A stretch of DNA of 64,000 nt from Halarcobacter sp. (GCA_048571215.1 CP182352.1:2528001-2592000); one strand, 5' to 3'; shown: positions 1 to 64,000, counted from the stretch's first letter. A program made the numbers and translations. Notes: generated from the sequence alone by a model not told the origin.

Positions 1-468
1 ATCTTTAGACCTTATAAGGTTGGAGATTTAATAGAATCTCAAGGGCATATTGGACGAGTAAAAGAGATACAAATATTTAATACTATTTTGACTACTTTTC
101 AAAATAAAACTATTATTATTCCTAATTCTGTTGTTTCATCTAACTCAATTGTAAATATTTCTGGAAATGGAACAATAAGAGTAGATATGGAGATAGGTAT
201 CTCATATGGAAGTGATATAGACAAAGCAAGAGAAGTTATTTTAAGTACAGTTTCTAAAAATGAAAAGGTATTAAAAGATCCTGCATGTGCTGTTGGTGTT
301 AATGCTTTAGCAGATAGTTCAGTAAATCTACTTGTTATGCCATGGTGTGAAGCAAAAGATTATTGGGATGTTTATTTTGGTGTTAGGGAAGATATCAAAA
401 AAGCACTAGATGCAAACAAAATCGTTATCCCATTCCCTCAAAGAGATGTACATATTATCAACTCTTAA
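1..468 (+). CDS. mscS: Small-conductance mechanosensitive channel, 5' end outside window
   Basis: Frame 1 is open from base 1 (IFRPYKVGDLIE...IQIFNT...IIIPNS...IPFPQRDVH), typical of the MscS C-terminal half. Confidence 0.9.
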   Translation: MFRPYKVGDLIESQGHIGRVKEIQIFNTILTTFQNKTIIIPNSVVSSNSIVNISGNGTIRVDMEIGISYGSDIDKAREVILSTVSKNEKVLKDPACAVGVNALADSSVNLLVMPWCEAKDYWDVYFGVREDIKKALDANKIVIPFPQRDVHIINS

Positions 469-472
469 ATTA

Positions 473-501
473 TATAAAGTAGTCAAAGTGACTACTTTAT
501 A
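473..501. terminator. Bidirectional intrinsic terminator
   Basis: Hairpin tataaagtagtca-aag-tgactactttata between convergent mscS and cca. Confidence 0.7.
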
Positions 502-1865
502 AACTCTTTTTTTACCCTTTTTAGAATCTCTTCTTTTTGTAAGTTTTCATCAATTTGTAGATTTAAAGCAAACTCTAAAACCACTTTAAACTCTTTGCTA
601 GGTTTCATGCCCAAGGTAATTAAATCCCTTCCTTGTACTAAAGGTTTCAAGCCCTTATTTGAGATATCCATTTCTCTTGCTTTTTCTAAAAGCCAAGTTA
701 TGGCTTTGTCACATTTATCTTTATCAGGTATTGTTCTACCTTTACAATCACAAAGGCAAACTATACATAAATCTTCAATATTACACTTTAAAGATAGTCT
801 TTTTACAGCTTTTGTTGAAGAGTCTGCTTTATATAGTTGAAAAGGTGCTAAATGGTTTTTTACTAAAGGGATAATTTTTTCTATAAATTTTTTTTCATCA
901 CTTAATCTTGATAAAAAACTTATTGTTGGTTCAACTCCTAAACTCTCGTGTTTATGGGATGTAATTTTCCCCTCAATCTCTTTGGTACAAAAAGGTTTTC
1001 CTAAATCATGGCATAAAAGTGCATAGAATAGATATAAATCCCTATAATCATCACCTGTTTTATTTTTTGCCATCTCATCAAGGGTCATCAAAGTATGTAT
1101 CCATACATCACCCTCAGGATGATACTCTTTATCTTGGATGCACCCAACAAGAGCTTTTAATTCTGGAAAATGTTTTAGTATCCCTAGTTCTTTTAAAAGA
1201 TTTAAACCTTTTGAGGGTTTATTTGATTTTAAAAATAGTTTCTTAAACTCTTCAAAAATTCGTTCTTTTGCTAACTCATCAAGTAGATTTTGCTTAGCCA
1301 TATTTTTACAAAGGTTAAAAGTGGTTTTATGAAGAGATAAATCAAATCTAGCACAAAATTGAACTGCTCGATATACTCTTAAACTATCTTCTACAAAAGT
1401 GTCATCTTTTATATGTTTTAAAATACCATTTTTTAAATCTTCTATGCCGTTATTTGGGTCTAAAAACTCTTTTTTAAAATAATCATAGCCTATTGAATTT
1501 ATAGTGAAGTCTCTTCTTAAACTTGCAGTTTTAAAGTCCATATTTGGATTTATACTAACTTCAAAACCTTTATGACCTTGAGATACTTTTTTTTCAGTTC
1601 TTGCTAATGCAAAATCAAAATCATATCCATCTACACTTAGGATTAAAACCCCAAAGGATTTTCCAACTTGTTTTACATTACCAAATTTTTGTAAAGATTT
1701 TTCAACTATATTCAAAGAGTTTATTTTAAAAAGCTCAATATCATAGTCTTTTATAGGAAGATTTAAAAAGTGGTCTCTAACACAACCACCTACAAGTATA
1801 GGTAAGGCACCTATACTTCTAAGTTCATCTAAGATATATTCTAATATCTTAGGTATTTTAATCAT
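492..1865 (-). CDS. cca: CCA tRNA nucleotidyltransferase with HD domain
   Basis: VGGCVRD, DYDIE, RRDFTINS, EDSLRVYRA and HPEGDVWIHT...CHDLGK motifs; start MIKIPK chosen over the longer ORF that overlaps mscS. Confidence 0.9.
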   Translation of the reverse strand: MIKIPKILEYILDELRSIGALPILVGGCVRDHFLNLPIKDYDIELFKINSLNIVEKSLQKFGNVKQVGKSFGVLILSVDGYDFDFALARTEKKVSQGHKGFEVSINPNMDFKTASLRRDFTINSIGYDYFKKEFLDPNNGIEDLKNGILKHIKDDTFVEDSLRVYRAVQFCARFDLSLHKTTFNLCKNMAKQNLLDELAKERIFEEFKKLFLKSNKPSKGLNLLKELGILKHFPELKALVGCIQDKEYHPEGDVWIHTLMTLDEMAKNKTGDDYRDLYLFYALLCHDLGKPFCTKEIEGKITSHKHESLGVEPTISFLSRLSDEKKFIEKIIPLVKNHLAPFQLYKADSSTKAVKRLSLKCNIEDLCIVCLCDCKGRTIPDKDKCDKAITWLLEKAREMDISNKGLKPLVQGRDLITLGMKPSKEFKVVLEFALNLQIDENLQKEEILKRVKKEFIK

Positions 1866-2667
1866 TATTGTAGTGATGAACATCCTGTTGTGGGTAAGGA
1901 ATACTAATCCCCTCTTTATCAAAAGTAGTTTTCACACTTTCAGTTAAAGCAAACTTCACATCCCAATAATCAGGAGTATCAACCCATGCTCTTACTACAA
2001 AATTTACAGAAGAATCAGCTAGTTCTGAAACTGCTACAGTAATCCCCTTATCTTGTAAAACTCTAGAATCAGCTTTTACAATCTCATTTAATAGATCTTT
2101 TGCCTTTTTAATATCATCATCATATGAGATACCAACCACTAAGTCAACTCTTCTTTGAGGTTTTGCATTTACATTTGTGATAGTACCACCAGTAACAGTA
2201 CCATTAGGAATTATGATTTTTTGATTATCAGGTGTTCTTAAAATAGTATTGAAAATAGAAACCTCTTCAACAGTACCAGAAACACCTCCAGCATTAATAT
2301 AATCACCTACATGAAAAGGTCTAAACATAATAATCATAACACCAGAAGCTAAGTTTCCTAAAGAATCTTTTAATGCTAAACCAATAGCAAGACCAGCTGC
2401 ACCTAAGATGGCAAAGAATGATGTTGTATCCACACCTAACTGTTTTACAGAAGTTAAAATTACAACTATCATTAAAACATAATAAATGATATCATCTAAA
2501 AAGTTTGCCAATGTATCATCAATTCTTTCATTTCTCAACATTAACTTATGAGCAATATCAGTAACTTTTCTTGCTATCCATTTACCTATAAAAAATATTA
2601 CAATTGCTGTTGCAATATTTAAAGCATAAAGTCCAATCATATCTGAAACAGTTTGTACACTATCCAT
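1858..2667 (-). CDS. mscS: Small-conductance mechanosensitive channel
   Basis: GAAGLAIGLAL, FRPFHVGD and IPYPQQDVH motifs. Confidence 0.92.
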   Translation of the reverse strand: MDSVQTVSDMIGLYALNIATAIVIFFIGKWIARKVTDIAHKLMLRNERIDDTLANFLDDIIYYVLMIVVILTSVKQLGVDTTSFFAILGAAGLAIGLALKDSLGNLASGVMIIMFRPFHVGDYINAGGVSGTVEEVSIFNTILRTPDNQKIIIPNGTVTGGTITNVNAKPQRRVDLVVGISYDDDIKKAKDLLNEIVKADSRVLQDKGITVAVSELADSSVNFVVRAWVDTPDYWDVKFALTESVKTTFDKEGISIPYPQQDVHHYNND

Positions 2668-2718
2668 CTTTTCTCCTAATAATTTTAGAAATTATAACAA
2701 AAATATATTTACAAAGTA

Positions 2719-4440
2719 CTATTTTAATTTATCAAATAATACTTGTGTAACTCTTTTGATATCAACCTCTTGTTTTTCTAAGGTTTTTCTATCTACAAGT
2801 TCAACTAAACCATCGCTTAATTTTTTCCCTACAACTATCGCATAAGGGAAACCAATAAGTTCAAAATCACCCATTTTAAACCCAAATCTTGCATTTTTTC
2901 TATCATCAATTATCGAATCAACACCAAGGGCTTTTAAATCTTCATAAATTTTCATTCCAGCTGCTAACTCTTCATCTTTTTTTGCATTTGATACAATAAT
3001 ATCTACTACAAAGGGAGCTGTTTCTTTTGTCCAGATTGCACCTTTATCATCATGGTTTTGTTCAATTACAGCAGCAACAAGTCTTGAAACACCAATTCCA
3101 TAAGTTCCCATAATAAATGGTTTTGATTTTCCATTTTCATCTAAAAAATTTGCTTCTAAAGGTTCAGAGTATTTTGTACCTAATTGAAAAATATGTCCAA
3201 CTTCTATCCCTTTTGTATAAGATAAAGACTCTCCACAACAAGGGCATTTATCCCCTTCTTGCACTGCTATAAGATCAAAATATTTTGCATCTTTTAAAGA
3301 AGAAAGATCTGTACCAATAAAATGATAGTCTTCCTCATTTGCTCCACAAATAAGTCCTATCTCATTTTCTAATTCTAAATCAATAACAAAATTAATACCT
3401 TGAGGTAAACCAAATGGACCACAATATCCTGCAACCAATTCTGCATCTTTAATCTCAACTTCATTTGCATCTGCTAAAGCTAAAGCATTTACTGCATTAC
3501 AAGCTTTAGTCTCTTCAAGTTCATCATTTCCTCTTATAAAGAAAACTACTATTTCCTCTTTTTCATCATATATTGCTTTTTTTATAACTGCTTTTATTGA
3601 TTGTGATTGAGAAACACTTAAAAAATTTGAAACATCTTCAATAGTTTTCATCCCCTTAGTTTCAACTTTCTCTTTTACTATATGAGTATTAGTAGTCTCT
3701 TGCCAGTTTGGAATTTGTTTTTTTGCCCTTGTTGCAGCTTCTATATTCGCTCCATAATCACATTTTGAGCATACAACCAAAGTATCTTCTCCACTATTTG
3801 CCAAAACCATAAACTCTTTTGAACCACTTCCACCAATAGCGCCGCTATCAGCAGCAACTACTCTAAACTCTAATCCAAGTCTTGTGTAAATTTTTTTATA
3901 AGTCTCTTCCATAAGATTAAATTCTCTTATTAAATCTTCATGACTTGAATGAAAAGAGTAAGAATCTTTCATCAAAAACTCTCTTCCTCTCATAAGACCA
4001 AATCTAGGTCTTGCTTCATCTCTAAATTTTGTATTGATTTGGTATAGATGTACAGGTAAATTTTTATAAGATGTTACTCTATTTTTTACTAAATTTACCA
4101 TTGCTTCTTCATTTGTAGGACTTAAAACAAAATCACCATTTTTTCTATCTTTTATTCTAAGCATCTCTAGTCCCATCTTAGAAGCTCTTCCACTCTCTTC
4201 CCATAGAGATAAAGGAGTTATAAAAGATAATTGAACCTCATTTAATCCTGCATCATCTAACTCTTCTTTCACTATTGTTCTAATCTTATCAAGAACAATT
4301 TTACCAAGGGGTAAAAAATTATATAAACCAGAACCCTCTTGGTTTATAAATCCACCTCTTACTAAAAATTGATGAGATGGTAAAGTTGCATCATTTGGTG
4401 TTTCTTTTGTTGTTGGTATAAACATTTGAGAAAATTTCAT
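2719..4440 (-). CDS. proS: Proline--tRNA ligase
   Basis: [18 protein letters not shown] and [15 protein letters not shown] motifs. Confidence 0.97.
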
Positions 4441-4442
4441 AT

Positions 4443-5753
4443 TTAGCTATCCTGTTGATTGATTTTAAGTACATGATCGCACTTATATTTATTTACAAAG
4501 TTTGTTTCTGAGGTAAATCCAAATATTGATTGTATTGTTCCTACAACCACATCACACTCCATATCTTTAGAGATACCTTTTAGGGTAGTTGATGGTTTGT
4601 GTAGATATTCTGTTAAGACTGTTTGACAAAGCTTTTTTATATTTTTTTCATCACTTGCACTAATAAAACCTTTATTAATTGCATTTTTTAACTTTTTGTC
4701 AATAATATCTTCCCCTCTTAGATACATATTTTTTATAACTGGCTCAATCTCCAAAGATTTTAACCACTCAAAAAACTCCAATGACATTTTATTTACTATT
4801 GAATATGCCATCTTTGCTTGTTTTGCTCTTTGAGTCATATTACTATCAACAATATCTTGTAAATCATCAACCGAATATATCATTAGATTAGATGATTCAA
4901 TATCATCAATATCTCTTGGTACTGCTATATCAAACCAATATCTATCGAAAGAACACTCATGGGTTAAATCTTTGGTTATTATTGGATATGGAGCTGCTGT
5001 TGCTGTTATCATCACTGGTATCTCATTTAAAAGTTTTTCCAAATTTGAATAATCTGAAACTTGAATATAGTCTTCAAAGGTATCAGCAAGAATTGTAGCT
5101 TTTTTCAAATCTCTACTTGTTAAAACTACATCAAAACCAGAAGACAAAAGATGTTTTATAGTAAGTTCACTCATCTCACCTGCACCAATCACAAGAGCTT
5201 TAACTCCTCTTGTATCTCCTATAATTTCTTTTGCTTTTGCAACTGCTGTACTTGCAACTGAAACTGAACCTGTACCTAAACTTGTTGCATTTCTAACTGC
5301 TGCCGCACATTTAAAAGAGTAGTGTAATGCCCGAGGAAGTTTTTGTTCACAATAGTTTTTAGCTAATGAAAATCTAAATGCATCTTTTAACTGCCCCACT
5401 ATTTGTGTCTCTCCAATAACTAAAGAATCTAAAGCAGAGGCAACTGAAAAGAGATGGTGTATCGCCCCATCATCTTCGTATATATCTGCTCTATCATATA
5501 ACTCTTCAAACTCTATTGTAGAATAAGCGGCTAATTTTTGAATAATCTCTCTTGCAGCTTTTTTTGTGTGAGGGGTTGTTGTAATAATCTCAACCCTATT
5601 ACATGTAGATAAAAGTATAGCCTCTGTTACAAGCTTCTCTTCTAACATCTGTTTTAAAAACCTATCTTTATTCTCTTCGTTTGGAAATGCTAACTTTTCT
5701 CTTGTCTGAATATCTATATTTTTGTGAGAAAAACTTATTACTAAATAACTCAT
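4443..5753 (-). CDS. hemA: Glutamyl-tRNA reductase
   Basis: [21 protein letters not shown] and DIAVPRDI motifs. Confidence 0.96.
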
Positions 5754-5756
5754 TAA

Positions 5757-6695
5757 TTAAAACTCTCTATCAATCATAGCACTCATTATTTGCACAAGTG
5801 CTTCATTATTATTTGATGAACCTTCTTCTGAGTTTTTATCAGAAGAATCCTTCTGCTCTTTTACAGCTTCAATAGCTTCTAAACCTAATTTTTTTGCTTC
5901 ATTTATAGAATCTTCCAATGCTTTTGTTTGAACCATCTGCTCTTTTATCCAAGATGAATCCTCATCACTTAAAGGCTTTTTATATAAAGACTCTAACCTT
6001 TGTTTATCTTCAATTCTTTGATGCAATAGTAGATATGGAATAGTAACTTTTCCTTCTACAAAATCTAAAAGTGCTGGCTTACCTAAGGTCTTACTATCTT
6101 GTGTAATATCTAAAATATCATCAATCATTTGAAAAGCAAGTCCTAGATTTTTACCATATAAAGCAAATTTATCCTTATCAAGTCCCGCTAAAATAGCTGC
6201 ACTTTTAGCACTAGCTTCTATTAGTGATGCAGTTTTTTTATAAATCATATCTAGATATTTATCATATGAGGTATTGAACTCTTGGGTTAAATCAACATCC
6301 AACATCTCACCAATACTAAGTAGTGTTACTGCATTTGATACTATATATGCAACTTCTCTATGCATTTGTGATAATTCAGCAAAAGCTTTTGAATATAAAA
6401 TATCCCCAAACATAATTGAGGTTTTATTATCAAAAATTGCATTTATAGAGGGTTTACCCCTTCTTGTATCTGCCTCATCTATAACATCATCATGTAAAAG
6501 TGAAGCTGCATGAATCATCTCAACTATAGCACAAAGCTTTATTGTCTGTTCATTTACTCCAGCAATTTTCAAAATAAGCTTACTTCTTAACATCTTACCT
6601 GTTGCTAGAAGATCAAGAAGTTTTAAACTCTTTTCATCATCACACTCTTTAACAAAACTTTTAATCTGTTCTTTTACTTGAACTAATTCTTCCAT
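5757..6695 (-). CDS. ispB: Polyprenyl (octaprenyl) diphosphate synthase
   Basis: LLHDDVID...RRG and FQMIDDILD aspartate-rich motifs. Confidence 0.88.
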   Translation of the reverse strand: MEELVQVKEQIKSFVKECDDEKSLKLLDLLATGKMLRSKLILKIAGVNEQTIKLCAIVEMIHAASLLHDDVIDEADTRRGKPSINAIFDNKTSIMFGDILYSKAFAELSQMHREVAYIVSNAVTLLSIGEMLDVDLTQEFNTSYDKYLDMIYKKTASLIEASAKSAAILAGLDKDKFALYGKNLGLAFQMIDDILDITQDSKTLGKPALLDFVEGKVTIPYLLLHQRIEDKQRLESLYKKPLSDEDSSWIKEQMVQTKALEDSINEAKKLGLEAIEAVKEQKDSSDKNSEEGSSNNNEALVQIMSAMIDREF

Positions 6696-6716
6696 TTTCC
6701 ACTTTTCATTTTTTAT

Positions 6717-7013
6717 TTAACTATCTAATCTACAAACAATATCACCAGTCAACTCAATGTAAAGACCTTTTTTCATCTCTTCAACCTCTTCCATATTTTC
6801 AAAAACATATTGCTTGATAAGTTTATTGATATCAAAATCAACATCTTTGTCTTTTGATAAAAGTATCTCCATAACAGCTACTTTTTCTAAAAGTTTATCA
6901 AATTCATCTTCAACAATTTCATTATTTGCTTGTCTACTTATATCAAAATATTTTGATTTTGGGCTTCCTACAAAAATATCATCTTCATCTTCTAAAAACC
7001 AATCTTTAGCCAT
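6717..7013 (-). CDS. Conserved Campylobacterota protein (DUF2018-like)
   Basis: DDIFVGSPKSKYFDI motif and position upstream of ispB; RBS aaggag before MAKDW. Confidence 0.7.
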   Translation of the reverse strand: MAKDWFLEDEDDIFVGSPKSKYFDISRQANNEIVEDEFDKLLEKVAVMEILLSKDKDVDFDINKLIKQYVFENMEEVEEMKKGLYIELTGDIVCRLDS

Positions 7014-7113
7014 ATTATTTACTCCTTTAAAATGCCCCATTTTAATATTTTATAACTTCTTTTAACAAATTAGCAAAGCTAATCTTAAAGAAACAAACTC
7101 TAACGAGTTGTTC

Positions 7114-8409
7114 TTAATCTTCTAATCTAACCCTAACCGATTTGGCATGGGCTGTTAAGCCCTCTGTATCAGCTAATAATGCACACGCTTCTCCCAACTC
7201 ATCAATTGCTTGTTTTGAGAAGTTTATTATTGAACTTTTTTTCATAAAATTTTCAACATTTAAAGGACTATAAAATTTAGCAGTACTTCCTGTTGGTAAG
7301 GTATGGTTTGGACCAGCTATATAATCACCTATTGGTTCAGGTGTATTTTCCCCTAAGAAAATTGCCCCAGCGTGTTTTATTTTTGGTAAAAGTTCAAATG
7401 GATTTTGTGTCATCACCTCTAAGTGTTCAGGAGCTATTTCATTCATAAGCTCTATTGCTTCATCCATTGATTGGGCAACAATTATAGCTCCCCTATCATC
7501 TATAGATTTTCTTGCAATTGTTTCTCTACTTAATGTTTTAAGATAGTTTTCAACCTCATCACTTGTATATTTTGCTATCTCTTCGCAAGTTGTAATCATA
7601 ATTGAACTTGCCATTTCATCATGTTCTGCTTGAGATAATAAATCAATAGCTAAATATTTTGCTTTTGCACTTCCATCAGCTAAAATCCCTATTTCAGAAG
7701 GTCCTGCAATCATATCAATATGAACCTCTCCAAAAACTAATTTTTTAGCTGTTGCTACAAAAATATTTCCAGGTCCCGTAATAACATCAACCTTAGGAAT
7801 AGTTTGTGTTCCATAAGCCATAGCTGCAATTGCACTAGCTCCTCCTACTTTATATGCTTTGCTTATATTACAAATATAACAGGCTGCAAGTAGAAGTTCA
7901 TTTATCTCATTATTTGGAGTAGGAGTACATACAACTATCTCTTCAACTCCTGCAACTATTGCTGGTATTGCATTCATAAGTAAACTACTTGGATATGCAG
8001 CTTTCCCCCCAGGGATATAAAGACCTGCTTTATCTACGGCAGTTACCTTTTGACCTAAAATTGTCCCATTTTTTTCAAAATCAACCCATGATTTCGGAAG
8101 TTGTTTTTCATGATAAGATTTAATTCTATCATATGCTGTATGTAGTGCAGTTCTTAAGTTCTCATCAATATTTTCATAAGCTGCTTTCATATCCTCTTTT
8201 GATATCATCAACTCATCATCACTTTTAACTTCCCATTTATCAAACTTTTCAATATGAGATTTTAAAGCTTCATTTCCATTTTCAACTATCTCATCAATTA
8301 TAGTTGTAACAATTTTTGAAACATCTTTTATATCTGTTTTTGCTCTTGCTAAAATAGCTTCAAACTCCATATTAAAGTTTGCATCATTTGTATTTAAAAT
8401 CTTCATCAA
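7114..8409 (-). CDS. hisD: Histidinol dehydrogenase
   Basis: GLYIPGG, IDMIAGPSE, DLLSQAEHD, APEHLE and GPNHTLPT motifs. Confidence 0.97.
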   Translation of the reverse strand: MMKILNTNDANFNMEFEAILARAKTDIKDVSKIVTTIIDEIVENGNEALKSHIEKFDKWEVKSDDELMISKEDMKAAYENIDENLRTALHTAYDRIKSYHEKQLPKSWVDFEKNGTILGQKVTAVDKAGLYIPGGKAAYPSSLLMNAIPAIVAGVEEIVVCTPTPNNEINELLLAACYICNISKAYKVGGASAIAAMAYGTQTIPKVDVITGPGNIFVATAKKLVFGEVHIDMIAGPSEIGILADGSAKAKYLAIDLLSQAEHDEMASSIMITTCEEIAKYTSDEVENYLKTLSRETIARKSIDDRGAIIVAQSMDEAIELMNEIAPEHLEVMTQNPFELLPKIKHAGAIFLGENTPEPIGDYIAGPNHTLPTGSTAKFYSPLNVENFMKKSSIINFSKQAIDELGEACALLADTEGLTAHAKSVRVRLED

Positions 8410-8918
8410 ATCTTTCCTAATATCTCTTTTATAATATCTTCTATATCTTTTTTTTCAACATTTACAACACAATCAGCAACATCTTTGTAATCTTCAATTC
8501 TTTGATTATAAATCTTTAATGCTTCATTTAAGTTTTGTAATAAAGGTCTTTTTCTTAATTTTCCTTGTGCGTTTGGTGCGCTATGAATTCTATTTAAAAT
8601 TCCTTGGAAGCTAGATTCTAGATATACTACTTTCCCAATTTCATGGATATTTTTTTGTTTAAAAAAACCTCCACCTGTTGAGATAATTGTATTATCAACA
8701 TTTTTTTCCAACCATAAAGCGCACTTTTTTTCTAAGTTTCGAAAGTAGGTTTCACCCTCATCTTTAAAAATCTTTTTAATTTTTTTGTTTTCAACACTCT
8801 CTATTAAATCATCTGTGTCTATGGCAAAATAGTCAGTTGCTTTTACTAAAGCCCTAGCAACTGTTCCTTTACCAACACCCATAAAACCTATTAAAATAAT
8901 ATTATTTTTTTTACTCAA
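8406..8918 (-). CDS. aroK: Shikimate kinase
   Basis: GFMGVGKGT P-loop, DTD, GETYFR, STGGG and RPLL motifs. Confidence 0.93.
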   Translation of the reverse strand: MSKKNNIILIGFMGVGKGTVARALVKATDYFAIDTDDLIESVENKKIKKIFKDEGETYFRNLEKKCALWLEKNVDNTIISTGGGFFKQKNIHEIGKVVYLESSFQGILNRIHSAPNAQGKLRKRPLLQNLNEALKIYNQRIEDYKDVADCVVNVEKKDIEDIIKEILGKI

Positions 8919-8989
8919 ACTAGTTTCCTATTGTGATAAATCTAAGGATTATATCTAAATTTTGGTAAAACTTTTTATGAAATAAGATT

Positions 8990-11872
8990 TTATATACTTT
9001 TTAAGGGTAATTTAATAGTGAATTTTGCCCCTATATATTCAACACCATCATATAAAAACTTATCATTTTCCACTTCAATTTTTCCCTTCATATTGTTTTC
9101 AATAATTTGGTGGGTCATATATAAACCTATTCCTGTACCTTGTGCTTTATGCTTAGTAGTAAAATATGGATCAAATACTTGATTGATTGTATCTAGTGCT
9201 ATCCCTTTTCCATTATCTTTAATACTTATAATTGCATACTCTTTATCTACAAAAATATTTATTATAACTATTCTCTTACCGTCAATTTTTTCCAATGCAT
9301 CTTTTGCATTGTTAAAGATATTTATTAAAGCTTGTGTAAACTCATTTTCATAGTTATAAACTTTTACATCATCTTTCTTTTCAAAATTAACTTCAATATT
9401 GTACTTTTTAAACATTCCCTCTAAAAGTTTTAGATTTTTTTCAATTGCTGATACTATATAAAAATCAATTTTAATCTTGTCTGTTTTAAAAAAGTTTCTA
9501 AAATCATCAATTGTTTGTGATAGATATTGAGTTGTTCTATTTATTAATGCTAAAGATTTATCTTGATCATCTTTTTCTAAAATATCTAATTGACTTTTTA
9601 ACTCCAAACTTGTGGCTGTTGTACTTATCACACTTAAAGGTTGTCTCCATTGATGGGCAATATTTTCTAACATCTGTCCCATTGAAGCCATTTTTGATTG
9701 TTGGAAAAGTATTTTATCTTTATATTTCATATCAGTTATATCTACAATCGATACTATTTTTACTTTTTTATTTTTATAAGTGTTAAAATTTACTTTTATT
9801 ATTAAAGGAAATTCTACTCCACTTTTTTTTATTCCACTTGTTTCATAAGAATTATTTTCTGGAAATTTATTATCTTCTAATAATATAAATTCAGAAAATT
9901 TTCTATTTAAAACCTCTTTTTTGTCTTTATATTCAAACATATTTAATATCAAATTATTTACTTCAATACAAATATCATCTTCAAATATTATAATACCTTC
10001 AACTACAGAGTCTAAAAGGATTTGAAAATCTTTATTTGAATTTTGTAATCTTTTTTTTGTATTATTTAACTCATCTTGTTTTTTTCTTAGTGCTCTATTA
10101 TATTTTAATAATTGAAAATGTCTTATAATACCTATAGCTATAACAATCAACATTACAGCAAGAATTTGAAAAAAAAGTTTATAATCAAATCCTTTTTCAA
10201 ATGTAACAGAGATATATTTATTTAAAATCCCTTGCTTAGTATCTTCGTCTATTTTATCAACTGCCTTTTCAAAGAGTTCAAAAAGTATAGGGTCATCATT
10301 TCTCACTCCAATTCCCAATCGTGAATAATCATTAAGTTTACCTGCTATTTTTAGTTCACCAATATATTTATGTTGTAGTTCATATGCCACAGTAGGAAGT
10401 GCACCTAAAAAACCAAAAAGCTTTCCATCAGCTACCATTTCCATACCTGTTTTAACATCAGGGACATCAACTATTTTATTGTTTGGGTGTCTTTTTTTCA
10501 TTAACTCCCCTATAGCATACCCCTTTACAATTCCTATTTTTTCTTTTGTCAATAAAGATTCAACATCAGCAATAAAAAGTTTATCTACTTTTGTTGCTAA
10601 TACTAAAGGGAAAGAGATATATGGTTTTGTAAATTTCATATATTTTAATCTAGATGGAGTTGGCATAGCTAAAGAGAAAATATCACATTTTCTTTTTTTT
10701 GCAAACTCTATTGATTCATTCCAACTTCTTGTTTTAACTAATTTTATAGGGATACCTATTTTCTTCGAAATCAAAGGTATATAATCAGAAGTCATACCTA
10801 TATATTTTCCATCTTCAAGTTTTTCATAAGGCATCCAATTTGGATCAATACACATCTTAATATTTTTTTTATTTGCAATATATTTTTTTTGCTCTTGTGT
10901 AAAATCAACTTCTAAATCATTTTTTAAATTTAAATCTAAAATTATCTTTTTAATATTAAAATCATCTTTTAACAATCCATCCTCATATAAATTATGAATA
11001 TTCTTTTGTAACATTGTCTGATTTATCTCTCCAATGTTGTATATATTTGGCATTATAAGTTTTTCTATTTGTGAAGCTTCAAATCTTAAAGCTTCTTTTG
11101 TTTTTTTCTTTGAATAATTTTTATATATAATATCAATAATCTCATCTTTATTATTTAAAGCATACTTCCAACCCTTTGTTGTAGCTTGAACTATTTTTTG
11201 TACTCTCTCAAAATTATTTTTAGTTTCATCAATTGAAGTAAAAAGATTTAGACCTGAACCATATATTCCATAAGATGCTGGATCTATAATGGTATATGGC
11301 TTTTTTGACTTTCTTATATTATAAAGTTCATTTGATAAATATATACTCATCACATCAACATTACCATCAATAAAATCATTTGGATTAAATGTATGTTGAA
11401 TAAATACATATTCATCTGATTTAATATTAAATTTATCCAGTAGAGTTTTTAATGTTGACTCTTCTAACTGTACCTTGTCTGCCATAATAATTTTACCCCT
11501 CAAATCATCAGGAGTAATAATATCTTGTGTAGCAACGAAGACTAGTGGAGATCTTTTAAAATAATTTGCTACAAGTTTTATCTTATCTCTAAGATCATAC
11601 AATTTTACTAAAGATAAATCATAAACAATATAAGTTGAGTTTTTATTGGTAAGTTCATCAACTACATTCATACCCTCTTTAAACTCTTTAATATCTACAT
11701 CCAATCCTAAATCTTTATAAAACCCTTTCTCTTTTGCAGCAATAAAACCTGCAAATTCAAATTGGTATTTCCAATTAAGCTGAATTGATACTTTTTCTAA
11801 TTTTTTTTGTGAAGCAAAAAGTGAAGTAAGCAATAAAAAAAAGATTAATAAAATTTTTATATAAGAGAACAC
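8990..11872 (-). CDS. Sensor histidine kinase with two periplasmic solute-binding domains (NMT1/THI5-like and family 3) plus PAS
   Basis: QLNWKYQFEFAGF, CIDPNWMPYE, IAHQWRQPL and DNGKGI...GTGIGLY motifs. Confidence 0.85.
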   Translation of the reverse strand: MFSYIKILLIFFLLLTSLFASQKKLEKVSIQLNWKYQFEFAGFIAAKEKGFYKDLGLDVDIKEFKEGMNVVDELTNKNSTYIVYDLSLVKLYDLRDKIKLVANYFKRSPLVFVATQDIITPDDLRGKIIMADKVQLEESTLKTLLDKFNIKSDEYVFIQHTFNPNDFIDGNVDVMSIYLSNELYNIRKSKKPYTIIDPASYGIYGSGLNLFTSIDETKNNFERVQKIVQATTKGWKYALNNKDEIIDIIYKNYSKKKTKEALRFEASQIEKLIMPNIYNIGEINQTMLQKNIHNLYEDGLLKDDFNIKKIILDLNLKNDLEVDFTQEQKKYIANKKNIKMCIDPNWMPYEKLEDGKYIGMTSDYIPLISKKIGIPIKLVKTRSWNESIEFAKKRKCDIFSLAMPTPSRLKYMKFTKPYISFPLVLATKVDKLFIADVESLLTKEKIGIVKGYAIGELMKKRHPNNKIVDVPDVKTGMEMVADGKLFGFLGALPTVAYELQHKYIGELKIAGKLNDYSRLGIGVRNDDPILFELFEKAVDKIDEDTKQGILNKYISVTFEKGFDYKLFFQILAVMLIVIAIGIIRHFQLLKYNRALRKKQDELNNTKKRLQNSNKDFQILLDSVVEGIIIFEDDICIEVNNLILNMFEYKDKKEVLNRKFSEFILLEDNKFPENNSYETSGIKKSGVEFPLIIKVNFNTYKNKKVKIVSIVDITDMKYKDKILFQQSKMASMGQMLENIAHQWRQPLSVISTTATSLELKSQLDILEKDDQDKSLALINRTTQYLSQTIDDFRNFFKTDKIKIDFYIVSAIEKNLKLLEGMFKKYNIEVNFEKKDDVKVYNYENEFTQALINIFNNAKDALEKIDGKRIVIINIFVDKEYAIISIKDNGKGIALDTINQVFDPYFTTKHKAQGTGIGLYMTHQIIENNMKGKIEVENDKFLYDGVEYIGAKFTIKLPLKSI

Positions 11873-11889
11873 TTCTTACCCCTCCTAGT

Positions 11890-12798
11890 TCAGTTAATTC
11901 TATCTAAAGATAATTTAAATTTCCTATTATATCTAGAAAGCATACTTTCATTGCCTAAAACTCCACCTTGATGGATGTATAATATTGTTGGTAAGTTCGT
12001 AGTCTGGTAGCTTTGCAGGTATTCAAAGAGAGTTTTAAAACCTAGAGAATCATAAAGTAAATCAAACTCTATACCTGTTTGTTCTATAAGTTCTTCATAT
12101 ATTTCTATAAACTCTTTATATAATTTTCCAAAATGATATTTTTTTTCACTTTCTAAAATAATAGGATGATATTTTTCCTCTTTTTCTAAAGAAAAAAACT
12201 GTTTCTTTAAATACTCACTTCCACCAACACAAGATACAGTCAAAACCTCAAAAGGTAAATGCTTTTGTAAAAAAAGTGCTGTTGTACCTGTGCCACTTGG
12301 CAAAAACACTTTAATATCATCAAGTTTTTTCTCTTTGGCCCATGTTTTAATCTCATTTGCTAAAATCTCTACCCCAAACTCTGCTTCTTTTACTCTACCA
12401 CCCTCCTCAATATATAAAATATCATCTTCAAGTAGATTTTTTCTTATAAAAAGATTTAGATCTTCAACATCTTTTTTTATAATATTAGCTCCATTTTTTA
12501 ATGCTTCTTTATAGTTTCCATGGGGATTTTCTTCTAAGTAAGAACCTATATGCTTAACATAAAAGTCAAGCTCTAAACCCTTTAGTTTTGCTAAAACTGA
12601 TAAAGAGTACAAGGAGTTTGCTTGGGCTGAGCCATAAGATATTATCTTTTTTATATTGGGAAAATCCTTTGCTAAAAAGTAATAAAATTTTCTAGCTTTA
12701 TTGCCACTAAAATCTTTGTGTAATAAGTCATCTCTTTTTACATAAAGTTGTTTATTTCTAAATTTAATTTTGTTGATTGGGGAGTTTATATAATTCAT
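11890..12798 (-). CDS. PLP-dependent ACC deaminase/D-cysteine desulfhydrase family protein
   Basis: KRDDL...SGNKARK, SYGSAQAN and PSGTGTT motifs. Confidence 0.85.
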   Translation of the reverse strand: MNYINSPINKIKFRNKQLYVKRDDLLHKDFSGNKARKFYYFLAKDFPNIKKIISYGSAQANSLYSLSVLAKLKGLELDFYVKHIGSYLEENPHGNYKEALKNGANIIKKDVEDLNLFIRKNLLEDDILYIEEGGRVKEAEFGVEILANEIKTWAKEKKLDDIKVFLPSGTGTTALFLQKHLPFEVLTVSCVGGSEYLKKQFFSLEKEEKYHPIILESEKKYHFGKLYKEFIEIYEELIEQTGIEFDLLYDSLGFKTLFEYLQSYQTTNLPTILYIHQGGVLGNESMLSRYNRKFKLSLDRIN

Positions 12799-12848
12799 TA
12801 AGGTAATTATACTAAAATTACACAAAATATTTTAAAAAAGAGTTATTA

Positions 12849-13328
12849 ATGGATTTATTAGAAATTATAGATAAGGGTGGGATTATAGTATATATCTTGA
12901 TATTTTTAAATATTATTGGATTTACTATTATAATTTGGAAATTTTTAACAATCCCAAGAAAAAGAGCAATGGTTGAAAAAATAAAATCTAAAGTTGATAC
13001 AAGTAATCTAAAAAGCTTGGAGATACAAATAGAATATGAAGTGAAAAGATTAGAAGGTGGATTAACTTATATAAAAAATATAGCTTCTGTAGCTCCTTTA
13101 CTTGGTTTATTAGGAACAGTATATGGAGTTTATAAATCTTTTGAAATCATTACACAAAAAGGTTTAGGGGATCCTACAATTTTCTCAGGTGGTATTTCAA
13201 TTGCTCTTATAACAACAATTGCTGGGCTAATAGTAGCAATTCCACACCATATAGCATATAATCACTTTATATCAATGATTGACTCAATTGAACTAAAAGC
13301 AAAAAAAGAGCTAATAGGTAAACAATGA
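12849..13328 (+). CDS. exbB: MotA/TolQ/ExbB proton channel protein
   Basis: APLLGLLGTV and GISIALITTIAGLIVAIP motifs. Confidence 0.85.
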   Translation: MDLLEIIDKGGIIVYILIFLNIIGFTIIIWKFLTIPRKRAMVEKIKSKVDTSNLKSLEIQIEYEVKRLEGGLTYIKNIASVAPLLGLLGTVYGVYKSFEIITQKGLGDPTIFSGGISIALITTIAGLIVAIPHHIAYNHFISMIDSIELKAKKELIGKQ

Positions 13329-13711
13329 AAAGAAGAGAACAATTAGGGATAGACTTAACACCAGTAATTGATGTGGTGTTTATTTTACTAATCTTTTTTA
13401 TAGTAACCTCTGTATTTAAAAAAGAGGAACTAGCTTTAATCCTTGATTTACCAAAAGCAGATGCAAAAGAGACTAAAATAGATAATGATCAAATCTATAT
13501 AGAACTTAGTGAAAAAAAACTTGCTATAAAAGGTATTGAGGTTTCATTTATCTCCCTAGAAGACAATATCAAAGAGATTAAAGATAATAAAAAGCCTGTA
13601 ATTATTAGAATTGATAAGAATACAACATATGAAAGAGTTACAAAAGTTTTAGATTTACTTCAAAAGTATAATTTAAACAATTTAGCTTTGGTTACCAATA
13701 AAGCGGAATAA
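13325..13711 (+). CDS. exbD: ExbD/TolR biopolymer transporter
   Basis: DLTPVIDVVFILLIFF motif; ATGA-coupled to exbB. Confidence 0.85.
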   Translation: MKRREQLGIDLTPVIDVVFILLIFFIVTSVFKKEELALILDLPKADAKETKIDNDQIYIELSEKKLAIKGIEVSFISLEDNIKEIKDNKKPVIIRIDKNTTYERVTKVLDLLQKYNLNNLALVTNKAE

Positions 13712-13739
13712 AAACTAAGCTTAAAGCCTAGTTTTTATT
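13708..13739. terminator. Bidirectional terminator between exbD and fbaA
   Basis: Imperfect hairpin aataaaaactaagct-taa-agcctagtttttatt. Confidence 0.5.
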
Positions 13740-14795
13740 TAATGCACACAAATCAGAAAAAGCTATTTCAAGTCTTGCTATCATAGATTCTTGACCTGAT
13801 CTAATCACTTTTCTTGGGTCATAATAAGATTTATTTGGTTTATCTTCACCCTCAGGGTTTCCAATTTGAGTTTGTAAATAATCATGATATTTAGCCTCAT
13901 AATCTTTTACTCCACTCCAAAATGCCCATTGAGTATCTGTGTCAATATTCATTTTAATAACCCCATAAGAGATAGCTTCTCTAATCTCTTCTAAAGCAGA
14001 ACCTGAACCACCATGGAAAACAAAATCAACAGGTTGTGCTATTGTATTATGTTTTTCTTGAATATATTTTTGAGAGTTGTCTAAAATAACTGGACTTAAT
14101 ACTACATTTCCAGGTTTATAAACCCCATGTACATTACCAAATGAAGCAGCAATTGTAAAGTTTGGTCCAACCTTACTTAACTCTTCATAAGCAAAGCATA
14201 CCTCTTCTGGTTGAGTATAAAGTAAGGCATTATCAACATCAGAGTTATCAACACCATCCTCTTCTCCACCTGTAATACCTAACTCAATCTCAATTAACAT
14301 ATCGATATTGTTCATTCTTTTAAAATAATCTACACAAGTTGAAACATTCTCTTCTAAAGAATCTTCACTTAAATCAAGCATATGAGAAGTAAATAAAGGT
14401 TTACCATGTTTTTCATAAAAAGTTTCACCTGCTTGAAGTAAAGCTTGAATCCAAGGTAATAGTTTTCTAGCTGCATGATCTGTATGTAAAATAACTGGAA
14501 CACCATAAGCTTCAGCCAAAGCGTGAACATGCATAGCACCTGAAATTGCACCAAGTGCAGGAGCATTTGCAGCTTTTAAACCTTTTCCTGCAAAAAATTG
14601 TGCTCCACCATTTGAAAACTGAATAATAACTGGCGAATTAACCTTCGCAGCCACTTCTAATACAGCATTAACGGAATCAGTTCCCACAACATTTACAGCA
14701 GGAATAGCAAAATTATTCTCTTTTGCATATGCAAAAAGTTTTTTAGCCTCACTACCACTTAAAACACCTGGTTTTACAATATCTAATACAGCCAA
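13728..14795 (-). CDS. fbaA: Class II fructose-bisphosphate aldolase
   Basis: ILHTDHA, GGEEDG, FGNVHGVY and FVFHGGSG motifs. Confidence 0.97.
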   Translation of the reverse strand: MAVLDIVKPGVLSGSEAKKLFAYAKENNFAIPAVNVVGTDSVNAVLEVAAKVNSPVIIQFSNGGAQFFAGKGLKAANAPALGAISGAMHVHALAEAYGVPVILHTDHAARKLLPWIQALLQAGETFYEKHGKPLFTSHMLDLSEDSLEENVSTCVDYFKRMNNIDMLIEIELGITGGEEDGVDNSDVDNALLYTQPEEVCFAYEELSKVGPNFTIAASFGNVHGVYKPGNVVLSPVILDNSQKYIQEKHNTIAQPVDFVFHGGSGSALEEIREAISYGVIKMNIDTDTQWAFWSGVKDYEAKYHDYLQTQIGNPEGEDKPNKSYYDPRKVIRSGQESMIARLEIAFSDLCALNKN

Positions 14796-14805
14796 CTTAA
14801 ACTCC

Positions 14806-15630
14806 TTATTTTATAACTATTTTTGCTTTTTTTCTTAAAGATTTTAATTCTGAATCAATTTTTTCTTTAAATTTAGTTTGCAACAACATACCATTAATAT
14901 TTTTTGATACTTTATCATAGTCTAAAGTTTTTGATGGTTCTTTTCCATCTAAATATATAACATGGTAACCAAATTGAGTTTTAACAGGAGTTTTTGTATA
15001 TGTTCCAACTTTTAAAGATTTTGCAGCTTTAGAAAACTCTGGTACCATTTTATCTTCTGAAAATTTACCTAAATAACCACCCTTTGGACCTGTAGGACCA
15101 ACTGACTTTGTTTTTGCTAATTTTTCAAATTCCTCTTTTTTGTTTGAAGCTTTATCTAATGATTTGATTATATCTTTTGCCTCTTTTTCAGTTTTTACTA
15201 AAATATGTCTTGCTTCTAGCATAGTTGGAGTAATAAATTTTTCTTTGTTTTTATTGTAATAAGCTTTTGCCTCTTTTTCAGAAACTTTTATTTTTTTAAA
15301 CTCTTCTTGCATCCAAATCTCTAAAGATAAATCCTCTTTTAGTTTTGCTAATGCTTCTTTAAAAGCTTTTCCTTTATCAACACCACTCTTAACTGCTTTT
15401 TGTGTTAAAAGTTTTCTTTCTACAATTTGGTCTAATACTTTCTCTTTTGATTTTTGTGGTAAAGCATTAAAATCAACTTTTGCATTTCTCAATGCAATGT
15501 TAACATCTTGTTGTGTAATCTTATCACCATTTACTGAACCATAACTATCAGCAGCATTTAATGCCCCAGTAGTTATTGCAATAGAAGCTATTAAACTTGT
15601 AACAATTTTTTTAGTTGTAATTTTAAACAT
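14806..15630 (-). CDS. Periplasmic PpiC-type peptidyl-prolyl isomerase (PEB4/Cbf2-like)
   Basis: Signal peptide, ARHILV, GGYLG, MVPEF and TQFGYHVI motifs. Confidence 0.9.
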   Translation of the reverse strand: MFKITTKKIVTSLIASIAITTGALNAADSYGSVNGDKITQQDVNIALRNAKVDFNALPQKSKEKVLDQIVERKLLTQKAVKSGVDKGKAFKEALAKLKEDLSLEIWMQEEFKKIKVSEKEAKAYYNKNKEKFITPTMLEARHILVKTEKEAKDIIKSLDKASNKKEEFEKLAKTKSVGPTGPKGGYLGKFSEDKMVPEFSKAAKSLKVGTYTKTPVKTQFGYHVIYLDGKEPSKTLDYDKVSKNINGMLLQTKFKEKIDSELKSLRKKAKIVIK

Positions 15631-15856
15631 TATATTCCTTCTTTGAGTTTACTTTATTAGTGATTTGTATTCTATCTTTATTTTATTAACAAAGAGTTAA
15701 TTTAAAAAAAAATTATTAGAGAAAATATACACTAATTAGTAAATTTTAAAATTTAGCTTAAAAACCCTTTAAATTTTAAGGAATTTATGATATAATTCCG
15801 CTCAAAAATTAAGATTAACTTAAATTTAAGCTAATTTGAAAGCAAGGGAAGTCTAA

Positions 15857-16540
15857 ATGAGAATACTTATTATTGAAGATGAAATTACACTAAACAGAAC
15901 GTTACAAGAGGGGTTAACCGATTTTGGTTACCAAGTTGACACAGCAGAAAATTATAAAGATGCTGAATATTTCATCGACATTAGAAATTATGATTTAGTT
16001 TTAACTGATTGGATGTTACCAGATGGAGACGGTATTGAACTATGTAAAATTGTAAAAAATAGAAGTTCAAGAACTGCTGTTGTTATATTATCTGCAAGAG
16101 ATGATAAAGATTCAGAAATTGAAGCACTTAAATCAGGTGCTGATGATTATATTAAAAAACCATTTGATTTTGATATTTTACTAGCAAGAATTGAAGCTAG
16201 ATTAAGATTTGGTGGAACAAATGTAATTGAGATTGAAAATTTATCTATTAATCCAGATGAAGAAAAAATTGAATACAACGGTGAAGAGATAGAATTAAAA
16301 GGTAAACCTTTTGAAGTTCTAACTCACTTAGCTAGACATAGAGATCAAATTGTATCAAAAGAACAACTTTTAGATGCTATTTGGGAAGAACCAGAACTAG
16401 TTACTCCAAATGTTATTGAGGTTGCAATCAACCAAATTAGACAAAAAATGGATAAACCATTAAATATTTCTACTATCGAAACAATTAGAAGAAGAGGTTA
16501 TAGATTCTGTTACCCAGATAATGGTGCAGAAAACAACTAA
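15857..16540 (+). CDS. hsrA: OmpR-family homeostatic response regulator (HsrA/CosR type)
   Basis: Receiver plus winged helix with KGKPFEVLTHLARHRDQIVSKEQLLDAIWEEPE; peb4-fbaA synteny as in other Campylobacterota. Confidence 0.85.
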   Translation: MRILIIEDEITLNRTLQEGLTDFGYQVDTAENYKDAEYFIDIRNYDLVLTDWMLPDGDGIELCKIVKNRSSRTAVVILSARDDKDSEIEALKSGADDYIKKPFDFDILLARIEARLRFGGTNVIEIENLSINPDEEKIEYNGEEIELKGKPFEVLTHLARHRDQIVSKEQLLDAIWEEPELVTPNVIEVAINQIRQKMDKPLNISTIETIRRRGYRFCYPDNGAENN

Positions 16541-16556
16541 TTTCTAAGATAAAATA

Positions 16557-17849
16557 ATGCAAGCGAAGAGTATATATAGACAGTTTCATCAAAAACTTGT
16601 TATTGCTACTTCGCTGTTTATTACCGTACTATCTTTTATATTTTACGGCTTTACAAAATCAACTATTTTTGATGAACTCCAAGAATCTTTATATGCGGAT
16701 GCAGAACTAATACTTAAAATTAGCCAAAGGTCAGATTTGACCAGTGAAAACTTTAATGTAATCACAAATGGTGGAACAAATATAGATATAGTAAAACTAG
16801 ACGATATTCCAGCTGTAGCATACACAACATTTAAAATCAAAAATGATAATTTTATACAAATTTTATACCCTTTTGATACAACTAAAAAACTTTATATTAA
16901 AATAATAAAAAATATAAACTCATCTATAAATATGTTAAATAAAATATTTAATAATATTTTGCTTTTATCTTTAGGTGGTTTTATACTTGTAATATTATAT
17001 GCATTTACAGTTTCCAAATCTTTACTTAGACCTATTATTCAAATCACTAGAAAACTTATAAATATGGATGAGAATTTTTTAACACAAATTGATAAAAAAC
17101 ATCTTCCTATTGAGTTTCATCCATTGGCAAACTCAATCAACTCTCTTACAGCTAGAATTGAGAGTAATATAAGGTTTAAAAAAGAGTTGTTTATTGGTGT
17201 TGCGCATGAACTTAAAACACCACTTGCTGTTATGAAACTAAAAAATGAAGTAACACTTATGAAAGAAAGAACTCCTGAAAAGTATCAAGAAACACTTAAA
17301 CTTTCAGTTGATCAAATAAACGATATGAATAAAATGATTAGCTCAATTTTAGATATAGGAAGAGCTGAGGGTGCACAATTTGAAAAACCTGAAGAGATAG
17401 ATTTAGTACAATATTTACAAAGAAAAACAAATGATTATAGAATGTTAAGTGCAAAAAAGAAAATTGTATTAACCTTTTTCTCAAATGTAAATCATCTTGA
17501 AATCTATTTACAAGCAACACTTCTAAATCAAATAATCCAAAACTTTGTACAAAATGCAATAAAATTTACTCCAGATGATAAAGCAATTGCAATAAGAATA
17601 AACAAACAAAAAGATATAGCAACAATAACTGTAACTGATGATGGTGCAGGGATTGATGAATCTATTGATTTATTTGCGCCATTTAAAAGAATGGGACAAG
17701 AAAGTGGTGCTGGATTAGGACTATTTTTGGCAAAAAATGCTGCTGATTCATTGGGAGCTGAGATAAGTTTAAAAAATAGAACTGACGGTAATAGCGGATG
17801 TGTTGCCTCACTTACTTTAACAAACACACCCACTTGTAAATTTAGTTAA
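16557..17849 (+). CDS. Sensor histidine kinase cognate to the upstream regulator
   Basis: Two TM segments, VAHELKTPL, NAIKF, DDGAGI and GAGLGL motifs. Confidence 0.9.
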   Translation: MQAKSIYRQFHQKLVIATSLFITVLSFIFYGFTKSTIFDELQESLYADAELILKISQRSDLTSENFNVITNGGTNIDIVKLDDIPAVAYTTFKIKNDNFIQILYPFDTTKKLYIKIIKNINSSINMLNKIFNNILLLSLGGFILVILYAFTVSKSLLRPIIQITRKLINMDENFLTQIDKKHLPIEFHPLANSINSLTARIESNIRFKKELFIGVAHELKTPLAVMKLKNEVTLMKERTPEKYQETLKLSVDQINDMNKMISSILDIGRAEGAQFEKPEEIDLVQYLQRKTNDYRMLSAKKKIVLTFFSNVNHLEIYLQATLLNQIIQNFVQNAIKFTPDDKAIAIRINKQKDIATITVTDDGAGIDESIDLFAPFKRMGQESGAGLGLFLAKNAADSLGAEISLKNRTDGNSGCVASLTLTNTPTCKFS

Positions 17850-18273
17850 AAATATTTCTATGTTCTATTTTGGTACATTTATTTTGTACCACTTTTAAGC
17901 CTGCTTCTTCTGCTTTTTTTGCCGCTTCATTATTTACAAGTCCTAGTTGAGTCCAAACTGTATCAACATCTCCTCGTTCAATAGCAGCATCAACAACTAG
18001 TCCAATTACATCAGGTTTTCTAAAAATATCAACCATATCAACTTTAAATGGGATCTCTTTTAGACTTCTATATACCTTTTCACCTAAAATCTCTTCCTCT
18101 TTTGGATAAACAGGTACCATTTTAAAACCAGCATTTTTTAAATAGTTTGCAACCATATTGCTTGCTTTACTTGGGTCTGGAGAACAACCGATTACTGCAA
18201 TGGTTTTTGTATTTTCAAAAATCTCTTTTATCTCATCACTACTACTATTTACACTTGGAAATTCACACTCCAT
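17842..18273 (-). CDS. CoA-binding protein
   Basis: IAVIGCSPDPSKAS, VDMVDIFR and VWTQLG motifs. Confidence 0.88.
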   Translation of the reverse strand: MECEFPSVNSSSDEIKEIFENTKTIAVIGCSPDPSKASNMVANYLKNAGFKMVPVYPKEEEILGEKVYRSLKEIPFKVDMVDIFRKPDVIGLVVDAAIERGDVDTVWTQLGLVNNEAAKKAEEAGLKVVQNKCTKIEHRNIFN

Positions 18274-18339
18274 TAATAATCCTTTTAATTTTTCTTTTTA
18301 TAATATCAAAATATTATTAAGCATACTTTTAAGCTTTAT

Positions 18340-18360
18340 TATTAACACTTCATTATCAAA
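18340..18360 (+). repeat. 21-bp direct repeat, copy 1 (copy 2 at 19539-19559)
   Basis: tattaacacttcattatcaaa, identical in both copies. Confidence 0.85.
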
Positions 18361-18459
18361 AATCTTAAATTATAATAAAAAACTACTAAGCACTTTATTC
18401 TTATTTTTTATCTCCTAAGATAAATTTTAGTATAGTACATTTTTTAAAAAGGATTTATC

Positions 18460-18810
18460 GTGTTAAAAGGTATTATTACTCTATTATTATTTCAATTTAT
18501 GGGTGAATGTGTTACAAAATTTTTTGATTTATTAGTTCCAGGACCTGTCATTGGAATGATTTTTTTATTAATATTTTTATTGATTAGAAAAAGAAGTTTT
18601 ATTAGTCTTGACAATGCAGTTACTCTACACTTAAGATATTTGCCACTACTTTTTATACCGGCTGCCATGGGTATTATCACCCAAATTGATATTATCAGCA
18701 AAGAGTTTTGGGCAATAACAATTGCACTTTTTGTTGGAACCATAGTTGCTCTTATATTTACAGCAAAATTTATAGATTATCTTACAAATAAGGCTCAAAC
18801 AAATGAATAA
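18460..18810 (+). CDS. CidA/LrgA family holin-like protein
   Basis: PGPVIGM and LLFIPAAMG motifs; paired with LrgB. Confidence 0.88.
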   Translation: MLKGIITLLLFQFMGECVTKFFDLLVPGPVIGMIFLLIFLLIRKRSFISLDNAVTLHLRYLPLLFIPAAMGIITQIDIISKEFWAITIALFVGTIVALIFTAKFIDYLTNKAQTNE

Positions 18811-19516
18811 AGAAGCTTTAATAACTTATATACATTCTACACCACTAACTTGGTTGATTGCCACATTAGCAGCTTTTAAATTAGGAATAATCATTTATGA
18901 AAAATGTAACAAACACACTTTATTGCAACCAATAATTATAGCTTATGTGATTCTTATAACTTTAATTATCTACACAAATACCTCTTATGAAGAGTATTTT
19001 AAAGGTGTTCAAATTATTCATTTCTTTTTAGGACCAGCAACTGTTGCTTTAGCCTTACCATTATATAAAAACTTAAAATATATAAAATCACTTTTTATAC
19101 CCATAGTTTTTACCTTATTTATAGCTGGTGTTTTTTCAATTGTAATAGCTATTTCATTACTTTGGATTTTTGGAGCACAATTACCAACAATTTTATCTAT
19201 GACAACAAAATCAATCACAGCACCAATTGCAATAATCACTTCTGAACAAATAGGTGGCATACCATCTTTAGCAGTTGGTTTTGTACTAATTACTGGAATT
19301 ATTGGCGCTTTATTTGGTACAATTATTTTTAAACTTATAAAAATAAAACATGATACTTCAAAGGGTTTTGCTCTTGGTTTAGTTTCCCATGGAATTGGAA
19401 CAGCAAGAGCTATAGAAATAAGTGAAAAAGCAGCTGCATTTTCTGCACTTGCAATGGGACTTAGTGGGATATTTACAGCTATTTTTCTTCCTATGATAAT
19501 TACTTTTTTTAAGTAA
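18803..19516 (+). CDS. LrgB/CidB family membrane protein
   Basis: LGPATVALALPLY, KSITAPIA and SHGIGTARA motifs. Confidence 0.9.
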   Translation: MNKEALITYIHSTPLTWLIATLAAFKLGIIIYEKCNKHTLLQPIIIAYVILITLIIYTNTSYEEYFKGVQIIHFFLGPATVALALPLYKNLKYIKSLFIPIVFTLFIAGVFSIVIAISLLWIFGAQLPTILSMTTKSITAPIAIITSEQIGGIPSLAVGFVLITGIIGALFGTIIFKLIKIKHDTSKGFALGLVSHGIGTARAIEISEKAAAFSALAMGLSGIFTAIFLPMIITFFK

Positions 19517-19538
19517 TTATCAGAAGTTAAACTATCAC

Positions 19539-19559
19539 TATTAACACTTCATTATCAAA
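19539..19559 (+). repeat. 21-bp direct repeat, copy 2
   Basis: tattaacacttcattatcaaa, identical to 18340-18360. Confidence 0.85.
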
Positions 19560-19603
19560 CTATTAATTTTTTAACTATACAATTCTTTTTTTAAAGGAAA
19601 AAT

Positions 19604-21217
19604 ATGAAAAACATTACAACTAATAAACTTATATTATTTACATCAATTTATATGACGTTATTTTATAACTACACATTTTTTAAAAATATTATAAAGGTTT
19701 ATGGTTTTGAAAATTACAATATTTTGTATATTGCATCAACAGCTTTAGTACTATTTGCTTTAATTGTATTTTTATTTAGTATAGTAAGTAGTAGATTTAC
19801 AACAAAACCTTTGTTGATCTTAGTCTTATTTATCTCTTCATTTGCATCCTATTTCATGGATACCTACAATACCATAATAGATAGTGAGATGATAAGAAAT
19901 GTTGTTCAAACCAATATAAATGAATCTATGGACTTAATTAGTATGAAGTTAGTTTTATATATTTTATTATTGGGTGTTTTACCTTCTATTTTTATTTATA
20001 AAACAAAAATAGAGTATGGAACTTTTAAACAAGAGTTATTTTCAAAACTAAAAATACTAAGTTTATCTTTGATTATTATAGTTATTATGCTTTTATCATT
20101 TAGCAGATTTTATTCTTCATTTTTTAGGGAACATAAACCTTTAAGATACCATGTAAATCCTATTTATTGGATTTATAGTATTAGTAAATATATAAACTCA
20201 AGTGTCAATTCTGGACCTATTGTAGTAAAACCTATAGGTAAAGATGCAAAAATTATTCCCGATAAGAATGGCAAAGAAGATGAAAAAACAGAACTAGTTA
20301 TAATGGTTGTAGGTGAAGCAGCAAGAGCAGATAGATTCTCTTTAAATGGTTATGAAAAAGAGACAAACCCTCTTCTAAAAAAAGAAGATATTATTAACTT
20401 TCCAAATATGTATTCATGTGGTACTGCTACAGCTCAATCAGTTCCTTGCATGTTTTCTATTTATGATAGAAGTGATTATGATTATAAAAAAGGAATCTCA
20501 ACAGAAAATGTTGTTGATGTTTTAAAGCATACAAATTTTATAAATATCTTATGGAGAGATAATAACTCTGATTCAAAAGGGGTTGCTTTAAGGGTTGAAT
20601 TTGAAGATTATAGAACATCAAAAACTAATACTATATGTGATGATGTTGAGTGTAGAGATGAGGGAATGTTAGTTGGACTTGATGAGTATATAAAAAAACA
20701 TAAGGGTGAAGATATTTTAATTGTGCTTCATCAAATGGGAAATCATGGTCCAGCCTATTACAAAAGATATCCAAAATCTTTTGAAAAATTTACCCCGGTA
20801 TGTAAAACAAACCAATTAGAACAATGTACAAAAGAGGAAGTAAGCAATGCCTATGATAATGCTATTTTGTATACTGATTATTTTTTATCAAAGGTTATTA
20901 ACTTTTTAAAACCCTATTCAAAAGATTATGAAACTGCAATGATTTATATGAGTGATCATGGGGAAAGTTTAGGTGAAAATGGTTTTTACCTTCATGGTAT
21001 ACCTTATATTATTGCACCAAATGAACAAAAACACATAGGCTCAATAATGTGGTTTGGAGAAGATATAAAAGAAGATATAGATACAAAAAAACTATCTACA
21101 TATAAAAATAATGAGTTTTCACAAGATAATCTTTTCCATACTCTTTTAGGAATTTTTGAAGTTGATAGTAAAGTATATGACAAAGATAAGGATATATTAT
21201 TTAATGCACAAAAGTAA
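19604..21217 (+). CDS. eptA: Phosphoethanolamine--lipid A transferase (EptA/MCR family)
   Basis: N-terminal TM domain; VVGEAARAD, SCGTATAQSVPCMFS, HQMGNHGP and SDHGESLGE motifs. Confidence 0.92.
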   Translation: MKNITTNKLILFTSIYMTLFYNYTFFKNIIKVYGFENYNILYIASTALVLFALIVFLFSIVSSRFTTKPLLILVLFISSFASYFMDTYNTIIDSEMIRNVVQTNINESMDLISMKLVLYILLLGVLPSIFIYKTKIEYGTFKQELFSKLKILSLSLIIIVIMLLSFSRFYSSFFREHKPLRYHVNPIYWIYSISKYINSSVNSGPIVVKPIGKDAKIIPDKNGKEDEKTELVIMVVGEAARADRFSLNGYEKETNPLLKKEDIINFPNMYSCGTATAQSVPCMFSIYDRSDYDYKKGISTENVVDVLKHTNFINILWRDNNSDSKGVALRVEFEDYRTSKTNTICDDVECRDEGMLVGLDEYIKKHKGEDILIVLHQMGNHGPAYYKRYPKSFEKFTPVCKTNQLEQCTKEEVSNAYDNAILYTDYFLSKVINFLKPYSKDYETAMIYMSDHGESLGENGFYLHGIPYIIAPNEQKHIGSIMWFGEDIKEDIDTKKLSTYKNNEFSQDNLFHTLLGIFEVDSKVYDKDKDILFNAQK

Positions 21218-21911
21218 TATTTTTCAACTATCAATAACAATTGTTTTATTACTAATAACCTTAGCAATATTCCAGTTTACTCAACTTGATATCTATGTTC
21301 AAGAGTTTTTCTATGATTTTGAATCAAAAAGTTGGCTTATAGATAAAAAAGAGCCTATTTTAAAACTCTTTTTATATGATACAGTTAAAGTTTCACTTAT
21401 CATTTTTGCTGTTTGTATACTAATATCCTTAATTTTCTTTAGAAAAAAAAGATTGATACAAGAATACAAAAAGGGTCTATTGGTAGTTTTGTTATCAGCT
21501 ATTTTTGTTCCTTTGAGCATTGGAGCACTAAAGAAATATACTAACACTCCTTGCCCTTGTAATATACAACATTTTAATGGCTCTTATCCTGATATAAAGG
21601 TATTTGATTCATATCCAAAAGATTTTGTTCAAAAATCAAAGGCTAGATGTTGGCCTGCTGGTCATGCTAGTGCTGGATTTGCTCTTATGTCCTTGTTTTT
21701 TTTATTTAAAAAAGATAAAAATAAAAAAATAGCCCTAATAGCTGCAATAACTTTAGGGTGGATTACAGGTATTTATAAAATGGTTTTAGGGGATCATTTC
21801 CTAAGTCATACTATAATCACAATGTTGTTAAGTTGGATTATTATAATAAGTATTAATAATCTTGTAAACAAATCAAAAAAGGATAACTTTGAGAAACCAA
21901 CCCAAATATAA
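21204..21911 (+). CDS. PAP2-family membrane phosphatase
   Basis: K...PCP, CWPAGHAS and GDHFLSH motifs. Confidence 0.85.
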   Translation: MHKSNIFQLSITIVLLLITLAIFQFTQLDIYVQEFFYDFESKSWLIDKKEPILKLFLYDTVKVSLIIFAVCILISLIFFRKKRLIQEYKKGLLVVLLSAIFVPLSIGALKKYTNTPCPCNIQHFNGSYPDIKVFDSYPKDFVQKSKARCWPAGHASAGFALMSLFFLFKKDKNKKIALIAAITLGWITGIYKMVLGDHFLSHTIITMLLSWIIIISINNLVNKSKKDNFEKPTQI

Positions 21912-22251
21912 TTTTTTTAAAAATACAAACTATGCACTTAAAGGTTTATTAGATTTATTAAAAACAGAAAACTCTTTTAGACTAGAACTTTTAATTGTAA
22001 TAATTTTAATACCTACACTTTTTTTTATTGATACTTCAATTACAAATAAACTACTTATGTTTGTAACACTTATGGGGATGCCACTTACTGAAGCTATAAA
22101 CAGTGCCATTGAAAGAGCTGTGGACTTGGTAACTTTAGAACATCATCAAATGGCAGGAAGAGCTAAAGATGCAGGAAGTGCTGCTGTGTTTTTAAGTATC
22201 TCAATTTTTGTAATTACTTGGCTTGTTATACTTTATGATACTTTTATCTAA
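21889..22251 (+). CDS. dgkA: Diacylglycerol kinase
   Basis: EAINSAIERAVD and AGRAKDAGSAAV motifs. Confidence 0.92.
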   Translation: MRNQPKYNFFKNTNYALKGLLDLLKTENSFRLELLIVIILIPTLFFIDTSITNKLLMFVTLMGMPLTEAINSAIERAVDLVTLEHHQMAGRAKDAGSAAVFLSISIFVITWLVILYDTFI

Positions 22252-23123
22252 AACTTAATTGATACATAAAAACTTATATCAAACTCATTGTCATCACTTA
22301 AAAAATTGTTTTTATGGTAGATTATATATGATGGTTTAATTGTAGTTTCATATTCACTATTTATTAACCATTTATGATAAACCCAATTTATAAATTTCAA
22401 AATATCCCCTTGGTGCCCTTTTAAATCAAATTTTGCATATACACCTTTTGAGATTTTAAACTTAGGAACCCTTTGCAAAAGTGTTTGGGTTTTTTCATCT
22501 GTTTCTATACAAGCGATATATTGACACTCATTTAAAGGTGTTATAACTGGATTATCATGTAAAAGTGCTATTTGTTTATACTCTTTTATATCATTACTTA
22601 ATATCAAAGTTTGTAGTTTTTGCCAAGTCTCTTGTATATTTATATTGTAACCTTTGTTTCTAATATAAAAAGCCTCAAGCTCTGGCATTTTGACTATTGT
22701 GGGTGTAAGATGTGAAAAATTTGCTTTTGATTGCATAGCTTTTTTTGATTGTCTCATAATCTTTTCACTATACTCTTTATAACCACCATTTCTCCAAAGT
22801 TTTGGAGAGATCTCAAATCTATTTGAAAAAGCTTTTATAAAAGAGGAATGGGAACTATATCCACAAGAATTTGCAATATCTGAAATAGTTGAGTATTTGT
22901 TTGTCAAAAGTAGATTTGCAGCTTTTTGAAGCCGTATTGATTTTATACTCTCATAAATATTTTTACCAAAGGCTTCTTTAAATATTCTATGCATATGAAA
23001 TTTACTCACATCTAAATCGATACTTAACTCTTCAATATCTATATGCGTATCAATATGAGTATAAATATAATACATAATATCGTTTGCTATTTTCACTCTT
23101 TTTTGTAGTGTTTCTTTTTTCAT
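22248..23123 (-). CDS. AraC-family regulator with GyrI-like effector domain
   Basis: N-terminal double HTH (SKFHMHRIF...CGYSSHSSF) and C-terminal HDNP...CQYIAC. Confidence 0.88.
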   Translation of the reverse strand: MKKETLQKRVKIANDIMYYIYTHIDTHIDIEELSIDLDVSKFHMHRIFKEAFGKNIYESIKSIRLQKAANLLLTNKYSTISDIANSCGYSSHSSFIKAFSNRFEISPKLWRNGGYKEYSEKIMRQSKKAMQSKANFSHLTPTIVKMPELEAFYIRNKGYNINIQETWQKLQTLILSNDIKEYKQIALLHDNPVITPLNECQYIACIETDEKTQTLLQRVPKFKISKGVYAKFDLKGHQGDILKFINWVYHKWLINSEYETTIKPSYIIYHKNNFLSDDNEFDISFYVSIKF

Positions 23124-23269
23124 ATCTAAATGATATCAATAATAAACTAAAATTAAAGCACTAAAGAACAATTATTTTAGCAATATATAATCAAATAATT
23201 AGCACATAATATAAAGATTTTTTCTTTTTTTAATCATACAATAATAAACAAACAAAAAAAGGGTTAAAA

Positions 23270-24721
23270 ATGGAAAAGATTTCAAAAGTATTGATAGCAA
23301 ATAGAGGAGAGATAGCACTTAGAATTGTTAGGGCTTGTAAAGAGTTGGATATCACAAGTGTTGCGATTTTTTCTGAGATAGATGTTGAAGGTCTTTGGGT
23401 TAGAAAAGCTGATGAGTGTTATCCAATTATGGGTGATCTTATACAAGCATATTTAAATTATGATGTTATAATCTCAATTGCTAAAAAAGCAAACTGTGAT
23501 GCAATACATCCAGGATATGGTTTTTTAAGTGAAAATGCTGACTTTGCAAAAGCTTGTGAAGATAATGGAATAATCTTTATTGGTCCAAAACCTGAACATA
23601 TTGCTCTATTTGGAGATAAAATGGCTTCAAAAGTTGCCATGAAAAAAGTTGGAGTTCCTGTACTTGAAGGAACTGATGAACCAATAGAGGATAAAAGTGA
23701 AGCCAAAAAAATAGCTTCTGAAATTGGATTTCCAGTTATAATAAAAGCTGCCTTTGGTGGTGGCGGTAGAGGTATGAGAATTGTAAGGGAAGAAAAAGAG
23801 TTTGAAGCAATGTTTGATAGTGCTACAAATGAAGCCTTAAAATATTTTGGAAATGGTGAGGTTTTTATTGAAAAATATGTTGAAAACCCTAGACATATTG
23901 AAGTTCAAGTTATAGCAGACAAATATGGAAATGTTGTTCACCTAGGTGAAAGGGATTGCTCTATTCAAAGAAGACATCAAAAAGTTATTGAGATAGCTCC
24001 ATCACCAAGACTTAATGAGGATGTAAGAAGAGAGCTTTATAGAATCTCAACAAAAGCTATGTTTAAACTAGGTTATGAAAGTGTTGGAACTGTCGAATTT
24101 TTGGTAGATGAAAATGATAATATCTATTTTATTGAGATGAATACAAGAGTACAAGTGGAGCACCCAGTAACAGAGATTATCAGTGGAGTTGATATTATCC
24201 AAAGAATGATAGAAATAGCTGAAGGTGATAAAATGAAATTTCTTCAAGAGGAGATAAACTTTAGAGGTTATGCCATTGAGTTTAGAATAAATGCGGAAAA
24301 TCCTCAAAAAGGTTTTATGCCTTCAACTGGTACAATAGAAAAATATCTAACACCAAATGGACCTGGAGTTAGACTAGATTCAAGTGCTTATACGGGATAT
24401 AAGGTTCCTGCAAATTATGATTCAATGATTGGTAAACTTATAGTTTGGGCATTGGATTGGGATGGTGCTGTTAGAAAAGCTAGGCGAGCATTAGATGAGT
24501 TTGTTCTAGAAGGTTTTCCAACAAACATCCAATTGCATAAAGAGATAGTTAGAGATGAGGATTTTAAAAAAGGAAATCTTACAACTAGTTATTTAGATAA
24601 AAAAATGGAGATGTTCACCTTAAGTGCGCAAAACCATTCTAAAGAGGAAGAGGAAAAAATAGCTTCAATAATGAAGTTTTTAGAAACCCTTAAAGCAAAA
24701 AATGTAAAAGTAAAACACTAA
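23270..24721 (+). CDS. Biotin carboxylase (AccC/PycA-type subunit)
   Basis: IANRGEIA, HPGYGFLSEN, GGGGRGMR, ERDCSIQRRHQK and EMNTRVQVEH motifs. Confidence 0.93.
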   Translation: MEKISKVLIANRGEIALRIVRACKELDITSVAIFSEIDVEGLWVRKADECYPIMGDLIQAYLNYDVIISIAKKANCDAIHPGYGFLSENADFAKACEDNGIIFIGPKPEHIALFGDKMASKVAMKKVGVPVLEGTDEPIEDKSEAKKIASEIGFPVIIKAAFGGGGRGMRIVREEKEFEAMFDSATNEALKYFGNGEVFIEKYVENPRHIEVQVIADKYGNVVHLGERDCSIQRRHQKVIEIAPSPRLNEDVRRELYRISTKAMFKLGYESVGTVEFLVDENDNIYFIEMNTRVQVEHPVTEIISGVDIIQRMIEIAEGDKMKFLQEEINFRGYAIEFRINAENPQKGFMPSTGTIEKYLTPNGPGVRLDSSAYTGYKVPANYDSMIGKLIVWALDWDGAVRKARRALDEFVLEGFPTNIQLHKEIVRDEDFKKGNLTTSYLDKKMEMFTLSAQNHSKEEEEKIASIMKFLETLKAKNVKVKH

Positions 24722-24731
24722 AGTAGGTTAT

Positions 24732-25358
24732 ATGACAATTGAAGAGTTAAAACAAGGTAATAAATCATTTAGACAAACAAAATTTAATGACTATAAAAAC
24801 GATTTTGAAACCTTAGTTGAAAAGGGTCAAACACCCAATGTGCTATTTATTGGGTGTAGTGATAGTAGAGTTGTACCTGATTTGATTTTGGACTCAAAGC
24901 CAGGGGATTTGTTTATTGTTCGAAATGTGGGGAATTTTGTCCCTCCTTTTAAAGCAGACCAAGATTTTCATGGTAATGCAGCTGCAATTGAGTATGCTGT
25001 AAGTGTTTTAAATGTTGAACACATAATAGTTTGTGGACATTCCCATTGTGGAGCTTGTAGATCTTTATATATGGATTTAGAAAATAATATCTCTTTGATT
25101 CATATTAAAAAGTGGCTTCAACTTGGTAAAAAAGCAAAAGATTTTGTTTTTGAAAATTATGGAACTAGTATAGATGAAAACCAAAAATATACATTAACAG
25201 AAAAAAGCTCAATAGTGTTCCAATTAGAAAACCTTTTATCTTACCCAGAAGTTAGTAAAAAAATAAAAAATAAAAAGCTTAAAATACATGGTTGGTACTA
25301 TAAGATAGAGGATGGTTCTATAGAATACTACAACTTTGAAAATAAAAGTTTTGAGTAG
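24732..25358 (+). CDS. Beta-class carbonic anhydrase
   Basis: GCSDSRV, RNVGN and GHSHCGA zinc-ligand motifs. Confidence 0.93.
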   Translation: MTIEELKQGNKSFRQTKFNDYKNDFETLVEKGQTPNVLFIGCSDSRVVPDLILDSKPGDLFIVRNVGNFVPPFKADQDFHGNAAAIEYAVSVLNVEHIIVCGHSHCGACRSLYMDLENNISLIHIKKWLQLGKKAKDFVFENYGTSIDENQKYTLTEKSSIVFQLENLLSYPEVSKKIKNKKLKIHGWYYKIEDGSIEYYNFENKSFE

Positions 25359-25381
25359 TATCTCTTAAGATAAAATATATT

Positions 25382-25762
25382 ATGATTCATAAAAATAATA
25401 AATTATGGATGACAATAATGAATAAGTTCTTAGAAAATGCAAAAAAAATTGAAGTGGAAAATAGTAGTGTAGACTTTTTTGAGTTTGAAAAAGATGGACT
25501 CACATATTATTATTTTGATAGTTCTATAACTACTCCACCTCATCCAATGGTTAATGCAATGTTAGGATTAAAACTGCTTGATAATCCAAAAAAAAGACTT
25601 TTAATGAGAAATCATCAAAAACCAATGGGACTTTTCCCTAAAATAAAAGAAAATTTTGAATATGAAATTTTAGAAGAGGATGAAGATATTTTAATTGAAT
25701 TTAAATATAAACAAGGAACAACTTTAAATGTAGATTTTAATGATAGCAATTGCCAAGGTTAA
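25382..25762 (+). CDS. Conserved hypothetical protein (possibly DUF2249/TusA-like); its 3' end is the island's left direct repeat
   Basis: FD...PPHPMVNAM and NHQKPMGLFPKI motifs; true start may be 25418. Confidence 0.6.
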   Translation: MIHKNNKLWMTIMNKFLENAKKIEVENSSVDFFEFEKDGLTYYYFDSSITTPPHPMVNAMLGLKLLDNPKKRLLMRNHQKPMGLFPKIKENFEYEILEEDEDILIEFKYKQGTTLNVDFNDSNCQG

Positions 25763-25783
25763 TCCTTTAAGCTATCAAGTTTT
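25637..25783 (+). repeat. Left 147-bp direct repeat
   Basis: cctaaaataaaagaaaatttt...ggttaatcctttaagctatcaagtttt matches 33022-33168 except for one T/C. Confidence 0.95.
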
Positions 25784-25819
25784 TTTATAGATAATTTTTA
25801 GTATAATTTTTTAAAATTT

Positions 25820-25852
25820 GTGGTTTTTTAAGGTGGCAACTGACTCCTAATT
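25820..25852 (+). repeat. Cassette junction site 1 (type A)
   Basis: gtggttttttaaggtggcaactgactcctaatt. Confidence 0.85.
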
Positions 25853-25857
25853 TTTCT

Positions 25858-25904
25858 AATTTCCGCCCGTAATTTCCGCCCGGATTTTCTATTTTCTATT
25901 TTCT
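25858..25904 (+). repeat. Short tandem stutter repeats next to site 1
   Basis: aatttccgcccg x2 followed by attttct x3. Confidence 0.85.
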
Positions 25905-25917
25905 ATTTTTTATTTTT

Positions 25918-26262
25918 CTATTTTTTCGATGTTTTTACATAATATACAATATTTAATATTTGTAATGTTGAGATACTTAGAATTATAAAATAATACTTAT
26001 CTAAACTATAACTACATTCAACATTAACATATAAAAAAAATATATTCAATAATATAGCAATTACTAAAATCAATAATGAAATAACTATATATTTAGTATT
26101 TTTCACTAATTTATCCTCAAAAAAATAAGATGCGAAAAACATTCCACCACCAATAAAGGACAACTCTTTAATATTATTATCGTATAAAAAAACAAGAATA
26201 AAACAATTTATTGCTACAACTTTAAATAAGCATACTAAAACATAATTTAAAACTATTTTCAT
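25918..26262 (-). CDS. Cassette 1 putative immunity protein (about 4 TM)
   Basis: Hydrophobic 114-aa ORF with ATGA overlap to the upstream toxin-CT stop. Confidence 0.6.
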   Translation of the reverse strand: MKIVLNYVLVCLFKVVAINCFILVFLYDNNIKELSFIGGGMFFASYFFEDKLVKNTKYIVISLLILVIAILLNIFFLYVNVECSYSLDKYYFIILSISTLQILNIVYYVKTSKK

Positions 26263-26813
26263 GGAGATATATACTCTTGAGTCTGCTTCATTGCTTCATT
26301 ACTAAGATAGCCTGCAGTATCACTTATTTTATGAAAACCTATAGTTGTTGACACATCTCTTGTAAAATCAACCCAATTTGTCTCACCTATTGAGAATAAT
26401 GTTAAATGTTTTAATCCTGTAAATACTGTTGATGCAGTGTAAGGAATAACACTAACTAATCTCATAAATTTATTACTACTCATCATCAAACCTAGCCTAG
26501 CACTTTTTTCAGCCATACTGTCAAGTCTATTAGCTGTAAATCGCATATCCTCTTTTACATTTCTGTATTTTCCATGTAGTGCATATTCTTGTAAAGATTC
26601 ATTAGTATGCATCGCATGATTAAACAAATGCACAAAAGCCCCAGTAACAGTACCATTTGCAAACTTACCACCACTTATTTCTGAAACAGTACCACCAATT
26701 ACTGCCATTATCATTGTTCTTCCTTCAACACCACCATAGTCTTTATTACCAACACTAAAACCACTTGAAGCAAACCCACTCCAAAATCCTGCGCTAAATC
26801 TTCCACCTTGTGC
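26259..26813 (-). pseudogene. Cassette 1 orphan polymorphic-toxin C-terminal fragment
   Basis: Frame open from AQGGRFSAGFWSGF through SEISGGKFANGTVTGAFVHLFN into a unique tail; no N-terminal part. Confidence 0.75.
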
Positions 26814-26884
26814 TTATATATAATTATATATATTACTTAGTTAAAAGCTATTGAAAGTGGAGATTCATCCTTAGGGGTGTTAGT
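26806..26884 (-). promoter_or_regulatory. 79-bp repeated promoter-like segment, copy 1 (copy 2 at 29815-29893)
   Basis: Two copies with 1 mismatch; TATAAT on the minus strand pointing into the cassette. Confidence 0.55.
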
Positions 26885-26938
26885 TTGGTGTTAGTTTCTT
26901 GCCATCACCTATCCTTAGTTTTAATAAGGATAATTAAA

Positions 26939-26970
26939 GGTTTTTTAAGGTGGCGACTGTCCCCTTTATT
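26939..26970 (+). repeat. Cassette junction site 2 (type A)
   Basis: ggttttttaaggtggcgactgtcccctttatt. Confidence 0.9.
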
Positions 26971-27009
26971 TCAAGCTGGGGCTTGGGAACGAGGGAAACT
27001 TACTTAACT

Positions 27010-27297
27010 TTATTTAATGTCCATATTTCCTTTAAAAATAAACATTATTGTTACAATACATAATAAAACTAAGGAGAAATTTTGAATCTCATTTGCATAT
27101 GGATAATTGTCAGAAAAAATATATATATAAAAAACTCCTCCTCCCCAAAAATTTCCATAAATAAATGCACTAAAAAGAACTAATCCTATAGTAGGAAGTC
27201 TATATAAAAACTTTTTATCTTTAAAATAAGATAAAAGTTTATAGTTTATTAAAAGAGAAAAAATACCTATTATGATATATATTAATAGCTTAGTCAT
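27010..27297 (-). CDS. Cassette 2 putative immunity protein (membrane)
   Basis: Hydrophobic 95-aa ORF whose start overlaps the toxin-CT stop. Confidence 0.6.
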   Translation of the reverse strand: MTKLLIYIIIGIFSLLINYKLLSYFKDKKFLYRLPTIGLVLFSAFIYGNFWGGGVFYIYIFSDNYPYANEIQNFSLVLLCIVTIMFIFKGNMDIK

Positions 27298-27847
27298 TTA
27301 ATGTTTTACCTGACAAACCTGTTTCTAATAATAAAGCACCTTTTCCAGCACTTGTTGAATATTTATAAGTTGGAATCGCTATTTCAGCTTTTCCTGGAAA
27401 ATACTTTGAGATTGTTTTAATACCTGTTCTTAATAAGTTAGGTGCTGCTCCTATGGCAGAAACTCCTACTTCAATATATTTATAATAGCCTTTTCCAAAT
27501 TTATCATCGTAAAATTCATGTAACAAACCTATTTTACCTGTGTAACCTTCATATATATTGTTACTTCCATGTGCAATTAATGCCAATCCAGCAGGAGCTC
27601 CCCAGCCAGTCAATGTAAGCCCTGTATCCGCAATAACCTGTAAACCTCCTGCAAACATATTAATAATACCTTCCGCATTAAACAAATGCACAAAAGCCCC
27701 AGTAACAGCACCATTAGCAAACTTTCCACCACTTATTTCTGAAACAGTACCTGATACAAAAGATGTAAACATAGTTCCCTTTCCTACTCCCCAACTACTT
27801 GATGCTACAAATCCAGAAACTGCAAATCCAGACCAAAATCCTGCACT
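27290..27847 (-). pseudogene. Cassette 2 orphan toxin C-terminal fragment
   Basis: SAGFWSGF...SGTVSEISGGKFANGAVTGAFVHLFN followed by a Gly-rich hydrophobic tail with LIAHGSNNIYEG. Confidence 0.75.
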
Positions 27848-27852
27848 CCATT

Positions 27853-27896
27853 GATAAAGGTGCCTGTCCCCTTTATTGTTATTTGTCCCCTTTATT
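27853..27896 (+). repeat. Cassette junction site 3 (type B) with partial duplication
   Basis: gataaaggtgcctgtcccctttatt followed by a second tgtcccctttatt at 27884-27896. Confidence 0.9.
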
Positions 27897-27928
27897 CTAG
27901 TATTATCGTTCTTCTAGTATTTTTGTAT

Positions 27929-28393
27929 TTATTCCACCTTTATAATTTCACTAGTTTTACAAAATTCTTTTATTGACTTTTTTTCTCTTTTTTTATTTAA
28001 TTCATTAAATGAAATTAAATAAGGATACTTATATACATTTATTTTTTCAATAAATCCTTTTTTTAGAGTAATCTTTTCTTTTTTTATATAACAACTATCT
28101 ATATTTATGTTTAATTTTAAATTTCTAATTCGAAATTTATATTCATCAATAGACTTAACTTTCTTGATAGTGTATAATATACTCTCTTGTTTAAAATTAC
28201 TTAAAAATATAAAAGATTCAATGAAATTATTATTAAAATTTTGACTCAAGTTTGAATTTAAATTCCTAAATAAAAAAGGTTTTTCTATAGTAAAGTTATC
28301 TATTTTTACATTTTTACTATCAAAAAAACCAACCTTAAAAATAATAAAAATAATTATAAATATTAGAATAATTATATAAAAATACTTTCTCAT
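27929..28393 (-). CDS. Cassette 3 putative immunity protein (N-terminal TM anchor)
   Basis: 154-aa ORF starting 1 nt after the stop of a short upstream tail. Confidence 0.5.
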   Translation of the reverse strand: MRKYFYIIILIFIIIFIIFKVGFFDSKNVKIDNFTIEKPFLFRNLNSNLSQNFNNNFIESFIFLSNFKQESILYTIKKVKSIDEYKFRIRNLKLNINIDSCYIKKEKITLKKGFIEKINVYKYPYLISFNELNKKREKKSIKEFCKTSEIIKVE

Positions 28394-28394
28394 A

Positions 28395-28490
28395 TTACTT
28401 TTCCTTATATAAGAAATTTAATTCTATTTTTTTTCTTCTTGCGTATTCAGTTATTACACTATTCATTGCATTATCATAGTCATTCATCAT
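28395..28490 (-). pseudogene. Cassette 3 short toxin C-terminal remnant
   Basis: MMNDYDNAMNSVITEYARRKKIELNFLYKEK* ends immediately before the next ATG; called by position only. Confidence 0.35.
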
Positions 28491-28613
28491 CTTATCAATT
28501 ATTACCCTCTCTTTATTCTAAAGATGAAAGTGATTAGATGTCACTTTTTCTATATTTTAATATTCACTTTTTTATTGAAAAAAGTAAAACAAAAAGGCAT
28601 TCCTTTCAAAATT

Positions 28614-28669
28614 GTTTTTTAAGGTGGCGACTGACCCCTAATTTGAAGGTGAAAACTGACCCTATTTTT
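28614..28669 (+). repeat. Cassette junction site 4 (type A) plus degenerate second copy
   Basis: gttttttaaggtggcgactgacccctaatt followed by gaaggtgaaaactgaccctattttt. Confidence 0.88.
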
Positions 28670-28793
28670 GTCTTCTTAAAAACTTAATAAATAATAATAT
28701 CATAATCAACAAAAAGAATATAAAGGAATAAAAATATTCTCCTGTACTTATTTCATTTGATAAAATAAAAAATCCATAAATTTTTGAAAACAT
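28662..28793 (-). CDS. Cassette 4 putative 43-aa membrane immunity peptide (not in ORF track)
   Basis: MFSKIYGFLFLSNEISTGEYFYSFIFFLLIMILLFIKFLRRQK*; GGA RBS; starts 14 nt after the toxin-CT stop. Confidence 0.55.
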   Translation of the reverse strand: MFSKIYGFFILSNEISTGEYFYSFIFFLLIMILLFIKFLRRQK

Positions 28794-28807
28794 ATTTATC
28801 CAATTTT

Positions 28808-29305
28808 TTATTGTCTATTTTTTCTATTATCATAATAATCAATTGCTCCTTTTATCATTCCATATCCTATTGCAGGAATTTTAAAAAACTTTGATGCTAA
28901 GTTAATATTATCAGTATAGACATCAACTGTTTCACCTATGTTTTTACCTGCGTTGAAACCATCATACCCACCCTTAACTACGGAACATACAAAGCTTTCA
29001 ATACATGGAGCCTTAGGTCTCAAAATATAAGATGCATTATGTCCAGTATCTTTTAAACTTGCAGTATCAACTGTAGTAATATAATATCCATCTTTCCCTG
29101 TTCCGTCATTAACAACTGTCATATTTAATCCTTTAGCACGCAACTCTGCTACTTGCTGCTCCGCCTCATGCTTCAAATAATTAAACAAATGCACAAAAGT
29201 CCCAGTAACAGCACCATTTGGAAACTTACCACCACTTATTTCTGAAACAGTACCTGATACTAAAGATGTAAACATAGTTCCCTTTTCTACTCCCCAACTA
29301 CTTGG
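28808..29305 (-). pseudogene. Cassette 4 orphan toxin C-terminal fragment
   Basis: SSWGVEKGTMFTSLVSGTVSEISGGKFPNGAVTGTFVHLFN (near-identical DNA to the cassette 2 arm) plus a different tail. Confidence 0.75.
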
Positions 29306-29386
29306 TACATATATCTTATATCCACTTTTCCCATATATAATTTTTTTGATAATTATATCATATGTTTTATTTCTTTTATTGTTATA

Positions 29387-29416
29387 TTTTTTTAAAAGGC
29401 GACTGTCCCCTTTATT
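29387..29416 (+). repeat. Cassette junction site 5 (variant)
   Basis: tttttttaaaaggcgactgtcccctttatt. Confidence 0.85.
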
Positions 29417-29656
29417 TTATTTTAGGAATTTTTTATATATTAAATAGCATATATACAAAAAAAATCCAAATCCAAAAAGTATATTTGTAATAGCTGAACT
29501 TTCAGATAAAATAATCATTCCATCTGTTTTAGAAATTACTTTATTCCCAAAATATGCATAAATACCAAAATAAAAAAAATAACCTAATGCTAATAGTATT
29601 AATAATAAATACCCACCATATCTAAAGATAAAAAATGTAAAATTATTTTTCATCAA
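29417..29656 (-). CDS. Cassette 5 putative immunity protein (membrane), paralog of 29953-30192
   Basis: GIYAYFGNKVISKTDGMIILSESSAITNI aligns with GIYSLMGNKVILKSQGMVYLSEKSAITNI. Confidence 0.65.
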   Translation of the reverse strand: MMKNNFTFFIFRYGGYLLLILLALGYFFYFGIYAYFGNKVISKTDGMIILSESSAITNILFGFGFFLYICYLIYKKFLK

Positions 29657-29822
29657 ATGTTCCTTTTATTTTATCTATTAAATTAAATGCAGCACCATGT
29701 GGGGTAGATGGAGGCATACTACTATTAAATACATCATTACCTACTTCTGCAATATAAGGAATAGCAACATATTCATATTTTACTAACAATCTAGTCAAAG
29801 TATATGCTAATCCTCCTTGTGC
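29643..29822 (-). pseudogene. Cassette 5 toxin C-terminal remnant (not in ORF track)
   Basis: AQGGLAYTL...EVGNDVFNSSMPPSTPHGAAFNLIDKIKGTFDEK*, homologous to the cassette 6 tail EVVNDIFNESMPPVTPHGAAINII. Confidence 0.7.
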
Positions 29823-29893
29823 TTATATATAATTATATATATTACTTAGTTAAAAGCTATTGAAAGTGGAGATTCATCCTCAGGGGTGTTAGT
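29815..29893 (-). promoter_or_regulatory. 79-bp repeated promoter-like segment, copy 2
   Basis: Matches 26806-26884 with 1 mismatch. Confidence 0.55.
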
Positions 29894-29895
29894 CT

Positions 29896-29938
29896 GTGGT
29901 TTTTTAAGGTGGCAACTGACCCTTAATTTCCTTAATTT
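29896..29938 (+). repeat. Cassette junction site 6 (type A) with 9-bp stutter
   Basis: gtggttttttaaggtggcaactgacccttaattt followed by a second ccttaattt. Confidence 0.9.
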
Positions 29939-29952
29939 CTTTATTTTAATTT

Positions 29953-30192
29953 TTAATTTTTCTTATATTGATCCTTGAAATAAATAAATAAAATTATTAT
30001 TACTCCTATAATTATATTTGTAATTGCTGATTTTTCTGATAAATAAACCATTCCTTGACTTTTAAGAATTACTTTATTACCCATTAATGAATATATACCA
30101 AAATATCCTATAAAGATACCACCAAAGATACAACTTAATATAAAATTGGAATATTTATCTGATAATAGTAATTCTAAAAACCATTTTTTCAT
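29953..30192 (-). CDS. Cassette 6 putative immunity protein (membrane)
   Basis: 79-aa hydrophobic ORF with ATGA overlap to the toxin-CT. Confidence 0.65.
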   Translation of the reverse strand: MKKWFLELLLSDKYSNFILSCIFGGIFIGYFGIYSLMGNKVILKSQGMVYLSEKSAITNIIIGVIIILFIYFKDQYKKN

Positions 30193-30740
30193 TTTTTTGA
30201 ATTCCTTATATTATTTATAATATTTATTGCAGCACCATGTGGTGTAACAGGTGGCATACTTTCGTTAAAAATATCATTTACTACTTCAACTGTATAAAGT
30301 TTACCTGCAAATCCTTGCGTTTTGAAAATCATAATTACTCCTCTTGCAATCCTTACCGAAGGTAGTGCTAATGCAACATTAAGAGCTAAATATTTATCCT
30401 TAGAACCATGTACTCTTAATTCAGAGACATATCTATATCCACCACCAAGATCAACATAGTAACCATTCTCTCTTTCAATGGGATTTACAATTTTTCCTTT
30501 TCGACCTGTTGATTCAAGATACTTCAAATCTTTTTCAGCCTCATGCAACTTATAATTAAACAAATAAGTAAAAGCCCCCTTAACTGCACCATTAGCAAAT
30601 TTGCCACCAGAAATAACAGAAACTGTTCCTGATAAAACTCCACTTACCATTGCTTGAATTGCTTCATGTGCTTTTCCTAAATATTTTCCAACTATAGGAG
30701 CAAAAAAGGAACTTGCAAAACCAGACCAAAAACCTGAACT
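30189..30740 (-). pseudogene. Cassette 6 orphan toxin C-terminal fragment
   Basis: SSGFWSGF...SGTVSVISGGKFANGAVKGAFTYLFN plus variable tail. Confidence 0.75.
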
Positions 30741-30745
30741 CTATC

Positions 30746-30770
30746 GATAAAAGTGCCTGTCCCCTTTATT
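30746..30770 (+). repeat. Cassette junction site 7 (type B)
   Basis: gataaaagtgcctgtcccctttatt. Confidence 0.9.
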
Positions 30771-30774
30771 TTTA

Positions 30775-31089
30775 TTATCTTTCATCAGGAAATTTTTCAA
30801 AATATTTTTCAAAATCAATTGTTTTTATATCACATTTAGGACACATACCTTTTTCTAAAGTAGAATAAGTATATGTCTCTTTACATTTTGGGCATTTTGA
30901 ATATTCAATTTTTTGTTTTATTCTTTTTGCTAAAAAATAAATAAAAATGGCAGAAAATACCCATAGTAAAGACTCTATATTCGAAACCTTATGCCAATGT
31001 CGGACATAAACCTCTCCATAAAACAAACCTAGAATACCTTCAATAAAATTTACTATTGAAATTAAATATAAACTATTCTTTAAATTCAT
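30775..31089 (-). CDS. Cassette 7 putative immunity protein (2 TM plus CxxC...CxxC zinc ribbon)
   Basis: TAATG coupling to the toxin-CT; KCPKC...MCPKC motif. Confidence 0.6.
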   Translation of the reverse strand: MNLKNSLYLISIVNFIEGILGLFYGEVYVRHWHKVSNIESLLWVFSAIFIYFLAKRIKQKIEYSKCPKCKETYTYSTLEKGMCPKCDIKTIDFEKYFEKFPDER

Positions 31090-31451
31090 TATTCATTACT
31101 TTTTAAAAATTCTACTAATGACTTTCTATTATCATACATATTATAAATTTTTCCAAAACTAGTATCAGCAGGCATACTAGAATTTACAACATCATTAGTG
31201 AAATTAACTACAGCTATAGCTTCAAGTGGTCTAGTGTAAAATAATGTCTTCACAAAATTATATGCCTTTACTATAGGAACAAACAAAGTTATTACACCTA
31301 TTGCAGTTAAATCTCCATGTGAATTTATTTTTCTTTCACCTACTGGATTTTCTGCGGCATATCCTATTGAATTATTTAAAACTTTCGCATCATTTGCTGT
31401 TTGAAGATATTTATAAGATGCATTAAACAAATGCACAAAAGCTCCCGTGAC
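31089..31451 (-). pseudogene. Cassette 7 orphan toxin C-terminal fragment
   Basis: Begins at VTGAFVHLFN directly fused to an inverted junction site; tail contains NDVVNSSMP. Confidence 0.7.
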
Positions 31452-31464
31452 AGACACCTTTACT
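31447..31464 (-). repeat. Junction site 8 (type B, inverted)
   Basis: Reads agtaaaggtgtctgtcac on the minus strand. Confidence 0.65.
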
Positions 31465-31465
31465 C

Positions 31466-32215
31466 CTACTCCCCACTAATTATACTTTGATTAATCACAC
31501 CAACCATAGCTTTTATAAGCAAACTATTATCTTTTTTTATTGGTTCAAACTCTTTTTCTGTTATATTCTCGATATCATTAGGTACTTCAAATCCTACTTT
31601 TTCATTAATTGATGATAAACCTGAAAGATAAACCATATTGAATGTTGGAAAATTCTTATACTTTATTTCTCCTAAAGGATTTAACAAATACATTTTTGCA
31701 TCAACACCCAAAACAGAAAAATATTTTTTAAATCCAATAAAATGATGAGATACCAAACCTGAACCCTTATTTGTATAGAGAAAAGGATGAAGATATAGGC
31801 TAACATTCGAATCATTTATTACTATAACCGCTTTTAATTTTAAATCATTTACAAGCTTATCATAAATATTTTGTTTGTTTATAATCCATTCTTTTTCATT
31901 TGCTATTATTAGATTATTTAATGACTCTAAGCTAATGTTTTCTTGATCTAAATTAACTAATTTAACATTTATTTGACTTTTTAGTTCTTCTTCAATTTGT
32001 TCTTTAATTTTCCAATCATAACTATAACTTTTTTCAAAATTATTAAATACTGTTGTTCCCAAATGATTATGTTCAATATTTTTATTTTTTATATCAACTA
32101 AATAACCAATTCTATCAGAATTTAGAACTTTATACTTTGGAATATCAGGTCTAGTTACCACACAACCAGTAAATATAATAAAACATAAAAACATTAGAAA
32201 TATACTTCTTTTCAT
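31466..32215 (-). CDS. Lipoprotein of unknown function (island passenger)
   Basis: Signal peptide ending in lipobox IFTG-C; aagga RBS. Confidence 0.75.
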   Translation of the reverse strand: MKRSIFLMFLCFIIFTGCVVTRPDIPKYKVLNSDRIGYLVDIKNKNIEHNHLGTTVFNNFEKSYSYDWKIKEQIEEELKSQINVKLVNLDQENISLESLNNLIIANEKEWIINKQNIYDKLVNDLKLKAVIVINDSNVSLYLHPFLYTNKGSGLVSHHFIGFKKYFSVLGVDAKMYLLNPLGEIKYKNFPTFNMVYLSGLSSINEKVGFEVPNDIENITEKEFEPIKKDNSLLIKAMVGVINQSIISGE

Positions 32216-32240
32216 TCTCTTCCTTTATTTAATAGCTAAA

Positions 32241-32275
32241 ATAAAAGGGGACATAAAAGGGGACAGGCACCTTTT
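32241..32275 (-). repeat. Junction site 9 (type B, inverted) upstream of the transposase, with 12-bp stutter
   Basis: ataaaaggggac ataaaaggggacaggcacctttt. Confidence 0.9.
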
Positions 32276-32377
32276 TTATTTTTCTATTATCTAAAATTCA
32301 ATATGAAACAAATTTAGTTTAATAATATATTAAATTATATAAATATACTATTATAATAAACTTTCTAAAGATTTATT

Positions 32378-33146
32378 ATGCCAAGAATTGCTAGAAATTT
32401 AGCTGATGAACAAATTTATCATATTATAAATAGAGGTAATAGAAGAGATACTATATTTCATGATAGTTTTGATTATGAAAGATTTTTAAAACTTCTTTTA
32501 GATGCTAAGGTTAAATATCAAATCAAAATTTTTGCTTATTGTTTAATGCCTAATCATTATCATCTTGTTATATATACTCCCATTGGAGAAAATCTATCAC
32601 TAGCTATGCATTTTATTAATTCTAGTTTTGTAAGGTATTATAATAAAAAGTACAAATTATCTGGTCATCTATGGCAAGGTAGATACAAAAGTTTTATTGT
32701 ACAAAAGGAAGAGTATTTATTAACACTATTAAGATATGTAGAAGCAAATCCTCTAAGAGCTAAGATAGTTAAGGATTGTATAGATTATAAATATTCATCT
32801 GCAAATAAAAGGGTTAACAACATAAACAATCCAATACTTGATGATATACCAATTATACTACCTAATAATTGGCACAATTTTATTAATGACAATGAAAAAA
32901 AATTGATTTAGATTACATAAGAAATTCAATAGAAAGACAATCTCCTTTAGGAGATGAAAACTGGCAATACATGATATGTAAAAGGTATGGTTTAGAATTT
33001 ACTATTAGACCAAGGGGAAGACCTAAAATAAAAGAAAATTTTGAATATGAAATTTTAGAAGAGGATGAAGATATTTTAATTGAATTTAAATATAAACAAG
33101 GAACAACTTTAAATGTAGATTTTAATGATAGCAATTGCCAAGGTTA
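32378..33146 (+). CDS. REP-associated tyrosine transposase (RAYT, Y1/HUH, IS200-like fold), frameshifted at an A8 tract; C-terminus fused to duplicated host sequence
   Basis: MPR, YHIINRGN, YCLMPNHYHL (HUH), LWQGRYKS, RYVEANPLRA (catalytic Tyr) and YKYSS motifs; ORF stops at 32911, and adding one A at 32895-32902 continues ...SPLGDENW...TIRPRGRPK. Confidence 0.88.
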
Positions 33147-33168
33147 ATCCTTCAAGCTATCAAGTTTT
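33022..33168 (+). repeat. Right 147-bp direct repeat
   Basis: Copy of 25637-25783. Confidence 0.95.
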
Positions 33169-34196
33169 CCTTGAATAAATTTTTTTACTACCTTATAATC
33201 AATAGTTTCTCTAAAATCTTCAAAATAACATCCACTAGCATTTGGATGTCCTCCACCATTTGCTAGTTTTTGGGCTATTAAAGATACATCAACTTTTCCA
33301 TCTGCTCTAAAGGAAGTACTACCTTTTTTCCCAACATCGATAAAAAAATCATAATCCTTATTCTCTTGTAAAAAAGCATTTGCAGGGATAGAAATAGAAC
33401 CTAAAGTATAAGTTAATAATCCCTTGTGACCTTTATAAATCACTGTTAAATCATCTTTTAATTTTTCCAAAGATTTCACTAGGTATTTAGCACTAAGATT
33501 ATCAATTGTGTCGTCTACTCCATCTTGATTTAAAAACTCTTTTTTTAATCTATGGATATCGTTATCAAGTTTGATGTTTCCATTTTCCAAGTGTACATAT
33601 AAAGATGCTTTTTTCAATAAATATAATCTAAAATCTCTATTTAAATCTGCAAATAAGATATTATTTACTTCCCTTACACGACTAACCATACTCAATAAAA
33701 CTTTTCCAAATTCAAAGTTTTTGACTTGATCATCAAGCCATATATCAATGGCATTAACAGAGTCAATTAAAGGTTTCAACCAAGAGCTAGTTTGGCAATC
33801 AAAACCTTCATAATCCTCAAACATATAATCATATGTGATTTTAGCTGCACATCTTGTAGTATCTAAATAATACCAATCATACTTCAAAGCACTTTTTTCA
33901 CCTGTAGCATGATGATCTAAAAGCTGAAGCTTAATATCATAACCCTCTTCTTTTAATTTATTAATATTGTTATTTAAATCTTTTGATTCATTTATAGTAA
34001 GGTTCAAGTCAGTAATTAAAAAAAATATCTCTTTACCCTTATACTCTTTTATAGACTCTAATATTTTTTTTAAGTTCTGTTTTACTTCAAGACCATAGTT
34101 TGCATTATAAAAAGATCCCTCTTTAAAAAACTCTTTTGTGATAAGTTGACAACTATATCCATCTAAATCAGTATGAGATAAATGAAAAAACTTCAT
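33144..34196 (-). CDS. DHH-family phosphoesterase (nanoRNase B-like)
   Basis: SHTDLDG, ITDL, LLDHH and GGGHPNASG motifs. Confidence 0.88.
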   Translation of the reverse strand: MKFFHLSHTDLDGYSCQLITKEFFKEGSFYNANYGLEVKQNLKKILESIKEYKGKEIFFLITDLNLTINESKDLNNNINKLKEEGYDIKLQLLDHHATGEKSALKYDWYYLDTTRCAAKITYDYMFEDYEGFDCQTSSWLKPLIDSVNAIDIWLDDQVKNFEFGKVLLSMVSRVREVNNILFADLNRDFRLYLLKKASLYVHLENGNIKLDNDIHRLKKEFLNQDGVDDTIDNLSAKYLVKSLEKLKDDLTVIYKGHKGLLTYTLGSISIPANAFLQENKDYDFFIDVGKKGSTSFRADGKVDVSLIAQKLANGGGHPNASGCYFEDFRETIDYKVVKKFIQGKLDSLKD

Positions 34197-34594
34197 GAAG
34201 AGATATCCTTAAGAGTTAAACCACTTAAGAACATATTTATTTTATTTTGAAGATTGTTTAATAAAGGCCAAATATTACAAGCACCAGCTAAGTCAGATGG
34301 ACAAGATGATATAGAAGGTGAACATTCAAATACTGAAGGCATCTTCTCTTCTGCTACTGTAGTTATCTCTAAAATGGTAAGTTCATCGTAAGGTCTTTTT
34401 AAAACAAAGCCCCCATTAACTCCCCTATGAGAAACCACAATATCATGTTTTGCTAGGTTTTGCATAATTTTTGCTAAAAAAGACTTAGGTATATTTAATT
34501 CACGAGAAAGTACATCAACATTTTTTGGTGAATCACTTTTCGCTATTGATATCAATGACAACAGTGCGTATTCGCTTTTTTTTGTAAGTAACAT
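34193..34594 (-). CDS. Rrf2-family transcriptional regulator with three Cys
   Basis: FLAKIMQNL, SHRGVNGGF and C-x6-C-x6-C. Confidence 0.9.
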   Translation of the reverse strand: MLLTKKSEYALLSLISIAKSDSPKNVDVLSRELNIPKSFLAKIMQNLAKHDIVVSHRGVNGGFVLKRPYDELTILEITTVAEEKMPSVFECSPSISSCPSDLAGACNIWPLLNNLQNKINMFLSGLTLKDISS

Positions 34595-34692
34595 CTATAT
34601 CCCAATCTTAATTTCTTTTTATTCTACACAAAGAATTATTAATATTAATTATTATTTGCGATTAATTTTCTTTTTTTTAGTTTAATTTAAAA

Positions 34693-34726
34693 AAAAAGGT
34701 TGCAAGAATTAACTTGCAACCTTTTT
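34693..34726 (-). terminator. Intrinsic terminator downstream of rpsO
   Basis: aaaaaggttgcaag-aattaa-cttgcaaccttttt with a long U tract on the minus strand. Confidence 0.85.
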
Positions 34727-34747
34727 ACTGCAAAAATAAAACTAAAA

Positions 34748-35020
34748 TTATTTAGCTCTAATTCCTAAATCTGCAACTAATGAAGTAAATTTAGTATAGT
34801 CAGTTTTTCTTAGGTATTTAAGAAGTCTTTTTCTTTTACCAACCATTTTTAAAAGACCTAATCTTGATGAGTGGTCTTTTTTATTTATTTTTAAGTGTTC
34901 AGTTAATACTTTTATTTGCTGTGTTAAAATAGCAATTTGTACCTCTGCTGAACCTGTATCACCTTCGCTTCTTCTGTATTTTGCAATAATATCTGCTTTT
35001 ACGTCCTGATCTAAAGCCAT
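34748..35020 (-). CDS. rpsO: 30S ribosomal protein S15
   Basis: [10 protein letters not shown] and [20 protein letters not shown] motifs. Confidence 0.98.
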
Positions 35021-35149
35021 AATGACCTCCTAATAGGTATATAATCTCACTTGTTAAAGTGGACGCGTATTATACTTGAAGTAAAATTAATATTTAATTA
35101 AGATAATTGATTATTTTTGATAAAATCAAAATAAAAAGAAAATATTTAG

Positions 35150-35938
35150 ATGAAAATAATAAATTTTAAAAACATATATGTAAGTTATGATGTAAAACCT
35201 GTCTTAGAAAACATCAATTTAGAGATAAATACTGGCGAACATTGGGTCATTTTAGGTGCAAATGGTAGTGGTAAATCAACCCTAATGAAACTTTTTTCAA
35301 ACGACTTATATCCAAATACTAAATATAAATTCCAAAAAGAGATTTTTGGACAATCTAGACATTCAATCTTTGAGCTAAAAAAGAATTTAGGAATAATTAC
35401 AAACAATTTACACAACTACTTTGAGAACCATGGAAATTTCCTTACAACTTATGAAGTTATAATTAGTGGTTATTATAGCTCTATTGGTGTATTTAAGCAT
35501 CAGGATTTTACAAAAGAACAACATGAAAAAACTTTAGAGGTTTTAGAATTTCTTGAATTATTAGATATAAAAGACAAAAAAGTTTGTCATATGAGTACAG
35601 GACAACTTAGAAAATCTATAATTGGACGTGCCCTCATTCATAACCCAAAAGCCTTTATACTTGATGAACCTACAGTGGGACTCGATATAAAAGCTCAAAA
35701 TAACTTTTTAAATCTACTTAGAAAACTTTCAAAAAAAGCCTCAATTATTTTAGTAACACACCATATAGAAGAGATTTTTGATGAGATATCTCATGTAGCA
35801 CTTATATATAATAATACAATCCATAAACAAGGTTTAAAAAAAGAGATTTTAAACTCAAAAAATCTTAGTGAGATTTTTGAACTTGATTTAACAATAAATG
35901 AAAGCAACTCTAGATACTTTATTAAAAGTATAAAATAA
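35150..35938 (+). CDS. ABC transporter ATP-binding protein (ModF-like)
   Basis: GANGSGKS, MSTGQ, ILDEP and VTHH motifs. Confidence 0.85.
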   Translation: MKIINFKNIYVSYDVKPVLENINLEINTGEHWVILGANGSGKSTLMKLFSNDLYPNTKYKFQKEIFGQSRHSIFELKKNLGIITNNLHNYFENHGNFLTTYEVIISGYYSSIGVFKHQDFTKEQHEKTLEVLEFLELLDIKDKKVCHMSTGQLRKSIIGRALIHNPKAFILDEPTVGLDIKAQNNFLNLLRKLSKKASIILVTHHIEEIFDEISHVALIYNNTIHKQGLKKEILNSKNLSEIFELDLTINESNSRYFIKSIK

Positions 35939-36029
35939 AATCTAACTTTTTTACAAAGACTTGATGTTTATAAAAAAATATGTTACAATTTATTTATTTT
36001 TAATCTAAATTAAAGAAAAGGAGTTTATT

Positions 36030-36674
36030 ATGTCTATAGTTCCAGAAATTTTACGAAATCCTAATAATTCTATTTTTAATTTAGAAGAAGCAGAAATTTA
36101 CTCTTTTAAAGAAGCTCATGAGTTAATAGCTCTAGGGAAATACTCATATTCACTTTTTGCATTATGGAATAGTGTAGTGATAAATATCCAAAGAAGAATT
36201 GAAAACTTTGGAATAGAAAACTTAAAAAATATTATAAAACAAAGTGAATACTACAATGCAGACGGTAATAGCTTAAAAGATAGATGGTTAAATATAAATG
36301 AGTTTAACCTAATAGATTATGCATTGAAACTTGCAATAATAAACCATTCAACCCATGATTTGATAAGCACTTTATATTGGATGAAATCAAATACCAATAT
36401 AGAAGAGATTAAAGAGATTAATGAAGAAGAGATTTATTCTTTACTTTATTTAATAGAAAAAAATCTTTTTTTAAAAAAGTTTAAATCAGATAAAAGATTT
36501 AATACTATTTCAAAAGAGTCAGAAAAAGAATATAAAAGAAGAAAAGATGATAAAGAAAAAATAGTTTCAACTTTATCAAATACCCACCAAGAACTTTTAC
36601 TTAAAAGTTCATCAAAACTATTTAATCAAGATAAAAACCTTGAAGAAGAACATCTTTTAAGCAAATATATCTAA
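36030..36674 (+). CDS. Hypothetical protein
   Basis: 214-aa ORF with aaggag RBS. Confidence 0.65.
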   Translation: MSIVPEILRNPNNSIFNLEEAEIYSFKEAHELIALGKYSYSLFALWNSVVINIQRRIENFGIENLKNIIKQSEYYNADGNSLKDRWLNINEFNLIDYALKLAIINHSTHDLISTLYWMKSNTNIEEIKEINEEEIYSLLYLIEKNLFLKKFKSDKRFNTISKESEKEYKRRKDDKEKIVSTLSNTHQELLLKSSSKLFNQDKNLEEEHLLSKYI

Positions 36675-36737
36675 TAATTAATGGTTTTACTTATAAAATT
36701 TTGATATAAATAAACTTTTAAATAAAAAAGGCAATCA

Positions 36738-37553
36738 ATGCAAACATATATTTTAGAAAAAGGGTTTATTTATAAACTTTTTATGCTTACAGCTTTTTCA
36801 CTTTTTGCTCTTGTTATGTATCAAGGCTATGTAAAAGGTGAAACTATTTATTCAATTTTATTTTTTGGCTCAATCTCATTGTGTGCCTTTCAAATTGCAT
36901 CTATTTTTTATGTAATTTTTGTACAAAGAAGAGTTGAATTAACAATAGATGATGAAAATATCTCATGGAAAATCTACGATAATAAAAAGCTCTATAAAGA
37001 AAATAGCATCCAAAAAAATAAAATAAAAGAGATAAAAACAGAGATAAACTACCTTATGGGAAATATATATTCAAACTTTACTGTTACTTTTATATTAGAT
37101 GATGATAGTGAAGATATTTTAACAGATGGGCTTATTTATGATTTTACCCTCAAAAAAGCTGAAGATTTATGTAGGTTTCTTTTAAAAAATAAACTTGGTC
37201 ATGAACAAGATGTTAAGTTTTCGACTTTAGTTGAAGAGCTTAATATTGATCTTACAAAGGAGCAAGTTTTTAGTAAAAAAGCTGGTAAATCTTATTTTGT
37301 TGGTCTTATCTCAAAAAATAAAAAAGAGTTCTTATCTTTAAGACTTCAAATTGAAAACCTATATCCTAACTATAAAGTAATAGAAAAAAATGCAAATAAT
37401 GAATATCTAATAAAGTCAGATGAGATTAAAGATAGCTATATATACCTAAGGTCAAATGCTATTGGATATTTTGTAGAGTTTTACAATGTATCAAAAAAAG
37501 AGGAATTAAAAAGCTTAAAACAGATGGGGGAAAAAGAAAAAATAGGTTTTTAA
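36738..37553 (+). CDS. Hypothetical membrane protein
   Basis: 271-aa ORF with two N-terminal TM segments. Confidence 0.65.
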   Translation: MQTYILEKGFIYKLFMLTAFSLFALVMYQGYVKGETIYSILFFGSISLCAFQIASIFYVIFVQRRVELTIDDENISWKIYDNKKLYKENSIQKNKIKEIKTEINYLMGNIYSNFTVTFILDDDSEDILTDGLIYDFTLKKAEDLCRFLLKNKLGHEQDVKFSTLVEELNIDLTKEQVFSKKAGKSYFVGLISKNKKEFLSLRLQIENLYPNYKVIEKNANNEYLIKSDEIKDSYIYLRSNAIGYFVEFYNVSKKEELKSLKQMGEKEKIGF

Positions 37554-37555
37554 CC

Positions 37556-38885
37556 GAGACCGTTCAAAAATCTGTGTCAAGTCACCTAAAGTAACAAATC
37601 CATACTTGTTACAACTCTAAATAATTATCCAATCTCCCTTCGAAAAATATAGCAAGTTGGGAGATTGTTAAACTCCAATTATGCACTGGCTGAGTCCATT
37701 TTACTTTTGCATTTAATATTCCCATATACAACAATTTTAAAAGTGAATTCTCATTAGGGAAAGCTCCTTTTGTTTTGGTTAATTTTCTAAATTGCCTATG
37801 TACAGATTCAATAATATTTGTAGTGTACATAATCTTTCTTATCTCTTTTGGATATTTAAAATAATAAGATAAATTCTCCCATTTATTTTGCCAAGATTGA
37901 AGTACTATGGGATATCTTTTCCCCCATTTTTCATCTAGTTTTAAAAGCTCATCTTCTGCAAGTTCTTTTGTTGTTGCTTGATAAACAAGTTTTAAATCTC
38001 TCATAAACTCTTTTTGGTCTTTAGAAGCTACATACTTCAATGAATTACGAATTTGATGTACAACACAAAGTTGTACTTCGGTATTTGGATATATTGTTTT
38101 AATAGCTTCAGGAAAGCCTTTAAGACCATCTACTGATGCAATTAGTATATCTTCTAATCCTCTATTATTTAAATCAGTAAGAACACTAAGCCAGAAGTTT
38201 GCTCCTTCACTTTGGGATAAATATAATCCTAATATATCTTTTTTACCATCAATTCCCATCCCTAAAACTGTGTAAACTGCTTTACTCACATACTTCCCAC
38301 CATCTTTTATTTTATAATGTATCGCATCAAGCCATACAAATGGATAAATAGCTTCTAAAGGTCTACTTTGCCAAGCTTTTACCTTATCTATAATTTTATC
38401 TGTAATAGTGCTTATTGTTGCACTTGATAATTGTATTTGATATATCTCTTCAATATGTTTTATAATATCTCTATAGCTTAATCCTAAGCCATACATAGAT
38501 AATATCTTTTCTTCTATTTCATTAGACATTGTTGTTTGGTTTTTCTTTACAAGTTGTGGTTCAAAAGAACCTGTTCTATCTCTTGGAGTATTCAATTCAA
38601 AGGAACCACTTGTTGATTTTATTGTTTTAGAGCTTTTACCATTCTTTCTATTTTTATTTCCTGCAAATACATCTTGAGTTATATGAGAATCTAATTCTGC
38701 TTCTAAAGCAGCTTCAACTAATTGTTTTACTAATGGAGCAAGTACTCCATCTTTACCATTGATATTTTTACCTGCAAGTAAATCTTGTACAGCTTCATTA
38801 AAATCAAATTGTTTTTTCTTTTCCATCTATATCAATCCTTATAATATTTATTATATCAGACTGACACAGATTTTCTAACACTCCC
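37556..38885 (-). mobile_element. IS256-family insertion sequence, copy 1 (1330 bp)
   Basis: Imperfect IRs gagaccgttcaaaaatctgtgtca / gggagtgttagaaaatctgtgtca; 8-bp TSD ttttaacc at 37548-37555 and 38886-38893. Confidence 0.95.
37609..38826 (-). CDS. IS256-family transposase (intact)
   Basis: PRDR, WQSRPL...VWLDA, VDGLKGF, QLCVVHQIRN and TTNIIES motifs. Confidence 0.95.
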   Translation of the reverse strand: MEKKKQFDFNEAVQDLLAGKNINGKDGVLAPLVKQLVEAALEAELDSHITQDVFAGNKNRKNGKSSKTIKSTSGSFELNTPRDRTGSFEPQLVKKNQTTMSNEIEEKILSMYGLGLSYRDIIKHIEEIYQIQLSSATISTITDKIIDKVKAWQSRPLEAIYPFVWLDAIHYKIKDGGKYVSKAVYTVLGMGIDGKKDILGLYLSQSEGANFWLSVLTDLNNRGLEDILIASVDGLKGFPEAIKTIYPNTEVQLCVVHQIRNSLKYVASKDQKEFMRDLKLVYQATTKELAEDELLKLDEKWGKRYPIVLQSWQNKWENLSYYFKYPKEIRKIMYTTNIIESVHRQFRKLTKTKGAFPNENSLLKLLYMGILNAKVKWTQPVHNWSLTISQLAIFFEGRLDNYLEL

Positions 38886-38887
38886 TT

Positions 38888-39856
38888 TTAACCACCTGTT
38901 TCATAAAAAGCTCTATTTGAAACCTCATCTTCTGAAAGCTCAGACCATCTATTTTTTTCAGGTTTGTTTTTTAATACATCTTTCAAAATTAAAGAAGCTT
39001 TCTTAATATCTTGATTTTGAATAGCCTCTTTTATACTTTGAGAATCTTCATAATACAAACAAGGGATTAAAACCCCACTTGCAGTAAGTCTAATTCGGTT
39101 GCAACTAGCACAAAAATCATCTTTGTGTGGTTCAATTATTCCAAAAACATATCCATCATCTAATTTATAATCCTGAGAGGGTGAACTACCTACTCTTTCT
39201 TGTTTTGTAAAGTTATACTTTGATTTTATAACTTTTTGAATCTCTTGACTATCTAAACCCTTTGCCATATTTGATGCATGAGTGTTTTCCATTAGTTCAA
39301 TAAATCTAATAGGGAACCCTTTTTCTTTACAAAACTCTAAAATCTCTATTAGTTCAGTATCATTTACACCTTTTATAGGAACACAATTTATTTTTATTTT
39401 AAGTCCAACCCTTGAAGCCTCTTCAATCCCCTTTAAAACTTGTTTTAAAACATCTTTTTGTGCAACTTTTTGTGCAACTTCTGGTTTAAGTGAATCAAGA
39501 GATACATTTATCCTTTTTAAGCCTGCATCTTTTAATTTTTGTGCACAAGAAGGAAGTAGATATCCATTTGTAGTTAAAGCTAAATCAATATCATCTTTAT
39601 AGCTTGAAATCATTCTTATAAAATTATCTAAGCCCTCTCTTAAAAGTGGTTCACCACCTGTGACTCTAACTTTTTTAATACCCTCATCAATACAAACTTT
39701 TACAAACTCAAAAAGCTCTTCATATGTCAATAATTCCTCTTTTGGAACCCAAGAAAATGGTTTTTCCGGCATACAATATTGGCATCTAAAGTTACATCGT
39801 TCTGTAACAGAAACCCTTAAATAATCAACTTTTCTACCAAAACCATCTATTAACAT
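38888..39856 (-). CDS. moaA: GTP 3',8-cyclase
   Basis: [17 protein letters not shown] and C-terminal GG. Confidence 0.96.
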
Positions 39857-40017
39857 AAATCCTACCTATAAAAAATTTTGTTAGCATATTATAAAAAAGC
39901 TTAAATAAAATAGAGTATTGATTTATAATTTAAAAGTTAAATTTTATTTACCAATTAATTTCCATCTTAAAATTTATAAATATTTATTTTGCTATACTTC
40001 CGTAAAAAAGATAATTT

Positions 40018-40746
40018 ATGAAAAATGTATATTTAACAGGTGCAGGACCTGGAGATATTGAACTACTTACAATAAAAGCTTTAAAGGTTATACAAAAAGC
40101 TGACGTAATTATCTACGATAGACTTGCAAATCCAGAGATTCTAAATGAAGCAAAAAAAGATGTTGAACTTATCTTTGTAGGAAAAGAAAAAGGTAATCAT
40201 AAAGTACCCCAAGATGAGATAAATGAGATAATCTACCAATCCTCTTTAAAATATAAAACAGTTGTAAGACTAAAAGGTGGTGATCCTTTTGTATTTGGTA
40301 GGGGTGGAGAAGAAGCCTTGTATCTGCAACAAAGAGGAATTAAGTTTGAGATTATTCCTGGTATCACCTCAGCTATTTCAGTTCCTGCATATGCAGGTAT
40401 TCCCGTAACCCATAGGGATATTACACCCTCATTTAGAGTTGTAACTGGACATAGAAAGAGTAGTGATAATATTGCTAAAATCAATTGGCAATCGTTTATT
40501 GAAAATGAAACAATTATATTCTTAATGGGTCTTCATAATATTGAACTAATAGTAACTAATCTTTTAAAAATTGGTAAAACAAAAGAGTATCCTTGTGCCA
40601 TAATCTCAAATGGAACTACAAAAAAACAAAAAATTATAGTTGGAACTCTTGAAAATATAATAGAAAAATCAAAGGAGATGACAAGTCCAGCAATCATCAT
40701 TGTAGGTGAAGTTGTAAATTTAAGAGAAAAATTAAAATGGTTTTAA
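40018..40746 (+). CDS. cobA: Uroporphyrinogen-III C-methyltransferase
   Basis: GAGPGD, RLKGGDPFVFGRGGEE and GIPVTHR motifs. Confidence 0.94.
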   Translation: MKNVYLTGAGPGDIELLTIKALKVIQKADVIIYDRLANPEILNEAKKDVELIFVGKEKGNHKVPQDEINEIIYQSSLKYKTVVRLKGGDPFVFGRGGEEALYLQQRGIKFEIIPGITSAISVPAYAGIPVTHRDITPSFRVVTGHRKSSDNIAKINWQSFIENETIIFLMGLHNIELIVTNLLKIGKTKEYPCAIISNGTTKKQKIIVGTLENIIEKSKEMTSPAIIIVGEVVNLREKLKWF

Positions 40747-40749
40747 AAC

Positions 40750-40821
40750 CTACATTATAAGTGGTTCAGGTTTCCCAAAATAAAAACCTTGAGAATAATC
40801 TATACCTACATCTTTTACATA
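40750..40821 (-). pseudogene. Severed 3' end of the EAL phosphodiesterase gene
   Basis: Reads YVKDVGIDYSQGFYFGKPEPLIM* in frame with 42151-43646 across the IS target site. Confidence 0.9.
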
Positions 40822-42150
40822 GAGACCGTTCAAAAATCTGTGTCAAGTCACCTAAAGTAACAAATCCATACTTGTTACAACTCTAAATAATTATCCAATC
40901 TCCCTTCGAAAAATATAGCAAGTTGGGAGATTGTTAAACTCCAATTATGCACTGGCTGAGTCCATTTTACTTTTGCATTTAATATTCCCATATACAACAA
41001 TTTTAAAAGTGAATTCTCATTAGGGAAAGCTCCTTTTGTTTTGGTTAATTTTCTAAATTGCCTATGTACAGATTCAATAATATTTGTAGTGTACATAATC
41101 TTTCTTATCTCTTTTGGATATTTAAAATAATAAGATAAATTCTCCCATTTATTTTGCCAAGATTGAAGTACTATGGGATATCTTTTCCCCATTTTTCATC
41201 TAGTTTTAAAAGCTCATCTTCTGCAAGTTCTTTTGTTGTTGCTTGATAAACAAGTTTTAAATCTCTCATAAACTCTTTTTGGTCTTTAGAAGCTACATAC
41301 TTCAATGAATTACGAATTTGATGTACAACACAAAGTTGTACTTCGGTATTTGGATATATTGTTTTAATAGCTTCAGGAAAGCCTTTAAGACCATCTACTG
41401 ATGCAATTAGTATATCTTCTAATCCTCTATTATTTAAATCAGTAAGAACACTAAGCCAGAAGTTTGCTCCTTCACTTTGGGATAAATATAATCCTAATAT
41501 ATCTTTTTTACCATCAATTCCCATCCCTAAAACTGTGTAAACTGCTTTACTCACATACTTCCCACCATCTTTTATTTTATAATGTATCGCATCAAGCCAT
41601 ACAAATGGATAAATAGCTTCTAAAGGTCTACTTTGCCAAGCTTTTACCTTATCTATAATTTTATCTGTAATAGTGCTTATTGTTGCACTTGATAATTGTA
41701 TTTGATATATCTCTTCAATATGTTTTATAATATCTCTATAGCTTAATCCTAAGCCATACATAGATAATATCTTTTCTTCTATTTCATTAGACATTGTTGT
41801 TTGGTTTTTCTTTACAAGTTGTGGTTCAAAAGAACCTGTTCTATCTCTTGGAGTATTCAATTCAAAGGAACCACTTGTTGATTTTATTGTTTTAGAGCTT
41901 TTACCATTCTTTCTATTTTTATTTCCTGCAAATACATCTTGAGTTATATGAGAATCTAATTCTGCTTCTAAAGCAGCTTCAACTAATTGTTTTACTAATG
42001 GAGCAAGTACTCCATCTTTACCATTGATATTTTTACCTGCAAGTAAATCTTGTACAGCTTCATTAAAATCAAATTGTTTTTTCTTTTCCATCTATATCAA
42101 TCCTTATAATATTTATTATATCAGACTGACACAGATTTTCTAACACTCCC
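40822..42150 (-). mobile_element. IS256-family insertion sequence, copy 2 (1329 bp)
   Basis: Same IRs as copy 1; 8-bp TSD tttacata at 40814-40821 and 42151-42158. Confidence 0.95.
40875..42091 (-). pseudogene. IS256 transposase split by a 1-bp deletion
   Basis: The C5 run of copy 1 (37921-37925) is C4 here (41187-41190); may be a sequencing artefact. Confidence 0.8.
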
Positions 42151-43646
42151 TTTACATACTGGAATATTTTTTCATCAGAAACAAACTCTGCTATTGTTTG
42201 GATATTATTCTTTTTGGCAAAGATAACTATTGCTTCAACAATAGACCTAGAAAATTCACTCTCAATAACATTTTTTATCAAAGAACCATCAATTTTCACA
42301 TAGTCTGGTTGAAAATCATTTATCCTCTCAAAATTTGAATATCCAGAACCAAAGTCATCAATTGCTATTTTAACATCTCCAACTTTTTTTGATAAGCTGA
42401 TAAACTCTTTTACAGTAACCATATTATTTACATTTTCATCTTCTAATAACTCAAAGGTGATTCTACCTTTATTTTGTTTTTTACTTATCAATTCAAGAAG
42501 TAAGTCTCTTATTTTTTTTGTTTCTATATCAGAAGCTGAAAGGTTTATAGAGATATTACTTTTTGAGTACTTCAAGGTTTCAATTGCATTTTCTATAACT
42601 TTTAAAGTCATACTTTGATAATAACCAGTTTTTTTAGCCAAATCCAAGAAGTGATAAGGGGTTAAAACATTATCTTTTTTGTCAACTAATCTAATCAATG
42701 ATTCATACTTTTCTATTTTCAAAGTTTTATTATCAATTATTGGTTGAAAAAATGAGATTATTTTTCCTTTTGTTTTTAAAGCCTCTTTGATTATCTTAAT
42801 TGTTTTTAGTTTATTTCTAGATTCAAGTTGTGCAGCATTAAAAAAGTCTGTACTACAAACAATATCTTGCTTTTGATTTATAGCATACTCTATACCTAAA
42901 TCAACATCATCATAAATATCTTTTTTTCTTCGTGAATAACTTATAACTACATCTATATCATAAATATTATCTTCAAATAACACTCCATTGTTTTCAAAGT
43001 TTATAAGTACCTCTTTTAGTGAAGACTTAATATCTTTTATATCAATAATATCATTTTTCAAATAAGCAAAAAGTCCATTTTCTAGTATATAAACCTTTTC
43101 CATTTTAAATTTTTCAGGGAAATATGATAAAGATATATTTGAAAACTCTTTTTGAAACTCTTGCATCATAGAAGAAGTATAAAACTCTTTTAAAATATCA
43201 TAATTTGCAATTTTTATAAATACTAAAATAGGATTAACTACATGTTTCAAATCATCTAAAAGTTGCCTTTTAGGATTCATTACATCTGTAATATCGTGTC
43301 TTATCCCAATAATCTCAATAATATTACCATCTGTATCAAGTATTGGGGAGATTGTGGCATCCACATAATATGATGTACCATCTTTTTTTCTGTTTTTTAT
43401 AATATTTTTATAAGTTTTCTTAGAATTTACTGTATCCCAAAGCTCTTTAAATATAGATTTTGGCATATCTGGATGTCTTACAATATTTTGTGGTCTACCT
43501 ATTAACTCATCTCTAGAATAACCTGATATATCACAAAATTTATCATTTACATATTTTATCATCCCTTTTTCATCGGTGATACTTACAATATCACTTTCAT
43601 TTAGGATTCTTTTGTATTCTTTTAATTCATTTAATACATTTTCCAT
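42151..43646 (-). pseudogene. PAS + degenerate GGDEF-like + EAL c-di-GMP phosphodiesterase, truncated by IS256
   Basis: RHPDMP PAS, FFQPI...YESLIRL, IAIDDFGSGYS, VKIDGS and IAEFV motifs; the QG motif lies beyond the IS. Confidence 0.88.
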
Positions 43647-43758
43647 AAAAAACTTTCATATTTATTTTATATTTTATCATCTTTTTTTATATAAAACAAA
43701 TTGAGTAATTTATAGTATAGAAAAAATAATTTCAAGAAAACTTTTTTAGTAAGTTTAA

Positions 43759-44385
43759 TTAGGTAAGATAATTTTTTAAAAGCTCTAAATTTATAGTTTT
43801 GTTTTTCATATTTATTATTCCTTCATCTTTAAAGATTCTTAAAACTCTTGAAAGTGTTTCGGGTGTCATATTTAGAACTTGAGCAATTTTTATATTTTTG
43901 GTATTGAAAAAATCATCGCTATTTTTATAAATATAATTTGCAACTCTTTGTTTAGTATCTAAAATCAAATTTGTAGACACTACATTCTCTAAGTTTCTAA
44001 TTTTTTTAATCAATGATTTCATAATCATAAATGATAGTTTTGGATTATTTAAAACCTGTTCTTTAAAAGAAGCAAATTCTATTCTTAAAACTTTTATATC
44101 TGTTATTGCTTGAGCAGTTGCAGGATAGTCTATCCCTTCAAAATTTGCAACTTCTGCTATAAACTCATTTTTATAAAAATGTTTTAATACTAACTCCCTA
44201 TCTTGGGACATCACTTTATAAAGCTTCACCTCCCCTTCTAAAAGAATATAAAGATATTTTGATTCATCTCCTTCATAAAAAAGAATATTGTCTTTGTTGA
44301 AATTTTTTATAGAAGCTATTTTTTCAATCTCTTTAATCTCTTTTTCTTCAAGATCTTCAAAAAGATATATCTTATTTAATTCCAT
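43759..44385 (-). CDS. Crp/Fnr-family regulator
   Basis: cNMP-binding domain (LFYEGD, YPATA) and HTH MTPETLSR. Confidence 0.9.
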   Translation of the reverse strand: MELNKIYLFEDLEEKEIKEIEKIASIKNFNKDNILFYEGDESKYLYILLEGEVKLYKVMSQDRELVLKHFYKNEFIAEVANFEGIDYPATAQAITDIKVLRIEFASFKEQVLNNPKLSFMIMKSLIKKIRNLENVVSTNLILDTKQRVANYIYKNSDDFFNTKNIKIAQVLNMTPETLSRVLRIFKDEGIINMKNKTINLELLKNYLT

Positions 44386-44939
44386 CTCTTAATATACTCC
44401 TTTACTTTTTTTTCTAGTAGTTGCATTCTATCTTTTCCTTTAGGTAGCTCTTTTCTCAAAGCTCTCATTTGTTTTAAAAAAGTTGAAATATCTTCTGGAA
44501 TTTTTTCTTTTATATATCTTTTAAATAGTTTTGCAAAAGCTGGAGATGAGCCACTTGTTGAAATCGCTACAGTTAAATCCCCCTCTTTTATATATGAAGG
44601 GAAAATAAAGTCACAACACCTTTGTAAATCTACACAATTGCATAAAATATTCTGTTTTTTACACTCTTTATATATCTGTTCTTGAAGTTTTATATCATCT
44701 ATTGCAACAATTACAATATCAAAACCTTTGATATCACCTAGGCTATACTTTTTTTCTATAACTTTTATATTATATTTTCTAGCTTGGGTTTGTACATACT
44801 CACTTATAAAATCTGCAATAATTGTTATATCTTTAGTAAAGTCAAGTAACTTTTCTAATTTTTCAGAACCTATATATCCAGCTCCAATTAGTAAGATTTT
44901 TTTCCCATCCAATGAAAAAAACATTGGGAAATATGCCAT
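44376..44939 (-). CDS. Precorrin-2 dehydrogenase/sirohydrochlorin ferrochelatase (CysG N-terminal/SirC-like)
   Basis: IGAGYIG, NCVD...CDFIFPS and AISTSGSSP motifs. Confidence 0.88.
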   Translation of the reverse strand: MAYFPMFFSLDGKKILLIGAGYIGSEKLEKLLDFTKDITIIADFISEYVQTQARKYNIKVIEKKYSLGDIKGFDIVIVAIDDIKLQEQIYKECKKQNILCNCVDLQRCCDFIFPSYIKEGDLTVAISTSGSSPAFAKLFKRYIKEKIPEDISTFLKQMRALRKELPKGKDRMQLLEKKVKEYIKRWN

Positions 44940-44970
44940 TACAATCCCTTCTAGTTTTTATAAATAACTA

Positions 44971-45933
44971 TTATTTAAATAATCTTTTGAAAAATCTTAC
45001 AACACAACAAGAATCATCAGAAACTAACTCATAAGCTTTTTCTATTGAATCAACTCTTTTTGTAGCATATAAAAGTATTGCGACATTTAGTTTTGCTAAC
45101 TGCATAATTTGTTTTGTTGGATTATTGATAATCTCTATTGCCTCTTCTAAACTAAGCTCTTCATACTCTTTGTCATATTTGATTTTTAAATCTTCAAATT
45201 TAATACTTTTTTCTACTATGCCTTCATTTTCAACATCCCAATATTTAAAACTATTAAATACTTCAGGTGTTCCTTCATTTCCTTTTATTATTAGAAGATT
45301 TTCATAGTTTTCACCAAATAGTTTTAAATACTTTTCCACATATGGTCTATGAAAAGCCGAGGTGATTGCATATTTTGAATTTGCTGGATTTAAAAGTTTT
45401 TCAACAGTGTTAAAAATAGTTCTCATATAAAGTTTTAGTCTTAAATCTGTTAAATCCGATAACTCTTTAAAATACTCTTGTCTATCAAAAAAGTGAATAT
45501 TATCCTCTAAGGTTATATTGTTTACAATATCTTTTACAGTAATCCCTTTTTTTGCAGGTTGTAACTTATCTCCACTAATAACTATCTCAAAAGGTTCAAT
45601 CTCTTTGTTTCTTTTAAAAAACTCTTTTAGGATTTTTCCATATAAAGGGAATAGATAGGGTTGTGTTGTTTTCCCATCATAAGAGAAACCAAGTTCAATT
45701 GATTCTGGTATATCATCTCTTTTTATATACTTTTCAAATGAATCTAAACATCCACTAAGCTCATCATCACTTTCAAGTTTCACCCTCAAAAGCATCAAAA
45801 ATGCTGCTGCTTGTTCACTATCACATTTTTGTTCTAAGATACCCTGAATAGCTTCACCTATCTCCTCTTTTGTTAAATTTTTATTTGATTTTGGACCTGT
45901 TCCTACAGCTTTTATATATTTAAAAAAGTTCAT
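44971..45933 (-). CDS. Glycosyl transferase family 3 / TrpD2 (YbiB)-like protein
   Basis: YIKAVGTGPK, AAFLMLLRVK, SAFHRPY and KGNEG motifs. Confidence 0.7.
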   Translation of the reverse strand: MNFFKYIKAVGTGPKSNKNLTKEEIGEAIQGILEQKCDSEQAAAFLMLLRVKLESDDELSGCLDSFEKYIKRDDIPESIELGFSYDGKTTQPYLFPLYGKILKEFFKRNKEIEPFEIVISGDKLQPAKKGITVKDIVNNITLEDNIHFFDRQEYFKELSDLTDLRLKLYMRTIFNTVEKLLNPANSKYAITSAFHRPYVEKYLKLFGENYENLLIIKGNEGTPEVFNSFKYWDVENEGIVEKSIKFEDLKIKYDKEYEELSLEEAIEIINNPTKQIMQLAKLNVAILLYATKRVDSIEKAYELVSDDSCCVVRFFKRLFK

Positions 45934-46049
45934 AATATCCCCATTTAGTTTTTTATTTTAATAAAGATTATACAATCTTCCTAGTTAAAGTAAATATAGC
46001 AAATATTTTAGTTTCACATTGTTTATACAAAACAATGTTAAAATAAAAT

Positions 46050-46433
46050 ATGAAAAAAACAATAATTCTAGTAACTCTTTTTTTAAATAGTTTAGTTTTT
46101 GCTTATGGTTCTAAGATAAAAGGTATTTATGCAATAGGAGTATTTGATCAAAATAAAAATGGTGAAAATGTACAGCATGTTTTAAAAACAAAAAATGATT
46201 ATAATGGAAGTTGTTATACAAAAATATTTATTTTAGGTGTACCTTCAAATATTACTCCCCAAGTTAAAATAGGCAAATCAAGAGGACATTATCAAAGTAG
46301 AATCTCCATTTTTAATAGGAAAAAAATAAAAATTGGAGAAGAACTACTTTATAAACACTACAAAGTCACAAAAGGCTATATTGAAGTTAAACTAAATGGA
46401 AAACTATACGATACAAAAGTTTTTGTAAAGTAA
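46050..46433 (+). CDS. Hypothetical secreted protein
   Basis: Signal peptide MKKTIILVTLFLNSLVFA. Confidence 0.65.
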   Translation: MKKTIILVTLFLNSLVFAYGSKIKGIYAIGVFDQNKNGENVQHVLKTKNDYNGSCYTKIFILGVPSNITPQVKIGKSRGHYQSRISIFNRKKIKIGEELLYKHYKVTKGYIEVKLNGKLYDTKVFVK

Positions 46434-46458
46434 ATAAAAATTAAATTTAACTTCTAAG

Positions 46459-46620
46459 CTAGAAAAATATCAATCCCAAAAAAAATAGTACTAAAAGTGT
46501 TGAACCAATAGGAAAAGCTTTTGCTAATGGATTATCTTTTCCAACTAAAGATACAGACACCTTACTTAAAAGATAAAAAAAGCCAACTAAACAGATTGCA
46601 CCTATTATTTTTATAAGCAT
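46459..46620 (-). CDS. Small 53-aa two-TM membrane protein (not in ORF track)
   Basis: MLIKIIGAICLVGFFYLLSKVSVSLVGKDNPLAKAFPIGSTLLVLFFLGLIFF*; strong RBS aaggagg 5 nt upstream. Confidence 0.65.
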   Translation of the reverse strand: MLIKIIGAICLVGFFYLLSKVSVSLVGKDNPLAKAFPIGSTLLVLFFLGLIFF

Positions 46621-46741
46621 AATAGCCTCCTTATAGATTAGATAATATATTTTATTACTTAAATTTTATAACTTTATAATTAATGAAAAATAAAAATTTT
46701 AATTACTCTTATTATTTAATATCTTGAAGTTTTTTTAGTAT

Positions 46742-46769
46742 AAAAAGAGGGAGAGTACTCCCTCTTTTA
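46742..46769 (-). terminator. Intrinsic terminator downstream of phoD
   Basis: aaaagagggag-agta-ctccctctttt. Confidence 0.8.
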
Positions 46770-46772
46770 AGC

Positions 46773-48554
46773 TTATATAATAGTGTTTGTACCAACAAGT
46801 GTTTTTAAACTAGTCTGTCTTGCTGTATCCAAAGAATAAGTTGTTGAAGCATAATTATCAACATAATACCAAGTAGTACTTGCTTCACTTGAGGTAAATG
46901 TTATAACAAGAAATCCCCTTTGATTCAAGTTTGTATATTTTAAATCATCAATCAAAAATGTTAATGCAGCTTCAAAATTTTGTGCTGCTGTTAATGTAGT
47001 TAATCCTGCATAATCTTCCATTCCAGGTGAGCTTACAGAAGTAACTGCATATTCTACAGCTACAGAACTACCTCCTTGATCTTTAATTTCATTTGCCCAA
47101 GAATTATGTGTATCACCCGATAAAACCACTAAGTTTTTACTTAATGTTTTAGCAGTAGCAAAAATTACTTCTCTTTCATAAAAATATCCATCCCATGCAT
47201 CTAAGTTATACGGTAAAGTTGTAGTTACTCTTGCTTTTTCAGCAGGAGTTAACGTGGTATCATTGTTAAGCATTCTAGTTTTTATAGTAATTAATTCACT
47301 AATTGATGTACTTAAGCTTGTTAAAAGAGCAGTTTTTTGATCACTAGTAATATTTCCATTCAATTGGGCAATTATTGTCAATAACTCAGCAGGTAAAAAC
47401 ATTTTTCCCATTAATACTTGTTGACCTAAAACATCCCATGTTGCGGTAGAATTTGTTAACTTATTTTGTAACCAAAGTAATTGTTCGCTTCCAATCATTG
47501 TTCTAGTATTATCAACTAAATCCATTGAAAAAGTTGCAGAATCAAAATTTCCTAAATTGTCAAAGTACTTAGAATAATCTAATTGTTTATCCCTAGCAAT
47601 AACTCTTGTATCTAACATATAAAGATTCACAAGATTTCCAAACTCAAATGATCTATAGATAATCTCTGTATTGCCTTTTGTATAGGGTCGGATAGGAAGC
47701 CACTCAAAATAAGCTTGTAATGCTTGTATTTTTCTTGATTGAAAGTCACCCTCACTTGGGTCATGATTTTCTGCTCCATCTTTATATGTATCATTTGCAA
47801 TTTCATGATCATCCCATATTGGTATAACAGGAATATTTTTATGTAAGGCTACACAACCTTCATCAGTTCTATATAAAGCATATCTTTTTCTATAATCTTC
47901 AAGTGTTAAAAGTTCTGTATCATTATCAGCAGGTAAAACCCTTCCAATAGTAGCAGCATTTGATGTAGCATAAGCAGGAGTTACGCCATCATCATTTTCA
48001 TACATACCATATTCATAAATATAATCTCCTAAGAGCAAGGCAACATCCAAATCCATTTTAGAAGCCTCCATATATGCATTAAAATAACCATTAGGATAGT
48101 TTGCACATGAAAAAGCCGCCATCTTAACTTGACTAGGATTTGCTGCTATTGTTTTGGTTTTTCCAACAATTGATACTTTTTCATTAGATTTAAATCTATA
48201 AAAATATGTTGTATTTTCTACTAAATCTTGTAAATCAATTTTTACAGTGTAATCTTCATTTTGATTAGTTGTGATAATTGCAGATCTAAGTATTGTTGAA
48301 AAATCTGATGCTTCAGAAATTTCATAAGCTAAGTTTATAGTTGAAATAGTACTTTTAGGAGTAACTCTAGTCCAAAGAATTACACTAGTAGTTGTAGGAT
48401 CTCCACTAGCAACTCCATGATTAAAATCTACATCTACAGTATTCCAAGTACTTAACTGAGATGATGTGCATCCAGTCATTGCTGTTGAAACTACAAGTGA
48501 ACTTGCAGTTAAAGCCGATATTTTTAAAAAATCTCTTCTTGTAATCTTTACCAT
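46773..48554 (-). CDS. phoD: Alkaline phosphatase D, Tat-exported lipoprotein
   Basis: TRRDFLK Tat motif, MTGC lipobox, HGVASGDP, GDYIYE, WDDHE, DAWDGY and SGDTH motifs. Confidence 0.93.
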   Translation of the reverse strand: MVKITRRDFLKISALTASSLVVSTAMTGCTSSQLSTWNTVDVDFNHGVASGDPTTTSVILWTRVTPKSTISTINLAYEISEASDFSTILRSAIITTNQNEDYTVKIDLQDLVENTTYFYRFKSNEKVSIVGKTKTIAANPSQVKMAAFSCANYPNGYFNAYMEASKMDLDVALLLGDYIYEYGMYENDDGVTPAYATSNAATIGRVLPADNDTELLTLEDYRKRYALYRTDEGCVALHKNIPVIPIWDDHEIANDTYKDGAENHDPSEGDFQSRKIQALQAYFEWLPIRPYTKGNTEIIYRSFEFGNLVNLYMLDTRVIARDKQLDYSKYFDNLGNFDSATFSMDLVDNTRTMIGSEQLLWLQNKLTNSTATWDVLGQQVLMGKMFLPAELLTIIAQLNGNITSDQKTALLTSLSTSISELITIKTRMLNNDTTLTPAEKARVTTTLPYNLDAWDGYFYEREVIFATAKTLSKNLVVLSGDTHNSWANEIKDQGGSSVAVEYAVTSVSSPGMEDYAGLTTLTAAQNFEAALTFLIDDLKYTNLNQRGFLVITFTSSEASTTWYYVDNYASTTYSLDTARQTSLKTLVGTNTII

Positions 48555-48578
48555 TTTTTGCCTTCATAATTTTATGAA

Positions 48579-48612
48579 AGTTTAATAGTAAATAATTACA
48601 AAAAGATGACAA
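48579..48612 (-). promoter_or_regulatory. Pho-box-like site and -10 element upstream of phoD
   Basis: Minus strand reads TTGTCAT-CTTT-TTGTAAT, then exactly 10 nt, then TAAACT. Confidence 0.55.
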
Positions 48613-48620
48613 ATATATAA

Positions 48621-49859
48621 TTACATGTATTTAGTAAGAACTTCTGGTATTTTTATACTACCATCAGCTTGTTGATAATTTTCCATAATAGCTAAAAGTG
48701 TTCTTCCCACTGCTAGTGAAGATCCATTTAAAGTATGCGCTAAAATATTTTTCTTATCCTTTTTATATCTAATTTTTGCTCGTCTTGCTTGAAAATCCCT
48801 AGTATTAGATATAGAAGAGATTTCTCTATATTTTCCTTGTCCAGGAAGCCAAACTTCAAGGTCTATTGTTTTTGCTGCACTAAAACCTAAATCACCAGTA
48901 CAAAGCATAACTTTTTGATGAGCAAGACCTAAAGAAGTTAATAAATCACTTGCACAAGCAACCATTTTTTCAAATATCTCATCTGATTCCTCTTGTTTAG
49001 TAATAGCCACCATCTCAACTTTATCAAACTGATGTTGTCTTATAAGCCCTCTTGTATCTCTTCCTGCACTTCCTGCTTCTTTTCTAAAACATGGAGTGTA
49101 TGATGTTAACATTAAAGGTAATTCATCAACTGATAATATCTCATCATTGTAAAGATTTGTTAATGAAACCTCTGCTGTAGGGATTAGATATAAATCTTCC
49201 CCTTCGATTTTAAATAAATCATCTTCAAACTTTGGTAACTGCCCAGTTCCTTGTAAAGTATTTGAGTTTGCCATAAAAGGTACATACCACTCTTCAAAAC
49301 CTCTACTTCTATTAAAATCTAACATATAGTTTATAAGTGCTCGCTCTAATCTTGCCCCCTGCCCTTTAATAGCTGAGAACCTAGATTTTGCTAGTTTAAC
49401 ACCCCTTTCAAAATCTAACCAATTATTAGGTAAATCCCAGTGCTCTTTTGGTTCAAAATCAAAACTTGGTTTCTCTCCAATGGTTTCTAATAATTGATTT
49501 TCATCTTCATCTTTTCCATCTGGTACTATCTCATCTGGTATATTTGGTACACCAAGAAGTATTGATAATAGTTCATCTTCTAAGGTTTTTACCTCTTCTT
49601 CAAAAGCTTGTTTTATAGATTTTAGTTCATTGATCTCATTTTGTAAAGGGCTTATATCTAATCCCTCTTTTTTATATCTTCCAAACTCTTTTGATAATCT
49701 ATTTTGTGAAGCTGTTGTATCTTCCATCTCTTGTCGTTTAATTTTTGCATCTTCAGATATTGCTTTTAATGAATCTAAAATATCTGAAGCAACCCCTTTT
49801 CTTTTAAGTGCTGTTGCAACATATTCAAAATCTCTTTGTAATAGTTTTATATCAATCAT
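48621..49859 (-). CDS. serS: Serine--tRNA ligase
   Basis: [32 protein letters not shown] and [12 protein letters not shown] motifs. Confidence 0.97.
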
Positions 49860-50001
49860 ATCGCTCTTTCTCAAATTTTTTATAAGTTTACAAAGCAATT
49901 ATAGCTTGTACTTGTTTATATTTTAAATGTGTATTGTACCTAAAGTTTCCTTTTTACTTTTTTTTTATAAAATATATTAAATCGTAAAATGGGATATTCA
50001 A

Positions 50002-51279
50002 ATGAAATATAAATTTTTTACTGTAGTACTTCCAATAATTGCTTTAGTTGTTGCCTCTTTTTATATAACAATACAATTTATAAAACCTAGTCCAAAAAAA
50101 GAGATTACTATTGCAACAGGTAGTAAAAATGGAAACTATTATAAAACTGCCTTAGAGTATAAAGCCTTATTAGAAAAAGAGAATGTAAAAGTAAATTTAA
50201 TAAATTCAGCTGGTTCAGTTGAGAATATTGAACTTCTTAAACAAAATAAAGCTGATATGGCTTTTGTACAAAATGGTACAATAACAAATGAGATTGCTCC
50301 AAATATAAAATCCCTAGCATCAATCTATTATGAACCTTTATGGGTCTTTTATAAAAATGATGGCTTTTCTGTTGATTATATTATTCAATTTATTACAAAA
50401 AAAATCTCTATTAATAAAATTGGCAGTGGCACTAGAGATTTAGCGATACAAATTTTAAAAGATAATGGTATAGATGAAACTAATTCTACAATTTTAGATT
50501 ATGATACTGATAAATCAAAAGAAGCTTTATTAAAAGGTGAAATTGATGTAGTTTTTATAGTCTCTTCCCACAAATCTGAAGCAATAAAAGAGTTACTAGA
50601 AGACCCAAAAATAAACCTTTTTAGTTTTAAAAGAGCTAGAGCTTATAGTAGAAAATATCCCTATTTAGAAGCTTTAAATCTATATGAGGGAACTTTAGAT
50701 TTATATAAAAATTTACCAGATGAAAATAAGAATCTATTAGCAACAACTGCAAATTTAGTAGTAAAGAAAGACTTTTCAGAAGAACTAAAAAGACTTGTAC
50801 TAAAAAAAATCAAAGAAGTTCATAATAAAAAAGACCTTTTTGCAAAAGCAGGACAATTTCCAAATCCATACAATATGGTTTTAGATTTAGATGAAGAGGC
50901 TCAAAAATATTTTAAATATGGAGATACCTGGTTAGAAAAAATCTTTCCCTATTGGATAGCTTCAAATATAGATAGATTGAAAATACTTATTATTCCTCTC
51001 TTAACCCTACTTTTCCCTTTGTTTAAAGGATTTTACCCTTTATACAATTGGAGTATGAGATCAAAAATATATAGATGGTATGATGAAGTAAGACAGTTGG
51101 ATGAAGAAGTGGATAATAAAGATAAAAACAAACTTCAAAATGAGCTAGAATCCTTAGAAAAGCTAAGACGTGAAATAAGTAAAGAAACAAAGGTTCCCCT
51201 AGCATATATGGGAGAGTATTACAACTTGCAACTCCATCTTGACCATATTATATTTAAAATAGAAAAGAAGCTTAAATAG
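50002..51279 (+). CDS. TAXI-family solute-binding protein with C-terminal TM extension
   Basis: IATGSKNGNY, SAGSVENI, AFVQ and YYEPLW motifs. Confidence 0.8.
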   Translation: MKYKFFTVVLPIIALVVASFYITIQFIKPSPKKEITIATGSKNGNYYKTALEYKALLEKENVKVNLINSAGSVENIELLKQNKADMAFVQNGTITNEIAPNIKSLASIYYEPLWVFYKNDGFSVDYIIQFITKKISINKIGSGTRDLAIQILKDNGIDETNSTILDYDTDKSKEALLKGEIDVVFIVSSHKSEAIKELLEDPKINLFSFKRARAYSRKYPYLEALNLYEGTLDLYKNLPDENKNLLATTANLVVKKDFSEELKRLVLKKIKEVHNKKDLFAKAGQFPNPYNMVLDLDEEAQKYFKYGDTWLEKIFPYWIASNIDRLKILIIPLLTLLFPLFKGFYPLYNWSMRSKIYRWYDEVRQLDEEVDNKDKNKLQNELESLEKLRREISKETKVPLAYMGEYYNLQLHLDHIIFKIEKKLK

Positions 51280-51330
51280 CTATTATACTTACTTTTGATA
51301 TAATTTTTCAAAAATTTCAAGGGAAATAAA

Positions 51331-52296
51331 TTGAGAATACTATCGGGAATACAACCAAGTGGTACTATACATATAGGTAACTACTTTGGAATGATAAAAA
51401 AAATGATTGAATCACAAGATGATGGTGAACTTTTTGCCTTCATAGCTTCATATCATGCCTTAACATCGGTAAAAGAAAAAGAGGTTTTAGAAAAAAACAT
51501 TTTTGAAGCAGCAGTAAACTTTTTAGCACTAGGGATGGACCCAGAGAAATCAACTTTTTGGGTACAACACCATGTAAAAGAGGTATTAGAACTATACTGG
51601 CTTTTATCAAATCACACATCTATGGGTTTACTAGAACGAGCACATTCATATAAAGATAAAACAGCTCGTGGTTTTCAAACAAACCATGGACTTTTTTCTT
51701 ATCCTGTGCTAATGGCTGCTGATATTTTATTATATGATACAAATATTGTACCTGTTGGTAAAGATCAAATTCAACATGTTGAGATGACAAGAGATATTGC
51801 AAATAGCTTTAACAATCACTATAAAACTGATATCTTAGTATTGCCAGAAGCAAAAGTTGATGAGATAGTTGCTACAGTTCCTGGAACTGATGGGGCTAAA
51901 ATGTCAAAATCTTATGGAAATACAATTGATATGTTTGGTAATGCAAAAACAATAAAAAAACAAGTTATGGGAGTAGTGACTGATTCAAAAGAGTTAGATG
52001 AGGCAAAAGATTATACCACTTGTAATGTATATAAACTTTGTGAATTGTTTATGTCACAAGATGAATTAAAAGAGCTTCAACAAAGATATGCAACTCCTGG
52101 GGAAGGTTATGGACACTTTAAACTAACACTTCTTGAGAAAATAAATGAACATTTTGAACCATATATCCAAAAAAGGGAACACCTTTTAAATAACCCAAAT
52201 GAGGTGAAGGAAATTTTAGCTTTTGGTGCACAAAAAGCTAGTAAAATTGCTTCTGCTAAAATGGAACAAATAAGAGATATTGTGGGATTAAATTAA
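51331..52296 (+). CDS. trpS: Tryptophan--tRNA ligase
   Basis: SGIQPSG..HIGN, YPVLMAADI, VPVGKDQ and KMSKS motifs. Confidence 0.97.
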   Translation: MRILSGIQPSGTIHIGNYFGMIKKMIESQDDGELFAFIASYHALTSVKEKEVLEKNIFEAAVNFLALGMDPEKSTFWVQHHVKEVLELYWLLSNHTSMGLLERAHSYKDKTARGFQTNHGLFSYPVLMAADILLYDTNIVPVGKDQIQHVEMTRDIANSFNNHYKTDILVLPEAKVDEIVATVPGTDGAKMSKSYGNTIDMFGNAKTIKKQVMGVVTDSKELDEAKDYTTCNVYKLCELFMSQDELKELQQRYATPGEGYGHFKLTLLEKINEHFEPYIQKREHLLNNPNEVKEILAFGAQKASKIASAKMEQIRDIVGLN

Positions 52297-52325
52297 ATAA
52301 AAGTAGTAAAATACTACTTTTATTT
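52295..52325. terminator. Bidirectional terminator
   Basis: aaataaaagtagta-aaa-tactacttttattt between convergent genes. Confidence 0.75.
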
Positions 52326-52329
52326 GAAA

Positions 52330-53028
52330 CTATATTTTTTTACTAATATATATTAATTTATCAGGTTCATCACTACTATGAAGATTAAATGGTTTTATCT
52401 CTTCTATTTTAAAACCTGCTTTAGTAAGTAGTTTTTTGATTCTTTGTTTATCATGATAATATTGTGTAATGCTATCTTGTTCTTTTATAAATGAATTGTT
52501 TTTTTCATTTGTAAATAAGGTTAAATCTGTGATTAGTTTATTATCTTCATAGTTTGCATCAATAGCAATAAACTTATCTTCTAAATCGATTGTAATACAA
52601 CCTTGTGCTATCTCTTCAAAACCAAATAAAGAGTTCACATCAAAAATAAAATATCCATCTTTATTTAAAACTTTTGCAGTATCTTCAAAAAACTTTTTTA
52701 ATTGATCATTTGGGATATAATTGATTACATCAAAAATAGCTGTGGCACAATTAAATTTTTCTTTAACTTTTTCCAAGGCAATACAATCAACATTTGTAAA
52801 CCCTTTTTCTTTACAAGCTTCAATTTGAAAACTACTTAAATCAATACCAAAAGCTTTTTTTGAATTAACTTGCATACACTCTAGAAAAAAACCTTGTCCA
52901 CATCCAATATCTAAAATATTATCCAAATCATTACCTACAACAAAGGCAACAAATTCATTGTGTAAAGTATAAATCTCTTCTTGAAAGTCTAAATATGGTT
53001 CTATTTTAGAGTATAAATCTAGTCCCAT
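52330..53028 (-). CDS. Class I SAM-dependent methyltransferase
   Basis: ILDIGCGQG, GIDLS and GYFIFD motifs. Confidence 0.85.
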   Translation of the reverse strand: MGLDLYSKIEPYLDFQEEIYTLHNEFVAFVVGNDLDNILDIGCGQGFFLECMQVNSKKAFGIDLSSFQIEACKEKGFTNVDCIALEKVKEKFNCATAIFDVINYIPNDQLKKFFEDTAKVLNKDGYFIFDVNSLFGFEEIAQGCITIDLEDKFIAIDANYEDNKLITDLTLFTNEKNNSFIKEQDSITQYYHDKQRIKKLLTKAGFKIEEIKPFNLHSSDEPDKLIYISKKI

Positions 53029-53636
53029 TAAAGCTGTGCTTCAATTCTTTCTTTTAAATCAAAGATTAAATCTTTTTTTGCATAATATGAGTTTTTGTTT
53101 GCAATTAAGTGTGCACTACTTTCCATAATAGTAGGTCCAACCTCTAAACCATTTTGTTTCATGGTAGTTCCTGTTTCCACGATATCTACAATACAATCTG
53201 CCAGATTAACTAATGGTGCAAGTTCAATTGAACCATAAAGTTTGATAATCTTTACAGCCATAGCTTTTTCTTCAAAATATCTTTTTGCAATTTTTTCATG
53301 TTTAGTTGCAACTGTAATTTGGCTTTTTGTAAAATCTAATTCTTCCCCTTTTACAAGTCCAAAAGCTACTTTACACTTTCCCAACTGCAAATCAAGAAGT
53401 TTGATTAAATCATATTCTTTCTCTTCAAGAACATCAAGACCAACAACTCCCAAATCAGCTGCTCCATGCATAACATATGTTGGCACATCTTGATTTCTTA
53501 CATTTAAAAATCTAAACCCAGCTTTTTCTAAAATAAGCTTTCTATCCTCAAAGATAAACTTTTCATTAAATGCACTTTCAAATTTTTCTAAAGTATCTTC
53601 GGCAATTCTACCTTTAGGCAATGCAATTGTTAGCAT
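53028..53636 (-). CDS. hisG: ATP phosphoribosyltransferase (short form)
   Basis: IALPKGR, GSIELAP and IVDIVETGTT motifs. Confidence 0.96.
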   Translation of the reverse strand: MLTIALPKGRIAEDTLEKFESAFNEKFIFEDRKLILEKAGFRFLNVRNQDVPTYVMHGAADLGVVGLDVLEEKEYDLIKLLDLQLGKCKVAFGLVKGEELDFTKSQITVATKHEKIAKRYFEEKAMAVKIIKLYGSIELAPLVNLADCIVDIVETGTTMKQNGLEVGPTIMESSAHLIANKNSYYAKKDLIFDLKERIEAQL

Positions 53637-54240
53637 TTATAATCCCTTTCATATTTTCAAAAATCAAATCTTTTTTATATACACTATTTTTAATATATTG
53701 ACTTAAAAATTCTCCATCTCCACCAGTAAAAACTACCTTTTGTTTCTTACTAACTTTTTTAATGGGTTCAATAATAGATTTTAATATTCCATAAGATATA
53801 GCATCTTGTGTACAAAGTGGGATTTTATCTAAATTTACCTTTGTATTAAAATCAAACTGTAAGATATGAGAAATTTCAGGATAAATTCGTTTAAAATGAC
53901 TAAGTCCTGGCAAAATAAATCCACCTTTGTGTTTACCATTTTTCATCACATCAACAGTTATTGCACTACCTGCATCAATTACAACTCCATCCTTAAAAGA
54001 ACAACATGCAATTTTTCTATCTAATCCCATCCCTTTATATTTCGTTTTAAAATCTATATAGGGTTCCAAATCAAATATTTCATTACTTGTAAGTTTTAAT
54101 TTTGCTGTAGCATTCTCATTTACAGAGACATAATAAATACATTCTTCAAAAAATGGCAAATGGGCATTTAAATAATATTTTTCATCTTTTCCATCAATAA
54201 AAAAGTGAAAAGTTGTATTTCCAATATCACATAAAATCAA
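53614..54240 (-). CDS. coaX: Type III pantothenate kinase
   Basis: DIGNT, GLDR, DAGSAITVD, GGFILPG and TGGD motifs. Confidence 0.92.
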   Translation of the reverse strand: MILCDIGNTTFHFFIDGKDEKYYLNAHLPFFEECIYYVSVNENATAKLKLTSNEIFDLEPYIDFKTKYKGMGLDRKIACCSFKDGVVIDAGSAITVDVMKNGKHKGGFILPGLSHFKRIYPEISHILQFDFNTKVNLDKIPLCTQDAISYGILKSIIEPIKKVSKKQKVVFTGGDGEFLSQYIKNSVYKKDLIFENMKGIINANNCIA

Positions 54241-54592
54241 CTCTTACACTCCACTTATTATCTTCTAAAAACTTCTTAGCTTTTGAACAAAGTGGGGAAG
54301 AGATCAATAACTCTTTTTTCTTAAAATTATGTTCCACTTTATCCACTAGAATAGAATATAACTGCAATAAATCTTCTGCATTTTTTCTTATAAATCTACT
54401 TTTAGAATCTACTATAAATATGGCATAAAACTCTTTTTTTGTAGATGTTCCTATAAAAATACCTATTTTTTTTCTACTTCCTAACTCTTTGGGAAAAACC
54501 TCTTTTATCTCTTTAAATAATATTTGCTTATCCAAATAATATTTTGTTAACTCTTTAATTTTATAAACCTTTCTTTTCAATAATTTTTTCAA
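54227..54592 (-). CDS. Hypothetical protein upstream of coaX
   Basis: Overlaps the coaX start; start codon uncertain. Confidence 0.55.
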   Translation of the reverse strand: MKKLLKRKVYKIKELTKYYLDKQILFKEIKEVFPKELGSRKKIGIFIGTSTKKEFYAIFIVDSKSRFIRKNAEDLLQLYSILVDKVEHNFKKKELLISSPLCSKAKKFLEDNKWSVRVDFM

Positions 54593-54956
54593 GTAATTTT
54601 ACTAGACTTGGCATATCTACTGGTTTAACCAATACAGCATCAAATAATTTTTTTAAATTATCATCTAAATCTAAGTTTCCTGTTAAAACTCCTATAAATA
54701 TATCTTTGTTAGTTTCTTTTATAAGTTTAACCAACTTATCTCCAGATAATTTTGGCATTTGTATATCGGTAATTATTACATCATAATTACCTTGTTTATA
54801 CTTTTCTAAAGCTTCTTCTCCATTTAAAGCAGTATCAACTACATTAAAGAATTTTTTCATAAATTTCTCTACACCATTTAATAAATCAGCCTCATCATCA
54901 ACAATTAAAATACTCAAATCTTGAATTCTTTTTTGAAGCTCTTTAATATCAGTCAT
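54561..54956 (-). CDS. Single-domain response regulator
   Basis: IVDDE, TDIQMP and KP motifs. Confidence 0.88.
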   Translation of the reverse strand: MTDIKELQKRIQDLSILIVDDEADLLNGVEKFMKKFFNVVDTALNGEEALEKYKQGNYDVIITDIQMPKLSGDKLVKLIKETNKDIFIGVLTGNLDLDDNLKKLFDAVLVKPVDMPSLVKLLEKIIEKKGL

Positions 54957-54957
54957 T

Positions 54958-56508
54958 TCAAATCTTTTTTAGTGGAATCTTAATAATAAAACATGCACCA
55001 CCATTTATATTTTTAACACTTAAACTACCTAATAGATGTTTTTTTATAATTGTATCTGAAATGTATAAACCTAAACCTGTACCATTTTTTTCATTTTTTG
55101 TTGAAAAATATGGTTCAAATATTTTATCAAGTATATCTTCTTTTATTCCACCTGCATTGTCAGATATTGATATTAATAAATCTTCTTGAACTTTTTCTAT
55201 AATTATTTTAATAAATCTATCATCTCTTCGATGTTCAAGTAATGCCTCTTTTGCATTATTTAAAATATTGATAATCACTTGAAGAAGTTGTGTTGAGTAA
55301 GTATAAAGTTCATAATTTTCATCACATTGTATATCAAAACTTATATTCTCATACACTAAAGTTTTACCCAAAATATTTTTTGCATTATTTAAGATTTTTT
55401 CTATAGTTACATGCTCTTTGCTTTTTTGAGGTTTAAAGAAACTCTTAAAATCTTCAATAGTTTGAGAGAGGTATGAAGTTTCATTGAGTATTCCATAACA
55501 ATGGGTTTTAAATGACTCTAAATCAATATTTTCCATCTCTAAATCTATTAATAGATTGTTTATTTCCATACTAATTATTGTTATTGGTTGTCTCCATTGA
55601 TGAGCTAACATACCTATCATCTCACCCATTGCAGCATGTCTTGATTGCACTATTAGTAACTCTTCTGCTGATTTTAATTTACTTATGTCATTAAATAAAA
55701 CTATATATCCTTCACTTTTACCACTTATATCATGTAGTATTTTTGAAGATACTATAAATATTTTTTCTTTGAAATTCCATTCAAAAGTTTCATTATTCTT
55801 TAACTTTTCAATATCCATCAAAGTATCCATATTTATATTTTTTTCTGAAGAATAATAATATCCCCCAGCATTATCTTGATTGAAAAAAACCGTAGAAGCT
55901 ATTTGATTACAATTTTCGATAATAAACTCTTTACTTAAAACAATTGCAGGACTATGCATAGAATCAAAGAGTGTTAAATATCTGTTTTTTTCATTTGCCA
56001 ATTGACGATTTTTATTAGCTAATTCATGTATTTGTTTTTCTGCATTACTTCCTGACCAATGGGTTACATAAGCAGTTTCAACCCTATCAAAAAATCTATT
56101 TATATATTCATAAAAATAATTATGATCTTCAATACTCTCTTTTTTTTCATCCAACAAATCAAAATAAGTTTGTCTATAATATTTAAATAAAGAAAAAAAC
56201 ATTGACAAATTTACACCTCTGCTCCTGTGCAGATCTGCTTCTTTTAAACCAAAAGCAGAAGCTGGATCATCTTCAAAATTTTCATCAGGACCCATTTGTG
56301 GTATTTCATTTGATTGTTTCATTGCAAGTTCTAAAGAATCAGTTAAACCAACAATAGATAACCTCCAAGCCTCTGCAAGTGTTGAAGTATATTTAGTATA
56401 ACCATATTTTTTTGCATAAAATAAAATTTTATCCATTAGCCATTCTTCATTGTTTTTAAGTAAAACAATAAATTGTTCATTTGTTTTAATATAAATATTA
56501 TTTTTCAT
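54958..56508 (-). CDS. Cytoplasmic histidine kinase with helical N-terminal sensor and PAS-like domain
   Basis: LAHQWRQP, NNAKEA, DNAGGI and GTGLGLY motifs; no TM segments. Confidence 0.85.
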   Translation of the reverse strand: MKNNIYIKTNEQFIVLLKNNEEWLMDKILFYAKKYGYTKYTSTLAEAWRLSIVGLTDSLELAMKQSNEIPQMGPDENFEDDPASAFGLKEADLHRSRGVNLSMFFSLFKYYRQTYFDLLDEKKESIEDHNYFYEYINRFFDRVETAYVTHWSGSNAEKQIHELANKNRQLANEKNRYLTLFDSMHSPAIVLSKEFIIENCNQIASTVFFNQDNAGGYYYSSEKNINMDTLMDIEKLKNNETFEWNFKEKIFIVSSKILHDISGKSEGYIVLFNDISKLKSAEELLIVQSRHAAMGEMIGMLAHQWRQPITIISMEINNLLIDLEMENIDLESFKTHCYGILNETSYLSQTIEDFKSFFKPQKSKEHVTIEKILNNAKNILGKTLVYENISFDIQCDENYELYTYSTQLLQVIINILNNAKEALLEHRRDDRFIKIIIEKVQEDLLISISDNAGGIKEDILDKIFEPYFSTKNEKNGTGLGLYISDTIIKKHLLGSLSVKNINGGACFIIKIPLKKI

Positions 56509-56584
56509 ATAATTACCTAATAAATAAATTGTTATTTATAATAGTATCCTTAAACAAATAAAAATATAATATATTAGTAAAAAT

Positions 56585-57223
56585 CTATTTTTTATTTATA
56601 GCTAATCTTTGTGGTCTTATTGTAAGTTCTGTTACAACACCTTTAAAATTTATGATATCTAAAACACTATTTGCAATAGTTTGAGGTAATAAATGGGCAT
56701 TTTCATCTTCACTTGGTTCAAAATTTAAATCATCAAAGAAGTTTGTTTTTGTTAAGTCAGGATTTATAGTAGTTACTTTTACATCAGCTCTTCTTAACTC
56801 TTCAAATAGTGCCAAACTAAAACTTCTGATACCAGATTTACTAGCTGAATAAAGTGCTGAAAATTTTGAGTGTCTGGTTGATTCTATTGAGGAGATATTT
56901 ATGATATGTCCCTTTGTTTTTTTTAAACTTCTAAGTAAAAGATTTGATAAAATAATTGGTGCAGTTAAATTTACATCAATCACCTCTTTTATTTTTTTTA
57001 GACTTATCTCTTCATGGGGTTTAAAAACCCCTATCCCTGCACAATTTACTAAAACACTGATCTCATCTTGTTTTAAAATCTCTTTTATCTCTTTTTCTAG
57101 ATTCTTATGCTCTTCTAATCTTGTTTTTAATTTTATAATTTTATAAGCATTTTGTTCTAAAGTATCACAAATAGCTTTTCCAATTCCTGAGGAATAACCT
57201 GTTACTAGTGCTGTTTTTCCCAT
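56585..57223 (-). CDS. Short-chain dehydrogenase/reductase
   Basis: [13 protein letters not shown] and YSASK motifs. Confidence 0.9.
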
Positions 57224-57831
57224 TTTTTTATTACACCTTTTTTTATTTTTATTCTAATATAAAAGAGTATAAAGATTGCAAGAAAAACCAATATAGTTAT
57301 AATTATAATTTTTAAATACTCATCTATTAGGTTTTGATTAGAACCTATAAAATAACCCAAAAGTGTCAAAATCAAAACCCAAATCCCTGCACCCAAACTT
57401 GTGTATAAAGAAAACTTCCATAAATTCATTTTAGCAAGTCCCGCTGGCAAAGAGATATATTGTCTAACAGCAGGGATTAATCTTCCTGAAAAGGTTGAGA
57501 TATGCCCATGTTTTGCAAAAAAATCTTCCATTTTTTCCAAGGTTTGCTCTTTTACTAAAACATATTTACCATATCTTTGTAAAAAGGCTCTTCCAAACTT
57601 CCTTGCCAAGAGATAGTTAAACACCGCACCAGCTAAACTCCCTGAAATACCAGCAAAGATTGCTAAAAAGATATTCATCTCCCCTTTATAAGCTAAAAAA
57701 CCAGCAGGAACCATAACAATTTCACTAGGGAAAGGGAAAAAAGTGCTCTCTAAAAACATCATAAAAAATATCCCAAAATAACCTAAATCCCCAACAGTAC
57801 TTACTATAAAATCAATTATCTCTTTTAACAT
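57205..57831 (-). CDS. DedA-family membrane protein
   Basis: FPFPSE and [16 protein letters not shown] motifs. Confidence 0.9.
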
Positions 57832-57898
57832 CTAACTCTTTCTTATTATTTTTATAATCTCTTAATAGATTTAATTAAAAAAACACTATAATAATAAA

Positions 57899-59752
57899 AT
57901 GTATTTAATTAAAATTCTACTAGTCCTATTATTTCTAGCTTTAAATCTATTCTCAAATGAAATTAATCTTTCAAATGGTTTTAAAAAAGAAAGTATACTA
58001 CACCAAACAGAAATTTATCTTGATAAAACAAAAAAACTAACCATAGAAGATATAAAAAAACTTGATGACAAATTTTCAAAAGTTGATGTTGATATTAAAA
58101 GATATGGATACTCACCTAAATTTAATGTATGGATTAAATTTAAAATTAAAAATAATGAACAAACTCCAATCTCTGCTATTTTGGAATTTGAGTCTGCCCT
58201 TGCATCAAGTGTAGAATTTTATGATGAAACAGGTTTTCTAAAAAGAGATGGCTTAATGCACAAATCATCAAATAGAAAATCTATAAATCCAATATTTGAT
58301 ATAAAACTAGATTCAAAACAAAGTAAAACATACTACTTAAAAGCCTCTTCACATATAACCTCTTTAACTATAAAACTAAATCTTTATAACAATGAAGAGT
58401 TTTTTAATCATGAACTCATCCATCAATCACTCTTAAGTCTTTTCTTTGGAGCCATGATAGTATTAGCTCTTTACAATTTATCTATCTATTTTTTTACAAA
58501 AGATATAAGTTATTTATACTATGTTGGATATATTTTTACCATAGTGATTCACCATTTGCTTTATGTAGGTTTTGCAAATATTTATATACTAAATCACTAC
58601 CAAATGGCTTTTGCAGTTAAAATTGCACCAATATTTATTGCTCTGCCTGTAATATTCTTAGCCCTATTTTCAAAAAATTTTTTAAATCTAAAAAGATTTT
58701 CATTGATAAATAAAATATTAAATTTATTTATTATTTTATTACCTATTTCAATACTAGTTTTTATTGTAAGCGATAGTTTTGGAAGATATAGAAATATCCT
58801 TGCAATAAGTTTAATGTGTTATTTGTTTTTTATTACTCTTTACTCATATTTCAAAGGAGAGAAACAGGCTAATTTAATACTTCTTGGGTGGGGTATAATC
58901 TTACTTTCTGGTTTAATAATGTATTTTGCTAGTGCAGGAGTATTTAATTTTAATTTGTATAACTCATATCTTGTAGAATTAGGATTTGTAACAGAAGCAC
59001 TCATTTTTTCTATGGCATTAGCAAATAGAATTAAACAATTTCAAGAAGAGAAACAACAAGCTCAAGATAAATTAATAGAAACACAAAAAAATACCCAAAA
59101 GAAGCTTGAACTATTAGTTACAAGTAGAACCCAAGACTTGAAAAAAACATTAGAAGAGAAAGAGTTACTTCTAAAAGAGTTAAACCATAGAGTAAAAAAT
59201 AATATGCAAACTATTATCTCATTGATTAGACTACAAAATGATGAAATAGATGATAAAAAGATAAACGATTTATTATCAACTATTCAAAATAGAATTGGTG
59301 CTATGAGCCATTTGCATGAACTTTTGTATAAAAAAGACAATACAACTTATGTTGATGCTTATGATTATTTTGAAAGAATTGTTTCAGAGATAAAGGATAG
59401 TTATTTAGATGAAACTGTTGAAATAATATTTGATATTAATTCAAACCTAAATCCAAACAATGCTGTTTATTGTGGTCTTATTTTAAATGAACTCATCTCA
59501 AATAGTTTTAAACATGCATTTAATAAAAAGCAAGGTAAAATTGAAATTTCCTTATCTAATGAAAAAGATACCTATACTTTAATTGTTAAAGATAATGGAA
59601 AAGGGTATGATAAAAATATTAAAACTAACTCTTTAGGCTTAATTCTTATTAATACCCTAGCTACAAAACAACTTGGTGCACAAATCGATATTGATTCTAT
59701 AAATGGAGTTAGTGTAAAAATTATTTGGAGAGATAAAAATGACGAATATTAA
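57899..59752 (+). CDS. 7TM-DISM receptor histidine kinase (HisKA_2 type)
   Basis: Periplasmic DISM-like domain, about 7 TM helices, ELNHRVKNNMQ, NELISNSFKHAF, DNGKG and SLGL motifs. Confidence 0.85.
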   Translation: MYLIKILLVLLFLALNLFSNEINLSNGFKKESILHQTEIYLDKTKKLTIEDIKKLDDKFSKVDVDIKRYGYSPKFNVWIKFKIKNNEQTPISAILEFESALASSVEFYDETGFLKRDGLMHKSSNRKSINPIFDIKLDSKQSKTYYLKASSHITSLTIKLNLYNNEEFFNHELIHQSLLSLFFGAMIVLALYNLSIYFFTKDISYLYYVGYIFTIVIHHLLYVGFANIYILNHYQMAFAVKIAPIFIALPVIFLALFSKNFLNLKRFSLINKILNLFIILLPISILVFIVSDSFGRYRNILAISLMCYLFFITLYSYFKGEKQANLILLGWGIILLSGLIMYFASAGVFNFNLYNSYLVELGFVTEALIFSMALANRIKQFQEEKQQAQDKLIETQKNTQKKLELLVTSRTQDLKKTLEEKELLLKELNHRVKNNMQTIISLIRLQNDEIDDKKINDLLSTIQNRIGAMSHLHELLYKKDNTTYVDAYDYFERIVSEIKDSYLDETVEIIFDINSNLNPNNAVYCGLILNELISNSFKHAFNKKQGKIEISLSNEKDTYTLIVKDNGKGYDKNIKTNSLGLILINTLATKQLGAQIDIDSINGVSVKIIWRDKNDEY

Positions 59753-60431
59753 AGTTTTAATAGTAGAAGATGAAACAATAGTTGCTTTGGATACCAAAAG
59801 TGCCCTAATTAAACTAGGATTTAAAATAACTGATACTGTTACAAACTATGATGAAGCAATTAGATCAATTCAAGAAACTTCACCAGATATCATACTTATG
59901 GATATCTATTTAAAAAATAGTAAAGATGGTATAGAAACTGCAAAAGATATAAAAAAAATAAAAAATATTCCAGTTATATATTTAAGTGCCTATTGTGATG
60001 ATGAGACTATTGCTAGAGCAATTAAGACTGATCCAATTGCCTATTTAGTTAAACCTTTTAATAGAAATGAACTTAAATCAACTATAATGTTAGCAATATA
60101 TAAACTCCAAGGGGAAAAAGAAAAAATAGATGAATTATTTTTTCATAAACTATCTAGTAATTATTACTATACTAAAGAACCCCATTTAAAATTGTATTAT
60201 AAAGACCAAGAGATTCCTTTAACTCAAAAAGAGATTATGTTAATGGAGATTCTTATTCATGCAGATGGAGAATTGGTAACATTTTCTAATATTGAGCACT
60301 ATATCTGGCGTGACAAAGCTGTATCAGACAGTACTTTAAGAACCTTGCTTTATAGACTTCGTACAAAATTAGACTATAAAGTAATAGAAACTATTCCTAC
60401 TTTTGGATGTAAACTTATAAAAAATACTTAA
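59739..60431 (+). CDS. Response regulator with winged-helix output domain
   Basis: IVEDE, MDI and KPF motifs; LTQKE...LRTLLYRLRTKL. Confidence 0.88.
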   Translation: MTNIKVLIVEDETIVALDTKSALIKLGFKITDTVTNYDEAIRSIQETSPDIILMDIYLKNSKDGIETAKDIKKIKNIPVIYLSAYCDDETIARAIKTDPIAYLVKPFNRNELKSTIMLAIYKLQGEKEKIDELFFHKLSSNYYYTKEPHLKLYYKDQEIPLTQKEIMLMEILIHADGELVTFSNIEHYIWRDKAVSDSTLRTLLYRLRTKLDYKVIETIPTFGCKLIKNT

Positions 60432-60432
60432 A

Positions 60433-61113
60433 TCATAAATATACTAATCTACAACCTTGAGTAGGTATAGTTTCAAGAATCTTAGAATCAAGCTTAAGTT
60501 TAAGTCTATAAATTAAAGTTCTTAAAGTACTATTACAGATACTTTTATTGGGCCAAATTTGCTTTTCCAAATCTTTAAAATCAACTATTTTTCCCTCTGC
60601 ATCTAGTAATATCTTTAATAACATTAACTCTTTTTTAGTTAATCTTATATGCTCATTTTTATAAAAAAGTTTATCTTTATTATAATAATACTCATATCCT
60701 AAGCTTATAGAATCTTTCTTATTAGCCAATAACTTTTCATTTTTACTTTTATATAAACCTAAAAGAATATTAAATTTTAATTCCTCTTTATTAAAAGGTT
60801 TAGCTAAATAACTAATAGGATTTGTTGCAATTGCTCTATTAACTGTTTCAGCATCATTTTGACCACTTAAATATATTACCGGTATCTCATCTTTTATATT
60901 GATCTCTTTTACTATCTCAATTCCATCTTTACTATTTTTCAAGCAAATATCCATAAGAATTAAATCTGGTCTATTTTGTTTTATGCTATTTAATGCGCTA
61001 TCATAATCTATAGCTGTATCAGTTATCTCAAAATCAAACTTTTCCAAAGTTCTTTTCATCTGCAAGGCGATTATACTTTCATCTTCTACAATTAATATTT
61101 TATCTTTTTCCAT
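60433..61113 (-). CDS. Paralogous response regulator with winged-helix domain
   Basis: IVEDE, MDI and KPF motifs; LTKKE...LRTLIYRLKLKL; clearly similar to 59739-60431. Confidence 0.88.
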   Translation of the reverse strand: MEKDKILIVEDESIIALQMKRTLEKFDFEITDTAIDYDSALNSIKQNRPDLILMDICLKNSKDGIEIVKEINIKDEIPVIYLSGQNDAETVNRAIATNPISYLAKPFNKEELKFNILLGLYKSKNEKLLANKKDSISLGYEYYYNKDKLFYKNEHIRLTKKELMLLKILLDAEGKIVDFKDLEKQIWPNKSICNSTLRTLIYRLKLKLDSKILETIPTQGCRLVYL

Positions 61114-61155
61114 ACTATCCCCTTATATTTTAATTTTTAATTTTAACTATATTAT

Positions 61156-61172
61156 GTCACATTTACGTCACA
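61156..61172. promoter_or_regulatory. GTCACA-N5-GTCACA direct repeat upstream of the second response regulator
   Basis: gtcacatttacgtcaca, 11-bp period. Confidence 0.6.
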
Positions 61173-61177
61173 AATGG

Positions 61178-61211
61178 AAAAAAGAGAAATTTTTTTTAAT
61201 TTCTCTTTTTT
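61178..61211 (-). terminator. Terminator downstream of the acyltransferase gene
   Basis: Hairpin with arms aaaaaagagaaatt / aatttctctttttt. Confidence 0.6.
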
Positions 61212-61218
61212 ATAGATT

Positions 61219-61977
61219 TTATTTTAAAAATGCTTTTTTAAAAAAATCTGACACTTCTGCAGGATTCCAAGATAAAATCAATGCCTTTAAATCAAGTTTC
61301 CCATAATTGTCCAGCTCTGCAAGAATATTATTTCCTCCAAATTTTGTGTACATTTTATAATGTTGCTTTTTTATTCCAAGAAGTGTTATATCTATATCAT
61401 TATTCATAAAAAGTAAATATGCACCTTTCATTAAATACTTAAACTCTAAACTTAAACCTTTTGATTCATGTTTAACTATCAATCTTGAGAGCTCACCAAT
61501 TGTTTTGTATTTTTTTCTTATCTCATCAAAACTATACTTCTCTTCTGAAGGCAACTTATACTTAGAATCAAATATCAATCTAGTGGTTCCAGTTATTTTA
61601 GAACCATTTTGATAATAGATAATTGCAGATTTTTCATCATATTTATCAAAATTTAAGCCCTCGATTATATCTGGAAATTCACTTTGATAATTTATACTTG
61701 TATATATATCACTTCTTAATTTAAACACCTCAACTAAATTTTCCACAGAGGAAACAAGTTTTAAGTTTTCCATAGAGTGATCCCAATTTATTTTTTTATT
61801 AAAAGAGGTACTCTCTTCAACCACTTTTTCCAAAAATATTCTCTTTTTAAGTCTATCTATTGAAATTTGTTGTTCAACATTGAAACTTTTAGGCATATAT
61901 GCCAACTTTTTATTTAACTGCATTTTCATTAAATCTTCTAATTGATTTAATGCTTTGTTCTTGTTTATGTAAACCAT
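61219..61977 (-). CDS. Putative N-acyl amino acid synthase (FeeM-like, GNAT/LuxI fold)
   Basis: FKLRSDIY, D.YDE.S, GTTRLIFD..LP and ELSRL pattern matches the R-x3-Y / D-x-Y-D / GT-x-R-L / E-x-SR-L layout of LuxI/FeeM acyltransferases. Confidence 0.65.
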   Translation of the reverse strand: MVYINKNKALNQLEDLMKMQLNKKLAYMPKSFNVEQQISIDRLKKRIFLEKVVEESTSFNKKINWDHSMENLKLVSSVENLVEVFKLRSDIYTSINYQSEFPDIIEGLNFDKYDEKSAIIYYQNGSKITGTTRLIFDSKYKLPSEEKYSFDEIRKKYKTIGELSRLIVKHESKGLSLEFKYLMKGAYLLFMNNDIDITLLGIKKQHYKMYTKFGGNNILAELDNYGKLDLKALILSWNPAEVSDFFKKAFLK

Positions 61978-62022
61978 AATTTATCCTTTTTTTAGTTTGG
62001 ATAAATATTTTGCTAAGATTAC

Positions 62023-62039
62023 GTCACAAATTTGTCACA
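62023..62039. promoter_or_regulatory. GTCACA-N5-GTCACA direct repeat upstream of the acyltransferase gene
   Basis: gtcacaaatttgtcaca, 11-bp period. Confidence 0.6.
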
Positions 62040-62101
62040 AAAATTTAAAAATATATACAAGTGGGTCTTTTATATGTGAAGAAATTATTTTAGAGTAATT
62101 A

Positions 62102-62125
62102 AAGAGCTTAGTATTTTAAGCTCTT
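62102..62125 (-). terminator. Possible terminator
   Basis: aagagctta-gtattt-taagctctt. Confidence 0.45.
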
Positions 62126-62145
62126 AGAGTTGATTTGAAATTATT

Positions 62146-62976
62146 TTATGATTTTTTTAAAATAAATAGAGATTTTATAAAAGAGTAGAGAAAAAATAGA
62201 AAAACTAAAGGCAATAATATTGTTTGAAATATAAAGACTATAATCAAATCAATAATATAATCACTAGAGTTGTCAACAGCATTTCTATACTCCTCAACTT
62301 TTTTTTCATAATAGCTTGAGTCAAACTTTTCAATAACCTTATTTATAAAAGAGTTATTACTTTTTTGATTTATAGTCTCTTTTGTTACCTTACTAACATC
62401 ATCTTTTACTTTCACTATATTATTATTTAGCACTTCTATATTATATTCTGGCTTTACAAAATAGTTATAAGATAGATTATTAATATATGCTATTAGGGGA
62501 ATAGAAAGCCTTAAAAAAAGAAGGATAAAAGTTACTTTAAAAAATATTCCCCTTAGTTTTTCATCTTTTTTAAACCTTTTAAATAACCAGATATTAAAAA
62601 CTATTACAAAAAAAAGTAAAAGATAATTATATACCTCATTTGTAACAAAATTTAATAATATCTTTTGAATCCCCAAAGAGGTAATACAAGCTAGCATCAC
62701 CAAAGAAAACTGTTCTACTAGATCATTTATAGGGTCAAGAACCTCACCAATTGCAATTATAATAAAGGGTAAATCAAGTTGTGTACCTTGAGCTAGTGAA
62801 ATAACTGCATTTAAAGCCTTTGCACTTCCAAATACAATAACTGCTTGGGTAAAGGAGTCGTCAACTAAAGCCTTAGCACTATGATCAAAGCTAAAAAAAT
62901 TTGATACAATTAAAGCAAATAGTGATAGAAACAGTAGTAAAAATTTATTCCAGTTTTCAATTAAAAAAGTTTTCAT
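62146..62976 (-). CDS. Conserved hypothetical membrane protein
   Basis: Several TM segments; AKALNAVIS...GEVLDPINDLVEQFS motif. Confidence 0.7.
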   Translation of the reverse strand: MKTFLIENWNKFLLLFLSLFALIVSNFFSFDHSAKALVDDSFTQAVIVFGSAKALNAVISLAQGTQLDLPFIIIAIGEVLDPINDLVEQFSLVMLACITSLGIQKILLNFVTNEVYNYLLLFFVIVFNIWLFKRFKKDEKLRGIFFKVTFILLFLRLSIPLIAYINNLSYNYFVKPEYNIEVLNNNIVKVKDDVSKVTKETINQKSNNSFINKVIEKFDSSYYEKKVEEYRNAVDNSSDYIIDLIIVFIFQTILLPLVFLFFLYSFIKSLFILKKS

Positions 62977-63011
62977 AAAAAATTATAGCTAATTTATTTG
63001 ATGGTATAGAT

Positions 63012-64000
63012 TTAATTATTAGAAAGAATTTTATCCATATAACTCATCTTCATAAACTCTTCCATTTGATTATTTGAAGAGTATTCATATCCAAATACCT
63101 CTTTCCATAAAGATTCATCTTCCATACAAAGATAAAAATATACATCTTTATGCCATGGTTTAAAAGTTTCATAAGCTGACTTAAACATCTCTTTTTTTAT
63201 ATCAAGTGGATAAGATTGTTTTCCATTTGCATCAATAAATGGCATTTGAAGAATTTTTGATTTAAAGTTTCTTGATCTTATTTTTTGAATAACGGGCTTA
63301 ATAAAGGTTAATGTTCCAAAAGATACTAAGGCAACTTTTTTTGAATCAAAAGTATCAAGCAAAGTTTTATAAACCTCTTCATACTCCTTTAAATAATTAT
63401 CATAATGAACAATTGGGTGAAAATGAAAACCTACTAAGACACCTTTATCACTCACTTTTTTTGCAGCTTCAATTCTTTGATTTAAAGATGCAGCTAGATG
63501 TTCTTCATTATCACAAATTGTTTGAGTATTTAAAGACCAAGTACAGATTATATTTTTAGGAACTTCATTTTCTAAAAAGTATTTTATATTATTTGATTTT
63601 GTTTTAAACTCTAAAATCACATTTGGATTTTCCCTTGCAAAATCAAATAAAGCATCTAAAATCCCCTCTTTATTTCCCCACATAAGTGAATCAGAACTTT
63701 GTCCTGTTCCTATATGGTAAGTTTCATTTGGGTCTAATTTTAGATTTTTTAGATTTTTTTTAAAGTTTTTATCAAAACCTATTTTATCTTGATTATAAAA
63801 AGATTGAATAGAACAATATGAACAATCAAAACCACAAGATTGCACTGCATCAAGAGTTAAAAGATTACAACATCTAGTATTAGGACTTGCAACAGGACAT
63901 GAGCCTAGTGCTGTTTTATCTCCTTCAAAAGTATGAAAACTAAATTTTCGCACATCATCTTTATAAAGCTCTTTTGTAAATTTTGTATATGAGTTAGGTT
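63012..64000 (-). CDS. Radical SAM protein, spore photoproduct lyase family (5' end outside window)
   Basis: CGFDCSYC, GQSSDSL, EFKTKS, WSLN and YLCME motifs; frame open to the window end. Confidence 0.8.
   Translation of the reverse strand, partial: PNSYTKFTKELYKDDVRKFSFHTFEGDKTALGSCPVASPNTRCCNLLTLDAVQSCGFDCSYCSIQSFYNQDKIGFDKNFKKNLKNLKLDPNETYHIGTGQSSDSLMWGNKEGILDALFDFARENPNVILEFKTKSNNIKYFLENEVPKNIICTWSLNTQTICDNEEHLAASLNQRIEAAKKVSDKGVLVGFHFHPIVHYDNYLKEYEEVYKTLLDTFDSKKVALVSFGTLTFIKPVIQKIRSRNFKSKILQMPFIDANGKQSYPLDIKKEMFKSAYETFKPWHKDVYFYLCMEDESLWKEVFGYEYSSNNQMEEFMKMSYMDKILSNN

Follow-up and report, generated by a model that had tools for sequence, protein, structure and literature searches.

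Terminal repeats of TIRtrons at module borders within an array of orphan Rhs toxin tips and immunity-like genes in Halarcobacter sp.

Introduction

How does an array of orphan toxin tips and immunity-like genes come to carry the same short motif beside every unit? The array considered here lies in a stretch of 64,000 nucleotides from Halarcobacter sp. (GCA_048571215.1 CP182352.1:2528001-2592000), referred to as the window, with positions counted from its first letter. An earlier note had read it as seven co-oriented cassettes of a toxin tail and a small gene, joined at hairpin sites, perhaps by a RAYT-type transposase. In this study, we trace the origin of the sites, of the enzyme gene and of the toxin modules, and weigh the ways in which they may have come together.

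Layout of the locus

Seven co-oriented units on the minus strand span positions 25,918-31,475. Each has one GGGGWCAG-type site, located 3′ in the reading direction and 6-70 nt past the last stop codon (six distances measured). An eighth, inverted site is present at 32,240-32,276, just upstream of the Y1 gene, where the earlier note had placed it. The features are as follows (strand is given for genes and for the resident repeat).

25382..25762, plus: 126-aa hypothetical host gene A; its 3′ end is the left duplication copy
25637..25783: 147-nt host duplication, left copy; comprises the ends of gene A and DHH gene
25824..25851: site 7, TIR outer half and IS110 right end (16/18 inner bases match an intact IS110 right end)
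25918..26262, minus: unit 7 immunity-like membrane gene, 114 aa, about three hydrophobic segments; role suggested by position
26259..26815, minus: unit 7 conserved pre-tip linker stub and toxin tip
26854..26881: class C TIR, of the 260-aa HTH-type TIRYT family (inverted pairs flank intact genes in loci L032, L020 and L047)
26896..26948, minus: remains of the leader and opening codons of a TIRYT gene from a third family (81% across 53 nt to the TIRYT start in L051)
26941..26972: site 6, TIR outer half and IS110 right end (17/18)
27010..27297, minus: unit 6 immunity-like gene, 95 aa (40/88 identities with the gene just downstream of the full-length L066 parent toxin)
27290..27853, minus: unit 6 linker stub and toxin tip (tip 85/128 identical to the C-terminus of the 2,241-aa L066 parent)
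27856..27877: site 5, resident-type TIR joined directly to the unit 6 stub
27929..28393, minus: unit 5 immunity-like gene alone, 154 aa, without toxin tip (50/152 identities with the gene just downstream of the L067 parent toxin)
28615..28642: site 4, TIR outer half and IS110 right end (16/18)
28660..28791, minus: unit 4 short hydrophobic ORF, about 43 aa, possible (weak) immunity gene
28808..29306, minus: unit 4 short stub and toxin tip
29394..29416: site 3, hybrid TIR (12/18 to IS110 end, 9/18 to resident TIR)
29417..29653, minus: unit 3 immunity-like gene, paralogue of the unit 2 gene (30/65 identical)
29643..29830, minus: unit 3 tip, last part only, related to the unit 2 tip
29863..29890: second class C TIR
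29900..29927: site 2, TIR outer half and IS110 right end (16/18)
29953..30192, minus: unit 2 immunity-like gene, 79 aa
30189..30746, minus: unit 2 linker stub and toxin tip
30749..30770: site 1, resident-type TIR joined directly to the unit 2 stub
30775..31089, minus: unit 1 immunity-like gene, 104 aa, membrane part and CxxC pairs
31089..31475, minus: unit 1 toxin tip, stub internally shortened, 5′ junction without TIR
31466..32215, minus: predicted lipoprotein, 249 aa (atlas neighbours lipoprotein/hypothetical at 0.95; no Pfam match)
32240..32276, plus: resident TIRtron, left TIR, adjoined on the outside by a partial repeat
32378..32911, plus: TIRYT (HUH/Y1, subclass 2.1 type) with HUH and catalytic Tyr; reading frame disrupted near 32,900; its 3′ end runs into the duplication, with no right TIR
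33022..33168: host duplication, right copy
33144..34196, minus: DHH-family host gene

The island's own ends are not at TIRs. The two copies of the flanking host duplication (25,637-25,783 and 33,022-33,168) differ by one mismatch in 147 nt. Homologues of gene A are present in 23 of 25 genomes of the genus, and the DHH gene lies directly 3′ of gene A in 7 of 21 homologous loci. Elsewhere in this genome there are a second array of five units and a single unit, both without an adjoining Y1 gene.

Origin of the toxin modules

Their sequences mark the units as orphans, both tips and immunity genes, of a secreted FG-GAP/RHS toxin family with parents of ~2,250 aa. The pre-tip fragments are homologous to a full-length RHS protein, as in orphan Rhs modules, and the unit 6 tip with its downstream gene, orphan here, is attached to a full-length parent in L066. 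No parent toxin gene was found at the array head or elsewhere in the genome: three parents match it only in linker and tips, apart from weak matches to an unrelated Rhs gene. The seven co-oriented units of the earlier note are thus present, but the conserved linker and tip occur in only five of them, unit 3 keeping a partial tip and unit 5 an immunity-like gene alone. From their position, the small genes would be the immunity genes of the adjoining tips. In the genome's other two loci of this toxin family, a paralogue of the unit 1 gene stands last. Neither tips nor small genes gave a match at cut-off in Pfam or NCBIfam, the unit 6 tip had no usable atlas family (best match 0.90, unnamed), and a single-protein scan returned just one short match.

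Identity of the sites

The published terminal-repeat consensus of TIRtrons and their TIRYT enzymes, GGGGWSAS (Di Nocera et al. 2013, PMC3733652, main text), fits the motif, which we therefore identify as a TIRtron terminal repeat (TIR) and not a REP hairpin; the enzyme, taken earlier for a RAYT, is a TIRYT, and TIRYTs form subclass 2.1 of the TnpA-Y1 (TnpA-REP) enzymes (Quentin et al. 2018, PMC6006769, main text). Hairpins were rejected for most copies: 16 folds of the eight sites ranged from -0.4 to -4.9 kcal/mol, and z was <= -2 in four folds from three sites. The classical RAYT/REP signature of GTAG-tagged stable hairpins in high copy was not found, given these weak folds, 24 class A/B sites genome-wide and an NF047646 score under its cut-off.

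One site per unit was correctly noted before; a single motif served by a single enzyme had to be rejected, since the sites are composites of three elements. Of the seven unit sites, two are resident-type TIRs, one is a hybrid and four (sites 2, 4, 6 and 7) are IS110 right ends that entered such repeats, with 16-17/18 matches and a short core as the joint; the IS110 end of this genome itself, out of register in one column, was left out of the comparison. An intact IS110 in L293 splits a TIR at its CAG/CT core with both junctions visible. The leader of this IS110 contains GAGGGACAG; in an IS110 aimed at a different target, GTAAAGAAG takes that place. PF01548 and PF02371 (DEDD and Transposase_20) are found in the IS110 elements of L088 and L106. 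The TIR-targeting IS110 survives in this genome only as a fragment. As a separate observation, the leader of the IS110 element matches the TIR that it invades.

Across the 3.6-Mb genome there are 24 sites of classes A and B, the two main types, and 16 of them fall inside four toxin loci totalling 16 kb, against one site in each of two shuffled genomes; this is more than expected by chance. No replication-strand bias was seen for class A (8 vs 7) or class C (14 vs 12), and class B has too few sites to judge (7 vs 2). A 91-nt repeat, D8, was considered as a TIRYT 3′ end and rejected, being mainly a class C TIR.

The resident HUH/Y1 gene

The resident gene matches PF01797 (E 1e-18) and NF047646 (78.2 bits, below the cut-off of 80), and retains the invariant residues H60, H62, Y120, N124 and P125 of the HUH motif and the Y---NP tyrosine. 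The frame break near 32,900 costs it about 45 conserved C-terminal residues: the ORF stops early, and sequence corresponding to the homologues' tail goes on in a different frame. The assembly is supported here by two sequencing runs, possibly of the source, which consist of contigs in which rare forms are not visible; run X4, with single-letter gaps at many places, was left out. Joints in these runs were rejected as circles because of short sides or an origin in the second array.

An inward GGGGWSAS repeat lies upstream at 32,259-32,266, and GGGGACAGGCACC of this left TIR also occurs on both flanks of the TIRYT in L116. No inverted TIR was found downstream, where the host duplication directly adjoins the 3′ end. 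Because its close homologues (L003, L004, L005 and L006) have both TIRs, the one-ended resident TIRtron is a truncated member. This broken copy is the only Y1 gene in the genome.

Among 80 related Y1 genes across phyla, the inward motif is present upstream of 48, downstream of 40 and on both sides of 34. Mobility is indicated by two 793-nt copies, 97.5% identical, at different sites in genome G128. In 23 of 30 loci that were scored, the upstream neighbour has its 3′ end towards the TIR, at a median of 12 nt, and these positions show that TIRtrons in general sit just past stop codons. Rhs sequence lies within 4 kb of 6/20 TIRYT-centred loci fetched before any toxin search, and near only 4/80 TIRYT loci across phyla, as scored by HMMs that replaced a loose regular expression (12/80). 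In a tree of 112 enzymes, the 18 Rhs-adjacent ones need 12 changes, nine of them forced by well-supported branches; by this measure Rhs-adjacent TIRYTs are polyphyletic, in many separate lineages.

Association of TIRs with toxin modules

Using search patterns that derive in part from these loci, and with three of the positive genomes belonging to a single genus, we found a TIR <=350 nt upstream of 9/9 stubs in this genome and 11/15 in relatives, with a background of 11/653 windows. A TIR lies within 1.5 kb of 9/14 toxin loci, compared to 3/30 ParE, 0/30 HsdS and 0/21 core loci, and within 2 kb downstream of tips 40 TIRs point in the toxin's sense and 9 opposite. At five different breakpoints (L032, L038, L050, L066 and L212) the outer end of a TIR is at most about 25 nt from Rhs-derived DNA, and in L032, L038 and L212 intact TIRtrons sit exactly at the Rhs truncation point, with no debris between. 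TIRtron ends are joined to 5′-truncated Rhs genes in several relatives. A recombination step is suggested by one class C junction that stands before different tips here and in G020, and by one immunity gene that, together with its site, is shared at 97.6% over 378 nt between different contexts. A lone unit in G017 and G037 has ends that are not at TIRs. Outside the bacterial family, TIRs were found at only 1/26 stubs and 1/21 core-bearing orphans, so arrays also form without them. The link between TIRs and the ends of toxin/immunity modules is borne out in this genome and its family.

Assembly of the array

Seven modules bounded by TIRtron ends, and the recurrence of this pairing in relatives, suggest that TIRtrons are likely to create the joints. 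The reading that we prefer, and hold with about even confidence, is that TIRtron ends seed the founding joints and homologous recombination then stacks the Rhs tip/immunity modules. A TIRtron would insert just past an immunity gene, and another would enter, or join its end to, the conserved pre-tip stretch, giving the order TIR-stub-tip-immunity. Recombination between stubs and between element copies would insert an incoming tip, pushing the old tip and its immunity gene downstream by RecA-type C-terminal displacement and copying the same junction before new tips. The elements would decay to single TIRs, some of them overwritten by the TIR-targeting IS110. The array would then have been separated from its parent toxin and have landed between two host genes, in an imprecise event that truncated the TIRYT; with no parent and such an arrival, it likely now acts as an immunity store.

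Homologous recombination might also have built the arrays alone, with TIRtrons collecting in silent AT-rich DNA past stop codons that tolerates them, and later adjacent deletions trimming the stubs. The general stop-codon bias, the polyphyly of the enzymes and the TIR-free arrays of other taxa agree with this, as do the 20/26 class C and 8/24 class A/B sites that lie outside toxin loci in this genome, and interruption of CDI orphans by IS elements has been described (PMC3150448). However, the scarcity of TIRs at other accessory loci (3/30, 0/30), the intact TIRtrons exactly at truncation points and the prevailing orientation in the toxin's sense speak against passive accumulation, which we consider rather unlikely. 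Assembly by an IS110 bridge recombinase, for which TIRs would be landing sites and adjacent modules would be carried or rearranged, could draw on the TIR split in L293, the matching leader stretch and the right ends kept at four window sites. The junctions in L032, L038, L050, L066 and L212 contain no IS110 sequence, this genome retains merely a fragment of the element, and IS110 targeting of other elements' repeats is already known (PMC11208160 and titles in its references), which makes IS110 as assembler highly improbable.

A dedicated integron-like system, in which the HUH enzyme cuts single-stranded GGGGWCAG and excises or inserts whole tip/immunity cassettes, would explain the one site per unit in constant orientation, the shared immunity gene that ends at its site, the fused outer halves (GGGGACTGTTCCCC) in L066 that resemble an excision footprint, and the TIR-delimited cargo that is also found next to the closest homologues, those of L033 and L035. 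It appears quite improbable, given varying toxin-gene breakpoints, weak hairpins, the polyphyly of the Rhs-adjacent enzymes, a broken Y1 gene and seven sites of which four are IS110 junctions and one a hybrid. Of the cassette capture and shuffling suggested in the earlier note, the link between sites and module ends is supported in this genome and family. A known TIRYT, IS110-overwritten sites, a broken gene, polyphyly and site-free arrays outside the family together fit a junction-seeding transposon better than a dedicated recombinase. It is doubtful that TIRYTs are general single-strand shufflers of modules, joining TIRs directly to toxin genes and carrying tip/immunity units from one repeat to another; if they were, acquired immunity arrays and toxin diversification could arise by an HUH-driven route, and subclass 2.1 would have its first host function.

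Comparison with known systems

The locus resembles TIRtrons, as described in the main texts of PMC3733652 and PMC6006769, in its Y1 HUH gene, GGGGWSAS inverted repeats, solo and clustered TIRs and absence of REP hairpins, and differs in that the window copy is broken and one-ended. The word 'Rhs' does not occur in these two main texts, nor was a link between TIRs and toxin/immunity cassettes found there; we found no published report of one. Enzyme and motif were already known, and the unreported part would be the link of TIRtron ends to toxin/immunity module borders.

Integrons and rAID-1 arrays (bioRxiv 10.1101/471110) share co-oriented immunity genes, repeated intergenic sites and a recombinase-type gene alongside. 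The rAID-1 enzyme is an XerD-family tyrosine recombinase confined to the array, whereas here the enzymes are HUH proteins, polyphyletic and mostly elsewhere. There is no tyrosine recombinase at the array head (the genome's integron integrase is 1.66 Mb away) and no array-dedicated lineage, Rhs-adjacent enzymes being scattered over the tree. Some members of the IS110 family have REPs, attC sites or Tn21 TIRs as their target (PMC11208160 and titles in its references). Like these, the IS110 found here has a DEDD recombinase at a short core in another element's repeat and a matching leader stretch; its target is a TIRtron repeat, for which we found no prior report.

Orphan Rhs and CDI modules (PMC2935791, PMC3150448) likewise form co-oriented strings of stub, tip and immunity gene, with a tip that is parental in one genome and orphan in another. 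The C-terminal displacement model (Jackson et al. 2009, PMC2935791; Poole et al. 2011, PMC3150448) invokes homologous recombination only and leaves open the origin of the first circle; here, in contrast, junctions carry transposon ends and the parent is gone from the genome. To the question left by that model, how the first orphan module is excised and joined, these loci offer a candidate enzyme, sites and several independent junctions, which make the origin of the first module and the function of subclass 2.1 directly testable.

Finally, TnpA-REP subclass 2.1 also adjoins prochlorosin precursor genes (Laurenceau et al., bioRxiv 10.1101/2020.03.09.984088), where a diversifying role was likewise proposed from genomes alone for an enzyme whose neighbouring genes combine a constant front with a variable tip; the authors later saw no strong evidence for or against causation. 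Inverted repeats were not found there, and diversity arises via indels. The present loci are thus a second case, after the prochlorosins, of subclass 2.1 beside constant-front, variable-tip antagonism genes.

Organisation of the array and its parents

Seven co-oriented units, each in full form a linker stub, a toxin tip and an immunity-like gene, lie on the minus strand at 25,918-31,475; the region also contains a gene resembling lipoprotein genes and, on the plus strand, a Y1 gene. As the earlier note had described, one site marks each unit (core GGGGWCAG 3′ of the unit in reading direction, 7/7; sites 1-7), and an eighth, inverted, stands ahead of the Y1 gene. Its picture of seven toxin-tail/small-gene cassettes holds for the five units with a conserved linker (GGKFANG-type or remnant) and a variable tip; one of the others is a tip end only and one a lone small gene. 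From this arrangement the tips are presumed to be toxins and the small genes immunity genes; no window tip had a family match in Pfam, NCBIfam and atlas comparisons. A 147-nt duplication with one mismatch encloses the island, and in 7/21 homologous loci of relatives the DHH gene comes straight after gene A, with the island site empty. Gene content suggests a host in the Arcobacteraceae. An EptA-type phosphoethanolamine transferase gene (19,604-21,217) and an IS256-family transposase (37,609-38,826) also lie in the window, and the same IS flanks a second array of this genome (G000). Three further loci of G000 have the same kinds of site as the window:

C1:807-812 kb, second array, five units
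C1:2,377 kb, single unit
C1:3,395-3,404 kb, teneurin-like Rhs gene and one orphan (a unit lacking its parent)

The linker of the window units is matched by the parents, full-length proteins that measure 2,220-2,300 aa and carry FG-GAP and RHS repeats. The tip of unit 6 shares 85/128 positions with the C-terminus of the parent toxin at locus L066, and its small gene shares 40/88 with the gene 3′ of that parent; the lone gene of unit 5 resembles the one that follows the L067 parent. Three parent queries matched G000 in linker and tips only, apart from weak matches to an unrelated Rhs gene, and therefore no parent is present. Runs of small genes (100-117 aa, signal-peptide-like starts), some separated by terminal inverted repeats (TIRs), follow the parents' immunity gene in loci L066, L067, L265 and L266. 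A type II secretion pseudopilin gene adjoins FG-GAP/RHS loci in L042 (T2SSG match) and, by sequence likeness, in L062, L067, L069 and L073, a hint of a possible export route.

The Y1 enzyme and its repeat

The window Y1 protein, the product of the only PF01797 gene in G000, matches that family; the RAYT type proposed for it is not borne out, as it scores slightly below the RAYT cut-off and is accompanied by a TIRYT-type repeat. Its catalytic residues are kept, the frame breaks near 32,900, and the right repeat is absent; contigs of two runs, possibly of the source, match the assembly over 29,857-33,051. Judged by sequence, the window motif is the TIRYT consensus GGGGWSAS published in PMC3733652 (as far as its available text goes); this repeat of TnpA-REP subclass 2.1 is also covered by the part of PMC6006769 that was accessible. 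The postulated hairpins fold weakly, with z ≤ -2 in only 4/16 folds.

Among 80 related Y1 genes across phyla, the inward motif stands upstream of 48, downstream of 40 and on both sides of 34, and each TIRYT subfamily has its own inner half of the repeat. Two copies of one such element, or TIRtron, in genome G128 (793 nt, 97.5% identical) occupy different sites, and therefore such elements move. Housekeeping genes flank many TIRYT loci, and in 23 of 30 scored loci the TIRtron lies directly past the stop codon of its upstream neighbour, at a median distance of 12 nt. In two congeners, L035 (G134) and L037 (G131), one shared position downstream of rpoC is occupied by TIR-bounded cargo and TIRYT pieces that differ between the two. 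Partial tandem copies of TIR ends stack outside many TIRs (window 32,240-32,258; L032:8720-8870; L212:3746-3768), which suggests that repeated cutting or slippage may occur on the outer side. Two Alteromonadales records (L253:8715-10713; L261:1901-2869) have a further type of Y1-like protein between their Rhs modules; it is 322 aa long, has no Pfam match and is presumably of 'subclass 2.3'.

The sites prove to be composites of TIRtron and IS110 ends, not the single shared motif first proposed. Sites 1 and 5 share their inner half with the resident TIR. Sites 2, 4, 6 and 7 have 16-17 of 18 bases in common with an intact IS110's right end, whereas site 3 is of hybrid type; two spacers additionally carry a TIR belonging to a TIRYT family of 260 aa (class C), and one the start of a third TIRYT family. 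Three or more TIRtron families, along with one IS, have evidently left ends in the window. A short GC-rich stretch at 26,973-26,993, with similar ones near units in loci L073 and L207, resembles half of a REP-like palindrome. An intact IS110 interrupts a TIR at its CAG/CT core in L293:2329-3890 (G048), with L292 (G091) listed alongside; its leader holds GAGGGACAG, a 9-nt stretch matching the invaded repeat, whereas GTAAAGAAG stands at the same leader position in an IS110 with another target. By analogy with PMC11208160, as far as its accessible portion goes, GAGGGACAG is a putative bridge-RNA guide.

Association of TIRs with toxin modules

G000 has 24 sites of the two main types (class A/B), where each shuffled genome gave 1, and 16 of the 24 lie in toxin loci that total 16 kb. 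Of the class C sites, 20/26 lie outside such loci, many after other accessory genes. Some 20 class C TIRs away from toxin loci (C1:1,706-1,722 kb (L374), 958-964 kb, 385-390 kb, 1,804 kb) lie in many cases just 3′ of accessory genes and next to a dispersed element of ~340 nt, which IS110 has struck in its turn; such clusters look like a more general, putative TIR-bounded gene array. An integron integrase, above the TIGR02249 cut-off, is encoded at C1:895,245-896,189 (L082).

Among 151 family genomes, in which kin are not independent, TIRYT occurs in 43 and the linker in 14, with TIRYT in 10/14 linker genomes versus 33/137 of the others; in 6/14 genomes they are no more than about 3 kb apart, three of the six sharing a genus. 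Rhs sequence was present within 4 kb in 6/20 loci centred on a TIRYT and collected ahead of all toxin searches. With search patterns partly derived from toxin loci, a TIR was found within 1.5 kb of 9/14 toxin, 3/30 ParE (one being the same locus as a toxin), 0/30 HsdS and 0/21 core loci. After removal of six duplicate loci, and with two window units missed by the profile, a TIR stood ≤350 nt upstream of 9/9 stubs detected in G000 and 11/15 in relatives (background 11/653 windows). Across phyla, 11/75 toxin loci contain a TIRYT-profile match (one duplicating a family locus, two of another type without Pfam match); at the density seen across the family, about 0.1 gene would be expected. In the 2 kb that follow the tips the motif runs in the toxin's sense in 40 cases versus 9 opposite, duplicates included.

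Intact TIRtrons (L032, L038, L212), a gene-less TIR pair (L050) and a fused TIR pair (L066) have ends no more than about 25 nt from DNA derived from Rhs, and the five breakpoints all differ. One class C junction stands before different tips in G000 and G020, and an immunity gene plus its site is common to different loci at 97.6%.

Origin of the arrays

The simplest fit to the evidence both for a link to toxin modules and against a dedicated system, to which we give about an even chance, is a two-step model. TIRtrons would insert 3′ of immunity genes and into the conserved pre-tip stretch, giving TIR-stub junctions; modules would then be stacked by recombination, either of one stub with another or of one element copy with another, as in the displacement model for Rhs modules (PMC2935791), whose conclusion, in the part available, does not settle the origin of the first circle. 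The class C junction before different tips and the shared immunity gene with its site support the stacking step.

A passive hotspot seems rather unlikely to us, and assembly by IS110, whose ends contribute to the sites, very improbable. A dedicated HUH cassette system, the enzyme itself shuffling cassettes as the earlier note proposed, is improbable: Rhs sequence lies near only 4/80 TIRYT loci across phyla, and in a quickly built tree of 112 enzymes the 18 that adjoin Rhs are scattered, needing 12 changes, nine of them forced by well-supported branches. Outside the family a TIR accompanies 1/26 stubs and 1/21 core-bearing orphans (1/6 within it), and arrays of the stub and orphan census in Bacteroidota and one Sulfurimonas are without TIRs. 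Also against it, neither side of the island joins host DNA at a TIR end. The same is true of a lone tip/immunity/TIRYT unit found in G017 and G037, and 5/5 congeners have an empty site at that position. The many TIRYT loci among housekeeping genes, and the class C sites of G000 away from toxin loci, likewise speak against it. In an RNA run of another study, a contig of 722 nt crosses the left junction, and another, of 253 nt, matches from 32,254 onward, not before; each is single and of low depth, and they are only a hint.

Comparison with known systems

In a search of main texts, mostly of papers outside subscription journals, none turned up that connects TIRYT or RAYT with Rhs modules. Lists of TIRtrons belonging to PMC3733652 may bear on the novelty of the link, and the only paper to mention both subjects, 10.1101/2024.07.17.603846, handles them separately in its accessible part. 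The association of TIRtrons with toxin modules is real and unusually clear; it links two known things, has a testable candidate mechanism and is not yet the new system first suggested. Its nearest precedent is a subclass 2.1 enzyme beside prochlorosin genes (10.1101/2020.03.09.984088).
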